Shown here piece by piece: positions 1 to 64,000 of a DNA stretch of 64,000 bases. The translations under genes were made by a program, and so were the position numbers. Positions within the stretch are counted from its first letter, which is position 1. Each line of letters opens with the position of its first letter. Source of the DNA: Myxococcota bacterium (GTDB lineage Bacteria > Myxococcota_A > UBA9160 > UBA4427); the NCBI GenBank assembly GCA_965250285.1, contig OZ252299.1, forward strand, positions 2,432,001 to 2,496,000, written 5' to 3'. Below the pieces are notes generated by a model. The model saw only the letters and a program-made list of their open reading frames with translations. It was not told the origin of the DNA and did no database searches.

Positions 1-2
1 CG

Positions 3-239
3 ATCTTCAGGGATCTCGAAGGCGCGCTCAGCCACGAACCCGACGTGACCCACCGCGCCGGCGCATCGCGGGCCAAGAAGCGCGCGCTCGAGCGGCTGGT
101 GCTCGCCGACCTTCTCAAGGATCGCGAGACGCTGCTCGCACGGCTGCGCCGCGGCGGCGTCCACACGCTCGACCTCTACCCCACCGAGATCACGGCGCCG
201 GTGCTCAACCGTTTTCTCGAGCTGCGCCAGGCAGGATAG
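3..239 (+). CDS. C-terminal fragment of a probable DUF58 family protein (5' end outside window)
   Basis: Open frame from the window edge ending ...LLKDRETLLARLRRGGVHTLDLYPTEITAPVLNRFLELRQAG*. This resembles DUF58 C-termini and sits next to SpoIIM/RDD genes, as in MoxR-associated loci. Confidence 0.65.
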   Translation: MFRDLEGALSHEPDVTHRAGASRAKKRALERLVLADLLKDRETLLARLRRGGVHTLDLYPTEITAPVLNRFLELRQAG

Positions 240-1251
240 TCTGATAGATCCAGGCCGTATCGGGACTGTCCCGCCGTGCGCGCGAATGCAGCCAGAGCAT
301 CCCGATCGCCAACAGCCCCAACATCGAAGCCGCAACGACGAATCGGGGGGCGATGCCCAGCGTCGATTCGCGCACGAACGACTCGATCCCGGCCGCGATC
401 AGGAAGAAGGGAATGGACAGGATCACCAGCGTCGTCGCCGATTCGACGGCGTCCCGAATGGCGAGCTTGCGCCCCGCCCGGCCGGGCGCCACCACCGCGA
501 GTCCCAGCAGCAGCCCCCCCGCGGTGCAGAGCACGATGGCCGTGAACTCCGGGATCCCGTGCGGAAGGATCCATGCGAGGAACGGAATCGAGGTGCCACC
601 GCGCATGAAGACCCAGCCGATCGTGCCGACGATGATCCCGTTGTAGAGAATCAGAACCACCGTGGGGACACCCGCCAAGAAGCCGAGCGCGAACGAGGTG
701 AGCCCCACCTGGGTGTTGTGCGTGAACAAATGCGAGCCGAAGAGCGTGTTCTGATGGGCAGGGACCTCGCCGGGCTCGAGAAACTCGAGCCTGACCTCGG
801 GATCCCGAATCAGATCATCCAGGAAGAGCCCGCTATAGCCCATCTGAGCCGGCATCAGAGTGTGAACCGACGCCACGTCCCGCGCTGACAGCCCGGCCCC
901 CACGGCCACGCCGACACCGAGCAGACACCACGAAATCACGATGGCGCGAAAGCTGCGCCCGAGTGCCGTGGCGACGCGACTGCCGAAGCCGTCCGTCTCA
1001 TGACGACCCGACCTCGCGTTCCCGTAGAGGAACGTGTAGGCGCGCGCACAGAGCGCGTTCAGGTGCCGGATCGCGTCGGGATCGGAATCGCGATGCCGAG
1101 CGCGGGCGAGCAGGGTCGTATACTGGCGGTACAGCCGACCCAGCTCGCGGAGATCTTCGAAGGAGAGCTTGGTCGCGCCCCGCTTCTCGGAGGCGGCGAG
1201 GAGGGACTCGAACCGGTCGAGATCGACATATGCGCTGTCGATGAGCTTCAA
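205..1251 (-). CDS. Stage II sporulation protein M (SpoIIM/DUF95) family membrane protein
   Basis: LFTHNTQVG, WILPHGIPEFTAI and IAAGIESFV motifs with multiple TM segments. TTG start at 1251 is inferred; the track's longer N-terminus looks non-coding. Confidence 0.85.
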   Translation of the reverse strand: MKLIDSAYVDLDRFESLLAASEKRGATKLSFEDLRELGRLYRQYTTLLARARHRDSDPDAIRHLNALCARAYTFLYGNARSGRHETDGFGSRVATALGRSFRAIVISWCLLGVGVAVGAGLSARDVASVHTLMPAQMGYSGLFLDDLIRDPEVRLEFLEPGEVPAHQNTLFGSHLFTHNTQVGLTSFALGFLAGVPTVVLILYNGIIVGTIGWVFMRGGTSIPFLAWILPHGIPEFTAIVLCTAGGLLLGLAVVAPGRAGRKLAIRDAVESATTLVILSIPFFLIAAGIESFVRESTLGIAPRFVVAASMLGLLAIGMLWLHSRARRDSPDTAWIYQTILPGAARENG

Positions 1252-1382
1252 GTGTCCCCCGGATTCGCCGCGTTGACTTGCTCTCGGGTTGCCCCACTGT
1301 AGCGGTACCAGATGCGCTGTGCGGCTTCGCCGGCCCAGCGGGCTCGACTGAAGCTCCAGCTCGTTCGACCGATGAGGAACAG

Positions 1383-2276
1383 ATGACGACAAGCGACGGG
1401 ACCGATGGACTGGCCGCCGACTCCGCTGGCATCGGCCGCGCCCAGCGCGTGCTCTCACCCGAGCAGGTCGGACTCGACTTGCCGCTCGCAGGCCCCGGGC
1501 CCCGCATCCTTGCGTACGGGATCGACTACCTCCTGATTCTGGCGCTGCAGTTGATCCTCTTCTTTCTCGTCCTCCTCGTCCTGGTCGCGGAGAGTCAGAC
1601 GAACGAGGGCGGTCTGCTCAACGAGCTCTTCAGCCCGTGGCAAGAGGATTTCGAGGCCATCGGTGAGGAGCGGGCGAGCCCCGAGGTGCTCCAGTCGTTC
1701 GTGGCATTCGTCATCGGCGTGATGCTGCTCTTCCAGGTGCTCGCCGAGTGGGTCTACTTCATCTCTGCCGAGATGCTGAGCGGCGGCAGCAGCGTCGGAA
1801 AGCGGGTTCTGAAGCTCCGCGTCGTTCGAAGCGGCGGACTCCCCCTCACCTTTCGCACTTCGCTCACCCGCAACGTGCTGCGCATCGTCGACATCCTGCC
1901 CGGGCAGTACCTGGTGGGTCTCACGTCGATGGTGCTCTCCGACGAATCGCGGCGACTCGGCGACTATGCAGCCGACACCGTCGTCGTCCGGCTCGACCGC
2001 GCGACGGCCGCTCCGGAGATCGAACCGCTCAGCCCCGAGGAACACGGGCTGATCACGCTCGATCCGGCGATGCGAGCCCAGATCGGGCCGAGCGACCTGA
2101 AGCTCGCCCGCGCCACCTTGCGGCGGCAACGGGAGCTCGACGAGGATCTGGCAGAGCGGACGCTGCAGCGCGCCGTCGACGTGCTGCGCGGAAAGATCGG
2201 ATACGAAGCCGAGGTGCCCCCTTCGCAGCGCCGGTTGTTCCTGCGAACGGTGATCGACTGCGCGACCCGTCGCTGA
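1383..2276 (+). CDS. RDD family membrane protein
   Basis: SPEQVGLDLPLAGPGPRILAYGID, SVGKRVLKLRVV and RRLGDYAADTVVV motifs; ATG 1383 follows GAGGA. Confidence 0.88.
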   Translation: MTTSDGTDGLAADSAGIGRAQRVLSPEQVGLDLPLAGPGPRILAYGIDYLLILALQLILFFLVLLVLVAESQTNEGGLLNELFSPWQEDFEAIGEERASPEVLQSFVAFVIGVMLLFQVLAEWVYFISAEMLSGGSSVGKRVLKLRVVRSGGLPLTFRTSLTRNVLRIVDILPGQYLVGLTSMVLSDESRRLGDYAADTVVVRLDRATAAPEIEPLSPEEHGLITLDPAMRAQIGPSDLKLARATLRRQRELDEDLAERTLQRAVDVLRGKIGYEAEVPPSQRRLFLRTVIDCATRR

Positions 2277-2388
2277 AACGGGCGCGGTGTCCGAAGCACA
2301 CCGCATGGCGCGGGAAGAGACCCAAAATGAAACCGCGCCACGACGATGCGGCTCGTCGTGGCGCGGCTGGCAATCCGAAGTGATCGAC

Positions 2389-5300
2389 TTACGGATTGCC
2401 GATGAAGAACGGCACCTCGTTGCTCATCAGGCCACCCGGGCTCACCACCTGCACGACGTGCAGGCCCGCGCCGCTCGGCACCGAGTCGAGCGTCAGCGTG
2501 ACGCGGCCCGAGTCGCAGAACGGCGCGAAGCTGCCACCCACGCACTGGATGTCGCCACCGACCTGCTCGCCGTCGACGATGATCGTCGAGCCCGCGACGA
2601 CATCGACCGCGTTCATCTGCATCGGGTTGTCGGCCGGTAGCACCGGCAGCAGCGGCTGGGCCTCTTCGTCGAGATCGGGGTAGATCAGCGGCTGATCGAG
2701 GTCGTAGCTCTGGATGTTCTCGCGCAGCGCCGCTGTCGCGGTGGCGACGAGTGCGCCATTGGCTGCCTGCGCACGCAGCTGCGAGCTCGTGATCGACACT
2801 CCGTCGGTCTCGTAACGGCCGTTCTCGCGGTACGACAGCAGGAACGGCGTCGTCGAACCGCCCTGGGCGTACGTGCCTTCGACCCGCAGGTTCACGAGGC
2901 CCTTCGCGTCGGCGGCTTCGAGGGCGCTCAGCAGCGCGATGGTCTGCCCCGAGTTCACGCCGTTCGTCGTCCGCGGGTTCAACGCGACCTGGCGCGCCAG
3001 CGCCCCGCTGTAGCCCGTCGAAGCCTCCTCGGTCATCTCGAAGATGTCCATCGGGCCGACGTTGTACGCGGGCTGGAAGGCCGTGAACACCGCCGCCAGC
3101 GTCGTGCGCTCGTCATAGCCGACCTCGGGATCCCAGCGCGCGCCCTCGGGCGCCGTGAAGAGATCGAAACCGATGATGCCCTCGAGAATCGACCGAATGA
3201 GCGGCAGCCGCTCTTCGCCCGCGAACTCGAGCGTGCCCCGCGCGGCGGTGATGCCGAGCGAGAAGTGGACGTAGCGATCGGTGAGGCCGCGGAGCGTCGG
3301 CGCGTCGAACGCGCCGATGACCGGCGAGTTCGTCGACGCCATCAGCGGCAGCGAGTGGCAGCCGCCCTGCCCGCACGACTTCGCATCCCCGAGGCCGAAC
3401 GCATCCTGGGCAGCCGGACCGATCAGTGAGCCCTTGTCGACGAAGAAATCTTCGAAGCCCCGCTTGGCGGCGGGCGTGAGCGAGTCATCGACCTGCCGCG
3501 AGCGCGCCGGCGGGTAGGACACGCTGCCCAGGAAGAAGGCCATCAGCTGTCGCTCTTCTTCGCTGAGACGCCCGGGCTGCCCCGACGGGCCGACACCGCA
3601 GCCGCCTTCCACGTCACACATGACGCCCGACAGGCTGGCGTCGACCAGGTCGCGGAAGCAGTCGAGGTCGTAGTCTTCGTCGTCGAGATCGCAGCTCACG
3701 CCGCCGTCGCCGTTGACACCCACCTCGCCGTTCGGCCCACCGAAAGGATCACCGAGGATCCCGTCCCAGTGCAGCGGGATGGTGTTGCGCAGCCCCCGGA
3801 TCGGCATCGTGGTGCGCGGCTCCTCGAGCTCGGAGCACGCGCCGAGGACGATCGAGCCGAGCGGATCGGTCGCCAGTGACGTTTCGAAGAAGCACGCACC
3901 CCCGATGCGCCAGAGCAGCTGATCGGTGTTGCCATCGGGATGGCAGCTCGCGCAGGCGAAGTTGCCCGAGTCAGAAGCGAAGGCGTTGTTGAAGGCGATG
4001 CGCCCGCGGCGAACGTCGTCATCCGTCGGATCGTTCCCGACCCCGATCTTGTCGACCATCACGGGCGACTCGGGATCGCTCAGGTCGACGATCGCGACCG
4101 TGTTCTCGAGGGTGTTGAGGACATAGGCCTCGTCGGGCGCGCCCGAGCCGCTCGAACGCAGGGCCACACCGCGCGGAATCTGCTGGCCGAAGGCGGCCCC
4201 CGCGCCGAGATCGGTGACCCCCAGCACGCCGCCCGACTCGGCATTGACGGTAAAGAGGCGACTCGTACCCGCGGCGGTCACCGCGAGGGTCGAACCATCA
4301 CCGCTCAGCGCGACGCCGTACGGAGTCGCCAGAGCCTTCGAGGCCGGCGTGTCGACGAAATCGAGATCCTCGATGCGGTCGGTGCCACACTCGAAGACCT
4401 CGACGGTGCGACGCCACCAGAGCCGACCCGTGGTCTCGGTTCGCGTCTCGCAGTCGATGGTCGTGATGCGGTTGTCGAACATCCGATTCTCGAGATCGAC
4501 GAGTCGCTGGCCTTCCAGGCCATTCACCGCATTGAGCGCGTCGGTGTTGGTCACCCAGACCCGCCCCGTGTCGTCCGCAGCCATGCCGTAGAGCAGCGTG
4601 CCGACGCCTTCGACCACGGCGAGGAGCTCGTCGCTCTCGGCGTCGAATACGAACACGTCGCGATCGGGGAGCTCGGGATCGACGACGATGTTCTTCTCTC
4701 GACCGGGCAGATTCGGATTCGTCACGAAGTTCACCAGGTCGAGGATCGACAGGGTGCAGGCCTCGGGCGGAAGCTGACCGAAGCCACCCACGAACGGGAT
4801 GTTCGAGAGCGGGCACGCCGAGACGGCCGTCTGGTTGTTCGACTCGAACGAGGCGACGTAGAGCCGACCGCCCGCGACCGTGAGCGCCCGCGGATCCTGC
4901 GCCGTGATGTCGAGCAGCTTGGTCACGGTTCTGCTGGCGACGTCGACGACGGCCACCTGGTTGCGCGACGAGAGCGCCACGTAGGCCTTGTCGCTCGACG
5001 CGAAGGCGATACCCACCGGCTCGTCGAACGTGGTGACCAGGTCGGGCCGCATCGACTGCACGGTGTCGACCACCGTGAAGCGCCGCGGGCTGCCGGCGGC
5101 CACGTCGATGATGCTGACGCTGTCCGAGACATGGTTCGATACCCAGACTTCGAGGCCATCGGGACGAACGGCCACCGAGACCGGCTCGAGACCGACGGGC
5201 ACCGTGGCGACGACGCTCTTCGACGCCGTATCGATGACGTCCACGGTGCCGCTCGTCGTATTGGCCACGTAGAGCCAGGCCGAATCGGGCGACAGCGCGA

Positions 5301-5451
5301 TCGGCTCGGATTGGGGGCTGGTGAACGTCTGCTCACCCACCGGCTCGTGGGGCATCCCCAGAGCTGCCGGCGCGCAGAAGCACACCGTCGACATGAGAAA
5401 TGTTGCGATTAACCCACGAATCGTGGAATTGGTGGCGGGCGCGAGTGCCAT
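2389..5451 (-). CDS. Secreted YVTN/YncE-type beta-propeller protein fused to a c-type cytochrome (di-heme peroxidase-like) region
   Basis: Signal-peptide-like N-terminus, LYVANTTSGTVDVID and VWVSNHVSDSVSIID blades, CASCH heme motif (3940-3954), second CGQGGCH motif (3355-3375), and an FDAPTLRG segment. Confidence 0.8.
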   Translation of the reverse strand: MALAPATNSTIRGLIATFLMSTVCFCAPAALGMPHEPVGEQTFTSPQSEPIALSPDSAWLYVANTTSGTVDVIDTASKSVVATVPVGLEPVSVAVRPDGLEVWVSNHVSDSVSIIDVAAGSPRRFTVVDTVQSMRPDLVTTFDEPVGIAFASSDKAYVALSSRNQVAVVDVASRTVTKLLDITAQDPRALTVAGGRLYVASFESNNQTAVSACPLSNIPFVGGFGQLPPEACTLSILDLVNFVTNPNLPGREKNIVVDPELPDRDVFVFDAESDELLAVVEGVGTLLYGMAADDTGRVWVTNTDALNAVNGLEGQRLVDLENRMFDNRITTIDCETRTETTGRLWWRRTVEVFECGTDRIEDLDFVDTPASKALATPYGVALSGDGSTLAVTAAGTSRLFTVNAESGGVLGVTDLGAGAAFGQQIPRGVALRSSGSGAPDEAYVLNTLENTVAIVDLSDPESPVMVDKIGVGNDPTDDDVRRGRIAFNNAFASDSGNFACASCHPDGNTDQLLWRIGGACFFETSLATDPLGSIVLGACSELEEPRTTMPIRGLRNTIPLHWDGILGDPFGGPNGEVGVNGDGGVSCDLDDEDYDLDCFRDLVDASLSGVMCDVEGGCGVGPSGQPGRLSEEERQLMAFFLGSVSYPPARSRQVDDSLTPAAKRGFEDFFVDKGSLIGPAAQDAFGLGDAKSCGQGGCHSLPLMASTNSPVIGAFDAPTLRGLTDRYVHFSLGITAARGTLEFAGEERLPLIRSILEGIIGFDLFTAPEGARWDPEVGYDERTTLAAVFTAFQPAYNVGPMDIFEMTEEASTGYSGALARQVALNPRTTNGVNSGQTIALLSALEAADAKGLVNLRVEGTYAQGGSTTPFLLSYRENGRYETDGVSITSSQLRAQAANGALVATATAALRENIQSYDLDQPLIYPDLDEEAQPLLPVLPADNPMQMNAVDVVAGSTIIVDGEQVGGDIQCVGGSFAPFCDSGRVTLTLDSVPSGAGLHVVQVVSPGGLMSNEVPFFIGNP

Positions 5452-5476
5452 TCCGGATCTCCATAGTCAGACTGTA

Positions 5477-5492
5477 TCTAACGATCGGTATA
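5477..5492. promoter_or_regulatory. Putative TetR operator copy upstream of the beta-propeller/cytochrome gene
   Basis: TCTAACGATCGGTATA is 13/16 identical to the palindrome at 6654-6669. Confidence 0.55.
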
Positions 5493-5629
5493 GTCATATC
5501 GCGCACTGCGAGCGGAGATCAAGCCAAAATGTGCAGAAACGGACGGAACCCTCAGAATTCAGAGGCGATATCGGCGGGATCTGTGGCGGGGATCACCCAA
5601 GCTCCACTCAGGCCCCGGCCAGGCCCGAG

Positions 5630-6568
5630 TCAGGCGGTGATCGCTGCGTTCCAACGCTGCGCCGTCTGCGCGCGGACGGCGCCGACGCCGTCGAGCAGTC
5701 CGACGACCTCGCGCAGCCGCGCGCGGTGCCGCAACCGGCCCGGCTCGCTGCGCACCGCGCGCCGAAACTCTTCGCGTGAGACGTAGGGCGCCAGCTGCGA
5801 CGAGTAGATCAGCGGAAACAGTCTCGGCATCTTCGCCAACCCACGCAGGCCGAGGTCGGTCGCAAAATGCAGCATGCGCAGCTCTGATCGAGAGAGCTGC
5901 GGGATCGACTCCTCGAGCCAGCGCATCGCGAACGCGATGTGGCGCGCCTCTTCGACGACGTGCACCCGACCGAGCTGCTTGAGGATCGGGTGGATCCTTC
6001 CATCCTCGTCCTGAGAGAAGCTTTGAAACAGATCGTCTCCGATCGCCTCGAAGAGCAGCACGTAGACCCAGAAGATCTCGGGCCGTCGCATCGCGATGCG
6101 GGTCGCGGGGTAGGAGAGCCAGGGGATGAAACGGCCAAAGCGGGGCAGATCGCTGGCGCCGAAGGTTCGGATGTCGTTGTTCAGCAGCACCCATGCGTTG
6201 AACATGGCCATGTGCTGACACTCTTCGGCCACCTCGTGGAGCAGGTATCGCCACGACGGGTCGTACTGGTCGGTCCGCCACATCAGCGCCAGCGCCCCCT
6301 GGTTCAGCAGGTGCTCGCCGAACCCGGCGTTGCGCATCATCTGCGTGACCTCCCACCGCGTGACGAAGCTCTTCTCGGCATCGTCGAGTCGCCCCCACAC
6401 CGAGGTGCCCTCGAGAAACGAAAGGCCCCGGGGCATGTAGCGGTAGGCGTCGGTACACGGGACGTCCCAGTCGATCACGTCGCGGTCGAAGGGATAGAAG
6501 CGCTTGCGCGCGCTGGCCTTGTTCAGGCGGTCGGCAAAGGCGGCAGGAACGGGCGGATCGGTCAGCAT
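5630..6568 (-). CDS. AurF-like diiron oxygenase (p-aminobenzoate N-oxygenase family)
   Basis: Ferritin-like ligand motifs EVAEECQH and VEEARH, plus the N-terminal RLNKASARKRFYPFDRDVIDW segment typical of the family. ATG 6568 chosen as start. Confidence 0.85.
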   Translation of the reverse strand: MLTDPPVPAAFADRLNKASARKRFYPFDRDVIDWDVPCTDAYRYMPRGLSFLEGTSVWGRLDDAEKSFVTRWEVTQMMRNAGFGEHLLNQGALALMWRTDQYDPSWRYLLHEVAEECQHMAMFNAWVLLNNDIRTFGASDLPRFGRFIPWLSYPATRIAMRRPEIFWVYVLLFEAIGDDLFQSFSQDEDGRIHPILKQLGRVHVVEEARHIAFAMRWLEESIPQLSRSELRMLHFATDLGLRGLAKMPRLFPLIYSSQLAPYVSREEFRRAVRSEPGRLRHRARLREVVGLLDGVGAVRAQTAQRWNAAITA

Positions 6569-6653
6569 GAGTGCGGCTCCCCTCGGCGGGTGCAACGCCC
6601 CACCCTGCTCAGGCGGGAAGCGGGCCTCACCGATTCCTTGGACGCAGTCCGAA

Positions 6654-6669
6654 TATACCAATCGGTATA
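6654..6669. promoter_or_regulatory. Palindromic TetR-type operator in the AurF/TetR divergent region
   Basis: TATACC-AATC-GGTATA inverted repeat in an AT-rich intergenic stretch. Confidence 0.65.
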
Positions 6670-6774
6670 CTAATTTCAACAGCAAATTCAATATCCTGCG
6701 TGAATTGCCCGTGTCTGAACTGATCGTTCGGTCCATATTGGTGTGGGGATTTCGAGGAATAGGATCGAGTCGCA

Positions 6775-7464
6775 ATGAGTCAGGCCCAACCCAGACAGAG
6801 CCGCAGCGAACGGGCCGCCGCCACGCGCGAGCGGATCCTGAACTCGGCGATCCACCTGATGTCCGAGCGCGGCTACGCCGGATCGAGTGTCGGCGAGATC
6901 TGCGAACGCAGTGGGGTCACCCGCCCTGTGCTCTACTTCCACTTCGGAAGCAAGGAGGGGCTCCTCGGTGCCGTGATCGACCGGGTCGGCAACCAGTGGA
7001 TCGACGATCTCGAGACCCGGATCAGCGTCGGCGAGGAGAGCGACGACCCGCTGCTTCGCGCCGCGGCCCGGCTCCAACGCGCCACGGACGGCTACCGGGC
7101 GCTGATCGAAGAGCACCCCGAGCTGCTCCGTGTGTTACTGCTCGTCGCCCTCGAGTCGAGCGACACGAGTGAAGAAGTGCGCGAGGCGCTCAAGCGATTC
7201 GGACGACGCGCGCTCGACGCGGTGGCGCACGGGATTCAGGACGCCCTCGGTCGCGACCTGCCCGATCTCGACCTCGTCGCCCACACCGTGATCAGCCTGC
7301 TCGAGGGCGCGCTGATCCGCTACGCGGTCGACCCGGAAGGCACCGATCTCGATCGGCTCTGGGACGAGCTCAGGCGCACCACCGCCCACGCCGTCATCTA
7401 CCGGGTGCAGCTCGTCGACGCACAGAACGCGCTGGCGGCGCCATCCGACTCGAAGTCGAGCTGA
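6775..7464 (+). CDS. TetR/AcrR family transcriptional regulator
   Basis: N-terminal HTH RILNSAIHLMSERGYAGSSVGEICERSGVTRPVLYFHFGSKEGLL. Confidence 0.92.
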   Translation: MSQAQPRQSRSERAAATRERILNSAIHLMSERGYAGSSVGEICERSGVTRPVLYFHFGSKEGLLGAVIDRVGNQWIDDLETRISVGEESDDPLLRAAARLQRATDGYRALIEEHPELLRVLLLVALESSDTSEEVREALKRFGRRALDAVAHGIQDALGRDLPDLDLVAHTVISLLEGALIRYAVDPEGTDLDRLWDELRRTTAHAVIYRVQLVDAQNALAAPSDSKSS

Positions 7465-7512
7465 GCCCGCGGCGCGACGCGTCCGAGTGTCAGTGGGTGC
7501 GCCGAATGCGCC

Positions 7513-8172
7513 TCAAGCCGACTTCGATCGGCGTGCGTCGACCTCGGCCTGGGGAACCAGGGCGAACAGCTGCATGATCTTGCGCGCGGCCAGCCGAATC
7601 AGCGGCATCGGATCCTCGGGCGCATGGCGCAGGTCGTGCCCGACCTCCTCGAGTGCTCCGATCAGCCCCCGATACACGATCGGATCGACCGGGGGGCCGC
7701 CGCGCTCCTTTCGACTCGCCTCGAGAATGCGACCCGCCTGCGTCATCGCGTCTCGCCGCATCGCCTGGAGCACCGGGTCGAGCCTGGACTCGCGCGAGAG
7801 CGCCACGCCGAGATCGCCCGAGTCGCGGCGCCACAGGACGTAGATCCGAAGCCATTCGCCGACCGGATCGTCCGAGCCGCGGACGCGCTCCTCGAGGCGC
7901 TCGACCAGATCCCGCATATGCTGCTCGGTCAGCGCTTCGACGACGCCTCGCTTCGTGCCGAAGTGCCGGTGGAAGGTGCGTCTCGACACGCCTGAGGCGT
8001 CGAGCAGATCCTTGATTCGAAGCTCGTCGAGCGATCGGGTCGGAAGCTCACGTCGCGCGGCATCCAGGATGCGCTGTCGCAGGAGACTGCCCTGCCCCGT
8101 CACCCGCATGGGCTCGCGCGGCGATGGATCGCCCGCTCGCTGGCGACTTCTCTTCCGATTCGGCTCGGGCAC
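7513..8172 (-). CDS. TetR/AcrR family transcriptional regulator
   Basis: HTH RILDAARREL...LDASGVSRRTFHRHFGTKRGVV. Start uncertain (GTG 8172 or an internal ATG). Confidence 0.85.
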   Translation of the reverse strand: MPEPNRKRSRQRAGDPSPREPMRVTGQGSLLRQRILDAARRELPTRSLDELRIKDLLDASGVSRRTFHRHFGTKRGVVEALTEQHMRDLVERLEERVRGSDDPVGEWLRIYVLWRRDSGDLGVALSRESRLDPVLQAMRRDAMTQAGRILEASRKERGGPPVDPIVYRGLIGALEEVGHDLRHAPEDPMPLIRLAARKIMQLFALVPQAEVDARRSKSA

Positions 8173-8187
8173 ACCCCGCCCCCTCGA

Positions 8188-8224
8188 CTCTCAGCTCTCA
8201 GCTCTCAGCTCTCAGCTCTCAGCT
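8188..8224. repeat. Heptanucleotide tandem repeat (CTCTCAG)x5 + CT
   Basis: Five exact copies at 8188, 8195, 8202, 8209 and 8216, between the DUF3604 stop and the TetR start. Confidence 0.95.
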
Positions 8225-8265
8225 TCGACAACGAACTGCCAGACGCACCCGCACACAAGGTCATA

Positions 8266-10644
8266 TCAGTGGAGGTCGGCGAACTCCTCGTCTCGGCTCC
8301 CCGGCGTGTACCAGATCGGCGACGTCCAGGAGCGCTCCTGGATCGTGCGCTGAACGAAGGGGTCGCCGCCCGTCTCGCGCGCACAGCATCTCGCCGAGTT
8401 GGCGAAGTCGGCGCTGCTCGAGTCGGGGTTGTTGGGGATCGCGGGATTGAAGCGCTCCCGCTGCTCCTCGCAGACCTCGATTTCGTCGAGTGGGTTGATC
8501 CCGTACTCCTCCTGGCAGATGTGGGTGCTGACGCGACACACCGGGTTCTCGAGCACGCGGCCGTAGTAGAACGCACGCTGATCGGGGTCGAAGTCGGGAT
8601 CGGTCCAGACCCGACACAGATGCTTGAAGTTGCGTCCGCGGCGGCCGGGCTTGAGGCTGCAGTCGTCGTTGACGCTCGCGCCGTTGTCGGGATCGCCCGC
8701 GATCGTGTAGACCGCTTCGCGCGTTCGGAGATTGCCCAGGCGATCCTCCTCGACCCAGCCCTTGATGATCTGGATCTGCTGGAGTGGCGTGCCGACGTAG
8801 TCGTCGTAGTGGGCGTCGAGGAGGAAGGTCGGCGAGCCGCGGCGCGGCCGATCCTCGCCGTACAGATCGCCGCCCATCGGCACACCCTTCTCGTAGCCGT
8901 AGGGCACGAAGTCGTCGTGGCACAGCTCTTCGGGGAAGTCGAAGCCGCCGAAGAAACGCACGATGTGCCGCGGCCCGCTCGTACCGTAGGTCTCCTTGTT
9001 CTTGAGCGCGTTGAAGACCGAATCGCGCGAATTCTCTTCGGCCCAGACGACGAAGTGCCCCCCCGAGTTCGACTGGATCGTGCCGTCGCTCCGCGTCATC
9101 GCGGCGTCTTCGATGCCGAGGTGCCCGTTCCACGGATCGCTGAGCTGGCCCTTCTCACGGTTCGAGTAGGGATCCTCCGGATGCCAGCCGCCGGTTGCGT
9201 TGTGGTTGTCCGACGAAGAGCCCATGCCGAGCTTGAACGGGTTCGCGCCCAGGTTCTCTTCCGCGAAGAGCAGGCCATCCTTCAAGATGTTTCGCACGTA
9301 CGCGCGCGGGTCGAAGAAGGTCGGCGGGAACAGGGGCAGGTCGATCGACGCCACCCCCGACGCCTCGATCACGGTGCGACCGTCGAGGATCTCGAACGCG
9401 CAGGCCTCGTCCGGAATGCCCGGGCTGTTTCGGTCCGCGCGGTTGAGGCCGGTCTGTGCGATCCACTGACGGCGCGGATTCCGGGGCGCGAAGCGCGGAT
9501 CGTACCGGCACTCGCTGCCGCCCTTGGCCTGGAAGATCTCGACGAGCGGCTCCCAGCGCGCACGCAGCTGAGCCCGGCGCGCACGCTGTCGCGGCGTGAG
9601 ACCCTCCGGATCGGCGAACAGCGGCGGGATGATGCTCGGCACGTTCCCCGTCGGCACGGGCAGGCCGCCACCGAGATTCGAGTTGTGCGGAATCGTCAGT
9701 GCGTCGCAGCCCGGGATGCCCTCGACGCACTCCTCCTGCAGGCCAAGCCACAGGTTGCGCGCATTCGGAAAACCGCCGGTGAGGTAGAGCGGCGAGACCT
9801 CGAGCGGATCTGGGTTCGGGACCAGCGCCATGTCGATGGCCGTGATCGGCCGGTCGATCGACTTCGAGTTTCGGAAGACGACGTTGCGGTGGTAGTTCAC
9901 CGCCGAGGGTGTCGACGTGACCTCGTACGCATGGAAAGCACTGAACTCACAGCGTCGGCTGTCGTCGTTGGCCTCGTCGGCCGCGTTGCGCATCTCGTCC
10001 CAGACTCGGAGCTCGCTGCGCAGACATTCGGGGCGAGTTTCGCCATCGCGCCCGATACAGACCGGGAGCCTCTGGTTGCGAGAGGACGGGCCGAGGTTGG
10101 GGGCCGTGGTCGTGGTGAACGCAGCGGACGAGAACGTGCGAAGCGCCTGCGGCGCCGGGAAGGTCACGGGGTTGAAGTAGAAGCCGCGAAAGATCTTGCA
10201 CTCGAAGGAGTAGTACCCGGGCAGGTGCTCGTTGTCGCCGGTGCAGAAGCCCATCTCGCCGAAGTGCTCGGAGTGATCCGTGACCATGCCCCAGTCGAGC
10301 GGGCGATCGATCTGATATCGACGGGTTGGAAGACCGAAGGCGTTCGTTCCGACGACGACGCCCGCACGCCCCTTCTTCTTCATGAATCGGTACGAGTCGG
10401 CCGGACCGGGGCGCACGAACCGCAGGGCCGCGTCGAACGAGCGAGACGTGTGGTTGTGTGTCGTACCAAACAGAGCCTGCTTGTTCGGGTCGTAGTGGCG
10501 ACAGCGCGGGCGGTCCTCGGTGACCTCGAACGGAAGATCGCCGTCCGAGGGCGGCCCGCCCGAGTTCGTGGCCCACGCGTTGGGAACGACGACGAGCAGG
10601 ACCGTCACGAGAAGAGAGAAGAACCGCGGCGTGATCATCATCAT
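8266..10644 (-). CDS. DUF3604 domain-containing secreted protein (PHP-like metallohydrolase fold)
   Basis: FGTTHNHTSRSFDA, PLDWGMVTDHSE, NYHRNVVFR, TIPHNSN, SSDNHN, ETYGTSGPR and IQERSWTSPIWY motifs; signal peptide; GGAGG upstream. Confidence 0.9.
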   Translation of the reverse strand: MMMITPRFFSLLVTVLLVVVPNAWATNSGGPPSDGDLPFEVTEDRPRCRHYDPNKQALFGTTHNHTSRSFDAALRFVRPGPADSYRFMKKKGRAGVVVGTNAFGLPTRRYQIDRPLDWGMVTDHSEHFGEMGFCTGDNEHLPGYYSFECKIFRGFYFNPVTFPAPQALRTFSSAAFTTTTAPNLGPSSRNQRLPVCIGRDGETRPECLRSELRVWDEMRNAADEANDDSRRCEFSAFHAYEVTSTPSAVNYHRNVVFRNSKSIDRPITAIDMALVPNPDPLEVSPLYLTGGFPNARNLWLGLQEECVEGIPGCDALTIPHNSNLGGGLPVPTGNVPSIIPPLFADPEGLTPRQRARRAQLRARWEPLVEIFQAKGGSECRYDPRFAPRNPRRQWIAQTGLNRADRNSPGIPDEACAFEILDGRTVIEASGVASIDLPLFPPTFFDPRAYVRNILKDGLLFAEENLGANPFKLGMGSSSDNHNATGGWHPEDPYSNREKGQLSDPWNGHLGIEDAAMTRSDGTIQSNSGGHFVVWAEENSRDSVFNALKNKETYGTSGPRHIVRFFGGFDFPEELCHDDFVPYGYEKGVPMGGDLYGEDRPRRGSPTFLLDAHYDDYVGTPLQQIQIIKGWVEEDRLGNLRTREAVYTIAGDPDNGASVNDDCSLKPGRRGRNFKHLCRVWTDPDFDPDQRAFYYGRVLENPVCRVSTHICQEEYGINPLDEIEVCEEQRERFNPAIPNNPDSSSADFANSARCCARETGGDPFVQRTIQERSWTSPIWYTPGSRDEEFADLH

Positions 10645-10842
10645 CAGCACCCCTCCGGTGGATCGAAACGCACTCATTCCATTTGTGTCACACACTAAGC
10701 GACGCGGTACGCCCCACACAAGAATCTTCTGGGCAGAATCGGCTTTGGCACTGTCCTGGACGGATTGCGTCACGGGGCGGCACAAAACCGAAGCGCCGTA
10801 GCCCAAGCCATCGAGATCATTCATCTCGTGCGCATCGTGCTG

Positions 10843-11247
10843 TCACTTCTCGGTGTCTGACTCCGAGTCAGACGGCGACTTCGGTGCGGGAAGCGACGCG
10901 AGGTCCGAGACGAGCACGTCGCACATCGCGCGGTCGACCGCGATGCGCTCCGATCGGCCCGTGGTCACCACGTTGCGGATCAAGAAATCGGCGGCCTCGC
11001 GGGTGAGGATCCCGCTCTCGATGGCCATCGAGAGCTCGTGCTCGACCCGGGCCCGAGTCGAGCGATAGATCTCTTTCTGGTCGGCATCTTCGGTGTGCTG
11101 CTCACACCAGGTCAGCGTGCCGACCATACGGGCCGCATCTTCGGCTTCGAGGATGTTCGAGATCTGCCCCGCCGTCGCGGACCCGATGTGTCCGAGCAGC
11201 GCACACGCAACGAACGCGCTTCGAGCCACCGATCGCACGGCGCGCAC
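10843..11247 (-). CDS. Small exported hypothetical protein
   Basis: GTG just after the HupE stop; signal-peptide-like N-terminus; helical, Cys-containing mature region. Confidence 0.55.
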   Translation of the reverse strand: MRAVRSVARSAFVACALLGHIGSATAGQISNILEAEDAARMVGTLTWCEQHTEDADQKEIYRSTRARVEHELSMAIESGILTREAADFLIRNVVTTGRSERIAVDRAMCDVLVSDLASLPAPKSPSDSESDTEK

Positions 11248-11252
11248 CCGCC

Positions 11253-12287
11253 TCAGACCGAACGCGGCAGGATGCCCGCCACTCGCTCGAAGACCCAGAA
11301 CGCCGCGACCGAGCCGATGCCGTAGGCCGGCACGTATGGTGCCCAACTCGGCCACTCGACCGGGATGCGACGAATCGCGGCCCAGACCGCCAGCACGACC
11401 GCGACGAACAGCAGCTGCCCGATCTCGATGCCCACGTTGAACGCAAAGAGCGAGACCGGGATCTCGCCCTGAGGCAGCCCCACCTCGGTCAGCGCACCCG
11501 CGAAGCCCAGGCCGTGGAGCAGCCCGAATGCGGCCGCCACGAGCCAGGGCACACGATCCATCGTCGTGCGTCGACCGCGCTCGCGCTGGACGAGATCGAT
11601 CCCGAGCACGTAGATGCTGAAGGCGATGGCCGCTTCGACGGGCTGCTGGGGCACGTGGACGAACCCGAGAACGGCCAGCCCGAGCGTCACGCTGTGCCCG
11701 ACCGTGAACGCCGTCACGGTCCAGAGCAGCTGCTTGCCCCACCCGACGAGCAAAACGAGCGCGAGCACGAAGAGCAGATGATCCCAGCCGCTCAAGATGT
11801 GCTCGATCCCGAGCCGGGTGTAGTCGGCGCCGACGGCCAGGGCCGACTGTCGCTCCGGAACGACGAAGCTCGAGGTGTCGGGCGTCAGCAGCTGGCGAAA
11901 CGCGCGACCGTCGAACAGCTCGACGCGAAGCAGCACGTTCGCACCGCTGCCGGCGATCCCCTCGACCGCGACCGATTGACCGACGAGGGGGTCGGCGCAG
12001 CGAATCTGCCAGGCCAGCACGAGCCCGGTGCCCTCTTCGTAGGTCTCGGGCAAGCCGTTGCCGATGCACGACGGAGGCAGGATCGGCCGGAGATCACTGC
12101 CCTGAGCCTTCACGATCGGCTGCTTCCAGCGCACGTCGAAAATGCCGGTCTCGACCTCGCGCAGCTCGAGGAGCGACGGCGCGAAGACGTGCGCCGAAGC
12201 CGACGGTACGAGCGCGCCGGTCCAGGCGAGCACCACGACCGCCCCGTATATCGCCGTGAGCCATCGCAGCCCGCGCCCCCGCATCAT
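11253..12287 (-). CDS. HupE/UreJ family protein with N-terminal periplasmic domain
   Basis: LGIEHILSGWDHLLFV, AFTVGHSVTL and FGLLHGLGFA motifs; ATGA overlap with the upstream gene. Confidence 0.92.
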   Translation of the reverse strand: MMRGRGLRWLTAIYGAVVVLAWTGALVPSASAHVFAPSLLELREVETGIFDVRWKQPIVKAQGSDLRPILPPSCIGNGLPETYEEGTGLVLAWQIRCADPLVGQSVAVEGIAGSGANVLLRVELFDGRAFRQLLTPDTSSFVVPERQSALAVGADYTRLGIEHILSGWDHLLFVLALVLLVGWGKQLLWTVTAFTVGHSVTLGLAVLGFVHVPQQPVEAAIAFSIYVLGIDLVQRERGRRTTMDRVPWLVAAAFGLLHGLGFAGALTEVGLPQGEIPVSLFAFNVGIEIGQLLFVAVVLAVWAAIRRIPVEWPSWAPYVPAYGIGSVAAFWVFERVAGILPRSV

Positions 12288-13300
12288 CGCGACTCCTCCG
12301 CGAGATAGGCGAGTCGAATCGGCTCGCGCAGGTCCTCTTCGGGGATCACGTCGCCCGCAATCACGATGTCGAAGCGTCCGCGCAGATCGCGCAGGCGGAG
12401 CTCGAGCCACTCGTCGGCGAGCTGCCGCCTGACCTCGGCCAGCACGTCTTCGCGCACCTCGTCGAGCGTTGCGTCCCGCGGCTCCCAACGCTGCTCGACG
12501 AGCACGAGGTGATCGCCCATGCGCGACGCGATCGGCCCGTGCCAGGCGCCGACCGGCAGCTCTACGACGGCGCGCGCGAAGTCGGCGCCGAGCCGCCGAG
12601 CCAGGTCTCGCTCGGCCAGACGCGGCAGACGAACCGGGAGCGAGCTTCGCTTGCCCAGGCCGGCGGCCTCCTCGGGTGCCATCGAGGCATCGCGCGCGCG
12701 CTCGACGAGCGTGACGACGTCGCGCTCGCCCATTCCACGACCGAGATACACCTGGCTCAGCTGCAGCTCGAGCGGCCAGCGAAAGCGCTCGCGGTTGTCT
12801 CGCAGATAGGCCTCGAGCAGCGCCTCTTTCGGCTCCTGGATCATCGCGGCGGCCTTGATCACACGCGTCGCCGAATCGACGAGCAGATTGCGCAGCACGC
12901 GGTCGCCATGATCCAGCCCCATCTCGAGTGCGTCATCTGCCAGCTCGCGGGGCGGCGGCGCTTCGTGCGGGTTCTCGGCGACGAACTGCGCGATCTGCGC
13001 CAGACGGCGCTCGGCCACGTCACTCTGGTTCAGGCCGATCTCGAGCGCGTACTGGTAGAGCACTTCTTCATTCGCCACGACTCGCCGCAGCACCCGCTCC
13101 TGCTCCGGCGAGAGCTCGGTTCCCACCGCATCGACGAACTCACGTCGCGTCGATTCGTAGATGTAGTCGGGGATGACGAGCTGCGCGCGCGGCGCGGGCG
13201 CGTCTTCGTCGGGCGCCAGCGCGACGAAGAGCAACCCTCCGATCAGCGCGAAGTGAAGCGCCGGAGAGGTCAGCCAGCTTCGGATCCAGGGAGCGGTCAC
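12284..13300 (-). CDS. PpiC/parvulin-type peptidyl-prolyl isomerase-like protein (DUF3604-associated)
   Basis: PALHFALIGGLLF anchor, EEVLYQYALEIGL, and WHGPIASRMGDHLV rotamase-like motif. Start approximate. Confidence 0.85.
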   Translation of the reverse strand: MTAPWIRSWLTSPALHFALIGGLLFVALAPDEDAPAPRAQLVIPDYIYESTRREFVDAVGTELSPEQERVLRRVVANEEVLYQYALEIGLNQSDVAERRLAQIAQFVAENPHEAPPPRELADDALEMGLDHGDRVLRNLLVDSATRVIKAAAMIQEPKEALLEAYLRDNRERFRWPLELQLSQVYLGRGMGERDVVTLVERARDASMAPEEAAGLGKRSSLPVRLPRLAERDLARRLGADFARAVVELPVGAWHGPIASRMGDHLVLVEQRWEPRDATLDEVREDVLAEVRRQLADEWLELRLRDLRGRFDIVIAGDVIPEEDLREPIRLAYLAEESR

Positions 13301-13574
13301 AACGGCCCACACTACTCGACGCGGGGCGCGCTCGACAAGCACGTCGTCGCGGCCGATCCGGGCTGGTCGAGCGGCCGACGGGGTCACGAGAGGCCGACGA
13401 CTCGATTTTCGGTCGATCGGCGGGTCGTTTTCGGCGGCGACTTGCCGATCGGCCAACCCTCGCACCCCGCGATCGACTCTGGACATCGCTCGACGACGTA
13501 CAGCAGAATCGGCGGGCGCCCTGTCACCCGCGAAACGACCCCGGCCTGGGAAGCCGACCTGAAGGGAGGCGAAG

Positions 13575-14366
13575 ATGCAGTGGAGCAGCCCACGCGCCGC
13601 GCAAGTCGACGGACGCATGCGCGTTCGAAACGGGGCCGCCGCGGTCGCCGCCGTGCTCGTGCTCGGCCTCTCGGGGGGCGCCGACGCCGTCGAGATCCAG
13701 CCGCTTATGCAGTTCTGGTCGACCGAGACGGTGGCGCTCGAGCAGATCTGCGACCCCCCCTTCGGTTGCAGCGTGTTCGATCCGCCCGACATCGTCGTGA
13801 GCGAAAGCGTGCAGCCCTCCGAGACGATCGATGTCGCTGGCAGCACGGTCGACCGCTTCGGCTCGTCCGCTCATCGCTACGCACTCTCGAGCAGCTTCGA
13901 GCCACACGGGTTCGCCGCATCGGGCGAGGTCGAGGCGACCGGCGCGAACAAGGTCACGCTCGGCTGGTCCCACACGTTCAGCGTCGACGTGGCCGCCCAG
14001 ATCCGGATCAGCGGCTCGCTGTCGATGGATTCGTTCACCGAGTTCGTCGAGGGCTACGGGGCGACTTCGCAGCTCTCATTCTGCCGGCGCATGGCAACGG
14101 GCTCGAGCTGCGCCGCGACGCAGGCCTTCGAACGCATCGACTTCACGCGCCTCGCCACGCGCCGCAGCGACGAGACGATCCTGTTCGATGCGCTCGTCGA
14201 TCTCGATCCGGGCGAGCGGTATCGCCTATCGGTCGAGCTCGAGCCGATCGGAACACCGAGCGACGCGCGCTTCGAAGTCACCGCGACGATCGTCCCCGAG
14301 CCGTCGACCGCGCTCCTGCTGGCCCTCGGCCTCACGCTGCTCGCGAGCCGGACGCGCCGCGCCTGA
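13575..14366 (+). CDS. PEP-CTERM sorting-domain surface protein
   Basis: C-terminal VPEPSTALLLALGLTLLASRTRRA (VPEP + TM + basic tail); N-terminal signal peptide; GGAGG RBS. Confidence 0.9.
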   Translation: MQWSSPRAAQVDGRMRVRNGAAAVAAVLVLGLSGGADAVEIQPLMQFWSTETVALEQICDPPFGCSVFDPPDIVVSESVQPSETIDVAGSTVDRFGSSAHRYALSSSFEPHGFAASGEVEATGANKVTLGWSHTFSVDVAAQIRISGSLSMDSFTEFVEGYGATSQLSFCRRMATGSSCAATQAFERIDFTRLATRRSDETILFDALVDLDPGERYRLSVELEPIGTPSDARFEVTATIVPEPSTALLLALGLTLLASRTRRA

Positions 14367-14422
14367 CCTGCGCCCGAGGGCCGATCGCCGAGGCCGGCCC
14401 AGCCTGGCGGGTCCGAGATCGG

Positions 14423-14971
14423 CTACGACTCGCGTCCGGTCCGGGGATACGGCGGCGGACCGATGAACGGCCGCGGGAACGGGCCTGTGTGCCACTGCTT
14501 CGAGGTGACCCGGCGAATGATCTTCCAGTCGTCGCCCACGCGGATCAGATCGTCCTGGTACCGGAGACCGAGCACCAGGTGCTGCAGCGGGCTGTCGTCG
14601 GCCTCCATGTGGTAGCCGACGACCCAGCTCTCGACGAAGCCCTCGTCGCCGTCGATCTCGATGTACTGGTTGCCGACGAAGTGCATCGTCGCATCCCAGG
14701 CGTGGAGGGCCTCCTCCATCCCGTTGAGGTACTCGTCGAGCTCGCCCTTCTCGGCCGTGCCCACGCAAACGCAGTCGGGATGAAAGACGGTCCGCACCAG
14801 ATCGAAGTCGATCGAGTCGACGCCGTACGCGTAGCGGCGATAGAGGTTCTTGATGACCTCGCGGTCGCGCAGCCAGCGGGTCGTGGCCTCGAGATCGTCG
14901 GCGGGCGGCGGCTGGCCCTCGCGGAACTTCATGATGCGCCGCTTCTCGTTTCGAATGTCGTCGTCGCTCAT
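14423..14971 (-). CDS. SnoaL-like/NTF2 family protein
   Basis: DREVIKNLYRRYAYGVDSIDFD, TMHFVGN and RYQDDLIRVGDDWKI motifs. Confidence 0.88.
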   Translation of the reverse strand: MSDDDIRNEKRRIMKFREGQPPPADDLEATTRWLRDREVIKNLYRRYAYGVDSIDFDLVRTVFHPDCVCVGTAEKGELDEYLNGMEEALHAWDATMHFVGNQYIEIDGDEGFVESWVVGYHMEADDSPLQHLVLGLRYQDDLIRVGDDWKIIRRVTSKQWHTGPFPRPFIGPPPYPRTGRES

Positions 14972-15029
14972 CGTGAACCCTCGGTGCGGGGCGCCGCGGG
15001 GCGGCCCCATGGATCTTCGCCGCTTCGGC

Positions 15030-16925
15030 TCAGCGCCCGAACTCGAGCGCCTCGCGCTTCGGCGTCTTCATCATCGCGTAGAGCTCGGCCGTCTCGTACG
15101 GCGTATTGATCAGCAGCCGCCGCTCCTTGTCGACGTAGTAGTTGCGCTCCACCGACCTCGTATCCTTGATGAAGGCGAGCTCGGCGCCCTCCGCGTCGGT
15201 CTCGGCGTTGTACCGCGCGTAGGCCTGCTCGGTCACGGCGACGCGGGCGTGGCCCTCGTCGAACATCGTGTCGAGGCACTGCGCGATGTAGGCGCCCCAG
15301 ATCTGGAACCACGAGGGCAGCGAGATGCCGCCCGAGACGGGCTGGGAGTTCGGCCCGTAGAGCATGAAGAAGTTGGGGAAGCGCGGGACCATCATGCCGA
15401 GATACGCCCGCGGGCTCCGCTCGCCCCAGTAGTCACGCAGGCGCAGGCCGCCCTCCCCCCGGTACTCGGCGGGCCACAGGAACTGATCGACCTCGAAGCC
15501 GGTCGCCGACACGATCACGTCGACCTCGTGGTGCTTGCCATCGGCGGTCTCGATCCCGGTCTTCGTGATGCGCTCGATGGCGTTCGTCTCGAGCTCGACG
15601 TTCTCGCGCGTGAGCGACGCGTACCAGCCATTGTCGACGACCGGGCGGCGCACCATCGGCGCGTAGTCGGGCAGCAGCCGCTCGAGCAGATCGGGGCGAT
15701 CGCCGATCTGTTCCTGGATGTATCCGATCAGGAAGTCGCGCAGCTCCTCGCTCTTCTGGGTGATGTGGCCGCCCTGCTTCTCCCATTCCGGGTCGGGAAT
15801 CAGGAAGTCTTCGTGCCAGGTCATGAGTCCGATGATCGACGTGTAGCGGCACCAGTTCCAATAGCCGGGCACGTGATCGAAGAGCCAACGCACCTCGGGC
15901 TCGACCGGGCGACCGTAGTTCGGGCGGGGCGCGATCCACTGCGGCGTGCGCTGAAAGACGCGGACGTGCTCGGCCAACTCGGCCACGGGCTTCAGCAGCT
16001 GCACGCCCGTCGAGCCATTGCCGATGACGGCAACGCGCTTGCCTCTCACGTCGAGGTCACTCGTCCACTGGGTTGGATGGAGCAGCGTCCCTTCGAAGTC
16101 ATCGACCCCGTCGATGTCGAGGCGCTTCGCCTTCGAGAACACGCCCGCCGCGCTGACGACGACATTGACCTCGCGCTCGACGCGCTCACCGCCCGGCCGC
16201 TCGAACGTCAGATGCCAGGTCGACGTCGCTTCGTCGAAGCACGCGTCCTCGAGGTCGTGGCCGAGCTGGATGTGGTCGGCGACCCCGTACTTCTCGGAGA
16301 TGAACTCGAGATATCGGCGCACCTCTTCGCCGCGAGCGAAGTACTCGCTCCACGGATACTCGTCGTCGAAGCTGAACTCATACGTGATGCTCAGCGTGTC
16401 GACCCGGATGTCGGGGTACTTGTGGATGCTCCAGGTGCCGCCGATTTCGGTCCGCCGGTCGTAGAGGGTGTAGGGAACGCCGAGTCGCTCGAGCTGCACC
16501 GCCATCGCGATACCCGCTGGCCCGGCACCCACGATCGCGACCTCGAAGTCTTCGGGCACCGGCTTCGCGTCGGCCGCACGTTCGAACTGAAACGGATAGG
16601 GCGTGAACGCGAGAAACTTGCGCCGCACCTCGAAGTGCTCTTCGCGGGTCGGGACGCCGAGCACGAGATCCATGAGTCGGCGCAGCTCGTCATCGCCGGG
16701 CACGCGGCGCTCGAGCGTGTCGCGCCGAGTCTCGAGCAGGTGCGCCACGCGCTCCTTCAAACGGCCACGATCGCCGTCGTCGAGCGTGGCGACGGGACCG
16801 AACTCGGCCAGCGCCTCGTCCCCGGTGCCCTGGTAGAGCGCGACGCGGAGGGCCGCGAGATCGCAAGCGTCGACGGCCCGCCGGATGAAGGCCCGGTCGA
16901 CTCGCTCGTTGCTGACTTCCCCCAC
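15030..16925 (-). CDS. Baeyer-Villiger monooxygenase with N-terminal extension (4-hydroxyacetophenone monooxygenase-like)
   Basis: Two Rossmann motifs (GAGPAG, GNGSTG), GGTW, the BVMO fingerprint FEGTLLHPTQW, and ATGF. Confidence 0.9.
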   Translation of the reverse strand: MGEVSNERVDRAFIRRAVDACDLAALRVALYQGTGDEALAEFGPVATLDDGDRGRLKERVAHLLETRRDTLERRVPGDDELRRLMDLVLGVPTREEHFEVRRKFLAFTPYPFQFERAADAKPVPEDFEVAIVGAGPAGIAMAVQLERLGVPYTLYDRRTEIGGTWSIHKYPDIRVDTLSITYEFSFDDEYPWSEYFARGEEVRRYLEFISEKYGVADHIQLGHDLEDACFDEATSTWHLTFERPGGERVEREVNVVVSAAGVFSKAKRLDIDGVDDFEGTLLHPTQWTSDLDVRGKRVAVIGNGSTGVQLLKPVAELAEHVRVFQRTPQWIAPRPNYGRPVEPEVRWLFDHVPGYWNWCRYTSIIGLMTWHEDFLIPDPEWEKQGGHITQKSEELRDFLIGYIQEQIGDRPDLLERLLPDYAPMVRRPVVDNGWYASLTRENVELETNAIERITKTGIETADGKHHEVDVIVSATGFEVDQFLWPAEYRGEGGLRLRDYWGERSPRAYLGMMVPRFPNFFMLYGPNSQPVSGGISLPSWFQIWGAYIAQCLDTMFDEGHARVAVTEQAYARYNAETDAEGAELAFIKDTRSVERNYYVDKERRLLINTPYETAELYAMMKTPKREALEFGR

Positions 16926-16992
16926 GCGCCGATCCTCCTCGGGGCCGCGGCGCCCCAGGCCCGAGAAGGTGCCGGCTCGGCGCCCGACTCAC

Positions 16993-17022
16993 CCATTGCA
17001 ATGGCGATCCCCTTGTTGCAAT
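16993..17022. promoter_or_regulatory. Putative IclR operator in the divergent promoter
   Basis: Perfect palindrome CCATTGCAATGG (16993-17004) and a second TTGCAAT core 20 bp downstream. Confidence 0.5.
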
Positions 17023-17040
17023 CGTAATATCATGCGTCGT

Positions 17041-17907
17041 ATGTCCCGACGCGCTCTCTCTGCCACCCGCGCCGCCGACCTGATGAACTTCCTCGCGGCG
17101 CATCCCGACGAGTCGCTCTCGTACTCCGAGCTATCGCGACGCCTGGGCGTCAATCAGGCATCGACGCACAACCTGCTGATGGCCCTCACCGAGTGCGGCT
17201 ACCTCACACGCGACCCGAAGAGCCGGACGTTCTCGCTCGGGGCCGCGCTGGTCGCCCTCGGCGACGCCGCGCTGCGCAAGAACCCGATCATCGACGAGAC
17301 GCGGGTCGAGATGGCGAAGCTCGCGAAGGAGCTCGGGATGGGGGCGGTCGCGCTCGTGCGCGCGGGCGCCGATGCGCTGTGCATTGCGCGCACCGGCGCG
17401 CGCCGAGCCCAGGTCGATCCACCCGAGGTCGGCCAGCGCATTCCGATCATGGCGCCGCTCGTGTCGGTCTTCGTCGCGTGGGCGGGCGACGACGAGGTCG
17501 AGCAGTGGCTGCTGCGCGGGAGCGCAACGCGCGAAGCACAGCGCCGCGCGCGCGAGACCCTCGACCGGGTGCGCCAACGCGGCTACAGCGTCGCGCTCGA
17601 GGTGCCCGGTCGGCGGCGGCTCGGCGGTCTGATCGCCGATCTCGCCGAAGATCCCCATTCGAGCGAGCTGCGCGACCAGCTACATCGCACGATCGGCGAG
17701 CTCGGGCGCAGCTCGTATCAGCTGCGCGAGACCGACGGCCAGGATCAGAGCATCAGCACGATGACGGCTCCTGTCTTCGACCGCCATGGCGACGTGTGCG
17801 CGGCCGTGTCGCTGCAGGTCTTCGCCCGCGCGCTCGACCCCGACGGTGTCGCCGCGATCGGGGATCGCCTGCTCGACATGACGCGGCGGGTCTCGCGCGG
17901 CGCGTGA
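17041..17907 (+). CDS. IclR family transcriptional regulator
   Basis: N-terminal wHTH (SELSRRLGVNQASTHNLLMALTECGYL) and effector domain with VRQRGYS and TAPVFD. Confidence 0.92.
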   Translation: MSRRALSATRAADLMNFLAAHPDESLSYSELSRRLGVNQASTHNLLMALTECGYLTRDPKSRTFSLGAALVALGDAALRKNPIIDETRVEMAKLAKELGMGAVALVRAGADALCIARTGARRAQVDPPEVGQRIPIMAPLVSVFVAWAGDDEVEQWLLRGSATREAQRRARETLDRVRQRGYSVALEVPGRRRLGGLIADLAEDPHSSELRDQLHRTIGELGRSSYQLRETDGQDQSISTMTAPVFDRHGDVCAAVSLQVFARALDPDGVAAIGDRLLDMTRRVSRGA

Positions 17908-17922
17908 GGGTCGCGCCGGCGG

Positions 17923-18957
17923 TCAGGCCTCGTGAGCAAACCGGGCCATGCTCGCGGCCGTGGCGCGACTGATGTCGGGGCAGGCCATCTGGAAGATCTC
18001 GGTCGCGTGGACGGTCCCCATCACCTGACGACAGCGCGCCGACACACCCGCGCGCAGCAGCAGCCGGTAGAAGGCGATGCCCTCGTCCCGCAGCGGGTCG
18101 CACTCGTTCACACTGACCACCGTCGGCGGCAGCCCACGCACGTCGGTCTCGGTGGCGAATGAGGGCCAGGCGAGCGGATTGCCCTGCTCGAGGTGCTCGA
18201 TGCCGTACGCCATCGCCGGGCGATTGTTGTGCATGTCGATCAGCAGACCGTTGTTCTCGGTCGACGAAGGAAATCGATCCTGCGGCCAGCGGCCCGCGAT
18301 GTACGGGCACAGCGCGTACAGGCCGCGGACGACGCCGGCGTCGCCCTCTCTCGCGAGTCGCATGCCCGTCGCGAGTGTGAGATTCCCACCCCCGCTCTCG
18401 CCCGAGACGATCAGATGTGCGGGGTCGATGCCGAGCGCAGCGGCGTTCGATGCAGCCCACCGCACCCCCGAGACGCAGTCGTCGAGGCCCGCCGGAAACG
18501 GCGCGACCTCGGGCGCAGACGACGCGACGAGGCAGTTGCGAAAGTCGACCATCACCACCGCCACGCCCTGGGCGGCGATCGTGCGGGCCCAAGCGCGGTA
18601 GATGCCGTCGAAACACGACTGGGTCTGAAGGCCACCGCCGTGGAAGTACACGATGCCGGGCTTCGGCTCGGCGACGTCGGGGCGCACGAGCAGCACTTGG
18701 ATCGTGTTGCCATCGGGCGAAGAGTCGAACGCGTGCGTCTCGGTCCTCAGACCATGTGACGGCGCGATCTCCTCCGAGTCGAGCTGGTCCATCGACGCCT
18801 TCATCGCCGCGGCGGCCGCGATCGCCTCGGGGCTGTTCGCCTCGGCCAGCATCGCCTCGCGACTCTCGGCGTCGGGGCGAGCGCGTGTGGGAAAGGCACC
18901 CAGCGTCGCCTTGATGCGGGGATCGATCCGCGGATCGGCCTCGATGGGGGTCTTCAT
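17923..18957 (-). CDS. Alpha/beta hydrolase (HSL-family esterase/lactonase)
   Basis: HGGG oxyanion motif, GESGG nucleophile elbow, DPLRDEG, and C-terminal His (GTVH). Confidence 0.92.
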   Translation of the reverse strand: MKTPIEADPRIDPRIKATLGAFPTRARPDAESREAMLAEANSPEAIAAAAAMKASMDQLDSEEIAPSHGLRTETHAFDSSPDGNTIQVLLVRPDVAEPKPGIVYFHGGGLQTQSCFDGIYRAWARTIAAQGVAVVMVDFRNCLVASSAPEVAPFPAGLDDCVSGVRWAASNAAALGIDPAHLIVSGESGGGNLTLATGMRLAREGDAGVVRGLYALCPYIAGRWPQDRFPSSTENNGLLIDMHNNRPAMAYGIEHLEQGNPLAWPSFATETDVRGLPPTVVSVNECDPLRDEGIAFYRLLLRAGVSARCRQVMGTVHATEIFQMACPDISRATAASMARFAHEA

Positions 18958-18988
18958 CTGCTCGCGGCCTCGTTCGCCCGGTCGGAAA

Positions 18989-20068
18989 TCACGCGCGGGC
19001 CGCCTCGAACTCGAGCACGCCGCGGGCGAGGCGACCGGCCGCCATGTCGTCGAGCACCTCGGCGATCGACTCCATCGGGTACAGCTTGGTCACCATCTCG
19101 TCGAGCATGAACTTGCCGGCGAGATAGAGCTCGGCGTAGCGCGGAATGTCGCGCTGGGGCCGGCTGGCGCCGTAGCGGCAACCGAGGATCGAGCGATCGA
19201 GAAAGAGGTCTTCGGGGCGAAACTCGACGCCGGTACCGAAGGGCGTCACGCCGAGGATCACGAGGCTGCCGGCCCAGTCGAGGTACTGGATGGCCTGCTC
19301 CATGACCTGCTTGTGCCCGACGCACTCGAACACCCAGTCGGCACCGCCGCGCGTCACGTCCTTCACGGCTTCGGTGACGTCGACCGCACTCGCATCGATG
19401 AAGTGGGTCGCGCCGAACTGTCGCGCCATCGTCTCTTTCGCGGGGTTGGTATCGACGGCCACGATCGGATCGGCGCCGACGAGGCGCAGCGCCTGCAGCG
19501 AGTTCAGACCGATCCCGCCCACCCCCACGACCACGGCCGATTCGGCCGCCTCGACCTTCGCACGGTTGAGCACGGCTCCCGCTCCGGTCAACACGCCGCA
19601 GCCGAGCAGACATGCCGACGCGAATGGCACGGCCTTCGGGATCGGCACCGCCTGCGTCGCCTTGACCACGGTCACCTCGGCGAACGAAGACACATTGGCA
19701 AAGGCGTAGTGCGCTTCGCCGTCGAGCGTGAACGGCGTAGGGCGGTGGCCGAAGGTGCTGCGACACATGGTCGGACGGCCGCCATCGCAGTGCTCGCACG
19801 TGCCGCAGTTGCCCAGGGTCGAGAGCACGACGTGGTCGCCCCGTGTGAGGTGCTTCACCCCGGGCCCGATCTCCTCGACGACGCCCGCGCCCTCGTGACC
19901 GAGCACCACCGGGGTCGGGAACGGAATCGTGCCGTCGATCACGCTGACGTCGCTGTGGCAGACGCCCGAGTTCACGATCCGCACGGCGACTTCGCCGGCA
20001 CCGGGTGCGCGCACCTCGAGCCCGTCGCGCACGCCCACGGCGTGACCATCGAAGACGATCCCCTTCAT
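18989..20068 (-). CDS. Zinc-dependent alcohol dehydrogenase
   Basis: GVCHSD, GHEGAG, CGTCEHC...C structural Zn site, and GVGGIG. Confidence 0.95.
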   Translation of the reverse strand: MKGIVFDGHAVGVRDGLEVRAPGAGEVAVRIVNSGVCHSDVSVIDGTIPFPTPVVLGHEGAGVVEEIGPGVKHLTRGDHVVLSTLGNCGTCEHCDGGRPTMCRSTFGHRPTPFTLDGEAHYAFANVSSFAEVTVVKATQAVPIPKAVPFASACLLGCGVLTGAGAVLNRAKVEAAESAVVVGVGGIGLNSLQALRLVGADPIVAVDTNPAKETMARQFGATHFIDASAVDVTEAVKDVTRGGADWVFECVGHKQVMEQAIQYLDWAGSLVILGVTPFGTGVEFRPEDLFLDRSILGCRYGASRPQRDIPRYAELYLAGKFMLDEMVTKLYPMESIAEVLDDMAAGRLARGVLEFEAARA

Positions 20069-20260
20069 GCGCGGCTCTTCCTCTTCCAAACGCGGCATCG
20101 ACGGTTCGCGTTCGCATCAGCGGCCGCCTTCGACCCACGCGCGCCGGCCGACGGAGACTCGCTGAGAAAGGTACATGTGTGTCCGGTCGACCCCAAAACT
20201 ATACTTCGCGCGCAGCGAGTTCATCTCCGAACCCACCGCCGACCGACGGAAGCGAGCCCG

Positions 20261-22081
20261 ATGAGTTCTTCTGACACAGGCGCACCGAGCGCGACGCAAG
20301 CCGACGCCGATCTCGAAGCGATCCGCGAGAAGTACCGGATCGAGCGCGACAAGCGCCTGCGCAAGGACGGCTCATCGCAGTTTCGCGAGCTGATGAGCGA
20401 AGGCTCGCACAACGACGTCGACCCCTACGTCGAGCCGGGCTTCACCCGCCCGAAGGTCGAGGCCGACACCGAGGTCCTGATCGTGGGCGGTGGCTTCGGC
20501 GGGATGCTCATGGCGGTGCAGCTTCGCAAGGCGGGCATCGACGACTTTCGCATCGTCGAGGCGGGCGGCGACTTCGGCGGCACCTGGTACTGGAACCGCT
20601 ACCCCGGCGTGCAGTGCGACGTCGAGTCGTACATCTACATGCCGCTGCTCGAAGAGATCGGCACGATCCCCACCGAGAAGTACGCGCATGGCCCCGAGAT
20701 CTTTGCCCACGCGCAGGCGATCGGCCGACACTACGACCTCTACGACAACGCCCTCTTTCAGACGCAGGTCTCCGGGCTCGAATGGGACGAAGACGCACGG
20801 CGATGGACGGTCGAGACCGACCGCGACGATCGAATTCGCGCCCGCTTCGTCTGCATGGCCAACGGGCCGTACTCGAAGCCCAAGCTGCCCGGAATCTCCG
20901 GGGCGGCCGACTTCGAGGGACACACGTTCCACACGAGCCGGTGGGACTACGCGTACACGGGCGGTGATACCACCGGCGGCCTGACGAAGCTCGCCGACAA
21001 ACGCGTCGGCGTGATCGGGACCGGCGCGACCGCGATTCAGTGCCTACCGCATCTCGGCCGAGACGCGGGCGAGGTCTTCGTCTTTCAGCGTACGCCGTCG
21101 ACGGTCGACGTGCGTGACAACGCGCCAACCGAACCCGGCTTCGCCGACTCACTCGAGCCGGGCTGGCAGCAGCGCCGCATGGACAACTTCAACATCTTGA
21201 TGGATGGCGGAGCCCAGGAAGAAGACCTGGTCGGCGATCGCTGGACCGAGCTCACCAAGGGCATGTACGAGGTGCTCGCGAGCCACCCGAATCCCGCTGA
21301 GGTCACGCCCGAAGAGATGGGCCTCATCGCCGAGCGCGTCGATCTGAAGAAGATGGAGCGCATCCGTGGGCGCATCGACGCGATCATCGAAGACGAAGCG
21401 ACCGCCGAAGCCCTCAAGCCCTGGTACCGCTACCTCTGCAAGCGCCCGTGCTTCCACGACGAGTACCTGCAGGCCTTCAACCGACCGAACGTCACGCTCG
21501 TCGATACCGACGGTCGAGGCGTCGACGCGATCACGCCCCGCGGCGTCGTCGCGAACGGGCGCGAGTACGAGCTCGACTGCCTGATCTTTGCGACGGGCTT
21601 CGACGTCAGCTCGAACTACACACGGCGCGTCGGCTACGACGTCGTCGGGCCCGAAGGCCACAAGCTCAGCGAGAAGTGGGCCGGCTACACCGCCACGTTC
21701 CAGAGCTTCTTCACGCGCGGCTTCCCGAACTGCTTTTTCATGATGGGCTTCCAGAGCGGCCTCACACCCAACATCCCCCACGCGATCAACGAACAGAGCC
21801 AGCACCTGGCCTACGTGATCCGCGAGGCGCGCGAGCGGGGCGCGACACGGGTCGAACCGAGCCAGGCCGCCGAAGAAGGCTGGTGTGCGAAGATCGCCGA
21901 GGGCAGCCCCTTCCTCGAGCTGCAGGCGAGCTGCACGCCCGGCTACTTCAACGACGAAGGACAGGCGGGCGAGACGGAGGGATGGCTCGCCGGGTTCTAC
22001 CCCGAAGGCTCGGAGGCCTTCTTCGAGCGCATTCGCGCTTGGCGGGCCGAGGGGGGGCTCGAGGGTCTCGAGCTCGACTGA
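20261..22081 (+). CDS. Baeyer-Villiger monooxygenase (cyclohexanone/phenylacetone monooxygenase family)
   Basis: GGGFGG, GGTWYWNRYPG, FEGHTFHTSRW fingerprint, GTGATA, and CTPGYFNDEG. Confidence 0.95.
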   Translation: MSSSDTGAPSATQADADLEAIREKYRIERDKRLRKDGSSQFRELMSEGSHNDVDPYVEPGFTRPKVEADTEVLIVGGGFGGMLMAVQLRKAGIDDFRIVEAGGDFGGTWYWNRYPGVQCDVESYIYMPLLEEIGTIPTEKYAHGPEIFAHAQAIGRHYDLYDNALFQTQVSGLEWDEDARRWTVETDRDDRIRARFVCMANGPYSKPKLPGISGAADFEGHTFHTSRWDYAYTGGDTTGGLTKLADKRVGVIGTGATAIQCLPHLGRDAGEVFVFQRTPSTVDVRDNAPTEPGFADSLEPGWQQRRMDNFNILMDGGAQEEDLVGDRWTELTKGMYEVLASHPNPAEVTPEEMGLIAERVDLKKMERIRGRIDAIIEDEATAEALKPWYRYLCKRPCFHDEYLQAFNRPNVTLVDTDGRGVDAITPRGVVANGREYELDCLIFATGFDVSSNYTRRVGYDVVGPEGHKLSEKWAGYTATFQSFFTRGFPNCFFMMGFQSGLTPNIPHAINEQSQHLAYVIREARERGATRVEPSQAAEEGWCAKIAEGSPFLELQASCTPGYFNDEGQAGETEGWLAGFYPEGSEAFFERIRAWRAEGGLEGLELD

Positions 22082-22187
22082 TCCAGACACGCCCCCGCGG
22101 CGGGCCGACGCTGGGAAACTCCGCAAGAGCGCCCCGCCCGCCCGAAAGCAGCCGAGGCACGATTCAGGATGCAGCGCGACATCGGGC

Positions 22188-23246
22188 CTACGACGAGGCC
22201 GCAGAAGCCCCTGCGGCGCTCGGTGCGCCACCCGCGGATTCGTTCGGTTGCGCTCGCCAACTCGGACAGCGCTCGAACAACTCGGTGAGATCACCGTCCA
22301 TGCGGACGAAAGCGAGCCGATCGGCACCGATGGCGATCTCGAGGATCTCTCCGCCGGCGTCCATCAGGCGGTAGCCCTCCAGATCGACTTCGGTCCCGTC
22401 TTCGTCGCGATGCTCGATCGAGCCGAGGCGTGCAACGAGCTGAGCCTCTCCAGGCGCCGCGAACGGGCCAATGTTCAGGTAGGCGAGTTCGCCCTCGCTC
22501 CAAAGCGTGTACTCCATTTCTCGGAAGCGGGCGCTGTCGATGTCCCCGGCTTTGCACATCGGTACGTACGTGCCGTGGTGACCGGCGAGAAAGCCGTCGC
22601 CCGCCGACGCGCGCTGGGTCATGGCCTTGAAGTCTTCGCGGCGATCGAGCGGTCCAGGGACGCCATCCTCGGCGACCTGGAACGACAGCGACATGCACCA
22701 GTCGGGCGAGTGCAGCACCGATGTATCGACGTAGACGCCATCGCCATCGAAGCGGCGCAGTTCTTCGCGCAGAGCGCCGACCGAGGAGACCTCGACGCGC
22801 GGTTGCCGATCGCCCGTCTGCTCGACGGCCCACGTGTAGACGGCTTCGATCAGCTCGCCGTCGCAGTCGCCGTGGGGCGATTGGAAGTCGCCGAGCAGCG
22901 CAGCGATCCCTTCGATCCGCTCCGGCTCGCCCGACGTCATCACGGCGAGATCGACCACACGATGATCGAAGAGCTCTGGACGCTCGTCGGTGTCGAGTGA
23001 GAGCGGCATGGCCCAGCGTCCGTTCTTGCGATCCATCTCGAGCGGTGAGCCCGTGAGCGCCTGCAGGATCGCGCTGCCCTGATCGACTGAACCGCCGAGT
23101 GCAATCCCCAACACCGAGACCGCGCCCTCCGCAGGGACGGCCGCACGCTCGATATCGCCAGAACGATCGTCCTCGGCCTCGCCGCAAGCCACGGTCGACA
23201 TGAGCGCGATCAAAGCAATCGCGAGCCTGATTCGAATCTCGAACAT
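22188..23246 (-). CDS. Hypothetical lipoprotein
   Basis: MFEIRIRLAIALIALMSTVA-C lipobox-like signal and an acidic globular sequence. Confidence 0.7.
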   Translation of the reverse strand: MFEIRIRLAIALIALMSTVACGEAEDDRSGDIERAAVPAEGAVSVLGIALGGSVDQGSAILQALTGSPLEMDRKNGRWAMPLSLDTDERPELFDHRVVDLAVMTSGEPERIEGIAALLGDFQSPHGDCDGELIEAVYTWAVEQTGDRQPRVEVSSVGALREELRRFDGDGVYVDTSVLHSPDWCMSLSFQVAEDGVPGPLDRREDFKAMTQRASAGDGFLAGHHGTYVPMCKAGDIDSARFREMEYTLWSEGELAYLNIGPFAAPGEAQLVARLGSIEHRDEDGTEVDLEGYRLMDAGGEILEIAIGADRLAFVRMDGDLTELFERCPSWRAQPNESAGGAPSAAGASAASS

Positions 23247-23587
23247 TCCTTCTACTGCCACCTTGTCCCTCACATGAATGGCTCAGATTCAGTACGGGCC
23301 GAGTCTCCTACTTTTTTTGCGGCCCGTCACCATACACCGCAGAGCGACACAGGCGATCGAGGCACACACGAAGCGCGACCCGGCCGTTTGGGATCGCTTT
23401 GAAAACAGCTACTTGACTCGAGGGGGGCGTCCGCTTGTGCCAGTCACCATGCCGCGCCTCGGGCCGAGAATCGACACGCGCCTGCGTTGCACGTGCGCAG
23501 AAACAGCTACCGCGCCGTACACGTTGGGGTTTAGACTGAACCGGCATAGCTCCGCATATCGAGGCTGAGTGTTTGGAGGAAACTCTC

Positions 23588-25492
23588 ATGAACATGAATA
23601 CGAAACGTTCGAGCGCGTTCCGGCGGTTGCTGGCCGTGCTGAGCATCGTCGCATTAACCGGATCACTCGCATCGCCGGTGTTCGCACGCGGCGGCGGAGG
23701 TGGCGGCGGAGACGGCGACTCGATCTTCGACTATCCCCGTCCAAGCAACCGATCACTGCGCGCCATGGAAGACTACCTGCGCGATCTCGACCCGGACGAC
23801 ATCACGCTCGCGCTTTATCGCACCTACCTGCCCTTCCGCGGTCGGCGCGCGGTGCCGTTGCCGTCGATCGAAGAGTTCAAGCGAGGAAGGGGCCAAGGCG
23901 AGCTCGACCTCTGCCCGATCACGCGCGTGCTTGATGAGCGATTCATCAACTTCTCGCGCGTCTACGATCTGCTGATCTCTCGAGAAGGCGACGGCGTCGA
24001 CTTCCTCGTCGAGATGGCGCGCGCGCTGCGCGTCCCGGTAACGCTCGAGCCCGAGAACGACTTCCCGTTCTGCGCATGGTGGGGCTTCGTGGACGAGCGC
24101 TTCTTCAACTGGATCTTCCCGGATTCGGTCGCCACCTATTGGTTCCAGCCGTTCATTGCGCCCGGCCGGAACAACAACAACCGCGATCAGTGGCACCTCG
24201 AGGGGCGATTCATTCGCGAGCGCTACAAGTCGTTCGCGCTCTATGACTTCGCCTTCAACCCCTTCGAATGGGAGGCTGGGGGGGCCTACGTCAACTCGAC
24301 CGTCACCGACTTCGAGCTGATCCCCGTCACAGGCAGGAGCCCGTGGCGCGAGAAAATCCCGCTGCTGCAGTACGGCACGTTCAAGATCATCATCACGTCG
24401 GCACCGACGAGACAAGATATCTTGTCGGACGACTTCAACGTGATTCCGTTCTACAGCAACGTTATCGAGTCGGAACGGTTCGTGAGAGAACGTGCCGGTA
24501 TCCCATTGCCCCTGCCGTGTAACCGAGACGACCCGGACAACACGGTGACCTGTCCGAACGAGGACATGTTCCAGGTGCCCGCGGCCGAGCTCGAGCAGGG
24601 CGTGGTTTCGAACGTGAACAATGCGTACGTGGTGTCGATCACCAAGTCGCTCACCGTTCCGCTCTCCGAGCCCCGCACCCAGCGCCCTGTGGCGCTGGTG
24701 ATTCGTGGCAAGGTGCCGCTCACGCCGGGTAGCCGGCAGCCGCCGAACAACGAGGCTTGCGACACCAACATCCTGACGAGCGAAGATGCGTGCTACTGCC
24801 AGCGAAACCCCGATGCCTGTCAAGCCGTGCCGTGGATCCGCATTCCGTCTCAGGCCCGAAACCCGGGCGAGCCGCGATACCTCGGCCCCCGCGATCGCGA
24901 AGACCGTGATCTCGAGATGCGGTACTGGTCGATCTGTACGGCCGTCTACAACATTCCGTACCCGACGATCGGTAACATCTTGCCGAGGAACCGGCTGCGG
25001 GAGAACACGGGCTGCGTTCCGGATTCGGACATCATTCAGACCAACAAGAATGGTAAGCCGAAGCCGGATGGCGGCTGGTTCACGGCGGTCGTGAGCTCTG
25101 AAGCCGCGAAGCCCGAAGTCTTCAAGATCGACGCTGCCGGCGGCTCGCGGAACACGCTTGTCGGAGCGAATTGGATCGAAGGTGTCGAAGGCGTCAAGAT
25201 CCTGATCAACCTGCGCAACATGTACCCCAGCACCAACTTCGACAAGAGCGTCGGACGCGTGGGGGCAGACTCGAGCTGGGTGACGGCCTTCAACACGATG
25301 AAGAAGTTCTACCCCGTAATCAACGCGATCTGCCCCGTCGAGCGCATCAACAAGCTCGGCTGGGGAGCCTGTATCGCACCTCGGATCGACGACACGTGCG
25401 GTCGCCCCGATTGCGACCGGTTCGAGGAAACGGCCATCGGCCCGGCTGGTATCGCCAGCCCGAGCCAGGGCCCGAACGGCATGCTGCAGTAA
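23588..25492 (+). CDS. Secreted Cys-rich hypothetical protein
   Basis: GGAGG RBS, signal peptide ending VFA, Gly linker, RYWSIC motif; followed by a terminator. Confidence 0.8.
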   Translation: MNMNTKRSSAFRRLLAVLSIVALTGSLASPVFARGGGGGGGDGDSIFDYPRPSNRSLRAMEDYLRDLDPDDITLALYRTYLPFRGRRAVPLPSIEEFKRGRGQGELDLCPITRVLDERFINFSRVYDLLISREGDGVDFLVEMARALRVPVTLEPENDFPFCAWWGFVDERFFNWIFPDSVATYWFQPFIAPGRNNNNRDQWHLEGRFIRERYKSFALYDFAFNPFEWEAGGAYVNSTVTDFELIPVTGRSPWREKIPLLQYGTFKIIITSAPTRQDILSDDFNVIPFYSNVIESERFVRERAGIPLPLPCNRDDPDNTVTCPNEDMFQVPAAELEQGVVSNVNNAYVVSITKSLTVPLSEPRTQRPVALVIRGKVPLTPGSRQPPNNEACDTNILTSEDACYCQRNPDACQAVPWIRIPSQARNPGEPRYLGPRDREDRDLEMRYWSICTAVYNIPYPTIGNILPRNRLRENTGCVPDSDIIQTNKNGKPKPDGGWFTAVVSSEAAKPEVFKIDAAGGSRNTLVGANWIEGVEGVKILINLRNMYPSTNFDKSVGRVGADSSWVTAFNTMKKFYPVINAICPVERINKLGWGACIAPRIDDTCGRPDCDRFEETAIGPAGIASPSQGPNGMLQ

Positions 25493-25516
25493 CGCAGAGG
25501 CCGCTCGATCATGGCG

Positions 25517-25554
25517 AGCCCGCCGGGCCTTGTGCCCGGCGGGCTTTGCTTTTT
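25517..25554 (+). terminator. Rho-independent terminator
   Basis: 12-bp perfect stem AGCCCGCCGGGC / GCCCGGCGGGCT with CTTGT loop, then TTGCTTTTT. Confidence 0.85.
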
Positions 25555-25581
25555 GTGCGGCCTGGCATTTAGAATGAGGCG

Positions 25582-26541
25582 ATGAATCCGCGTTCGACGC
25601 TCTGCTCCGGTCTGCTCCTCGCGATCGTGCTGGCCGCATGTCACGATCGAAACGAAGAGACAGCGCCCACTGCCCCGCCCATCCGACCGGCGACTGTGGT
25701 CATGCTCGAGCCGGGCCAGGAACCCCTCGCCCAACGCCGCTATGCGATTCAGCCGGGCCTCGCGCTGGGCGGAACGCTCATGGTCGTCGAGTTGCGCATC
25801 TCGCAGGGCGGTGAGAAGCAGCCGGCCCCGATTGATCCGGCGCTGAAGCTTCCGATCGAGGCCGCGAGGACGAGCGCAGAGGCCGACGCCACCGCGATCG
25901 AGATCAACTTCGAGGCCGTACCCGAACCGGGCGATGAGACCGGCCGAACTGATTGGGTGCAGGCCTCGGCCGCACGCCTGGTCGTGCAGGATCCGCTTCG
26001 CTTTCGCGTCGACGCTCAGGGCGTCGAGCCCACGCCCCGCCCCACGACCTCGGCCCGCACCACGGACGCAGCACAGATCGCGGTCGCCGGCATTCTCGAG
26101 GGTTTGCTGCGCCCTGTCCCCTACCCCGAAGCTCCGATCGGCCTGGGTGCGCTGTGGGAGGTGCACCGCGAAGTCGAAGTAGGCGGTGTGCGACTGACCG
26201 AGCTCGCGCGCTACCGCATTACGCAGCTGGCCGACACGCAGATGCGGCTGAGCCTCTATCTGCGTCAAACGGCGGCGCCTCAGACGATTCAGAGCGAATC
26301 GGGGGAGACCGTCGAAGTCATCAGTCACCAGGTCGAAATCGACGGCGCCGCCATCGTCGATCTCGAGCTGCCGCTGCCCATCGACGTCGACGCCGGCCTC
26401 GGATCGACCACCGCTTCGGTGTCAGGCGCCAGCGGCGACGGGCAGCAGATCGTCGAGCGGCAGACTGCGGAGATTCGACTCTTCGTACACACGCCCGAGC
26501 CTGAACCGAACGACGAGGTCGCGACCGCCGAAGACCTCTAG
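25582..26541 (+). CDS. Hypothetical lipoprotein
   Basis: LLLAIVLAA-C lipobox; beta-rich body with PYPEAPIGLGALWEV. Confidence 0.75.
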   Translation: MNPRSTLCSGLLLAIVLAACHDRNEETAPTAPPIRPATVVMLEPGQEPLAQRRYAIQPGLALGGTLMVVELRISQGGEKQPAPIDPALKLPIEAARTSAEADATAIEINFEAVPEPGDETGRTDWVQASAARLVVQDPLRFRVDAQGVEPTPRPTTSARTTDAAQIAVAGILEGLLRPVPYPEAPIGLGALWEVHREVEVGGVRLTELARYRITQLADTQMRLSLYLRQTAAPQTIQSESGETVEVISHQVEIDGAAIVDLELPLPIDVDAGLGSTTASVSGASGDGQQIVERQTAEIRLFVHTPEPEPNDEVATAEDL

Positions 26542-27242
26542 TCGATCTCGTAGTACCGCGTACCGCCCTGTGCGTCGACGACCTCGATTTCGAGACGCTC
26601 GGCCTGCACGAGCTGCTCCATCAGGGCCCAGTAGCTGATGTCGCTCTGCGCCACTTCGAGGCCATTCACATGGGTGATCATGTCGCCAGGCTGGATGCCC
26701 GCCGAACGGAAGGCGTTCTCGCCGTGTGGCGGCAGCGCCGCGACGCTCACTCCGACGAGGCGCCCCTCGGAGTAGGCTGGGTGCAATTGGCTCGCGGCGA
26801 CGTCCTGAGCGCGCCAGTATCGATTCTCGGCCTCACCCGCGACATAGCCGAGCGCTCGTCGCTCGAGCAGGAGCGCGTGCAACGCTTCCTCGCTCGCGCC
26901 TCCCTCGGCCTCCGATGAAAGCGAACCCGCGGCGTTCGGATCGCCGGCGTAGCCGAGGGCGATGATCTGATCGAGTGAGGACGCAGCCTCAGAATCGGAC
27001 GGCGGTGCGCTGGGCGGGTCCGGGCTGGCCGAGGCAGCCGGCGTCACAGCGCTGGCAGGCGCAGCGTCTTCAGGCGCTCGCAGGCGCGTTGCGACGTCGG
27101 CAACGTCCACGGTCAGCGTGGGGCCCGGAAGCGCCCGAGAAGACGAAGGCAGCTCGGGGTCTTCGTCGGCCAACCAGACGAGCAAGCCGAGCCCGGTGCA
27201 GGCGATCGCGCTTCCAACCAGGAATGCTCGCCCGCCGCCCAC
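26538..27242 (-). CDS. Membrane-anchored PDZ-domain protein (GspC-like C-terminus)
   Basis: N-terminal TM, Pro/Ala/Ser linker, and C-terminal FRSAGIQPGDMITHVNG PDZ motif. Confidence 0.7.
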   Translation of the reverse strand: MGGGRAFLVGSAIACTGLGLLVWLADEDPELPSSSRALPGPTLTVDVADVATRLRAPEDAAPASAVTPAASASPDPPSAPPSDSEAASSLDQIIALGYAGDPNAAGSLSSEAEGGASEEALHALLLERRALGYVAGEAENRYWRAQDVAASQLHPAYSEGRLVGVSVAALPPHGENAFRSAGIQPGDMITHVNGLEVAQSDISYWALMEQLVQAERLEIEVVDAQGGTRYYEID

Positions 27243-27244
27243 GA

Positions 27245-27910
27245 CTATTCCCGGTCGGTCGGCTTGAAGAGCTCGGTGAGATTCGGCGCCTTCTGTTCCT
27301 GCCGCGTGATCTCGGCGTTGGCCTCGTAGAGCTCGACCGACTTCTGGTAGTCGCTCGAGTCCCTTCCGACCTCCTGCCAGACGCCGTTGATCGCTGTGCA
27401 GCGTTGCTCGAACTGCGGATCATCGATGGCCGTCTCGGGGTTGTAGTACTTGTACCCGAAGAGAACGGCGCCCGAGTCGCGGTACTTGGTCATCAACGCG
27501 CGACTCTCGGGGTCGAGGTGCCGTGTCTGCACCGCCGCGAACGGCATCTGGAAGTCGCAGCTCGACAGGATCGGCAACGCCTCGAACCGGGCATCGCAGC
27601 CGCTGGGCTCGATCTGCTTCTGATGCTCGAACTGCGTCAGGAACTTCTCGTGCAACTCCTGCAGCTTGTCGCGCTCCTCGGGCGTGGCCTGATCGTACGC
27701 GGTCTTCGTGAGCGACGTCTGGACCCGCATGCAGTTCTGCACCTGATCGTCCCACGCCCCGGAGAGTTCGGTGACAGGACCGATGTAGCCGTTCGATTCA
27801 CCGACCGCGGGCTCATCGGCGAGCGCGGGGGAGGCCAGAGGCAGCATCGCGAGCGGGAGCAAGAGCGCAACAGAGTGGATGCGAGATCGAATCGAGCCAG
27901 GAATCATCAT
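27245..27910 (-). CDS. Secreted hypothetical protein
   Basis: Signal peptide ending ALA, four Cys residues, tight coupling to the downstream PDZ gene. Confidence 0.7.
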   Translation of the reverse strand: MMIPGSIRSRIHSVALLLPLAMLPLASPALADEPAVGESNGYIGPVTELSGAWDDQVQNCMRVQTSLTKTAYDQATPEERDKLQELHEKFLTQFEHQKQIEPSGCDARFEALPILSSCDFQMPFAAVQTRHLDPESRALMTKYRDSGAVLFGYKYYNPETAIDDPQFEQRCTAINGVWQEVGRDSSDYQKSVELYEANAEITRQEQKAPNLTELFKPTDRE

Positions 27911-28295
27911 TCGACCAATCTACACGCTGGAGCCGACCGAGGGAACCTCCCCGCGTCTCGCGGATCCCCATGGGCTGGCTTCGCCCGTGACCCGACGTCA
28001 GAGCCTCCTTCCCGCCGCGACGCGCATGAACGCGGCGCACCCCCTGCTCGCGCGACCCGACGCGCCGATCTCGAACCCGCTCGAAGACGCCTCTGGCTCG
28101 CGAGTCGTCGCGCGGTGGTGTCGATCCACCACGCACGTGACGCAAGGCACGAGAGACCCACTCGCACGGCGACTGCAGGATCACCCTCTGCACCACGGCC
28201 CAAGAAGGCGGGCGCTCAGGCGACCACAGAGCGGTATACAGCGCGACCCGCATGTGTGTAGAGTGACGACACAGCCCATCGCAGGAGACGACGAC

Positions 28296-30221
28296 ATGCG
28301 AAGCACGCCCACGTGCGCATTCGGCCTGTTGGCCGTCACGCTGGTCATCATGGGTTCCACCTCTGCGCTCGCCCAGGACGCCCACTGGGCCTGGCAGAAC
28401 CCGTTCCTCGCACCCAACCCAGATTCGAACATCCACTACGACTCGTGGTTCACCGACACACACACGCAGCCGGCGCCCGCCGGCGCCCAGCGGATCGAGG
28501 CCGACTATCTCAGCCAGGTCACGTTCGATAGCCCAATCACAGGTCGGTCCATCACCAGACGCCTCGCGACGTGCGGTGCGCTCGTCTACAACGCAGAGAA
28601 GGAAGTCACGCTCGTCTGCAGCAGCTGGCCCGATCTGCTTCGCAAAGAAACCACGTGGAGCATCGTCTCCTTCGACGACCAGGGCGAGGTGACTGCGTAC
28701 CGCGGCCTCAAGTTCCCCTACGACAACCTGCCCGACCTGTTCACCAACTTCGCCGGCATCGGCTACTTCTTTCTCGACGAACGAGACCGGATCGTGCTCG
28801 CGACGCCCGAGGGCCAGATCGGCGTCTGGCGCCGCACGCCCTCCCCCGTCAGTGACGTGGATGCGTTCGTTCAGGTCAGGACGATCGACGTCACCACGAG
28901 CGATGGCCCACTCAAGGGCAAATCACTGTACGGGCTCATGCCCAACGAGCAGGGATACATCTGGTTCACGACGACCGATGGCTACGTCGGCACCGTGGCG
29001 CCCGAGCCCTGCCGCGCCGACTGTATTCGTTTCATCGATCTGAACGATCCAGATGGCGACGGCGTGCGCGACCCGCAACCCGACGGCCGCATGCAGCGCA
29101 TCTCCGAATCGCACTCGGTCGACGGCTTGTCGACGTTCCAGCAGACCGACTACAAGATGTACCGGATCGACATGCAGCCCGACGGCACACCCGAGGTCGC
29201 GTGGGAACGACGCTACCGCCGCGGCGTGCAGGTCAAGCCCGGCCAGACGAGCCGCGGCTCGGGCACGTCGCCGAGCTTCTTCGAGATCGATGGGCGCCAG
29301 TTCGTGACGATCATGGACAACGCGATCCGCCCGAACATCAACGTGTACCGCGCCGAGAAGGAGCTCGGCCGCGGCGAGCGTCGCCTCTTCGCTCAGGCCG
29401 CTCCGTTCGGCGACCGCACCGACGTCTCGAACGAGAACTCGCTGATCGTCTACCCGGGGACGTCGGAAGACAGCATTCGCATCTATGCCGAGAACAACTG
29501 GGGCAACCGGACGCTCGCCTCGACGATCGGCCCCCTCGTGACACGCAGCGGCTTCGGCGGCATCGAGGTCTTTGGCGATGGGCGCATGCGCGTGCTGCGG
29601 CCCAACGAGCGCATCCGCATCCCCAACGTGGTCTCGAAGGGCAACATCCCCGACAACGCGATCTACACCTACAACAAGCGGGTCGACGGCTGGTACCTGA
29701 CCGCGCTCGACGCCGACGACGTACGCAACGTGATCTGGACGGCGCGCGTCGGCCCTGGACGCATCATCTGGAACAGCTGGTACTCACAGCTCTCCCAGGC
29801 CGCCGATGGCAAGAACTTCTGGGTCGCCAACGTCCGGCTCGAGCCGGTGGCCGGCAGGCCGGCCCCGGGCGCCTGCCTGTCCTATCGCGACCCCGCCGAC
29901 TTCGTCGACGTGATCGGCGAGATCGGGGGCTTCGAAGGCGGAGAGATCTTCTATCCCGAGTGGCTCCGCGCGTTCATGTTGGGGGAGCTCGCCAGCACGA
30001 AGGCCCTGATGCACGAGTTCGCCTCGGATAAACAGCTGCGCAAGCTCGTCAAACGCTGGAGCAGTGACGTGCTCGACGCCACCTGGCTGCTCTGGGCCGC
30101 GCACTACGACGCCAATCGACTCTCCGATCGCTCGAAGGCGAGGCTCGAGAAGATCGCCGCACGCCACGACGCGCTCGTGGCCGAGCTCGATGCTCGATTC
30201 GAGTCGCACTGCGGGCCGTAG
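28296..30221 (+). CDS. Secreted beta-propeller-like hypothetical protein with C-terminal helical extension
   Basis: AGGAG RBS, signal peptide, NPFLAPNPDSNIHYD and KPGQTSRGSGTSPS motifs, repeated beta-strand blades. Confidence 0.78.
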   Translation: MRSTPTCAFGLLAVTLVIMGSTSALAQDAHWAWQNPFLAPNPDSNIHYDSWFTDTHTQPAPAGAQRIEADYLSQVTFDSPITGRSITRRLATCGALVYNAEKEVTLVCSSWPDLLRKETTWSIVSFDDQGEVTAYRGLKFPYDNLPDLFTNFAGIGYFFLDERDRIVLATPEGQIGVWRRTPSPVSDVDAFVQVRTIDVTTSDGPLKGKSLYGLMPNEQGYIWFTTTDGYVGTVAPEPCRADCIRFIDLNDPDGDGVRDPQPDGRMQRISESHSVDGLSTFQQTDYKMYRIDMQPDGTPEVAWERRYRRGVQVKPGQTSRGSGTSPSFFEIDGRQFVTIMDNAIRPNINVYRAEKELGRGERRLFAQAAPFGDRTDVSNENSLIVYPGTSEDSIRIYAENNWGNRTLASTIGPLVTRSGFGGIEVFGDGRMRVLRPNERIRIPNVVSKGNIPDNAIYTYNKRVDGWYLTALDADDVRNVIWTARVGPGRIIWNSWYSQLSQAADGKNFWVANVRLEPVAGRPAPGACLSYRDPADFVDVIGEIGGFEGGEIFYPEWLRAFMLGELASTKALMHEFASDKQLRKLVKRWSSDVLDATWLLWAAHYDANRLSDRSKARLEKIAARHDALVAELDARFESHCGP

Positions 30222-30314
30222 GCGATCGACGGAGGCGACGCCGTTCGCGGCACCCTGTCGGCGACCGCGCGTGAGCCTGCGTCGAATCCGCACTGAGGTG
30301 AGCGGAGCTCCGAG

Positions 30315-31283
30315 TCAGGCCCCGTGCGCCAGCTTCTCGAACTCGCGCGCGATCAGCTCGGACGTGCCCGACTGGTGCGTCGCTCGCCAGGTGCGCCACG
30401 GGAAGACGCTCTCCCAGCGATGCAGCTTCTCGAAGCTGAGGGTCGCCGTCACGAGCTCTTCGTCGCCCCCGGCCTCGGCGTAGACGTGACTGAATCGCGG
30501 GAACGCGGGCCCGGCGATCGTGCTGTGCCCGAGAAAATCCGACGTGCGGCCTTCGTCGAGCCGCTCGGCACCGTAGCTGCCGGTCCCGTCGGGCCCACCC
30601 ACCTGATTCGCGCTCACCGCGTAGCAGAGGTTCTCCTGGGCTCGCGTCGAGGTGGTCTGCACCATGTAGTCCCGCTTGCCCGGTCCCTTGAACGTGGCGC
30701 AGCAATTGAAGATCAAGCGCGCGCCCTTGAGCGCCATGATGCGAGTCAGCTCGGGATTGAACCAGAAGTCGTAACAGATGATCACGCCGATCGGGCCAAA
30801 GCGGGTCTCGAACACCGGGATCGTCTGGCCGGGGCGGTACGTCACCCCCTCCGAAACCCACGGGAGCGAGCCGAGATGCACCTTGCGGTAGCTCCCGATC
30901 ACCCCTTCTGGTCCGACGACGGCCGCCGCGTTGTAGAGCACGTTCGGGTCGTGCGCATCGCGTTCGGCCAACCCGAAGATCACGTAGATGTCGAGCTCGC
31001 GCGCCAACGCCGCGAGGTGTTCCGTGGTGGGGCCGGGCACCGTCTCGGCGAGCGCATCGTGATACGCACAGCTCGCCTGCCCCGACTGGCACACCGAACA
31101 CTGTCCGAAGCCGATCAGCGCCTCTTCGGGAAAGGCAACGATTTGAACGCCCTGCGACGCCGCTTCGCGCACGTTCGCCTCGATCTTCTCGAGGCAGGCC
31201 TGCTTGTCACCGGCGATCGAGGCGAAGTTGACCGCCCCCACGGTCACGACCTTTTCGTAGCTCGCGTATCGCTCGGGGATCAT
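30315..31283 (-). CDS. Carbon-nitrogen hydrolase (nitrilase/amidase superfamily)
   Basis: Catalytic triad motifs FPEE, YRKVHL and ICYD. Confidence 0.93.
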   Translation of the reverse strand: MIPERYASYEKVVTVGAVNFASIAGDKQACLEKIEANVREAASQGVQIVAFPEEALIGFGQCSVCQSGQASCAYHDALAETVPGPTTEHLAALARELDIYVIFGLAERDAHDPNVLYNAAAVVGPEGVIGSYRKVHLGSLPWVSEGVTYRPGQTIPVFETRFGPIGVIICYDFWFNPELTRIMALKGARLIFNCCATFKGPGKRDYMVQTTSTRAQENLCYAVSANQVGGPDGTGSYGAERLDEGRTSDFLGHSTIAGPAFPRFSHVYAEAGGDEELVTATLSFEKLHRWESVFPWRTWRATHQSGTSELIAREFEKLAHGA

Positions 31284-31437
31284 CGGGTGCTCCTCTCGCG
31301 GGTTCGGCGTCGCCTTCAGATTCGCTCAGCCGCCGAACCGCCGACAGAGGCGCTTGGGGGTGAGGACGCCCTCGTGAACAGAATGCATCCAAATCGATCA
31401 TTTGCGCGAGAACTCGACACTTGGTAACTATGTATCG

Positions 31438-32178
31438 ATGCTGAGTTCGACGGCGCACGACAAGGTTCCCCGCCTCGCGGACATCGTGTTCGATGAGCTC
31501 GTACGCGAGATCCTCGATGGTGCGAGGGCGGTCGGCGATGCGTTGCCGCCCGAACGGGCGCTGGCGGCGCGCTTCGGCGTCTCACGGCTGATCGTCCGAC
31601 AGGCGATCCACCGGCTGGCTGACATCGGCCTGGTCCGCCCGCGCCAGGGCGGCGCCACCGTGATCCTCGGCCGCGACGAAGCCGATGCGCTGGCCCTGCT
31701 CCCCCACACCTACCGCGCGGGGGATCTGGACGATCAACGATTCATCGATTCGATCGAGCACCAGTACACCAATGGCCTCAGCCTGCTCGAGATCGCCGAG
31801 CGCCGCGCGTCTGACGCCGCGCTCAACGCGATTCGGGAGCTGGTCGAAGCTTCCGAGCCCAAACGCGACGACGAGCACGCGGCGATCGAGCTGAACCGAC
31901 GCTTCTGGCTCTCGGTCGCCGAGGCCGGGGGCAATGGCATCGCCATCGCGCAGCTGAGATGGTGGTACCGATCGTTCGCCGACGTCGACGCGCTCACGTG
32001 GGTCGCCGTCGGCGTGCCGCCCGACGAGCGCTACGCGCTCTTCGTCGAGCTGGCAACGAGGCTCTGCACACGAACCGACGCGGCCGCAGCCTACAAGCGG
32101 GCGGGGGCGCCGATCGTGGATCGGCTGATCCTCGAGCGTCGTCGCGAGCAGGTTCGGCGCGGGGGCGTACGCGCTTGA
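31438..32178 (+). CDS. GntR (FadR-like) transcriptional regulator
   Basis: LPPERALAARFGVSRLIVRQAIHRL wHTH. Confidence 0.9.
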   Translation: MLSSTAHDKVPRLADIVFDELVREILDGARAVGDALPPERALAARFGVSRLIVRQAIHRLADIGLVRPRQGGATVILGRDEADALALLPHTYRAGDLDDQRFIDSIEHQYTNGLSLLEIAERRASDAALNAIRELVEASEPKRDDEHAAIELNRRFWLSVAEAGGNGIAIAQLRWWYRSFADVDALTWVAVGVPPDERYALFVELATRLCTRTDAAAAYKRAGAPIVDRLILERRREQVRRGGVRA

Positions 32179-32984
32179 CCTGGATCGACGCCATCCCGTT
32201 CGTCTACGCCGCCGCGATCGGCTTCGAGTGGCTGGCGGCGTGGGCATCGGATCGTCCCGTGTTCGGCCTGGGCGATTCGTTTGCGAACGTCGGTTCGTAC
32301 GTCGGCTACATCTTCATCAATGGCTTCAACGGCCTGGTCATGTACTACGCCTACGTGGCCGTGCACGAGTACGCGCTGTTCGATTTGAGCTTCGTGGCGG
32401 CGGGCCCGAGCTCGGCGCGATTCTGGCTGCTCGGCTCCGCCCTCTTCGTGCTCGATGATCTCACGTACTACGTCTGGCACCGCTTCAGCCACCACAACCC
32501 CCTCTACTGGGCCTCGCACGTGACGCACCACTCGTCGCAGCACTTCAACCTGACGGTGGCGATCCGACAGACGTGGACACCGTTCGTGGTGATCCCCTTC
32601 TGGCTTCCCCTGCCCTTTCTCGGCTTCGAGCCCCTGACCGTCATCTCCTTCCAGGTGGCGAACCTGGTCTACCAGTTCTTCCTCCACACCGAGTTCGTCG
32701 ACTGGCCGCGACCGCTGCGCGCCTTCCTCAACGCACCGAGCCATCACCGCGTGCACCACGGCTCGAACGCCGAGTACGTCGACCGAAACTTCGGCGGCGT
32801 TCTGATCGTATGGGATCGGCTCTTCGGCACATTCGAGCCGCTCGCCGAGCCCGTGCGCTATGGCATCGGCCGAAGCCTCGGCAGCCACAATCCGATCTAC
32901 GTTGGCCTGCACGGGTGGTTCGACCTCGTGCGAGCACGACTGGATACGTGGCGCAGCGAACCGAACGAGGAAAACGTCGCCTAG
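32175..32984 (+). CDS. Sterol desaturase/fatty acid hydroxylase family (alkylglycerol monooxygenase-like)
   Basis: His boxes HRFSH, HVTHH and HHRVHH; NFGGVLIVWDRLFGTF; TTGA overlap with the GntR stop. Confidence 0.92.
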   Translation: MTWIDAIPFVYAAAIGFEWLAAWASDRPVFGLGDSFANVGSYVGYIFINGFNGLVMYYAYVAVHEYALFDLSFVAAGPSSARFWLLGSALFVLDDLTYYVWHRFSHHNPLYWASHVTHHSSQHFNLTVAIRQTWTPFVVIPFWLPLPFLGFEPLTVISFQVANLVYQFFLHTEFVDWPRPLRAFLNAPSHHRVHHGSNAEYVDRNFGGVLIVWDRLFGTFEPLAEPVRYGIGRSLGSHNPIYVGLHGWFDLVRARLDTWRSEPNEENVA

Positions 32985-33094
32985 ACTGAAGCGGCGCCGA
33001 TCGGCCACTCGGGCGCGCGCCCGGCCAGTCGGGCAGGTTCGACCCGATCGAGCGGACGAGGCAATGCGGCCGCCCTGGTCGCCGGGGGCTCTCC

Positions 33095-33928
33095 TTGAAC
33101 ATCGACCTGCTCAAGCTGTTGATCCTGATCGCGATCTTCGGCTGCGGCTGGCTCGGTGCGGCCGTGCCGCTCCGGGAGCGCAACGCGCGTTCCCCGAGGT
33201 TCCTCTCCTGGGGCAACGCATTCGCGGCTGGCGTGTTCCTCGGGATCGGCCTCATGCACATGCTCGGCGACGCCTCGTCGACGTGGACCGACCGGCTCGG
33301 ACAGAGCTACCCGGTTGCGCTCACGCTGGCGGGCGCCGCGTTCCTGATGCTGCTGTGGTTCGAGCACGTGGCGCTCGGCGGCCGCGCCCACGACGATGTG
33401 CATGAGGCCGGCGGCGTCCCGAAGCACGTGGGCGACGCGACGTCGGTCGACGCCGACGGCCCGACCGAGTCGGGCCTTCAGCTCTTGTACCCCTACGCGC
33501 TGATCGTCGCGCTCTCGGTGCACTCGCTGATCGCCGGGATCGCGCTCGGCGCCCAGACGCGACTCGCGAGCGTGCTCCTCATCTTCTTCGCGATCGCGGC
33601 TCACAAGTCGACCGCAGGCTTCGCGCTCGGCGTCAGCCTCGCTCGCGTCGGTGCGCCCCGCTCCCGCGCGCTTCGGCTCGTCACACTCTTTGCGCTGATG
33701 ACGCCGGTGGGCATCGTCGTCGGGTGGGGCATGACCCGCGCGCTCACGGGCGATGCCGAGGTCGTCTTCGACGCGGTCTTTCTCTCGCTCGCGGCGGGCA
33801 GCTTCATCTATATCGCGGCGTTCGACATCATCCGCGATGAGTTCCTTCAGCCCGGACCCCGTCTCGCGAAGTGGCTGCTCGCCGCCGCGGGCTACGGCTC
33901 GATGGCGCTGCTCGCGCTCTGGCTCTGA
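33095..33928 (+). CDS. ZIP family zinc/iron transporter
   Basis: GVFLGIGLMHML, His-containing loop, SVHSLIAG and AHKSTAG motifs. Confidence 0.9.
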   Translation: MNIDLLKLLILIAIFGCGWLGAAVPLRERNARSPRFLSWGNAFAAGVFLGIGLMHMLGDASSTWTDRLGQSYPVALTLAGAAFLMLLWFEHVALGGRAHDDVHEAGGVPKHVGDATSVDADGPTESGLQLLYPYALIVALSVHSLIAGIALGAQTRLASVLLIFFAIAAHKSTAGFALGVSLARVGAPRSRALRLVTLFALMTPVGIVVGWGMTRALTGDAEVVFDAVFLSLAAGSFIYIAAFDIIRDEFLQPGPRLAKWLLAAAGYGSMALLALWL

Positions 33929-34084
33929 ACTTCGCCACGCAGCACGCCACGCTTCCGCTCGATCCTGCGCCGATTGCAGCCCGACTGCGCCAGCGCGAAG
34001 TCACGCCGTCATGTGTTGCTCAACTGCAGACGCAGTGCGCCGAAACAGAAGGAGGACGTCGCGAGCGATTCGGGAGGAAGCGAC

Positions 34085-35353
34085 ATGGATATTTCGGCGA
34101 TGTGGGTGCTGCTCGCAGCGATCCTCGTCTTCATGATGCAGGCCGGCTTTCTCTGCGTCGAAGCCGGCAGTGTTCGAACGCGAAACATGTCGACCGTGGC
34201 GCTCAAGAACGCGATCGATTGGGTGCTCGCTTGTCTGCTCTTCTTCGCAGTCGGTTTCGGGCTGATGTTCGGTACGTCTTCGGGCGGCTGGATCGGGCAC
34301 GACCTCTTCGCGCTCTCGGGCCTCGACCGCGGCGGCCTCGCGGTCGACTTTCCGATCATCTTCTTTCTCTTCCAGCTGGGATTCGCGGGCACGGCGGCGA
34401 CCATCGTCTCGGGTGCGCTCGCCGGTCGGGCGAGCTTCGTGTCGTACGTGTTGACGACGCTGGTCGTGGCCTGCCTCGTCTATCCGATCTTCGGCCACTG
34501 GGTCTGGGGCAACCTGCTCGTCGCCGACAACGAGCCGTGGCTCGCGCAGCTCGGCTTCATCGACTTCGCGGGCTCGACCGTCGTGCACTCGGTCGGAGCC
34601 TGGTTCGGGCTGGTCGGCGCGTGGCTCGTGGGCCCGCGGCGCGGCCGCTACGAGAGCGACGGCGAAGTCAAGCCGCTCGAATCGAGCAGCATTGCGTTCG
34701 TCGCGCTCGGCGTATTGCTCCTCTGGGTCGGATGGTGGGGCTTCAACGGCGGCAGTCAGCTCGCCTTCGACGAGGCCGTCGCACCGATCTTGCTGAACAC
34801 CAATCTGGCGGCGGCGGCCGGCGGTCTCTCGGCCTATCTCTTCGGTTGGCTCGGCCAGGGCAAGCGACACCTCGCAGTCAAGTTCCTCGGCGGCATGCTG
34901 GGCGGGCTGGTCGCGATCACGGCCGGTTGCCACGCCGTCACCGCGTGGGAAGCCGTGCTGATCGGCCTGATCGCCGGCGTCGTGCACGACCTCGCGTACG
35001 ATTGGCTGCTGCATCGGCTGCGCGTCGATGATCCCGTCGGTGCAGTCGCGGTCCACGGCTTCTGTGGCATCTGGGGCACGCTGGCCGTCGCGCTCTTCGG
35101 CGCTCCCGAGCTGCTTGCGCACGGGCGCCTCGTGCAGCTCGGTGTGCAGGCGCTCGGCGTCGGCGTTGCGTTCGTGTGGGCCGCCGGCTGCGCCTGGGTG
35201 ACGTTCGCGGCGATCCGCGCGACGGTGGGGCTTCGCGTCTCGCCGGACGAAGAGATCGTGGGCATCGACATCACGGGCGAGCTCAAGATCCCGCTGCCCG
35301 ACCCGGTCGAGCAGCTCGATGCGGCGCGACTGCGCGCTCTGATGGAGTCATGA
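34085..35353 (+). CDS. amt: Ammonium transporter
   Basis: FMMQAGF, DFAGSTVVH, WWGFNGGS and DDPVGAVAVHG; twin-His motif intact. Confidence 0.96.
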   Translation: MDISAMWVLLAAILVFMMQAGFLCVEAGSVRTRNMSTVALKNAIDWVLACLLFFAVGFGLMFGTSSGGWIGHDLFALSGLDRGGLAVDFPIIFFLFQLGFAGTAATIVSGALAGRASFVSYVLTTLVVACLVYPIFGHWVWGNLLVADNEPWLAQLGFIDFAGSTVVHSVGAWFGLVGAWLVGPRRGRYESDGEVKPLESSSIAFVALGVLLLWVGWWGFNGGSQLAFDEAVAPILLNTNLAAAAGGLSAYLFGWLGQGKRHLAVKFLGGMLGGLVAITAGCHAVTAWEAVLIGLIAGVVHDLAYDWLLHRLRVDDPVGAVAVHGFCGIWGTLAVALFGAPELLAHGRLVQLGVQALGVGVAFVWAAGCAWVTFAAIRATVGLRVSPDEEIVGIDITGELKIPLPDPVEQLDAARLRALMES

Positions 35354-35604
35354 GCATGAGCGCGGCCTTGCGAACCAGTGCCCCCGACAACGGGGCGCTC
35401 TGCTTCGATACGATCCTCGTCCGGAAATCCGGCCACGGCTTCAATCATCTCGCCCTGCCCGACTTTCTTGCGCTGCCGGTCGACGAACGCATTGAGATGA
35501 TCCTCGACCGTCGCATCCGATTCGTGAACGGTGAGGACGAGGTGTCGCCCTACGCCGCCCTCGAGAGTCTCGAGCGTCACCGCAAGCACGCGGCGGGCCG
35601 CTGA
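35350..35604 (+). CDS. Small hypothetical protein (84 aa) translationally coupled to amt
   Basis: ATGA overlap with the amt stop; protein-like sequence FLALPVDERIEMILDRRIRFVNG. Confidence 0.65.
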   Translation: MSMSAALRTSAPDNGALCFDTILVRKSGHGFNHLALPDFLALPVDERIEMILDRRIRFVNGEDEVSPYAALESLERHRKHAAGR

Positions 35605-35833
35605 GACGGCCCGACTCCCCTGGGTGGCCGTTCGGGCAGCGGGGCCGGTCGACGCGTGACCGAGCGGCCCCGAGCGGCGTCTCATCGACTGCGCAGGCTT
35701 GACTGCGCCGATCTGTGCGCATTTCGCCTACGTTCCACACAGACCGACCCGAAACCTTCGTTTCAGAGTGGCGAAGCGGCGGCCGATCGAGGGATCTTGC
35801 CCCACCGCGCCCGCTGGTTCACAGAGGTCCGAC

Positions 35834-38800
35834 ATGGCCGTTCGCGTTGCTCTCCATCATCGAACGTCGTACCGCTACGAGCGACGGATCGAGCTCGGCC
35901 CGCAGACGATCAGGTTGCGGCCCGCTCCCCACAACCGAACGCCGATTCATCGCTACTCGCTCCGCATCGAGCCGGCCGACCACTTCATCAACTGGCAGCA
36001 GGACGCCCACGGCAACTACCAGGCGCGCGTCGTCGTGCCCGAAAAGGTCGACCGATTCGAGGTGAGCGTCGACCTCGTCGCCGACCTCGAAGCCTATAGC
36101 CCCTTCGATTACTTCCTCGAAGAGTCCGCGCGCGAGTGGCCCTTCGAGTACGACGCCGAGACGCTCGCCGATCTGAAGCCGGTGCTCGAGCGACTGCCGC
36201 GCTCGCCGCGCTTCGCCGAGTTCATGCTCGGGCTCGACTGGAAACCCCGCGAGACCAACGACATGCTCGTCGAGACGAACCGTGCGGTGGCCGACGCCGT
36301 CGACTACGTGATCCGCATGGAGCCCGGCGTGCAGTCGCCCGAAGAGACGCTCGCACTCGGGCGCGGCTCGTGTCGCGATTCGGCCTGGCTGCTCGTCCAG
36401 GTGCTACGCGAGATGGGCATCGCTGCGCGATTCGTGTCGGGCTACCTCGTCCAGCTCACGCCCGACATGAAGCCGCTCGAGGGGCCCGAGGGCCCCGAGG
36501 CCGACTTCACCGATCTGCATGCGTGGTGCGAATGCTACGTGCCGGGCGCCGGTTGGATCGGGCTCGACCCGACATCGGGTCTGCTCGCCGCAGAGGGCCA
36601 TATCCCCCTCGCAGCAACGCCCAGCCCGTCGCTGGCAGCCCCGATCTCGGGCCTCGTCGAAGACGTCGAGACCGAGTTCGACTTCGACATGTCGGTCAGC
36701 CGCGTCGTGAACCGCGCGCGCGTGACCAAGCCCTACACCGAAGAGGATTGGGCTCGCGTGCTCGCGCTGGGCGACGCGGTGGACACCGAGATGCGCGACG
36801 CCGACATGCGACTCAGCGTCGGCGGTGAGCCGACCTTCGTGAGCATCGACGAGCCCGACGCCCCCGAATGGAACACCGATGCCCTGGGCGGTCAGAAGGA
36901 AGAGATCGCCGACCGACTGATTCGGCGGTTGATGAACCTCTGGGCCCCCGGCGGCGTGGTGCAGCACGGCCAGGGCAAGTGGTACCCGGGTGAGCAGCTG
37001 CCGCGCTGGGCGCACGCCTGCTACGCGCGAGCCGATGGTCAACCGCTGTGGCACCAGCGAGATCTCATCGCCGAGGCCGGCCGCGACTACGGCCACGACG
37101 TCGACGACGCGAAGGCATTCGCCACTCGTCTCGCGACCCGCCTGGGTCTCGAAGGGGTCGAGCTGCTCGAGGCGTTCGAAGACGCCTGGTACCACCTTTG
37201 GCGCGAGCGCCGACTGCCGAGCAACGTGAACCCGCAGCGCTCCCATCTGGCCGATCCGATCGAGCGGGCCCGGCTCGCCCGGGTCTTCGAGCGGGGTCTG
37301 TCGACGACCGTGGGATGGGTACTGCCGCTTGCGCACGAGGAGACCTGGCGCACCGGTTGCTGGTTCCTGCGCACCGAGCCCTGCTTTCTCTTTCCGGGCG
37401 ACTCACCGATGGGCTTTCGCCTGCCCCTCGACTCCCTGCCGTGGGTGGCCGAAGGCGATGAGCCGACGCCCACACCGCTCGATCCCTTCGAGCCGCGGCC
37501 GCCGCTCCCCGCCCCACCCGGTTGGGGCGCCCAGCCGGCGCACCGAGCCGCCGCGCCGCCCTCCCTGCAGACCGCGTCTCGCGCAGCTGGCAGCGGCACC
37601 GGTCCGCCGATCGATCCGGCGCGCCAGGCATGGGAGGCAGCGCGCCAATCGCTGCCCATGGGCGAGTCGGCGGAGGGCATCGTGCGCACGGCGCTCTGCG
37701 TCGAGCCCCGGGGTGGACAGCTCAAGGTCTTCCTGCCGCCGCTCACCCGGCTCGAGCCCTTCATCGAGCTCGTCGCCGCCATCGAGGCCACAGCGGTCGA
37801 GCTCGGGCTGCCGGTGCAGCTCGAGGGCTATCCGCCGCCCCGCGACCCGAGGCTCGTCGAGTTCAAGGTGACCCCCGACCCGGGTGTCATCGAGGTGAAC
37901 GTGCCGCCGACGACCTCTTGGCGTGAGGCGGTGAAGCAGAGTGAAGAGCTCTACGAGGCGACGCGACAGGAGCGACTGATCGCCGAGAAGTTCGAGGTCG
38001 ACGGCACGCACATCGGCTCGGGCGGCGGCAATCACGTCGTCCTCGGCGGCGCGAACCCGGTCGACAGTCCGTTCCTGCGCCGCCCCGACGTCCTCGGCAG
38101 CCTGATTCGCTACTGGCACAACCATCCGGGCCTCTCGTTCCTCTTCTCGGGACGCTTCATCGGGCCCACCTCGCAGGCGCCGCGCGTCGACGAGGCGAGG
38201 AACGACTCGGCCGACGAGCTCGAGCTCGCGCTGGCCCAGCTGCCTCGTCCCGAGCAGGGTGAACCGCCGCCGTGGCTGGTGGACCGCGTTCTGCGCAACA
38301 TCCTGATCGACGTCACGGGCAACACCCACCGAGCCGAGATCTGCATCGACAAGCTCTACTCGCCCGATGGTCCTGCCGGTCGGTTGGGCCTGGTCGAGCT
38401 TCGAGCCTTCGAGATGCCGCCCCACGAGCGGATGAGCTGCGTGCAGCAGGTGCTCGTGCGCTCACTCCTCGCGATGTTCTGGCGCACGCCCTATGAGGCG
38501 CCGCTCGTCCGGTGGCGCACGGCCCTCCACGACCAGTTCATGATGCCGCACTGGGTCGAGCATGATCTGCGCGAGGTGGCCACCGACCTGACGAACGCGG
38601 GCTACCCGATCGACATGGGCTGGTTCGAGCCCCACTTCGAGTTCCGATTCCCCCGCTACGGCGAGATCACCCTCGACGCCATGAGTCTCGAGGTCCGCGG
38701 CGCGCTCGAGCCCTGGCACGTGCTCGGCGAAGAAGCGTCCGCGAGCGGGCAGGCACGCTACGTCGACTCGTCGGTCGAGCGGCTCCAGGTCAAGACGGCC

Positions 38801-39217
38801 GACTTCGTCGAAGAGCGCTACCGCGTGCTCTGCAACGGGTTCGAGCTGCCGATGCGCCCCACCGCCACCAACGGCGAGTTCGTCGCCGGCATCCGGTTCC
38901 GCGCCTGGCAGCCTCCGCACTGCCTGCATCCTCGGATCCCCATTCATTCACCTCTGCACATCGACATCTACGACACCTGGAACCGTCGAAGCGTCGCCGG
39001 CTGCACGTATCACGTCGTCCATCCCGGCGGTCGCGCGTCGGAGGTTCGGCCGGTCAATGCAGCGGCCGCCGAGAGCCGCCGACTCGCACGGTTCGAGCAG
39101 CGAGGCCATACTCAAGGCAACTTCGATCCCGTTCGGATCGCACCGCATCCTCACTTTCCGCATCTGCTCGACATGCGCTGGGCCTCGATTCCCGAAGAGC
39201 GCCGCCCGCTTCGCTGA
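35834..39217 (+). CDS. Transglutaminase-like domain fused to DUF2126 putative amidoligase
   Basis: N-terminal HRTSYRY, triad GSCRDSAW / DLHAW / LDPTSG, then GGEPTFVS, TPDPGVIEVN, GGGNHVVLGG and GPTSQAPRVDE. Confidence 0.93.
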   Translation: MAVRVALHHRTSYRYERRIELGPQTIRLRPAPHNRTPIHRYSLRIEPADHFINWQQDAHGNYQARVVVPEKVDRFEVSVDLVADLEAYSPFDYFLEESAREWPFEYDAETLADLKPVLERLPRSPRFAEFMLGLDWKPRETNDMLVETNRAVADAVDYVIRMEPGVQSPEETLALGRGSCRDSAWLLVQVLREMGIAARFVSGYLVQLTPDMKPLEGPEGPEADFTDLHAWCECYVPGAGWIGLDPTSGLLAAEGHIPLAATPSPSLAAPISGLVEDVETEFDFDMSVSRVVNRARVTKPYTEEDWARVLALGDAVDTEMRDADMRLSVGGEPTFVSIDEPDAPEWNTDALGGQKEEIADRLIRRLMNLWAPGGVVQHGQGKWYPGEQLPRWAHACYARADGQPLWHQRDLIAEAGRDYGHDVDDAKAFATRLATRLGLEGVELLEAFEDAWYHLWRERRLPSNVNPQRSHLADPIERARLARVFERGLSTTVGWVLPLAHEETWRTGCWFLRTEPCFLFPGDSPMGFRLPLDSLPWVAEGDEPTPTPLDPFEPRPPLPAPPGWGAQPAHRAAAPPSLQTASRAAGSGTGPPIDPARQAWEAARQSLPMGESAEGIVRTALCVEPRGGQLKVFLPPLTRLEPFIELVAAIEATAVELGLPVQLEGYPPPRDPRLVEFKVTPDPGVIEVNVPPTTSWREAVKQSEELYEATRQERLIAEKFEVDGTHIGSGGGNHVVLGGANPVDSPFLRRPDVLGSLIRYWHNHPGLSFLFSGRFIGPTSQAPRVDEARNDSADELELALAQLPRPEQGEPPPWLVDRVLRNILIDVTGNTHRAEICIDKLYSPDGPAGRLGLVELRAFEMPPHERMSCVQQVLVRSLLAMFWRTPYEAPLVRWRTALHDQFMMPHWVEHDLREVATDLTNAGYPIDMGWFEPHFEFRFPRYGEITLDAMSLEVRGALEPWHVLGEEASASGQARYVDSSVERLQVKTADFVEERYRVLCNGFELPMRPTATNGEFVAGIRFRAWQPPHCLHPRIPIHSPLHIDIYDTWNRRSVAGCTYHVVHPGGRASEVRPVNAAAAESRRLARFEQRGHTQGNFDPVRIAPHPHFPHLLDMRWASIPEERRPLR

Positions 39218-39247
39218 GCCGAACGGCTTCGCCAGGAGAGTCCCCGC

Positions 39248-40051
39248 ATGACGTACTGCCTCGCGATTCGCGTCGACGAGGGGATCGTCTTCGCTGCCGA
39301 CACACGTACGAGTGCCGGCGTCGACTACGTGACGACGTATCGCAAGCTGCACGTCTTCGAGCCAGCACCCGATCGCGCGTTCGTGCTGCTCGCGTCGGGC
39401 AGTCTCGCCACGACGCGCGAGCTGGTCGACCAGATTCGGCGCGACCTCGACAACGCGCCCAACGGCGAGTCGCTCGCATCGGTGTGGTACCCGTTCGAGG
39501 CGGCCGACTACGTCGGGCGCCTCTCGCGCCAGATTCAGGACAAGCACGCCCCAGCGCTGGCGCAGAGCGGCGTCTCGGGCGAGGTGTCCCTGATCCTCGG
39601 CGGCCAGATCCGCGGGCGCGCCCCCGAGCTGATGCTGATCTACCCGCAAGGCAACTACATCGCCGCGACCGACGAGACGCCCTTCTTGCAGATCGGCGAG
39701 ACGAAGTACGGCAAGCCCGTGCTCGACCGACTGGTCGACCGATCGTTGAGTCTGCCCGACGCGGCCCGACTCGCCCTCGTCTCGCTCGACGCCACCGTGC
39801 GCTCGAACATCACGGTGGGTCTGCCCTTCGACTTCGCGGCCATTCGGTCTGAGAGCTTCCGCGTCGAGCCCCGCGCGCGCATCGACGAGTCGACGCCCTA
39901 CTACGTCCACCTGCGCGAGACCTGGCAGCGCGGTTTCGAAGAGATGTTCGCGCGACTCGAGCCGTTCCCGCTCGAGACGTCGCCGACGGGGACCGAGACC
40001 GAGGGCGTCGCGCCTGCTCCGCCGCCCCCGGGCGACCCGCTGCCCAGCTGA
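39248..40051 (+). CDS. Proteasome-type Ntn protease (Anbu family)
   Basis: MTYC N-terminus (Thr nucleophile), DTRTSAGVD, IYPQGNYI, QIGETKYGKPVLDR and SNITVGLP. Confidence 0.93.
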   Translation: MTYCLAIRVDEGIVFAADTRTSAGVDYVTTYRKLHVFEPAPDRAFVLLASGSLATTRELVDQIRRDLDNAPNGESLASVWYPFEAADYVGRLSRQIQDKHAPALAQSGVSGEVSLILGGQIRGRAPELMLIYPQGNYIAATDETPFLQIGETKYGKPVLDRLVDRSLSLPDAARLALVSLDATVRSNITVGLPFDFAAIRSESFRVEPRARIDESTPYYVHLRETWQRGFEEMFARLEPFPLETSPTGTETEGVAPAPPPPGDPLPS

Positions 40052-40085
40052 ATCGCGGCGCCCGGCCCGCAGGCGACCGGGCTGG

Positions 40086-41930
40086 CTACGCCGGGTCGGC
40101 GTCGGCCTCGGCGCGCGACACCTGGACCGTCACCGTCAGGTTCTCCCAACCGCCGCCGCGGTAGATCGTGCCCGACGTCGGCGTCGCGTCGCGGAAGTGG
40201 CGTCCACAGGCGACGCGTACGTGGTCGGTGCTCGCGAGGCATCCGTTGGTCGGATCGAAGCCGAACCAACCCATCCAGGGCAGATAGACCTCGGCCCAGG
40301 CGTGCGACGCATCCGATTGAATCTGGTTCTCGTAGCTCGCACCGGTGTGGATGTAGCCGACGCGATAGCGAGCAGGCACGCCCAGCAAGCGCGCGACGCA
40401 GATGAAGACGTTCGTGAAATCCTGACAGACACCGCGGCGCTGGGTGTAGACCTGAAACGGCGTCGTCTCGACCGTCGTCGAGCCCGGCACGTAGGTGAAG
40501 TCGCGGTAGATCGTGCGGTTCAGGTCGAGCAGCGTCTCGACCAGGTCGTAGTCGCAGCGCTCGACGAAGCTCATCGCGAATTCGGAGAGCTCGCGGAGCT
40601 CGGGCTCGGGCAACTCGGGCGGCATCAGGTAGGGCGCCACCATCTGTCGCTGCCAGGGCATCCAGACGAGCGGGATCTGATCTCGTCGATGCGGTGATTT
40701 CAGATCGGCCGGGCGCACCGCGTGCACACGCACGATGGAGTGGCTCTCCACCACGAGCTCATCGTACGGCGTGTGCACCTCGAGCATGGTCGTGAGATTG
40801 CCGAAGACGTCCTCGAATTCGCGGCGCACGCCATGGCTCGAGATGGTCATCTCGTGCGCCAGCAGATCCTGCCGATCGTCTCGCACCGGTTTCAGACAGA
40901 ACCGGTGCGAGCTCTGCTCGACGGGTTGCTCGTAGCGATAGGTCGTTCGGTGCAAGACCGAGAGCGTCGAGGTGGCCGGGGCGTGATCCCTCGCCTCGAC
41001 CAGCGCCGGGGCGGCGGCGCTCTGCTGCGGAGCACAATCGGTCGGGCCGCCTGCCGGGGCCGAAGCTGCCACGGGATCCACGTGCGAAACCACGCCGAAG
41101 ACATGCTCGTCCATGTTGACAGGGTGGGTGCTCCAGATCGAGGCGCCGCGACGCACGACCCGCAGCTCGCCGGGTTCCATCGGCGTCCACCGCGCCCCCG
41201 CGAGCGGCCACGTCGAGACGATGAAGGCCGTTCGCAGCGCGTCGGTCGGCGCATCGAACGAGATCGACAGTGCCCGCCCGTCGAGCCGCGTCTCATCGTG
41301 CGGCGGTTTGACCCGCGCCCAGTGCATCGGCACGCGCTCGTGCGCGTCGCGATACGCGACCAGATCGATGCCGTCGCTCAGCACGAAGCTCGCGGGACCG
41401 AACTCGTTCAGCTCGGCGAAGAGGTCGCGCAGCTCCTGCCAGCCGTAGTCTTCGATCGTCTTGCACTGCCCCTCGCGCAGGCGCGCCAAGACCCAGCTCA
41501 GCGCGTGCTCGACGGCAGCCTCACCGACGGGCGCGATGTCGAACGCGTCGTCGAGCGGGAGCGCGTCTTTGAGCTCGCGCGCCAGACCGCCCGAGCAGCT
41601 GAAGGCCCACTGGCGCCCCGCGTAGTCTCGGTCGAAGGGCTGCGCCTCGCTCGGATCGACGCGCGGGTGGAAGCCATGGCTGTGCACGATGAAGGTGCTC
41701 GACCGCAGCATGTCGCGACCGCTGAGGTGGCCCGCGAGCGGCACCCCGCTCGGGAGGTCGGTGTCGCGCAGCGCGGTGACGGCACGCTGGTTGTCGGGAT
41801 ACCAGGCGATGCCCCAGCGCGACCTGAGCAGATTGGGCTGGTCGGGGGCTTCGTCCCGCAGCGCGGCCGACGGCGACGCCTGACCGTCGAACGAGAGCGC
41901 GATCTGTTCGCCAAAGGGGACGGGATCCAC
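40086..41930 (-). CDS. Class II glutamine amidotransferase-like domain fused to a transglutaminase (N-domain + core)
   Basis: GATase_4-like motifs WGIAWYP, AQPF and FVLSDG; then HRTTYRY, EDVFGN, GVCQDF, SHAWAEVY and FDPTNG. Start approximate (GTG 41930). Confidence 0.85.
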   Translation of the reverse strand: MDPVPFGEQIALSFDGQASPSAALRDEAPDQPNLLRSRWGIAWYPDNQRAVTALRDTDLPSGVPLAGHLSGRDMLRSSTFIVHSHGFHPRVDPSEAQPFDRDYAGRQWAFSCSGGLARELKDALPLDDAFDIAPVGEAAVEHALSWVLARLREGQCKTIEDYGWQELRDLFAELNEFGPASFVLSDGIDLVAYRDAHERVPMHWARVKPPHDETRLDGRALSISFDAPTDALRTAFIVSTWPLAGARWTPMEPGELRVVRRGASIWSTHPVNMDEHVFGVVSHVDPVAASAPAGGPTDCAPQQSAAAPALVEARDHAPATSTLSVLHRTTYRYEQPVEQSSHRFCLKPVRDDRQDLLAHEMTISSHGVRREFEDVFGNLTTMLEVHTPYDELVVESHSIVRVHAVRPADLKSPHRRDQIPLVWMPWQRQMVAPYLMPPELPEPELRELSEFAMSFVERCDYDLVETLLDLNRTIYRDFTYVPGSTTVETTPFQVYTQRRGVCQDFTNVFICVARLLGVPARYRVGYIHTGASYENQIQSDASHAWAEVYLPWMGWFGFDPTNGCLASTDHVRVACGRHFRDATPTSGTIYRGGGWENLTVTVQVSRAEADADPA

Positions 41931-42161
41931 GTGGACGAGCGTATCGAATCTGGACGAATTCCGAGCCGACAACCCGGGATCGGCGCCCCACGGCGATCGA
42001 TGCTGTGCTGAAACCTGCGCACAGCGGCGGCGACGCTGCCCATCGCCCGGGGCAACGCGGGCGACGACTCGCGTGCGCCCCCGCACTGCGTGCGCCAGGA
42101 GAAGCCCCGCCCGGCTCGACCGAAGACGGGCGCGAACCGGGCGGGGCAAGGTCGAGCCGAG

Positions 42162-43940
42162 CTAGCTGCAGGCGTCCTGCTGAACGCCGTTGCCGCAGTC
42201 GAACAGGATGCGCCCTTCCCCGGCGTTCGGATAGTCGGTCGCCGTCACCGTCCCGAGCGCCTCGAGGAAGTTTCGGAACGACACCTGATCACCCAGCGGC
42301 GTCTGCGTCACCGTCACGCCAGGCGTGTTGGTGAGGTCGGGCTGGCCATCGCCGCCCCCGATCGAGAAGTTGAGCTGCGCGATCGTCGCGGTGCCCACCT
42401 GCGTCACGCCGCCCGCGACGACCACCGTGCCATCCGCAAGCACGAACTCGCTCAGCGTCCCGTCCGGCAGGATCACCACCTGCGTGCCATCCGAGACCTG
42501 AATGAAGCCGCCGTCCTGAACGCCCACACCGCTCACGAGCCCGTTCTCGACGATGGCACGCAGGGTCGCGAACTCGACGTTCTCGGCGATGCTGATGAAG
42601 TTGCCGAAGGGCTGCAGCGCGAACGTATCCGCGACACTGAGGTCGCCGATCGGCACGTCGAGATCCTGACCGCGGATGCCTCCGCCATTCATGAAGAAGA
42701 CCTGCGGCACGGGCAGACCGAGGGGTCCCGCCTCGGCGGTGGCACCGGCCAGATGTGCGTCGGCGATCAGGTTGCCGAGGTTCGCTTCGCGCACGCGCTT
42801 GACGGCGCGCGAGTTGTCGAGCACGACTTCGGTGCTCGCGATCACCTGGGCCTCGAGCGCGGCGCGGGCCTCGGCCACCGGCTCTTCGATCGTGCGCACC
42901 GCACGGCGATTCGCGCGCACGCTGTCGTCGACGACACGCAGACCCGAGTCGCCCTCGTCGATGTCGATCACCTTGCCGTTGCGGTCGAAGCTGACCTGCA
43001 GAATGCCGAGGTAGCGGTAGTTGCCGGGCGTGGTGACGACCGGCACTTCGTTCCCCGACGCGTCGATGGCGATCTGCGGGTATGCGCCGAAGATCTCTTC
43101 TTCGTCACCGGGGACGAGCGCGTCACCGGGGTCGGCGAGGATCTCGTCACCACCCCCACCGATCACGACGTCGACGTCGGTGAGGGAGGAAACCAGCGCG
43201 ATCTCGCTCTGGATCCCTTGCAGGTGCGAAACGAGAATGATCTTGTCGATCCCGAGCCCGGTCAGCGCATCGATCTCGGCCTGCGCGAAACCGGCGAGAT
43301 CCTGCCCCACCTCGACCAGCCCGGGCGACGAGATCTCGCGCAGGGTGTCGGTGGTGAGACCGACGACTCCGATAAGTTCGCCCCGCACCCAGATGACCGT
43401 GCTCGGCACGAGCTGCTTGAGGCCAGCGGTCGCCGGATCGTTGCTGTAGTCGAGATTGGCCGAAACGAAGGGCAGCGTGCCGAAGCGCGGCTGCGCCGCC
43501 TCGGCGAAGCTCGCAAACGTCGAGCTGCCGAAGTCGAACTCGTGATTGCCGATGCCGAGCGCGTCGTAGCCGACGAGCCCGACGGCGAGTGCATCGAAGT
43601 CGATGCCCGCCTCGTTCGAAGCCTCGCGGGTCAGGCCGGCGAGAAAGTTGTCGCCCGAGTTCAGCGTGACGAAGCCGCGCCGAAAGCTCTCGCCGCGGTC
43701 CCAATTGAAGTACGAGCGAAGCCACTCGCGCCGCACCGTCGTGACGAAGCGGCCGATGCCGCCGTACTCGACGCCGTCGATGTCGCTCGGCAAGAGCGCC
43801 GACTCGCCGTCGTTGTTGTGTGCAATCGTGAGGGTGAAGGCCGCGCCCTTCCCCGTCGCAGCGGCCGGCTCGACGGCGATCAGGCCGATGCTCCCCGCCA
43901 TCACTGTCGCGGCGATCAGCCGCTTGGCTTGCTCGAACAT
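42162..43940 (-). CDS. Secreted 5'-nucleotidase/metallophosphoesterase family protein
   Basis: HNNDGES, SGDNF, GNHEFD, VSHL and REANLGNLIADA...NGGGIR motifs; signal peptide. Confidence 0.9.
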   Translation of the reverse strand: MFEQAKRLIAATVMAGSIGLIAVEPAAATGKGAAFTLTIAHNNDGESALLPSDIDGVEYGGIGRFVTTVRREWLRSYFNWDRGESFRRGFVTLNSGDNFLAGLTREASNEAGIDFDALAVGLVGYDALGIGNHEFDFGSSTFASFAEAAQPRFGTLPFVSANLDYSNDPATAGLKQLVPSTVIWVRGELIGVVGLTTDTLREISSPGLVEVGQDLAGFAQAEIDALTGLGIDKIILVSHLQGIQSEIALVSSLTDVDVVIGGGGDEILADPGDALVPGDEEEIFGAYPQIAIDASGNEVPVVTTPGNYRYLGILQVSFDRNGKVIDIDEGDSGLRVVDDSVRANRRAVRTIEEPVAEARAALEAQVIASTEVVLDNSRAVKRVREANLGNLIADAHLAGATAEAGPLGLPVPQVFFMNGGGIRGQDLDVPIGDLSVADTFALQPFGNFISIAENVEFATLRAIVENGLVSGVGVQDGGFIQVSDGTQVVILPDGTLSEFVLADGTVVVAGGVTQVGTATIAQLNFSIGGGDGQPDLTNTPGVTVTQTPLGDQVSFRNFLEALGTVTATDYPNAGEGRILFDCGNGVQQDACS

Positions 43941-44101
43941 GAGTTCTCTCCGTGGTGATGTTCTTCGTGGATGCGGACACGCCCGCGCGTCGTGCACGCA
44001 GGCACCTGCCGAAGCGCACGCCGGCCGGGGCACCGCATCGGTCAGCGGCGTCGCGGCGCGCGAGGCACGCGCACTTCGAGCCCGCAGCATCGACCATGAA
44101 C

Positions 44102-44157
44102 TTGTCGCTTCGAATTCAGCTGGTTGACGCTTCGAGATCGACTGCTTGACGCTTCAG
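44102..44157. repeat. Imperfect 22-bp-period direct repeat (TTGWCGCTTC core x3)
   Basis: TTGTCGCTTCGA at 44102, TTGACGCTTCGA at 44124 and TTGACGCTTCAG at 44146. Confidence 0.75.
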
Positions 44158-44334
44158 AGGTGGGTCTGTCACGAATGCACGACGAGCGCGACGCAATCAC
44201 CTCAGTGGTGGAACCGGCTGAATCGGTGCCCAGGCAGTCGACCGGGACACCGCAGCCCTCGACACGCCACCAGCACGTGTCGGTCGCGCATGCACGCGTG
44301 ATCCACGACGACCAGGCACGCAGACATCACCCGG

Positions 44335-44907
44335 TCAGCTCTCGTTGGCCACCAGCAGAAAACCGACCAGGAGCGCGTAGTACAGCCCCAGGAGGATCTG
44401 GTGCGTCCGGCGCGAGCCCGACCGCATCGCGACGATGCAGGCGACGATCGCGAGCCCGCGAGCCAGATTCTCGGGATGCAGGAGAGGCTGATGCAGGATC
44501 AAGGCATCGCCGACCGTGAAGAGCACGAAGGTCGTGGCGGCCAATCCGTAGACGCGCCCACGCTGCGCGAAGTAGTACTCGCCGAGGTCGATGCGTTCTC
44601 CGGGCGCCGCATCCGATCGAGCGTCGGCTGGCACCAGCACCAGACCCGCGACCACGAGACACCCGACGGGCGCCAGTACCGACAGCACCGCGAGGTAGCT
44701 CCACGTCTCGACGAGCCGGAAGTTCCAGAAGCCCCACCAGAACTGGGTGAGCAGCAGCACGAGTAGACCCGTCGCTGCCAGGTGGACCGGGTCGAAGCGC
44801 ACGCGGTCGCCCGCCTGCAGCAGACGCGCGAAGGCGGCGAACAAGTGGCCGATGCCAATTGCGAGCTCGAGCGAGACGAGGACGGCGATGTACTCGAAGT
44901 GCGTCAT
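44335..44907 (-). CDS. Hypothetical integral membrane protein
   Basis: MTHFEYIAVLVSLELAIG start, about 5-6 TM segments, QFWW and DLGEYYF motifs. Confidence 0.8.
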   Translation of the reverse strand: MTHFEYIAVLVSLELAIGIGHLFAAFARLLQAGDRVRFDPVHLAATGLLVLLLTQFWWGFWNFRLVETWSYLAVLSVLAPVGCLVVAGLVLVPADARSDAAPGERIDLGEYYFAQRGRVYGLAATTFVLFTVGDALILHQPLLHPENLARGLAIVACIVAMRSGSRRTHQILLGLYYALLVGFLLVANES

Positions 44908-45112
44908 GTGATGGTCCGACGATCGCTCAGCCGGGCGCCGTCGCAAGCCATCGACGCGTCGCCTGAGCTCGAATCAGCGAGATGCGACGGGTTCGGTGGG
45001 GTGACTGACGGCGCTGCTGATCGGTGCTTCAATGTCGGTGTGTGCCTAGACCATCGACGCCGGGCCGAGCCGACGCACCCCGCCGATCCACCTGGCCGAA
45101 GCGAGGAAGAGC

Positions 45113-46876
45113 ATGGGCTACGAGCAGATCACGACCGAGCTGGACGACGAGGTGTTGACCATCACCCTCAACCGGCCCGAGAAGCTGAACGCCTGGACCC
45201 ACACGATGATCGCCGAGATGTCCGACGCGATCGCGCAGGGCAACGACGACGACGGCATCGGCGCCTTCGTGATCGCCGGGGCCGGCCGCGCGTTCTGCGC
45301 AGGGGCCGACATCGAGGCGCTGTTCAAGACCCAGGCCGACAGCGGTGAGATCTCGCGCGGGCCCGAGGCCTCGAGCAACTGGGTCGACCTCGTCCGCACC
45401 TCGAAGCCGATGGTCGCCGCCGTGCACGGCGTCTGCTTCGGCGTCGGGCTCAGCCAGCTGATGGGGATGGACGTGATCGTCGCGGCCCGCGACGCGCGCA
45501 TGAGCTTTCGCTTCATCAAGATGGGGCTGATCCCCGAGCTCGGCAGCTCGCGGTTCCTCGTGGCGCGCGCGGGCTTCGGTCAGGCGAGTCGGTTGATGCT
45601 GTCGGGCGACACGTTCTCGGGTGAGGAGGCCGCCCAGATGGGCCTCGCCGACGTCGTCGTCGAAGCCGATGCGCTCCTCGACGAGGCGAAGCGCATCGCG
45701 CGCTCGATGGGGACGAACCCCGGCTGGGCCGTGCGCGAAGTCAAGAAGCTGCTGACCGAGAACATGGGCGAGACCGACCTCGACGTCGTCCAGCGCCGTG
45801 AGCTGCAGTCGCTCAAGCAAGCCTACAAGACGCCCGAGCACCTCGAGGCGATCGACGCGTTCATGCAGAAGCGCGAGCCCGACTTCAAGCGCGCGCGTCG
45901 CGGATCGAGCGGAGCCGACCCCGGCGAACGCGCCGGCCCGAGCGCGTACCGGCTATGCGAGGCCGAGGCACTTTCGCGTGGCGCCGGCGATCGCCTGGGC
46001 CATCGCCGTCGGGCCCTGCCCGAGCAGCTCGAGGTTGAAAACCTCGGGCGCCCAGATCGGATCGACCCCCTTCTTCTCGAGCGCGGCGAAGAGCGCCGCG
46101 AAATCGACCTCTCCGTCGCCGGGCAACAGTCGCTGGGTCATCGACTCGGTCATCATGTCGTCACCGCTCGCGGTGCTCGTCGTGTCGTCGAGCTGCACGC
46201 AGTGAATTCGATCGGCCGGAATCTCGTCGAGCGTGTCGAAGTCGGGCCCGCCCGGCTGTCGCAGCCAGTGCCAGGTGTCGACCACCAGACCGACGTTGTC
46301 GAGGCCGGTCGCCTGCACGAGCTGCCACGCGCTCTTGATGTCGGGGAGCCCCGACCAGGGCAGCCACTCGATGCTGACCTTGAGGCCACGGTCGGCCGCG
46401 ACCTGCCCGAGATGCGTGAGCCCGCGCGTCGCGGCGGCCGTATCGATCTCGGGCGCCATCACCACGCCCGCGACGGCCTCGGCGCCGTAGAAGCTCGCCA
46501 CGTCGAAGGTGCCGCCGTTCATCTGGTCGATCTCGGCCGTGTCGCCACCCTCCCAGCCGATCAGCGACTCGACGACAGGCACGCTGAGCCCGCGATCGTC
46601 GTGCCAGGCCTTCACCTCTTCGGGGGCGACGCCAGCCCCGACGGCGGCCAGGTGGTGGAAGGCCCAGAGCGAGACGCCCGCGAAGCCGGCGTCGGCCGAC
46701 GCATCGACGATGCTCTTCACCTGGTCGGGCGTGACCTCCATGGCACCGCCCACCAAGGGGGCGTTGCACAGCACCAGTCGCTTCTCGTTCACGGGGCTCA
46801 TGGCGTCTCGATCTCCTTGCGCGCGGGGGCGGTTTCGCGGCCCGCTGACCGGGCCTTCGAGGGAGCGCGAGTCTAG
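45113..46876 (+). CDS. Enoyl-CoA hydratase/isomerase. The domain ends near 45900, but the frame has no stop until 46876.
   Basis: ITLNRPEKLNA, AFCAGAD, GLIPELG and AFMQKREPDF motifs. The remainder is the antisense shadow of the convergent gene. Confidence 0.8.
   Translation: MGYEQITTELDDEVLTITLNRPEKLNAWTHTMIAEMSDAIAQGNDDDGIGAFVIAGAGRAFCAGADIEALFKTQADSGEISRGPEASSNWVDLVRTSKPMVAAVHGVCFGVGLSQLMGMDVIVAARDARMSFRFIKMGLIPELGSSRFLVARAGFGQASRLMLSGDTFSGEEAAQMGLADVVVEADALLDEAKRIARSMGTNPGWAVREVKKLLTENMGETDLDVVQRRELQSLKQAYKTPEHLEAIDAFMQKREPDFKRARRGSSGADPGERAGPSAYRLCEAEALSRGAGDRLGHRRRALPEQLEVENLGRPDRIDPLLLERGEERREIDLSVAGQQSLGHRLGHHVVTARGARRVVELHAVNSIGRNLVERVEVGPARLSQPVPGVDHQTDVVEAGRLHELPRALDVGEPRPGQPLDADLEATVGRDLPEMREPARRGGRIDLGRHHHARDGLGAVEARHVEGAAVHLVDLGRVATLPADQRLDDRHAEPAIVVPGLHLFGGDASPDGGQVVEGPERDAREAGVGRRIDDALHLVGRDLHGTAHQGGVAQHQSLLVHGAHGVSISLRAGAVSRPADRAFEGARV
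45953..46801 (-). CDS. Sugar phosphate isomerase/epimerase (xylose isomerase-like TIM barrel)
   Basis: SIEWLP, VVDTWH, VQLDD, RLLPGDGEVD and PEVF metal-binding motifs. Confidence 0.9.
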   Translation of the reverse strand: MSPVNEKRLVLCNAPLVGGAMEVTPDQVKSIVDASADAGFAGVSLWAFHHLAAVGAGVAPEEVKAWHDDRGLSVPVVESLIGWEGGDTAEIDQMNGGTFDVASFYGAEAVAGVVMAPEIDTAAATRGLTHLGQVAADRGLKVSIEWLPWSGLPDIKSAWQLVQATGLDNVGLVVDTWHWLRQPGGPDFDTLDEIPADRIHCVQLDDTTSTASGDDMMTESMTQRLLPGDGEVDFAALFAALEKKGVDPIWAPEVFNLELLGQGPTAMAQAIAGATRKCLGLA

Positions 46877-47029
46877 TTGCCATTTCGCGGCGCTGCCGCG
46901 AACCCTGCCCGCGGCAGCCACCTGCCCGGTGAATGCGAGAGGGACGCACGCGACGTGGGCTGGCGGCGCAGCTCCGTCCCCGTGAGCTACGCGCCACGGG
47001 CCGAGGCGAGGCGGGCTCGATGGGTGTCG

Positions 47030-47452
47030 TCAGGTCGATTCACGCGCAGGCGCGTGCGTGACGCCCAGCTGCGTGATCAGCAGGGCGGCCCCGATCAGCG
47101 CAAACCCCTTGAGGAACGAGGCCTGCTGGATCGCGCGCATCGCCTCGCCCTCCGCGTGGAGCATCTCATAGCCATGGACGGTGACGGTCACGGGCAGCAG
47201 GAAGGCCACGATCAGCCATCCCCCGAGACGCGGTCGCCAATCGAACAGAATCATCCCCGCGCCAACCAGCTCGACGATGCCCGAGCTCAGCACCCAGAAT
47301 TCGCGGAACGGGATCGAAGGGTGCATCAGCGCGGCGTACCGACCGACGTCCGTGAAGTGGGTGATGCCCGACAAGATGAAGATCTGAGTGAAGAGAATGC
47401 GGGCCGCGATCGTCAGCACCCGGTGATTCGGGAGTCGTTCGTCCGAGAGCAC
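47030..47452 (-). CDS. DoxX family membrane protein
   Basis: ARILFTQIFILSGITHF, ELVGAGMI and FLKGFALIGAALL; AGGAGG RBS. Confidence 0.85.
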   Translation of the reverse strand: MLSDERLPNHRVLTIAARILFTQIFILSGITHFTDVGRYAALMHPSIPFREFWVLSSGIVELVGAGMILFDWRPRLGGWLIVAFLLPVTVTVHGYEMLHAEGEAMRAIQQASFLKGFALIGAALLITQLGVTHAPAREST

Positions 47453-47489
47453 GATTCGTTGGACCTCCTGGTCGTGAGGGGATGTCGGC

Positions 47490-47987
47490 TCAGGCCGACG
47501 GCGTCGCGTTGTGCTCGACCCAAGCACGGATGCGTCGCTTGCGCGCTGTCGTCGCGTCCGACGCCACACTCGCCACGATCTCTTCGAGCGCCACTGACGC
47601 GAGGGCCTCGCGGTAGACCGCCTCGGCGCTCGCAAAAGCCGCCGCGATCGAGCACGGGCGAGCGCACTCGGCCGTCGACGCACCGCAAGGGCCGCTGCGC
47701 CGCACTTCGGTACAGCGGAAGCTCGGCGCTGTCCCTTCGATGGCCGCGGTGACATCCCAGAGCGTGATCGTCTCGGGCGGCTTCGCGAGGCGATACCCGC
47801 CGGCGGCGCCGCGCTTCGCGGTGACGAGGCCAGCCCGACTGAGCGCCTGGAGCTGCTTGGCCAGATAGGGTGCGGGCACCCCGAGAAAGGCCGCGAGCAC
47901 CTCACCCGGAAGCGCCGCGCCCGGGGGCAGCAGCGCCAGCAGCGCACATGTGTGGGCCGCCCACTCGACGCCCTTCCCGATCTTCAA
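47490..47987 (-). CDS. Rrf2 family regulator, RsrR-like (putative [2Fe-2S])
   Basis: MKIGKGVEWAAH (Glu8/His12), GAAGGYRLAKPPETITLWDV and FRCTEVR...PCSI; TTG start overlaps the upstream stop. Confidence 0.88.
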   Translation of the reverse strand: MKIGKGVEWAAHTCALLALLPPGAALPGEVLAAFLGVPAPYLAKQLQALSRAGLVTAKRGAAGGYRLAKPPETITLWDVTAAIEGTAPSFRCTEVRRSGPCGASTAECARPCSIAAAFASAEAVYREALASVALEEIVASVASDATTARKRRIRAWVEHNATPSA

Positions 47988-48418
47988 GAGCCGAGCGCCG
48001 CGCGCAGGGCGTCGACACGCGCCCGGTTCACGCCCCGGTCCGAATAGCCGACCCGCGAAGCCGAGCGAACGTGGACGGCCTCGTCGGCGCGGCGAAACTC
48101 CACGTCGTCGACGAAACCGAACGTCTCCGACGTGAACTCCGCGGCCACGTAGTCGTCGCCCTGCGCCGTCACGACCCCACCCATCTCGACGATCGTGTCC
48201 GGCAGCCGAATCCAGACGCCAGCCGGCAGCGGCGCGACCTCCTTCTCGGCGACGGCACCCGCTTCGCTCGAAACGCAGTTCGGCGAAGCCGGGCACGCCG
48301 TCAGGCGACCATCGACGAGGCCGGCCGCGGCGCCGTTGCGGGATTGCGCCCCGAGATAGAAGAACCCCCCGACCCCGAGGACGACCAACGCGATGGCACC
48401 GATCATGACGAACTTCAT
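47984..48418 (-). CDS. DUF1499 domain-containing protein
   Basis: LTACPASPNCVSS, FGFVDDVEF and VRSASRVGYSDRGVNRARV. Confidence 0.9.
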   Translation of the reverse strand: MKFVMIGAIALVVLGVGGFFYLGAQSRNGAAAGLVDGRLTACPASPNCVSSEAGAVAEKEVAPLPAGVWIRLPDTIVEMGGVVTAQGDDYVAAEFTSETFGFVDDVEFRRADEAVHVRSASRVGYSDRGVNRARVDALRAALGS

Positions 48419-48442
48419 GGCGACTCCTCCGTCGAGCGTCAG

Positions 48443-48475
48443 CTCAATTGCGGATAATTTTTATCTACAATTGAG
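48443..48475. promoter_or_regulatory. Rrf2-type operator (15-3-15 inverted repeat)
   Basis: CTCAATTGCGGATAA-TTT-TTATCTACAATTGAG with arms matching 13/15, about 25 bp upstream of the DUF1499-Rrf2-DoxX operon. Confidence 0.8.
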
Positions 48476-48697
48476 TCCCCCGTCAACCCCTGCTTCACGT
48501 GTGGATACGGGCCACGAACAACGGGGCGCCGTGAGAATCGAGCCGCCCGCATCGCGTACGATCGGCGCACTCGAAAGCACGGCGGGGCTCGCCGCGGCGC
48601 GCAGCCCGCGCGGTGGGTCTCCCCTCCGCGAATTCAGTATCTTGTCCGCGCGGAGGTTCGCCATCCACCGTCCTCGATATCCTGCGTTCGGAGCCAC

Positions 48698-50407
48698 GTG
48701 AGTCCCACCCCGCTTCGCCTGATCCTCGCCCCCGAGAAGAGCTTCTATGCGCTGGCGGCGATCTATGCCGTCGCCATCGGCGTTCTGACGCTCTCGATCC
48801 CACTCTCCGTTCAGGTGCTGATCAGCACCGTGGCGAACACGGCTCAGTACGGCCCGCTCCTGATCCTCTCCGTCGCGCTGCTCGTGCTCCTCGCGTTCTC
48901 TTCGGTGTTCCTCGCGCTCCAGGACTACACCCTCGAGCTCTTCGAGCGGCGCTTCTTTGCGCGGATCTCGTCCGAGATCGTGCTGCGATACGTGTACGCG
49001 AACTACGGCGATCTCGAGCGAGTCAACCGCGACGAGATGGCGAATCGCTACTTCGACATCATGACGGTGCAGAAGGAGGTGCCGATCCTGCTGACCGGCG
49101 GCATCTCGCTCGTGCTGCAGACGATGGTGGGCTTCGGCGTCACGTCGTTCTATCACCCCTCGTTCCTGCTCTTCAACGTCGGCGTCGTGCTGGCGGCGAC
49201 GCTCATCTGGTGGGCGCTTCATTCCGGTGCCAAGGCGACGGCGCTCTCTCTTTCGTCGGCCAAATACGACATGGCCGGATGGCTCGAAGAGCTGGCGCGC
49301 GCCAACGCCTTCTTCAAGTCGCACCGCAGCATCGAACACGCGCTCGCGCGCTCGGAGGAGCTGTCACGCAACTACGTCGAGCAGAAGCGCCGCCACTTCT
49401 CGTACACGTTCGGACAGATGGTCGGCTTCATCGCGCTGTACGCCGTGGCGAGCGCCGCACTCCTCGGCCTCGGCGGGTCGCTCGTCATCTCGGGCGAGCT
49501 GACCCTGGGCCAGCTGGTCGCTGCCGAGCTGATCCTCTCGGCGATCTTCGTGGGGCTGACCCGGCTCGGCTACTACATGCGCTCGTACTACGCGCTGAAC
49601 GCCGCCGCGAAGAAGATCTCGGTCTTCTTCGACCTGCCCCTCGAAGACGTGCGCGGCGACGAGCGGCTGACGCCCGATTCGGGGGCGCTCGTCGTGCGGG
49701 ACGTGCGCACCCACGATCGGGGCGAGGGCCTCAGCGTCGACCTCGAGGTGCCGTCCGGCTCGCAGGTGCTGGTTGCGGCCTCCTCCGCCGTGCTCGTCAA
49801 GCAGTTCACCGACCTGCTCCAGCGCTTCTGCGAGCCCGAGGCCGGCTCGATCTCGATCGGCGGCGTCGACATCTCGGACTTCGACCGACAGCGCCTGCGC
49901 GATGAGATCCTCGTGATCGACAGCACCGTGCTGCTCGAACGCAGCGCCTCCGACTTCCTCGAGCTCGCCGACCCGAACGCATCTCGAGCGCTGATTCGCG
50001 AGGTCATCGAGCAGGTCGCGCTGACCGAGGTGTTCCAGCGGATCGAAGGCGGGCTCGACCGGAGGCTGACGCACTACGGCTATCCACTCTCGGTCTCCGA
50101 GACCATGCGACTCAAGCTCGCGTACGCGATTCTGGCCCGTCCCAAGCTGCTGGTGCTCGGACCGCTCTTCGACGTCGTCGGGCGCGAGCGCCGCAACCTG
50201 GCGCTCGACGCGATTCGAACCGTCCCCGACCTCACGCTCGTCTACTTCAGCAACCGCCGTGACCTCGACCGCTTCGACCAGTATGTCTGGTTCACCTCAG
50301 AGCGACAGCAGTACGTCTCGGGCCTCGACGCGCTGCAGGAGATCGAGCGCAACGAGGCGACGCCCATCGGGCGCGTCCGGCCCGCCTCCGAAGTGGGGGA
50401 TCGCTGA
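48698..50407 (+). CDS. Type I secretion-like ABC transporter (TMD + degenerate NBD)
   Basis: ABC membrane domain with GELTLGQLVAAELI; NBD-like C-terminus lacking canonical Walker A, signature and Walker B. Confidence 0.85.
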   Translation: MSPTPLRLILAPEKSFYALAAIYAVAIGVLTLSIPLSVQVLISTVANTAQYGPLLILSVALLVLLAFSSVFLALQDYTLELFERRFFARISSEIVLRYVYANYGDLERVNRDEMANRYFDIMTVQKEVPILLTGGISLVLQTMVGFGVTSFYHPSFLLFNVGVVLAATLIWWALHSGAKATALSLSSAKYDMAGWLEELARANAFFKSHRSIEHALARSEELSRNYVEQKRRHFSYTFGQMVGFIALYAVASAALLGLGGSLVISGELTLGQLVAAELILSAIFVGLTRLGYYMRSYYALNAAAKKISVFFDLPLEDVRGDERLTPDSGALVVRDVRTHDRGEGLSVDLEVPSGSQVLVAASSAVLVKQFTDLLQRFCEPEAGSISIGGVDISDFDRQRLRDEILVIDSTVLLERSASDFLELADPNASRALIREVIEQVALTEVFQRIEGGLDRRLTHYGYPLSVSETMRLKLAYAILARPKLLVLGPLFDVVGRERRNLALDAIRTVPDLTLVYFSNRRDLDRFDQYVWFTSERQQYVSGLDALQEIERNEATPIGRVRPASEVGDR

Positions 50408-51537
50408 TGGCTGAACCTGCCCACAGCGGCGCGGCGCACCCGATGACGCGCGGGCACAACGTGCACGTCGACGTTTCCGACCTGCATACGCTCGTACCCG
50501 ACGAGTATCTCGACCGGTTCGAGACGCTCGATTCGGTCACGACGCCCTCGCCGGTCCGCATTCTGGCCGGCATGATCGTCCTGATCCTGATCGTCATCGT
50601 CGCCATGCTCTTCTTCACGCCCTGGGTGCAGACCGCTCTCGGCCAGGGTCGCGTCACCGCGCTCGATCCGGATGCGCGACTCCAGGCCATCACCGTGCTG
50701 GTCGACGGTCGCATCAACCGCTGGTACGTCCGCGACGGCAGCCGAGTGAAAGCGGGCGACCCCATCGTCGAGGTCGTCGACATCGACCCGCGGCTCGTCG
50801 AGCGCCTCGAAGCCGAGCGCGCCGCGGTCGCGAGCAAGTACATGGCCGCCCGAAACGCGCGGGTCGTGGCCGAGATCGACGCCGAGCGGCAGCAGGAGCT
50901 CTTCGACGACGGGCTCGCCGCGCGACGTGAGGTCGAGCGCGCCACGATCAACTACGAAGAGTTCGCGGCCAAGGAGGCGACGGCGTTGGCCGAGCTGAAC
51001 GCCGCAGACGTCAAGCTCTCGAGGCAGTCGACCCAGCTCGTCACCGCGCCGCGGGACGGTGCCATCGTCAACCTGCAGGCGGGCGACAAGGCGACCTACG
51101 TGACGGCGGGACAGACGCTCGCCACGCTCGCGCCCTCCGACGTCGAAGAGGCGGTCGAGCTCTACGTGAGCGGCCTCGACGCCCCGCTGATCGAGCCAGG
51201 CCGCAGCGTGCGCCTCGAATTCGAGGGCTGGCCCGTGGTGCAGTTCAGCGGCTGGCCTTCGGTCGCCGTGGGCACGTTCGGGGGCATCGTCGCATCGGTC
51301 GACCCGGCGGTTTCACCGAACGGGCTGTTTCGCGTGCTCGTGCGCGCTGACCCCGAAGACCCGTGGCCCTCCGAGCGCTATCTGCGCCTGGGGTCTCAGG
51401 CGAAGGGGTGGGTCTTGCTCAATACCGTCCCCCTCGGCTACGAGCTCTGGCGACAGCTGAACCGATTCCCGCCCCTGCCCGACCCGGCGACGCAAGCGGC
51501 TGAGAGCGGCAAAGCCGCACCGAGCCAGGCAAAGTAG
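50407..51537 (+). CDS. HlyD family membrane fusion protein
   Basis: TM, PWVQTALGQGRV, lipoyl-like halves, coiled coil, and FEGWPVVQFSGWPSVAVGTFGG. Confidence 0.92.
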   Translation: MAEPAHSGAAHPMTRGHNVHVDVSDLHTLVPDEYLDRFETLDSVTTPSPVRILAGMIVLILIVIVAMLFFTPWVQTALGQGRVTALDPDARLQAITVLVDGRINRWYVRDGSRVKAGDPIVEVVDIDPRLVERLEAERAAVASKYMAARNARVVAEIDAERQQELFDDGLAARREVERATINYEEFAAKEATALAELNAADVKLSRQSTQLVTAPRDGAIVNLQAGDKATYVTAGQTLATLAPSDVEEAVELYVSGLDAPLIEPGRSVRLEFEGWPVVQFSGWPSVAVGTFGGIVASVDPAVSPNGLFRVLVRADPEDPWPSERYLRLGSQAKGWVLLNTVPLGYELWRQLNRFPPLPDPATQAAESGKAAPSQAK

Positions 51538-51586
51538 CGCCGCGACCGCGGTGCCCGCGATCAGATCGACGCGCCCTGCACCAGGC

Positions 51587-52096
51587 TCACAGCTCGGCCA
51601 GACGATGGAAGCCGGAGTTGTGGAACACGAGCGGGCCCTGCTTCGGTTGCGCGCGCAGCGCCTCGATCCGAAGCAGGACGATCGAGTGATCGCCGGCGTC
51701 CATCTCGTCGTGCAGAGAGCAGTCGAGCCAGGCCGTCGCGTCGCGCAACAGCACCGCGCCCTGAGGCGTCGCGCTGACATGCAGCCCGTCGAAGCTCCGC
51801 TCGGGCGGCGCAGACAGTTGCTCGCACACGCGTCGCTGCGCGTGGGAGAGAAAGCTCAACCCCAGTCGTGTTGCACTGCGTAGCCGAGACCATCGCCGCG
51901 ACCCGTTCATGATGCAGATCGAAACCAGCGGCGGTTCGAGCGAGACCGACGTGAACGAGCTGACCAGGAGGCCGACGGGGCCCTCCGGAGCGAGCGCACA
52001 AACGGCGGCGACGCCGCTCGGAAAGCAGGCGAAGGTGCGCCGCAGCGTCGCGGCGTCGATGGTCTCTTCGAGCGTGCCGGGCGGATGTGCGTTCAC
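51587..52096 (-). CDS. Flavin reductase (HpaC/HsaB-like)
   Basis: FPSGVAAV, SFTSVSLEPPLV and AGDHSIV. Confidence 0.93.
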   Translation of the reverse strand: MNAHPPGTLEETIDAATLRRTFACFPSGVAAVCALAPEGPVGLLVSSFTSVSLEPPLVSICIMNGSRRWSRLRSATRLGLSFLSHAQRRVCEQLSAPPERSFDGLHVSATPQGAVLLRDATAWLDCSLHDEMDAGDHSIVLLRIEALRAQPKQGPLVFHNSGFHRLAEL

Positions 52097-52172
52097 GATT
52101 CGACTCCCGTTCGGATCCAGATCGACGTCACGACCTCGGCACGAAGGCCGCCGAGCCCGCCGCAGAACCCGT

Positions 52173-52742
52173 TCATTGCGCGGCGCCGCCCGGCGCCGTC
52201 CCGTCGGGCGGCCAGGCCGCGAGCCCTTCGTCGAGCGGGACCTCGAGGCTCTTCATCAGGTCGGAGAGCATCTTCCAGCAGCCGATGATCGTCACGAGCT
52301 CGATCCGCTCGCGGTCGGTCGAGAAGTGCGTCGCCAGCTCAGCCCACGCTGCGCTCGACAAAGCGCCGTGCTCAATCGTTTCGTCCACGGCCCGCAGAGC
52401 CGCGCGCTCTCTGGCTGACCAGTGGTCGTGCGCCCACCAGTCCCGAACCGCGAGCAAGTCATGCTCTTCGACATCGTGGAGCAGCGCGATCCGCCAGTGC
52501 TGCGACCACTCGTAGCCGCCGCGGTTCGCCCAACCGATGCGCATGACGATCAGCTCGCGCAGGCGCGCTTCGATCTCGCTCACGCCGACGAGTACGTCGG
52601 TCAGATCGCTGAGTCGCTTGGCGAGCAGCGGTTGACGAAGCAGCACGCGATAGATGGAGAGCCCGGCCTTCAGCTCGAAGAGGTCGACGTGCGCCGCAGC
52701 GGCCCTTGCTTCGTCGATCGTGAGCAGGGGGATCCGACTCAT
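52173..52742 (-). CDS. Carboxymuconolactone decarboxylase/AhpD-like family protein
   Basis: RLRELIVMRIG...YEWSQH and ERAALRAVDE motifs. Confidence 0.85.
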   Translation of the reverse strand: MSRIPLLTIDEARAAAAHVDLFELKAGLSIYRVLLRQPLLAKRLSDLTDVLVGVSEIEARLRELIVMRIGWANRGGYEWSQHWRIALLHDVEEHDLLAVRDWWAHDHWSARERAALRAVDETIEHGALSSAAWAELATHFSTDRERIELVTIIGCWKMLSDLMKSLEVPLDEGLAAWPPDGTAPGGAAQ

Positions 52743-52745
52743 CGG

Positions 52746-53921
52746 CTACACCATCAGGCTCTCGACCGGCTGGTCGAGCAGCGTGCGCCCGTAGTCGGCG
52801 TAGCGCACCTCACGATCGAAGATCACGTGGTTCGACCCGATCGTGATGTCGCGCAGGGCGCGCTGGATCGGACTGTCGAGGCGACCGCCGCTGGCGCCCG
52901 TGACGGAGACGATGTCTTGCACGGCGCTTCGGCACATGAAGACGGCGTGCGACATGCGGGTCAGCCAGCCGTTACGCGTCTCGCGCGACGCCGCGTTTCG
53001 CTGCTCCATCACGTCCCGCAAGACGTCTCGCAGGAGCAATTCGGCCGCCTCGATCTCGAGCGCGGCGGCGGCGACGACCGAGGGCTTGCCCTCGTCCTTG
53101 ACCGCCCCGCCCGCACGGAGCTGCTTCGCAGCGATCTTCGCTTTCGTCTGGGTCTGATACTCCTCGAGAGCCCCCTGCGCCGCACCGAGGATCGAGAGGG
53201 CCGACGCAAAGCCGAGAATCGGCATCAGCGGCGTCCGGTAGAGCGGGCCATCGTGGAGCTCGCTCGTGCTCTCGGCGCTCGTGAGGTCGAACATCGCCAC
53301 GGTGCGTTCGACGGGCACGAACACGTCGTCGATCTCGATGTCGAACGATCCCGTCGAGCACATCCCGGCCACGTACCACGTATCGATGGCCTTCACCTCG
53401 TCGCGCGGAAGCGCGAAGAAGAGCGGCTTGATCTGGCCATCGTCGTCCGTCATGAGCGCGCCCACCATCACCCAGTCGGCGTGGACGATCCCGGTGCCCC
53501 ACTGCCAGCGACCGCTCAGGCGGTAGCCGCCGTCGACCTCTTTGGCAGATCCGCCGGCCATGCTGAGTGACCCGGGCGCGAGAACGTAGGAGCGATCGGC
53601 AAAGAGCTGCTTCTGAAAGGCTTCGGGGAAGCCGCAGAACCAGAACGAGTGCTCCATGTAGAAGGCGACGAGCCACCCCATCGATGCGTCGGCGCGCGAG
53701 AGCGTGAGCGACACCTCGAAGAACGTGTCGAGATCGGCCTCGTGCCCGCCGTAGCAGCGCGGGACCATCAGCGAGAAGAGCCCGCTCTCGCGGATCGCAT
53801 CGATGACCTCATCGAGTGGCTGACGCGCGATCTCGGCCTCGCGCGCCTTGGCGCGGAGCAGCGGCACGAGCTTCTCGGCCGCTTCGATCAGAACTGCGGG
53901 TTCGAGGGGGGCATTCGACAT
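52746..53921 (-). CDS. Flavin-dependent monooxygenase, acyl-CoA dehydrogenase fold (HsaA-like oxygenase component)
   Basis: GYRLSGRWQWGTGIVHADW, DTWYVAGMCSTGS and PIQRALRD; paired with a flavin reductase. Confidence 0.9.
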   Translation of the reverse strand: MSNAPLEPAVLIEAAEKLVPLLRAKAREAEIARQPLDEVIDAIRESGLFSLMVPRCYGGHEADLDTFFEVSLTLSRADASMGWLVAFYMEHSFWFCGFPEAFQKQLFADRSYVLAPGSLSMAGGSAKEVDGGYRLSGRWQWGTGIVHADWVMVGALMTDDDGQIKPLFFALPRDEVKAIDTWYVAGMCSTGSFDIEIDDVFVPVERTVAMFDLTSAESTSELHDGPLYRTPLMPILGFASALSILGAAQGALEEYQTQTKAKIAAKQLRAGGAVKDEGKPSVVAAAALEIEAAELLLRDVLRDVMEQRNAASRETRNGWLTRMSHAVFMCRSAVQDIVSVTGASGGRLDSPIQRALRDITIGSNHVIFDREVRYADYGRTLLDQPVESLMV

Positions 53922-53985
53922 CTCGATCTCCTTGGGGGTCGACCGCGGTTGGCTCCGCGATCGCGTTGAGATGGGCAAGGGGGCG

Positions 53986-54618
53986 CTAGTGAAGCTCCAG
54001 CGGTTCGCGCGCAATCTGCGCGGCTTCGTCGGCGGGGATCCCGAGCACGCGCAGGACGAGCTCGGCGGTGTGCTCGGCGACATGATCGACGCGCACCTCG
54101 TCATCGAGCGAAGCGATCACGCCGATGAGCGCCCCATCGATGAAGCTCCAGGCCGTGGATGGGTCGGCCAAGTCGTAGCGGCCACTCTCGAGACCGTGCC
54201 GCGCGTCGTCGAGGGGCGGCGCGCCCATGCCCGCGATGAGACGACGAAAAGACGTGCCCGAGCGCGCGTACCAGCGCCAGAGCGGATCGTCGGCAATGGC
54301 TTGCAGCAGGATCCGCAGGCCGAGCGACATGCGCAGCGCAGGGTCGGTCGCGCCGCGCGCAGCCCGATCGACCTGCGCGTGCACCTCTTCCGACAGGTGC
54401 TCGATGACCGGCCCGAGCACGTCGGCCTTGGTCTTGAAGTGCAGATAGAAGGTGCCGTGGCCGACGTCGGCGGCCTCGGTGATGTCCTGGATCGTGACCG
54501 CCTCGACGCCGCGCTCGCGCATCAGGCGCTCGGCGGTCTCGACGATCCGCGCGCGCGTCGACGCCCGGCGGCGCTCGACCCGTGTCAGTTCCCCGCTGCC
54601 CGTGCTCTGAGAAGCCAT
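53986..54618 (-). CDS. TetR/AcrR family transcriptional regulator
   Basis: TIQDITEAADVGHGTFYLHFKTK HTH. Confidence 0.93.
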   Translation of the reverse strand: MASQSTGSGELTRVERRRASTRARIVETAERLMRERGVEAVTIQDITEAADVGHGTFYLHFKTKADVLGPVIEHLSEEVHAQVDRAARGATDPALRMSLGLRILLQAIADDPLWRWYARSGTSFRRLIAGMGAPPLDDARHGLESGRYDLADPSTAWSFIDGALIGVIASLDDEVRVDHVAEHTAELVLRVLGIPADEAAQIAREPLELH

Positions 54619-54625
54619 ACCGTGA

Positions 54626-54673
54626 TTATGACTGCAGTCATAAATGATGCAATACTAAAATTGACGTTAGTCA
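54626..54673. promoter_or_regulatory. Tandem TetR operators
   Basis: Perfect 18-bp palindrome TTATGACTGCAGTCATAA (54626-54643) and a second TGAC-GTTA-GTCA (54662-54673) overlapping a TTGACG -35-like hexamer. Confidence 0.8.
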
Positions 54674-55288
54674 TGTTTTTCGATCGACTCTACGACACCA
54701 GGGACCCAAGTGCCTGCCTCGCCTCGTTTTCTGGCTTCGGAGCGGACGCCATCAGGTTTCGAACGACATCGAGAAGACGCCCGCCCGGAGCGGATTCGCG
54801 ATGGGGTCGGGGCCGGTCCGGCCCGGATCCGCTCCGAAGCCGTTCGCGACCGCACGCGATCGGGGTCCGCCCACGAGGTGGACCAGGCGGTGATCGACGA
54901 GTCGAGCACCGCGCGTGCGATCTGGAGACCGCGCAAAGGCCGCGACTCGGCGAGGCTCGACGGCGTCCTCGAGGGCGGTCGGCTCGGTCTCGAGGCAGTC
55001 GGGCAGGACGCGCGGTCTCGAACCCATCTGGCCCAACGGGCGGGGGCCGATGCGATTCGGGGACGGGGTCGATCGCGCGAACGTTTGGTGCATCGCGCGG
55101 ATGGGCGACCTTGCAACAGGCGAAGCGGACCGCTTCGCCTACCGCGTCGAGCCCGGCTGAGGCAGAGTCACGAACTCGAACGCGCACTGGACCGCGTGGC
55201 AGTCCGTGAGTAGGTGACGCAAAGAATTGTCGGCGCGTCGAGCAAGGGACGCGGCTGCACGCACCTGCCCGCACAGAGGGGAAGATGC

Positions 55289-55840
55289 ATGAAGATCCTG
55301 ACCGTCATCGGAAGCCTTCGCGCCGCGAGCTTCAGCCGAAAGCTCGGCGCAGCGGTCGAGGCCCTCGCGCCCGAGGCGATCGAGATCGACACGACGGACG
55401 GGGGCGCCCTGCCCCTCTACAACCAGGATCTCGACGGCGACGAGAAGCCCGCCGCCGTTCGAACGCTCCTCGATCAGGTGAGCTCGGCAGACGGTCTCGT
55501 CTTCGTCACGCCCGAATTCAACTACGGCATCCCGGGCCCGCTCAAGAACCTGATCGACTGGGCCTCGCGCCCCGCCTTCAACTCACCGCTCAAGGCGAAG
55601 CCGTCGCTCGTGATCGCGCACTCGCTCGCGCCTTCGGGTGGCGCGCGTGCGCACGCTCAGCTCTCGAGCGTGCTGGCCGGCACCCTGACCCCGACCTACC
55701 TCGCGCCGAGCTTCGTGGTCCCACAGATCCATGAGAAGTTCGATGATGCGGGCGCGCTCGCCGACGAGATCACGAAGATCCGGCTCGAGGCCACGCTGGC
55801 CGACTTCGCCGACTGGGCGAAGAGCCAGGGCGCTGCCTGA
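55289..55840 (+). CDS. NADPH-dependent FMN reductase (flavodoxin-like)
   Basis: GSLRAASFS, LPLYNQD and TPEFNYGIPGPLKNLIDWASR. Confidence 0.93.
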   Translation: MKILTVIGSLRAASFSRKLGAAVEALAPEAIEIDTTDGGALPLYNQDLDGDEKPAAVRTLLDQVSSADGLVFVTPEFNYGIPGPLKNLIDWASRPAFNSPLKAKPSLVIAHSLAPSGGARAHAQLSSVLAGTLTPTYLAPSFVVPQIHEKFDDAGALADEITKIRLEATLADFADWAKSQGAA

Positions 55841-55966
55841 CGGGCGACGCCGCGCACACGTGCGGGCAATCGGCGCCGTGCCTTGGGCGATCAGGACGGC
55901 GGATGGGTCGAGCGAGCGTGGCGCGTGGCCCGGCGTCGATCGACGACGAGGCCCTTTCGCTCGGCG

Positions 55967-56140
55967 TCAGTAGCCGACCTCGTTGTGACGCAGGAGCTCG
56001 AGGTGCGAACGCCGCTCGCGCATGTCGTCGAGCACGCGCTGAAGCAGCTCTTGCGTGTCCTTCTCCTTGCTCTCGCGCAAGGCGGTGCTGACGGCGTACA
56101 TCCATTCGTCGACCGTGCGAATGTCGATCGGCTTGTTCAT
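55967..56140 (-). CDS. Small hypothetical protein (57 aa), absent from the ORF track
   Basis: GAGGAG RBS then MNKPIDIRTVDEWMYAVSTALRESKEKDTQELLQRVLDDMRERRSHLELLRHNEVGY*; strong G/C third-position bias. Confidence 0.7.
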   Translation of the reverse strand: MNKPIDIRTVDEWMYAVSTALRESKEKDTQELLQRVLDDMRERRSHLELLRHNEVGY

Positions 56141-56358
56141 TCGTGGCTCCTCGGGCTGGTTTGACGCGCCGCAGCACGTTAGCGGATCCGATCGGTCGCC
56201 ATGAACGGCCGAAGCACGGATTCGCGCCCCTCGCCGTGCCGATTCATTCCCTCCTTGGCTCTGATCAACACAAACGGTCGGCGCGATGCGGTGCGGCGGG
56301 CCGGCGGGCCGGCCGAGACGCCGCGAGATCCCATCGACTCGGCTCGGCGACGGGGGGA

Positions 56359-56979
56359 TCAGCTCTCGGCACCCACTCCGAGGGACGCGACGAAGATCCG
56401 CTGAAGGCGAGCCACTTCCGCACCCGACACGCTCGGCGTGTCGCTCTTGTCGAAGAAGAGACTCTGATCGAGGATCGCGATGACCGCGCCCAGCGCCTGC
56501 TGGACGTTGGTGACGTGACGGTCCTTGCGCTTGGCGGTGCGGGTCGTGTGCTCGGCGACGAGCTCGGCGATCGCGCGAACGAGCTTGACTGCCCGCTCGA
56601 CGAAGAGCGGGTCGTCGAGCGACTCGATCATCGTCGCGCGCAAGATGCCGCGGTGCTCGACATGGAACCGGACGAGCTCGGGCACCAACTGCTCGGCGAG
56701 CTCGGTCGGTGTCACCGCCTTGAACTCGGCTGTGTCGATGAAGTCGCGCATGTCGTCGACCGAGCTCTCTGCGAGCTCGTCGTGCAGGTAGTGGAGCAGC
56801 GCCCTCTTCCCCTTGAAGCGCGCATAGAACGAGCCGGCGGACGAATCCGCTGCGCGGACGATGTCCTGGACGGTGAGCTCACTGAACGTGTGCGTGCGAA
56901 GCAGCTCCTTCGTCGCCTTCGAGATGGCGTCGAGAGTGTCCTGGCTGCGGCGCTGACGAGGCGGGCTGAGGTCTTTCAT
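56359..56979 (-). CDS. TetR/AcrR family transcriptional regulator
   Basis: PRQRRSQDTL...LTVQDIVRAADSSAGSFYARFKGK. Confidence 0.9.
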   Translation of the reverse strand: MKDLSPPRQRRSQDTLDAISKATKELLRTHTFSELTVQDIVRAADSSAGSFYARFKGKRALLHYLHDELAESSVDDMRDFIDTAEFKAVTPTELAEQLVPELVRFHVEHRGILRATMIESLDDPLFVERAVKLVRAIAELVAEHTTRTAKRKDRHVTNVQQALGAVIAILDQSLFFDKSDTPSVSGAEVARLQRIFVASLGVGAES

Positions 56980-56993
56980 GGCATCCCAAACAA

Positions 56994-57009
56994 AATTAGT
57001 ATTCTAATT
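56994..57009. promoter_or_regulatory. Putative TetR operator in the divergent promoter
   Basis: AATTAG-TATT-CTAATT inverted repeat in a very AT-rich patch. Confidence 0.65.
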
Positions 57010-57134
57010 CTATTTTCTGCTAGGGTGCGTGTCAAGGCGACGCACACGGCCGGGTCGCCGTCGCCACATCGAAAGAGAGCGGCGCCGAAAAGGTGGTGAG
57101 GCGGCGTCTGCCGGCCGACTCGAGGAGAAGCTCC

Positions 57135-57926
57135 GTGAACCTCATCGACCTGACGCGCAGGCTCGACGCCGCCGATGCCGAACGCATCCCGAAGGTCGCG
57201 CGGCCAGCGGCGACGGTGCTCGTGCCCGAGGTGATCGTGCGGAACGACCCCGCCGTCGAAGGCGCGGAGCAACTCTGCGCCATCTTCGGGTGCACGCGGG
57301 AAGACCTGCCGGACGGCGAGGGCTGGGGCGACGAGCGCATCCAGATCAACACGCATCTCGGCACACACGTCGACGCCCCCCTGCACTACGGCACGACCTG
57401 TGAGGGGGCGCCCTCGCGGACCATCGGCGACATTGGGCTCGAGGAGCTCTACTGCGACGGCATCGTGCTCGACGTCCGTGAGGACGCGAAGCCCGGCGAG
57501 GGCATCTCGGTCGAAGCGCTGAAGCGCGCCGTCCATCGGAGCGGCGCCGAGATCGGGCCGGGCACCGCCGCGCTCATTCGCACCGGACAGGAGCGCTACG
57601 ACCTCGACGATCCCGAGTTCTACTGGTACCCGGGGATGACCCGTGCGGGCACCCTCTTCCTGGCTGAGCTCGGCGCCAAGGTGTTGGGGACGGACGCCGT
57701 GGGCTGGGATCGCCCCCTCATGGAGATGCGCCGCGCCTTTCAAGAGTCTGGCGATGCGAGCGAGATCTGGGACGGTCACTTCGCCGGGCGCGACCGCGAG
57801 GTCTTCATCGTGCAGCAGCTCGCCAACCTCGCCTCGGTGCCGACTTCCGGCTTCAAGGTCGGGTTTTTCCCGCTCGCCCTCGCCGGCCTCAGCGCATCGC
57901 CCGCGCGGGTCGTCGCGTTCGTCTGA
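57135..57926 (+). CDS. Cyclase family metal-dependent hydrolase (kynurenine formamidase-like)
   Basis: HLGTHVDAPLH motif, LIRTG and SASPARVVA; GAGGAG RBS before GTG. Confidence 0.92.
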   Translation: MNLIDLTRRLDAADAERIPKVARPAATVLVPEVIVRNDPAVEGAEQLCAIFGCTREDLPDGEGWGDERIQINTHLGTHVDAPLHYGTTCEGAPSRTIGDIGLEELYCDGIVLDVREDAKPGEGISVEALKRAVHRSGAEIGPGTAALIRTGQERYDLDDPEFYWYPGMTRAGTLFLAELGAKVLGTDAVGWDRPLMEMRRAFQESGDASEIWDGHFAGRDREVFIVQQLANLASVPTSGFKVGFFPLALAGLSASPARVVAFV

Positions 57927-57980
57927 AAGCCCTTGCCCGCGGTCGGCGCCGGCAGACGGCGCCCCGCATCGAGGTGGGTC

Positions 57981-59129
57981 ATGCCCGAGGTCAGCGAGAA
58001 AATTCCCGAACGACTCCGGCCGCGCGTCGACGCGGCGGTTGCCTGGTTCAATGACACCGAGCAGTCGGCGGGCGCCGAGTTCGAGGTGACGGGCATCCTC
58101 GACGCAGACGCGGCCCTGGCTGGCTCGAACGAGCTGCGGCTGATCCTCTGCGGCGGCGACCGATGCGAGCAGCGCTCGTTCACGGTCACCGGCAACGACG
58201 GTGCGTGGGCGGTCGCGTTCGCCGAGAACGCACCGACCCCTCCAGAGGGGCAGCCCCAGGCCGAGCTCGACCCGCCGCCAGGCCCGCGACTCCGGTGGCT
58301 CGACGAAAAGCTCGGGCAGCACGCCTTCATCGTCCTGCTCTTCTACCGGGGCTTCTGGTGACCGCCCTGTCGCTCCGAGTTGCGGAGCTACGTTGAGCAA
58401 GGAGTCGTCGACCGCATCCGAAGCGCGGGCGGGGAGATCTACGCCATCTCGAGTGAACCGCAGCAGCTGGCCGACCGCGCCCATGACGACTGGGCGCTCG
58501 ACTTCGAGAACGTCGGCGACCCACATCAGGAAATCTCACGCACCTGCAGCGAACGCGGCTGGCTGACGCTCTACGCAAACCAGGGCAGCCTGGCGTTTCT
58601 GCAGCGGGGCGCGAGCTGGAAGATCGAGCATCCGAAGGGGTACTTTCAACCCGGGGTGCTAGCGGTGACACGCGAGGGACGCGTGCTGTACCGATGGCGC
58701 TCCGTGCCGTCGGCCGAGAACATGCAGGGAACGCTCGCGCGGCCCACCGCGAGGCACGCATGGGGTGCCATCGAGCGGGCGCTCGAAGCGGGAGGAGCGA
58801 TCGGCGACGCAGCGCTCGACGACGATCCCGAGGTCGACTCGAAGCCCGCACCGCGCCCCCTCTTCATTGCCGCCCTGTTGGCGAACGGATGGTTTCTTCG
58901 GGTCAAGTCGCTGGTGTACTCACCCGGCGCGAAGACGGGGGCCCAGCGCTTTCCGGCCCTGCTCGCGCGCTGGCTGCTCTTCTTCGCGTTCTGGGCCGTG
59001 GCGTTCGCGCTGCTTCCGATCCCGCCGGTCGCACTCGCCTTCGCGGGCTGGATCCTCTGGGTGCGACGAGACATCCGGCGAATGCTCGGTGGCGCGAGCG
59101 TGCAGAAGGAGCTGGTCCCGGAGCGCTGA
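57981..59129 (+). CDS. Probable selenoprotein: unknown N-terminal domain + AhpC/TSA-like (peroxiredoxin-like) domain with UxxC + C-terminal TM hairpin (382 aa, Sec127)
   Basis: In-frame TGA at 58359-58361 reads IVLLFYRGFW-U-PPCRSEL. The frame continues through GGEIYAISSE, NVGDP and QPGVLAV to the stop at 59129, and a SECIS-like hairpin follows the TGA. Confidence 0.85.
58372..58388 (+). promoter_or_regulatory. Putative bacterial SECIS element
   Basis: GCTCCG-AGTTG-CGGAGC hairpin. The stem starts 11 nt after the UGA, the loop is 16 nt after it, and the loop has G at position 2 followed by U. Confidence 0.7.
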
Positions 59130-59150
59130 GCCGCGGGGCAGACGTCGAAC

Positions 59151-60635
59151 ATGCCGCCGGATCCGACTCGCCCCATGCCCGCCCCGCCCGAAGAAGATGC
59201 ATCCCGGAGCGACGCGCATCGGCTGCCGCTTCGCACCAAGACAGCCTTCGGTGTAGGCGGCATCGCAGAGGGTGCACTCAGCATCGCGTTCTCGACGTTC
59301 GCGATGCTCTTCTATCGCAATCAGCTCGATCTCTCGGGCACCCTGGCCGGCATCGCGCTCACGATCGCGCTCGTGTTCGATGCGATCTCCGATCCGCTGG
59401 TCGGCTCGGTCTCGGACCGGGTGCGGACGCGACTCGGACGGCGTCACCCCTTCCTGTTCATTGCACCGATCCCGCTCGGTGCCTGTTTCACGGCGATCTT
59501 CATGCCGCCGGAGGGTCTCGGGACCGCGGGGCTGTTTCTCTGGCTGACGGGCTTCTCGATCCTGATGCGGACGTTCCTGACCTTCTATCAGGTGCCGCAT
59601 CTCGCGCTCGGAGCCGAGCTGTCGCCGAACTATCTCGAGCGGACGCGCGTCATGAGCCACAACGCGATCTACCAGCTCGTGGGCGGCGCATCGACGTTCT
59701 TCCTCGGCTGGACGTGGTTCGGATCGGTCGAGGGGGGCGTCGCATCACGCAGCGCGTTCGGCGTGATGGCAGCCGGCGTCGCGATCGCTTCGGCGCTGGC
59801 GATCCTGGCATCGGCGTTCTTCACCCGAGACCGGATCCCGACCCTCTACGTTCCGCCCGTCGATCATCACGGCTTCTCGATGGCGTCGCTGACCGCCGAG
59901 ATCGCGGACTGCCTCAGGAACCGCAACTACGTCATGCTCCTCCTGGGGCTCGTCTGCCTCGGCGCGATGGCCGGCCTGCGTGAGAACCTCACGAGCTTCA
60001 TGAACCTGTTCTTCTGGGAGCTCCCCGAAGACAAGATTCGGTGGATGGCCACGGCATCACCGCCGAGCTTCATCCTGGCGTTCATCGTGACCACCCGACT
60101 GCACGCGCGGATCGACAAGCGCGAGACGATGCGGGGCGCCATCGTCATCGTGATGCTGGCGGGCTTCCTGCCGGTCTTGTTTCGCTTCGTCGGCCTCTTT
60201 CCCGAGAACGGCTCGTCCGCCCTCTTCCCGCTTCTGCTCGCAAGCGTCTTCTGCTTCTACACGGGCGTGGCCATCCTCACCATCACCGTCATGTCGGCGC
60301 TCGCCGATGTCGCGGACGAGCACGAGCTCAGAACGGGGCGCCGGCAGGAGGGCATCTTCTACGCCGCCCGCACGTTCTTCGGGAAGGTCACGACAGCGAT
60401 CGGATCGCTGCTCTCGGGGTTCGGGCTCGATGTCATCGGATTCTCGGCTCACTCCGTGCCCGGCGAGGTGGCAACCGGGGTGATCACCGGCCTCGGCGTG
60501 CTCGACGCGGTGGTGCCCGCCGTGCCCGCCGTGCTGGCGATCTTCTTCTACAGCGCATACGGGATCGACAGACGCACGCACGACGAGATCCGCGCAGCGC
60601 TCGACGCCCGCGCTTCGATTGCCTCCGAGGTGTGA
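59151..60635 (+). CDS. MFS transporter, GPH/MelB-like (MFS_2)
   Basis: DAISDPLVGSVSDRVRTRLGRRHPF, ALGAELSPNYLERT and ADVADEHELRTGRRQEGIFY. Confidence 0.93.
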   Translation: MPPDPTRPMPAPPEEDASRSDAHRLPLRTKTAFGVGGIAEGALSIAFSTFAMLFYRNQLDLSGTLAGIALTIALVFDAISDPLVGSVSDRVRTRLGRRHPFLFIAPIPLGACFTAIFMPPEGLGTAGLFLWLTGFSILMRTFLTFYQVPHLALGAELSPNYLERTRVMSHNAIYQLVGGASTFFLGWTWFGSVEGGVASRSAFGVMAAGVAIASALAILASAFFTRDRIPTLYVPPVDHHGFSMASLTAEIADCLRNRNYVMLLLGLVCLGAMAGLRENLTSFMNLFFWELPEDKIRWMATASPPSFILAFIVTTRLHARIDKRETMRGAIVIVMLAGFLPVLFRFVGLFPENGSSALFPLLLASVFCFYTGVAILTITVMSALADVADEHELRTGRRQEGIFYAARTFFGKVTTAIGSLLSGFGLDVIGFSAHSVPGEVATGVITGLGVLDAVVPAVPAVLAIFFYSAYGIDRRTHDEIRAALDARASIASEV

Positions 60636-60786
60636 TCTCGACGCCGAGCTCGCGCGTGGTCTGGGCGATCGCAGACGCGTCGGCGCACCGGCCCGCCGCG
60701 GACACGACCTCCCTGCACCGGGCCCATTTCAGTACGAAAGTACGAATAATATTGCATATTCTAGTATGATCGTACAATATAGGGCG

Positions 60787-61422
60787 ATGGCACCCGTCCG
60801 ATCCCGCCAGCCTCAGGCCCGCGCGCTCGAGACCCGCGAGCGGCTCGTCGCGAGCGCGCTGCATGAGTTTGCAGAGCGGGGCTTCGGCGGCGCCTCCACA
60901 CGGCACATCACCGAGCGCGCCGGCGTCGCCCTCGCGTCGCTGCCCTACCACTTCAAGACCAAGGACGCGCTCTGGCGAGCCGCAGCCGATCACATCTTCG
61001 GTGTGTTCATCGAACAGTTCACGCGCCGGATCGAGGGCCTCGCCGGCGTCGATCCGCTGACGTGCTTGCGGCTCGTCTTGAGAGACTTCGTCTTCTTCTC
61101 CGCGGCGCATCCCGAGCTCCACCGATTCCTCTTGCAGGACGGCGCGGAGAAGACGGCCCGGCTCGAATGGCTCGTCGAGCGGCACGTGCGGCCGATCCTC
61201 GATCAGCTGCAGCGCCTCTTCGACGACCTGGCCGACACCGGATATCCCGTCGACCGAGATTCGAGCCAGCTCTTCTATCGATTGGTAGGTGCAACTGCGA
61301 CCGCGTTTGCGGCGTCTGCGCAGGTCGAACTGCTGACCGGTCGCGATCCGTTCTCGAAAGCCAGCGTCGAAGCCCATGCCGACGCGATGGTTCGCCTCTT
61401 CTTTCCAGACCCCCCTGCCTAG
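60787..61422 (+). CDS. TetR/AcrR family transcriptional regulator
   Basis: FAERGFGGASTRHITERAGVALASLPYHFKTKDALW. Confidence 0.92.
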   Translation: MAPVRSRQPQARALETRERLVASALHEFAERGFGGASTRHITERAGVALASLPYHFKTKDALWRAAADHIFGVFIEQFTRRIEGLAGVDPLTCLRLVLRDFVFFSAAHPELHRFLLQDGAEKTARLEWLVERHVRPILDQLQRLFDDLADTGYPVDRDSSQLFYRLVGATATAFAASAQVELLTGRDPFSKASVEAHADAMVRLFFPDPPA

Positions 61423-61454
61423 GCGAGCCATTCACGCCATCAGGAGCCCCCATC

Positions 61455-61970
61455 ATGAGACCCGGTCGCCTCCATCACCATGCGTACGTCTCCCGCGATC
61501 TCGAGGCCACGCGGCGATTCTACGAGGACATCGTCGGGCTCCCCCTCGTCGCCACCTGGTGCGAGAACGAGTTCGGCCAGAACTACTGCCATGTCTTCTT
61601 CGAACTCGAAGACGGCAGCGCCCTCGCGTTCTTCCAATTCGAGAAGCCCGACGTCACCGAGGCGCACGCCGCGCTCGCATCGACGTCGCCCTTCGACCAC
61701 GTTGCGCTGACGGCCACCGAGCCGCTTCGGGCCGAGATCGAAGAGCGCGCCGAGCGAGCCGGCCTGGAGACCGTTTTCATCGACCACGGCTACTGCCGTT
61801 CGCTCTACCTTCGCGACCCCGATGGCCTGATCGTCGAGCTGACCGTCGACGCTCTCGACGCGCTCGCCGCCGCTCCCACGCTTCGACGCCGTGCGCATGA
61901 GGAGCTCGAGCGCTGGCTCGCGGGCGACCTGACCGACAACAACGACTTCCGCGCGGCTCGAGAGGCGTAG
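61455..61970 (+). CDS. VOC/glyoxalase family protein
   Basis: LHHHAYV, RFYEDIVGL, DHVAL and SLYLRDPDGLIVEL. Confidence 0.92.
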   Translation: MRPGRLHHHAYVSRDLEATRRFYEDIVGLPLVATWCENEFGQNYCHVFFELEDGSALAFFQFEKPDVTEAHAALASTSPFDHVALTATEPLRAEIEERAERAGLETVFIDHGYCRSLYLRDPDGLIVELTVDALDALAAAPTLRRRAHEELERWLAGDLTDNNDFRAAREA

Positions 61971-61973
61971 GCC

Positions 61974-62636
61974 ATGGAGCTGTCCGGCAAGCGCCTCACC
62001 CTGAGCTTCGACAACGGCCCGTTCCCGGACGTGACGCCGGGGGTGCTCGACGCCCTTTACGAGCGGGGGCTCAAGGCAAGCTTCTTCGTGTGTGGCAAAG
62101 ACGCGCAGGTGCCCGAGCGACGCGAGCTCATGCAGCGCGCTCGCGAAGCGGGGCACTGGCTCGGCAACCACACGCAGAGCCACACCATCGAGCTGGGCAC
62201 GAGCGATGATCCGAGCGTTGCGCATGATGAGATCGCCGCGGCGCAGCACGCGCTCGGTGACTTGAGCGCGCCCGAGCGCTGGTTCCGCCCCTATGGCGGG
62301 GGCGGTGTGATCGGCCCCAACCTGCTCAGCAAGGCCGCGCTCGACCTCCTCTGCGAAGGCGCATTCTCCGTCGTACTCTGGAACAGCGTGCCGCGCGACT
62401 GGGAGGCACCCGACGCGTGGCCCGACGTCGCCCTCGAGCAGATGGCCGTGCAGGACTGGACGCTCATGGTGTTGCACGACATCCCGACGGGTGCCATGAA
62501 GGCCCTGCCCCGCTTGCTCGACGCAGCGCTCGAAGCGGGCGTGGAGATCGTTCAAGCGTTTCCGCCCGAGTGCGTCCCCGTTCTTCGCGGCGTCGCGAAA
62601 CGCCCGCTGAACGACATCGTATCGGGGCTCGACTGA
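61974..62636 (+). CDS. Polysaccharide deacetylase (NodB/CE4) family protein
   Basis: LSFDNGP, GNHTQSH, FRPYG and VLHD. Confidence 0.88.
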   Translation: MELSGKRLTLSFDNGPFPDVTPGVLDALYERGLKASFFVCGKDAQVPERRELMQRAREAGHWLGNHTQSHTIELGTSDDPSVAHDEIAAAQHALGDLSAPERWFRPYGGGGVIGPNLLSKAALDLLCEGAFSVVLWNSVPRDWEAPDAWPDVALEQMAVQDWTLMVLHDIPTGAMKALPRLLDAALEAGVEIVQAFPPECVPVLRGVAKRPLNDIVSGLD

Positions 62637-62696
62637 AGCGGACCCATGGCGAAGAGGCGTCCCGCCCTCTTCGTCGAATCGGAGCATGAAGAACCA

Positions 62697-63527
62697 ATGG
62701 ACGTAGTCGACGTCTTTGCACAGCACCCGACGCCGCGATTCATCTCCGACCCGATCTTCGCCTCGCTGCGACGGTGGACGAAGATGCCCGACCCGGATCC
62801 GAACGTGGCGATCCCCGTCGATGCCACCCTCCGCGCGATGGAGGCCGGCGGCGTGTCGCAGTGCCTCGTCGCGGCCTGGTACGCCCCGCGCAACGTGATG
62901 ATCTCGAACGACGAGGTGGCGTCGTTCGTCGACGCATCCGGCGGGCGACTCGTCGGAGTGGGCTCGGTCGACATCTCGCGTCCGATGGAGGCGGTCGCCG
63001 AGATCCGGCGCTGCGTAAGCGAGCTCGGCTTCAAGGCGATTCGCGTGCTGCCCTGGCTCTGGGAAGCGCCGCCCACCGACCGTCGCTTCTATCCCGTGTA
63101 CGTGGCGTGCGCGGAGCTCGGCGTCCCCTTCTGCACCCAGATCGGCCACACGGGCCCGCTCATGCCTTCGGAGGTCGGCCGCCCGGTGTACCTCGACCAG
63201 GTGGCCCTCGACTTTCCCGAGCTGACGATCGTCGGTGGGCACATCGGCTATCCGTGGACGGACGAAGCGATCGCTGTCGCGACGAAGCACGAGCGCGTCT
63301 ACATCGATACGTCGGCCTACACCGTGCAGCGATACCCGGCCGCGCTCGTGGAATACATGCGGACGAACGGGCGAAAGAAGGTCCTGTTCGGGACCAACTA
63401 CCCGATGATCCTGCCTGCGAAGGCCCTCGAGGGTCTCGACGCGCTCGGCCTCGATGACGAAGGCCGCGCACTGTTCCTGGCGGGCAACGCACGTCGCGTC
63501 TTCGGCCTCGACGAATCGCGCGGCTGA
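62697..63527 (+). CDS. Amidohydrolase_2 family protein
   Basis: QIGHTGP, GGHIGYPW, YIDTSA and VLFGTNYP. Start may be 62646. Confidence 0.9.
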   Translation: MDVVDVFAQHPTPRFISDPIFASLRRWTKMPDPDPNVAIPVDATLRAMEAGGVSQCLVAAWYAPRNVMISNDEVASFVDASGGRLVGVGSVDISRPMEAVAEIRRCVSELGFKAIRVLPWLWEAPPTDRRFYPVYVACAELGVPFCTQIGHTGPLMPSEVGRPVYLDQVALDFPELTIVGGHIGYPWTDEAIAVATKHERVYIDTSAYTVQRYPAALVEYMRTNGRKKVLFGTNYPMILPAKALEGLDALGLDDEGRALFLAGNARRVFGLDESRG

Positions 63528-63671
63528 ACGGGGCGCTTCGACCGCGCTCACCTGCACCCGGGCGGATGACGGACAGCGCCGAGCCGTCCCGACCAACCTT
63601 TGGGCGGGTCGACGCTGGCGACCGAGCCCGATCGCCGGCAAGCTTCACGGGCCCGTTCGAGGAGCTCGACA

Positions 63672-64000
63672 ATGACCCAGGCCCATGCCGATCCGCCCCG
63701 TCCCGCTGCCTGGGTCCCGCCGCTCGAACGCACCGACGGTCAGGCCGCACCGATCGCGGCCAACGAAGGGCTCTCGTACGCTGCCTTCGAGCGCGACGGT
63801 GACGCAGGCACGACGGCCGCCACCGAGGACGCACTGCTGGCCGCCCAGTCGGGCGAAACCCAGGCGCTCCTCGAGTCGATCCAGAGTGCGCCGCCGGGGC
63901 CCGTCGAGACGAAGTGGGGCCTGGGCTTCCGGCGCTTCACCGAGTGCGTCGACTACATCCGCGACCAGGGCATGCAGGCGCCCGAGGGCGGTGCCGTGGT
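63672..64000 (+). CDS. Hypothetical protein, truncated by the window end
   Basis: GAGGAG RBS, ATG 63672, open frame MTQAHADPPRPAAWVPPLE...ETKWGLGFRRFTECVDYIRDQG to the edge. Confidence 0.7.
   Translation, partial: MTQAHADPPRPAAWVPPLERTDGQAAPIAANEGLSYAAFERDGDAGTTAATEDALLAAQSGETQALLESIQSAPPGPVETKWGLGFRRFTECVDYIRDQGMQAPEGGAV

What the first reader, a model, noticed from the sequence alone, without database searches (positions are those of the whole stretch)
58362..58395. SECIS-like hairpin at canonical distance from the UGA
Seen: a perfect 6-bp stem GCTCCG/CGGAGC closes an AGTTG loop. The stem starts 11 nt after the UGA, and can be extended by GT/AC past a C-T mismatch. Established: bacterial SECIS elements lie immediately 3' of the UGA within the coding sequence, with a G near the start of the apical loop. 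Inference: this is independent support for recoding rather than pseudogenisation, and the uncommon TTG Leu codon in the loop suggests RNA-level constraint.
Basis: partly seen in the sequence, partly recalled or inferred. Interest (0 to 1): 0.7.

Follow-up and report, generated by a model that had tools for sequence, protein, structure and literature searches.

The report
Selenocysteine-insertion hairpin in peroxiredoxin-like gene
This small RNA hairpin sits just after an in-frame UGA codon, is kept by compensating base changes in related genes, and very likely makes the ribosome insert selenocysteine there, an ordinary signal in a protein family already predicted to contain selenium.

Summary
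Confirmed. The stem 58372-77/58383-88 closes the loop AGTTG, 16 nt after TGA 58359-61. That TGA is codon 127 (W-U-P-P-C) of a 382-codon AhpC/TSA gene, 57981-59129. Alone, the hairpin is weak evidence (z -1.4); the comparative evidence is strong. Of 115 distinct homologues, 114 have TGA here, and 102 of these keep 6 of 6 pairs. The silent third base of Arg135 pairs with base +14 in 112 of 113, against 18-36% at control Arg codons. The loop Leu is TTG/TTA in 114 of 114, against 15% elsewhere in these genes. The one Cys homologue with DNA has a C-C mismatch mid-stem. The genome has selA, selB, selD and tRNA-Sec. The hairpin meets all four published bacterial SECIS criteria. It is not new: this same UPPCR family is in the 2008 GOS selenoprotein dataset, and this scan has noted Prx-like UxxC selenoproteins on other DNA (81 findings). 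Sec insertion and SelB binding are inferred, not shown.

The parts
57981..59129 (+). Full gene read through UGA, 382 codons: N-terminal domain (about 1-80), peroxiredoxin-like thioredoxin-fold domain (about 101-273), hydrophobic C-terminal helices (about 320-372)
   Evidence: (PF00578 33.9 bits, cut-off 26); GAGGTGG lies just upstream of the ATG
58359..58361 (+). In-frame TGA, codon 127, first position of the UxxC motif; inferred selenocysteine
   Evidence: TGA in 114 of 115 homologues, TGT in 1; no other letter in the contigs laid
58368..58370 (+). Cys130 of UxxC; TGT in 86 of 114 against 32% at other Cys codons, a hint of a weak lower stem
58372..58377 (+). 5' arm of the SECIS upper stem (+11 to +16; codons Arg131, Ser132, Glu133)
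   Evidence: Arg131 is CGC in 113 of 113
58378..58382 (+). Apical loop AGUUG (family consensus AGUUR), G at loop position 2 followed by U; predicted SelB contact
   Evidence: AGTTR in 112 of 114; Glu133 GAG in 112 of 113; Leu134 TTR in 114 of 114
58383..58388 (+). 3' arm of the upper stem (+22 to +27; Arg135, Ser136)
58369..58391 (+). Whole hairpin with the 2-bp extension past the C-U mismatch (extension only partly conserved)

Best explanation
The hairpin is very likely a bacterial SECIS element that directs selenocysteine insertion at the UGA 16 nt upstream of its loop. By the established bacterial mechanism, SelB carrying Sec-tRNA-Sec would bind the stem-loop inside the coding sequence (the GU of the loop is the predicted contact) and deliver Sec to the UGA. 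The product would be one 382-residue protein with a U-P-P-C active site in a peroxiredoxin-like thioredoxin fold, likely a thiol/selenol oxidoreductase anchored by C-terminal hydrophobic helices. Shown here: the sequence, its conservation and covariation, the codon freezing and the Sec genes. Inferred: folding in vivo, SelB binding, Sec insertion and enzyme activity.
For: (1) All four criteria of the bSECIS model in PMC13188914 (Fig. 2 legend) are met: 5-nt loop, 6-bp stem, G at loop position 2, 16-nt spacing, -9.2 to -13.0 kcal/mol. (2) On 65 TGA homologues, 96.5% of cells pair, 38 cells show changes on both sides, and 0 of 500 shuffles reach either value; slid registers pair 26-59%. (3) In 114 homologues, pair +14:+24 is CG 60, UA 34, GC 13, UG 5, GU 1, unpaired 1; pair +13:+25 pairs in 102. 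(4) Base +24 is the silent third base of Arg135 and pairs with +14 in 112 of 113; three control Arg codons give 20/111, 27/107 and 35/97. (5) Leu134 is TTR in 114 of 114 against 15% pooled in the same genes and 4% in this genome; Arg131 is CGC in 113 of 113 against 43% pooled. (6) TGA followed by at least 5 of 6 pairs and an AGTTR loop in this register occurs at 6 of 126,692 TGA triplets of the genome; the 5 with 6 of 6 pairs are all PF00578 UxxC genes. (7) selB, selA and selD pass their cut-offs, and a TCA tRNA scores 62.6 bits on RF01852 (cut-off 47). (8) The Cys homologue L047 has a C-C mismatch mid-stem. (9) The longest exact DNA match to a 55%-identical paralogue is 47 nt, centred on the UGA and hairpin.
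Against: The single-sequence fold is not significant. With 100 nt of downstream context the computed stem probability falls to 0.08 as longer helices compete. 12 of 114 homologues miss a pair, mostly the Ala132 group with G-G or G-A at +13:+25, and L122 keeps only 3 of 6. Only one close Cys homologue has DNA, and it still keeps the AGTTG loop and 5 of 6 pairs. Homologues are related, so the counts overstate independent events: parsimony gives about 10 changes at each base of +14:+24. The loop does not fit the model's optional pattern in which its first and last bases pair.
Confidence: 0.96

Rival explanations
1. The hairpin is a by-product of protein conservation: the amino acids after CxxC happen to give a stem in GC-rich DNA.
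For: Four of six pairs rest partly on fixed residues (Arg131, Glu133, Arg135, Gly/Ser136). 8.6% of ordinary stops show a SECIS-like hairpin.
Against: Silent positions are frozen or covary. Twelve Cys-type genes with WCxxCxxEL have 1-4 pairs, and 11 use CTN. Homologue GC content spans 48-74%.
Confidence: 0.01
2. The TGA is a real stop: a pseudogene, or two genes with the second starting at TTG 58380, which would explain the conserved TTG.
For: Gene callers split it this way: many library hits end at residue 126 or start at 134.
Against: TGA holds in 114 of 115 homologues down to 38% identity, at the catalytic position. The loop codon is TTA, not a usual start codon, in 54 of 114. No Shine-Dalgarno-like run lies before the TTG. 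The split would cut the fold at its active site. Full-length Cys forms exist (L047, P0003).
Confidence: 0.01
3. UGA is read through with another residue (Trp, or Cys by a specialised UCA tRNA), the hairpin acting as a general read-through stimulator.
For: SECIS-linked recoding variants exist (PMC10778597 passage); a Cys-inserting UCA tRNA is recalled, not checked.
Against: The only TCA-anticodon tRNA found is called SeC by ARAGORN and passes RF01852. selA and selD are present. TGA ends about 3091 long coding-like ORFs, so it is not reassigned genome-wide.
Confidence: 0.02

Closest known systems
Bacterial SECIS consensus model (as summarised in PMC13188914, section 5 and Fig. 2A legend)
   Same: In-ORF stem-loop just 3' of UGA; 3-9 nt loop; 4-16 bp stem; G in the first two loop positions, followed by U; 16-37 nt spacing; energy at or below -7.5 kcal/mol.
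   Different: It sits at the minimum spacing (16 nt). The AGUUR loop does not have first and last bases that pair. No Rfam family matched.
Prx-like thiol:disulfide oxidoreductase selenoproteins (PF00578, UxxC; 'Prx-like' in PMC1088965, 'Prx-like 1' in PMC2398784, Table 1 of PMC13188914)
   Same: PF00578 above cut-off and UxxC motif. Clear members of this same subfamily (YRG[FL]WUPPCR, with the N-terminal domain and C-terminal helices) are in Dataset S1 of PMC2398784: 34 occurrences of UPPCR, 12 passages seen.
   Different: The three-part architecture is not among the four fusions in that paper's Figure S1, and I saw no separate name for it in the review's table.
Sec-containing peroxiredoxin (PxxxTxxU) and NCBIfam NF040769 SelL-related redox protein
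   Same: Same fold class; best structural matches are peroxiredoxins and BCP (Z 13.8, rmsd 2.8, 140 aligned); weak NF040769 hit.
   Different: Sec is in the first position of UxxC, not the peroxidatic TxxU position. NF040769 scores 21.4 bits against a cut-off of 120.

Membership tests
Bacterial SECIS | Immediately 3' of an in-frame UGA within the ORF, 16-37 nt to the apical loop | tested here: met
   16 nt; criterion
Bacterial SECIS | 3-9 nt apical loop and 4-16 bp upper stem | tested here: met
   5-nt loop, 6-bp stem; pair probability 0.93-1.0 in 17-60 nt windows
Bacterial SECIS | G in the first two loop positions, often followed by G or U | tested here: met
   AGUUG; +18 G in 113 of 114 and +19 U in 114 of 114
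Bacterial SECIS | Folding energy at or below -7.5 kcal/mol | tested here: met
   -9.2 (core) to -13.0 kcal/mol; not significant against shuffles
Bacterial SECIS | Structure conserved in Sec orthologues and relaxed in Cys forms | tested here: met
   the Cys side rests on one close and 12 distant genes
Bacterial SECIS | selA, selB, selD and tRNA-Sec in the genome | tested here: met
Bacterial SECIS | Binds SelB and is required for Sec insertion | not testable with these tools
   needs binding and reporter assays
Prx-like UxxC selenoproteins (PF00578) | PF00578 domain with UxxC and Sec/Cys pairing in homologues | tested here: met
   33.9 bits, cut-off 26; Cys in L047 and P0003; family in GOS Dataset S1
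Sec peroxiredoxin (TxxU) | PxxxTxxU motif | tested here: not met
   the motif is FYRGFWUPPC; definition
NF040769 SelL-related redox protein | Score above the curated cut-off of 120 bits | tested here: not met
   21.4 bits

The most novel reading that the evidence does not exclude
The RNA hairpin steers this protein's evolution. Residue 132 (Ser, Phe, Leu, Arg, Ala) changes together with the silent base of Arg135 and with residue 136 (Ser, Gly, Arg) to keep the stem, which amounts to a natural mutational scan defining an AGUUR-loop SECIS subtype shared by two PF00578 subfamilies, with one Sec-to-Cys loss caught as the stem breaks. The host protein would be an unnamed membrane-anchored selenoenzyme whose N-terminal domain, with invariant Cys57 and Cys62, serves as a built-in electron relay to the U-P-P-C site.
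Probability: 0.3. Interest if true: 0.4.

Novelty: new member of a known kind. Interest (0 to 1): 0.17.

Why it matters
It corrects an annotation: gene callers cut this family into a 126-residue piece and a C-terminal piece, so the intact selenoprotein is mostly missing from protein collections. It is also a clean example of an RNA signal overprinted on coding sequence, with covariation good enough for a family-specific SECIS model and for designing SelB-binding mutants. It does not change what is known about Sec decoding.

Tried and rejected
Folding against shuffles: not significant in any of four windows. Rfam: three chance-level matches, none relevant. fdh and selD as in-genome comparators: no in-frame stop in 14 PF04879 matches or in SelD. 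Co-occurrence with selA is uninformative because the trait is near-universal in both groups: 67 of 68 genomes in the window's family, and 37 of 40 gene carriers against 224 of 251 in the second family. Expression: no RNA holder listed. The four runs laid are contigs from one study and may be the source sample, so they are not independent. Viral contigs: no Cys-form pattern match. Tree test: joint parsimony was 13 against 10+10 for +14:+24 and 20 against 10+18 for +13:+25, but my fast-changing control pair also saved steps (59 against 43+31), so I use the tree only to show that pair types recur in separate clades. The single-sequence structure was poor (pLDDT 46) and was replaced by the alignment-based model. 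The N-terminal domain was not folded or searched alone, so its fold is untested. PDB sequence search gave only weak ResA-type hits. Paper searches with no hit. Gene neighbours (cyclase, MFS, TetR) recur only in the closest few loci, and many loci are short. DNA for the Cys protein P0003 was not obtained.

Full report
Observation. One search shows the hairpin exactly as described: TGA 58359-61, a 10-nt spacer, GCTCCG, loop AGTTG, CGGAGC, and a 2-bp extension past a C-T mismatch. Read with TGA as Sec, 57981-59129 is one 382-codon frame with FYRGFW-U-PPC at codon 127. It matches PF00578 at residues 115-187 above the cut-off. An alignment-based model (41 sequences, mean pLDDT 90.5) places a peroxiredoxin-like fold at about 101-273 (best Z 13.8, rmsd 2.8, 140 aligned). 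Upstream lies a small alpha/beta domain with invariant Cys57 and Cys62; downstream lie hydrophobic helices.

Chance. On its own the fold does not beat shuffles (z -1.40 at best of four windows). Among 3091 TGA stops that I classed as ordinary with a dicodon model, 265 have a loose SECIS-like hairpin, 11 have a 6-bp stem in this register and 2 also have an NGT loop. The precise form (at least 5 of 6 pairs, AGTTR loop at +17 to +21) follows 6 of 126,692 TGA triplets. The five with 6 of 6 pairs are this gene, its two paralogues and two other AhpC/TSA genes.

Machinery. selB, selA and selD each pass their curated cut-offs, and one TCA tRNA is called SeC by ARAGORN and passes RF01852.

Homologues. 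Searches of the window's family (68 genomes), a phylum sample (401), a second family centred on G443 (251; the record title of L050 names Pseudomonadales) and contig collections gave 128 stretches. Of 127 alignments covering codon 127, 115 were distinct; 114 have TGA and one has TGT. Identity runs from 38 to 82% and GC from 48 to 74%. I kept visibly damaged copies (L065, L069, L107) in the counts. The six stem pairs hold in 114, 114, 102, 113, 113 and 114 of 114. On the first 65 TGA rows, 96.5% of cells pair and 38 show two-sided changes, with 0 of 500 shuffles as high and slid registers at 26-59%; the tool warns that relatedness inflates this. The sharpest test is silent-site pairing: the third base of Arg135 pairs with base +14 in 112 of 113, while three other conserved Arg codons would pair in 20/111, 27/107 and 35/97. 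On a tree of 107 of the 115 rows built without the motif columns, the pair types recur in separate clades, about 10 changes per base. Codons under the hairpin are frozen: Arg131 CGC 113/113, Glu133 GAG 112/113, Leu134 TTR 114/114, against 43%, 59% and 15% pooled over the same genes. TTA in 54 of 114 rules out the reading that TTG is kept as a start codon.

Cys controls. L047, nested among Sec genes on the tree and from a genome that has selA, has CGC changed to CCC at codon 132, giving a C-C mismatch. Its stem probability is 0.03 against a median of 0.96 (96 of 114 above 0.5). It still keeps the loop and five pairs, which fits a recent loss; it is one case. Across the 68 family genomes the motif W-TGA-xx-C-xx-E-L used TTR in 105 matches (my count of the table) and CTN in 11. 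Nine of those 11 are a separate UPFC subfamily, most of which fold a hairpin in a shifted register. The Cys motif gave 24 matches: L047, 11 that I judged by eye to be chance or unrelated and dropped, and 12 thioredoxin-fold genes with 1-4 of 6 pairs, 11 of them using CTN.

Other UGA genes in this genome. All 8 PF00578 matches with an internal TGA, picked by HMM, have a stem of 6 bp or more with GU in the loop, 16-25 nt downstream. Eight further candidates picked by eye show the same; that pick saw the hairpins and is not blind.

Against. With 100 nt of context, equilibrium folding favours other helices (stem probability 0.08). Twelve homologues miss a pair. There are no expression or biochemical data.

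Mechanism. From established knowledge (PMC10778597 passages; PMC13188914 passages and section 7 parts 1-2), bacterial SelB binds Sec-tRNA and the in-ORF stem-loop and delivers Sec to the adjacent UGA. This hairpin meets all four stated criteria. That SelB reads the loop GU is inferred from its conservation and from recall of the E. coli element; my search for a held paper on it found none.

What is known. Prx-like UxxC selenoproteins are described in PMC1088965 (passages) and listed as predicted in PMC13188914. In PMC2398784 (passages, Figure S1 text and a supplement search), Dataset S1 holds 34 occurrences of UPPCR, and the 12 passages I saw include clear members of this subfamily with its N-terminal domain. 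The family was therefore already predicted to be a selenoprotein in 2008. I found no paper on this subfamily's SECIS covariation, but most subscription papers, including the original bSECISearch paper, were not searched or read. Earlier notes of this scan report similar cases in other genomes and none in this genome.

Verdict. A real and unusually well-supported bacterial SECIS, confidence 0.96, and an ordinary one: new member of a known kind, interest 0.17.

Noticed in passing
G000:C1:4424435 (+) and 4544202 (+): Two paralogues of this gene, both with TGA and an intact hairpin. The first shares a 47-nt exact run with window 58339-58385, enough to break assembly contigs there in three runs.
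   Followed up: yes
G000:C1: 1311786(-), 2320738(-), 2346508(-), 3754820(-), 3873825(+): Five more AhpC/TSA genes with UxxC. Two (UPYC type) use the same AGUUR loop and register; three use shifted GU loops.
   Followed up: partly
G000:C1: 3573817(+), 3186092(-), 5740006(+), 121328(+), 3706377(+), 4930965(-), 3020228(-), 2261940(-): Eight further candidate selenoproteins with GU-loop hairpins: three AhpD/CMD-like (CxxU; two hit PF02627), two GrdB/PrdB-like, one deiodinase-like, two UGSC-type. Labels other than CMD are recalled from motifs. That makes at least 16 candidates, with no Sec-type formate dehydrogenase found.
   Followed up: partly
G000:C1:5312234-5313154 (-), L010: SelD is Cys-type with a CxxC motif and a long N-terminal extension, resembling the Ndh-SelD fusion described in PMC2398784.
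   Followed up: partly
G000:C1:2333234 (-): In-frame TGA inside what looks like a PaiB/FMN-binding regulator (label recalled), at a probable Trp position and without a SECIS-like hairpin; likely a nonsense change.
   Followed up: no
window 57981-58220: N-terminal domain with Cys57 and Cys62 invariant in 41 of 41 aligned sequences; no Pfam match and not covered by the listed fold matches.
   Followed up: partly
L047 (G013:C321:29000-33115); P0003: Two full-length Cys forms. L047 looks like a recent Sec-to-Cys change with a broken stem. P0003 has L-E-L-L-S after the motif, like the compensated L065 variant; its DNA was not seen.
   Followed up: partly
L118/L128 (G646:C1:4912596-4914841): Two copies of the gene in tandem, both with TGA and hairpin.
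   Followed up: no
window 57093-57926 and 59151-60635: The gene lies between a putative cyclase (PF04199) and an MFS_2 transporter on the same strand, with a divergent TetR gene upstream; this layout recurs only in the closest loci.
   Followed up: partly
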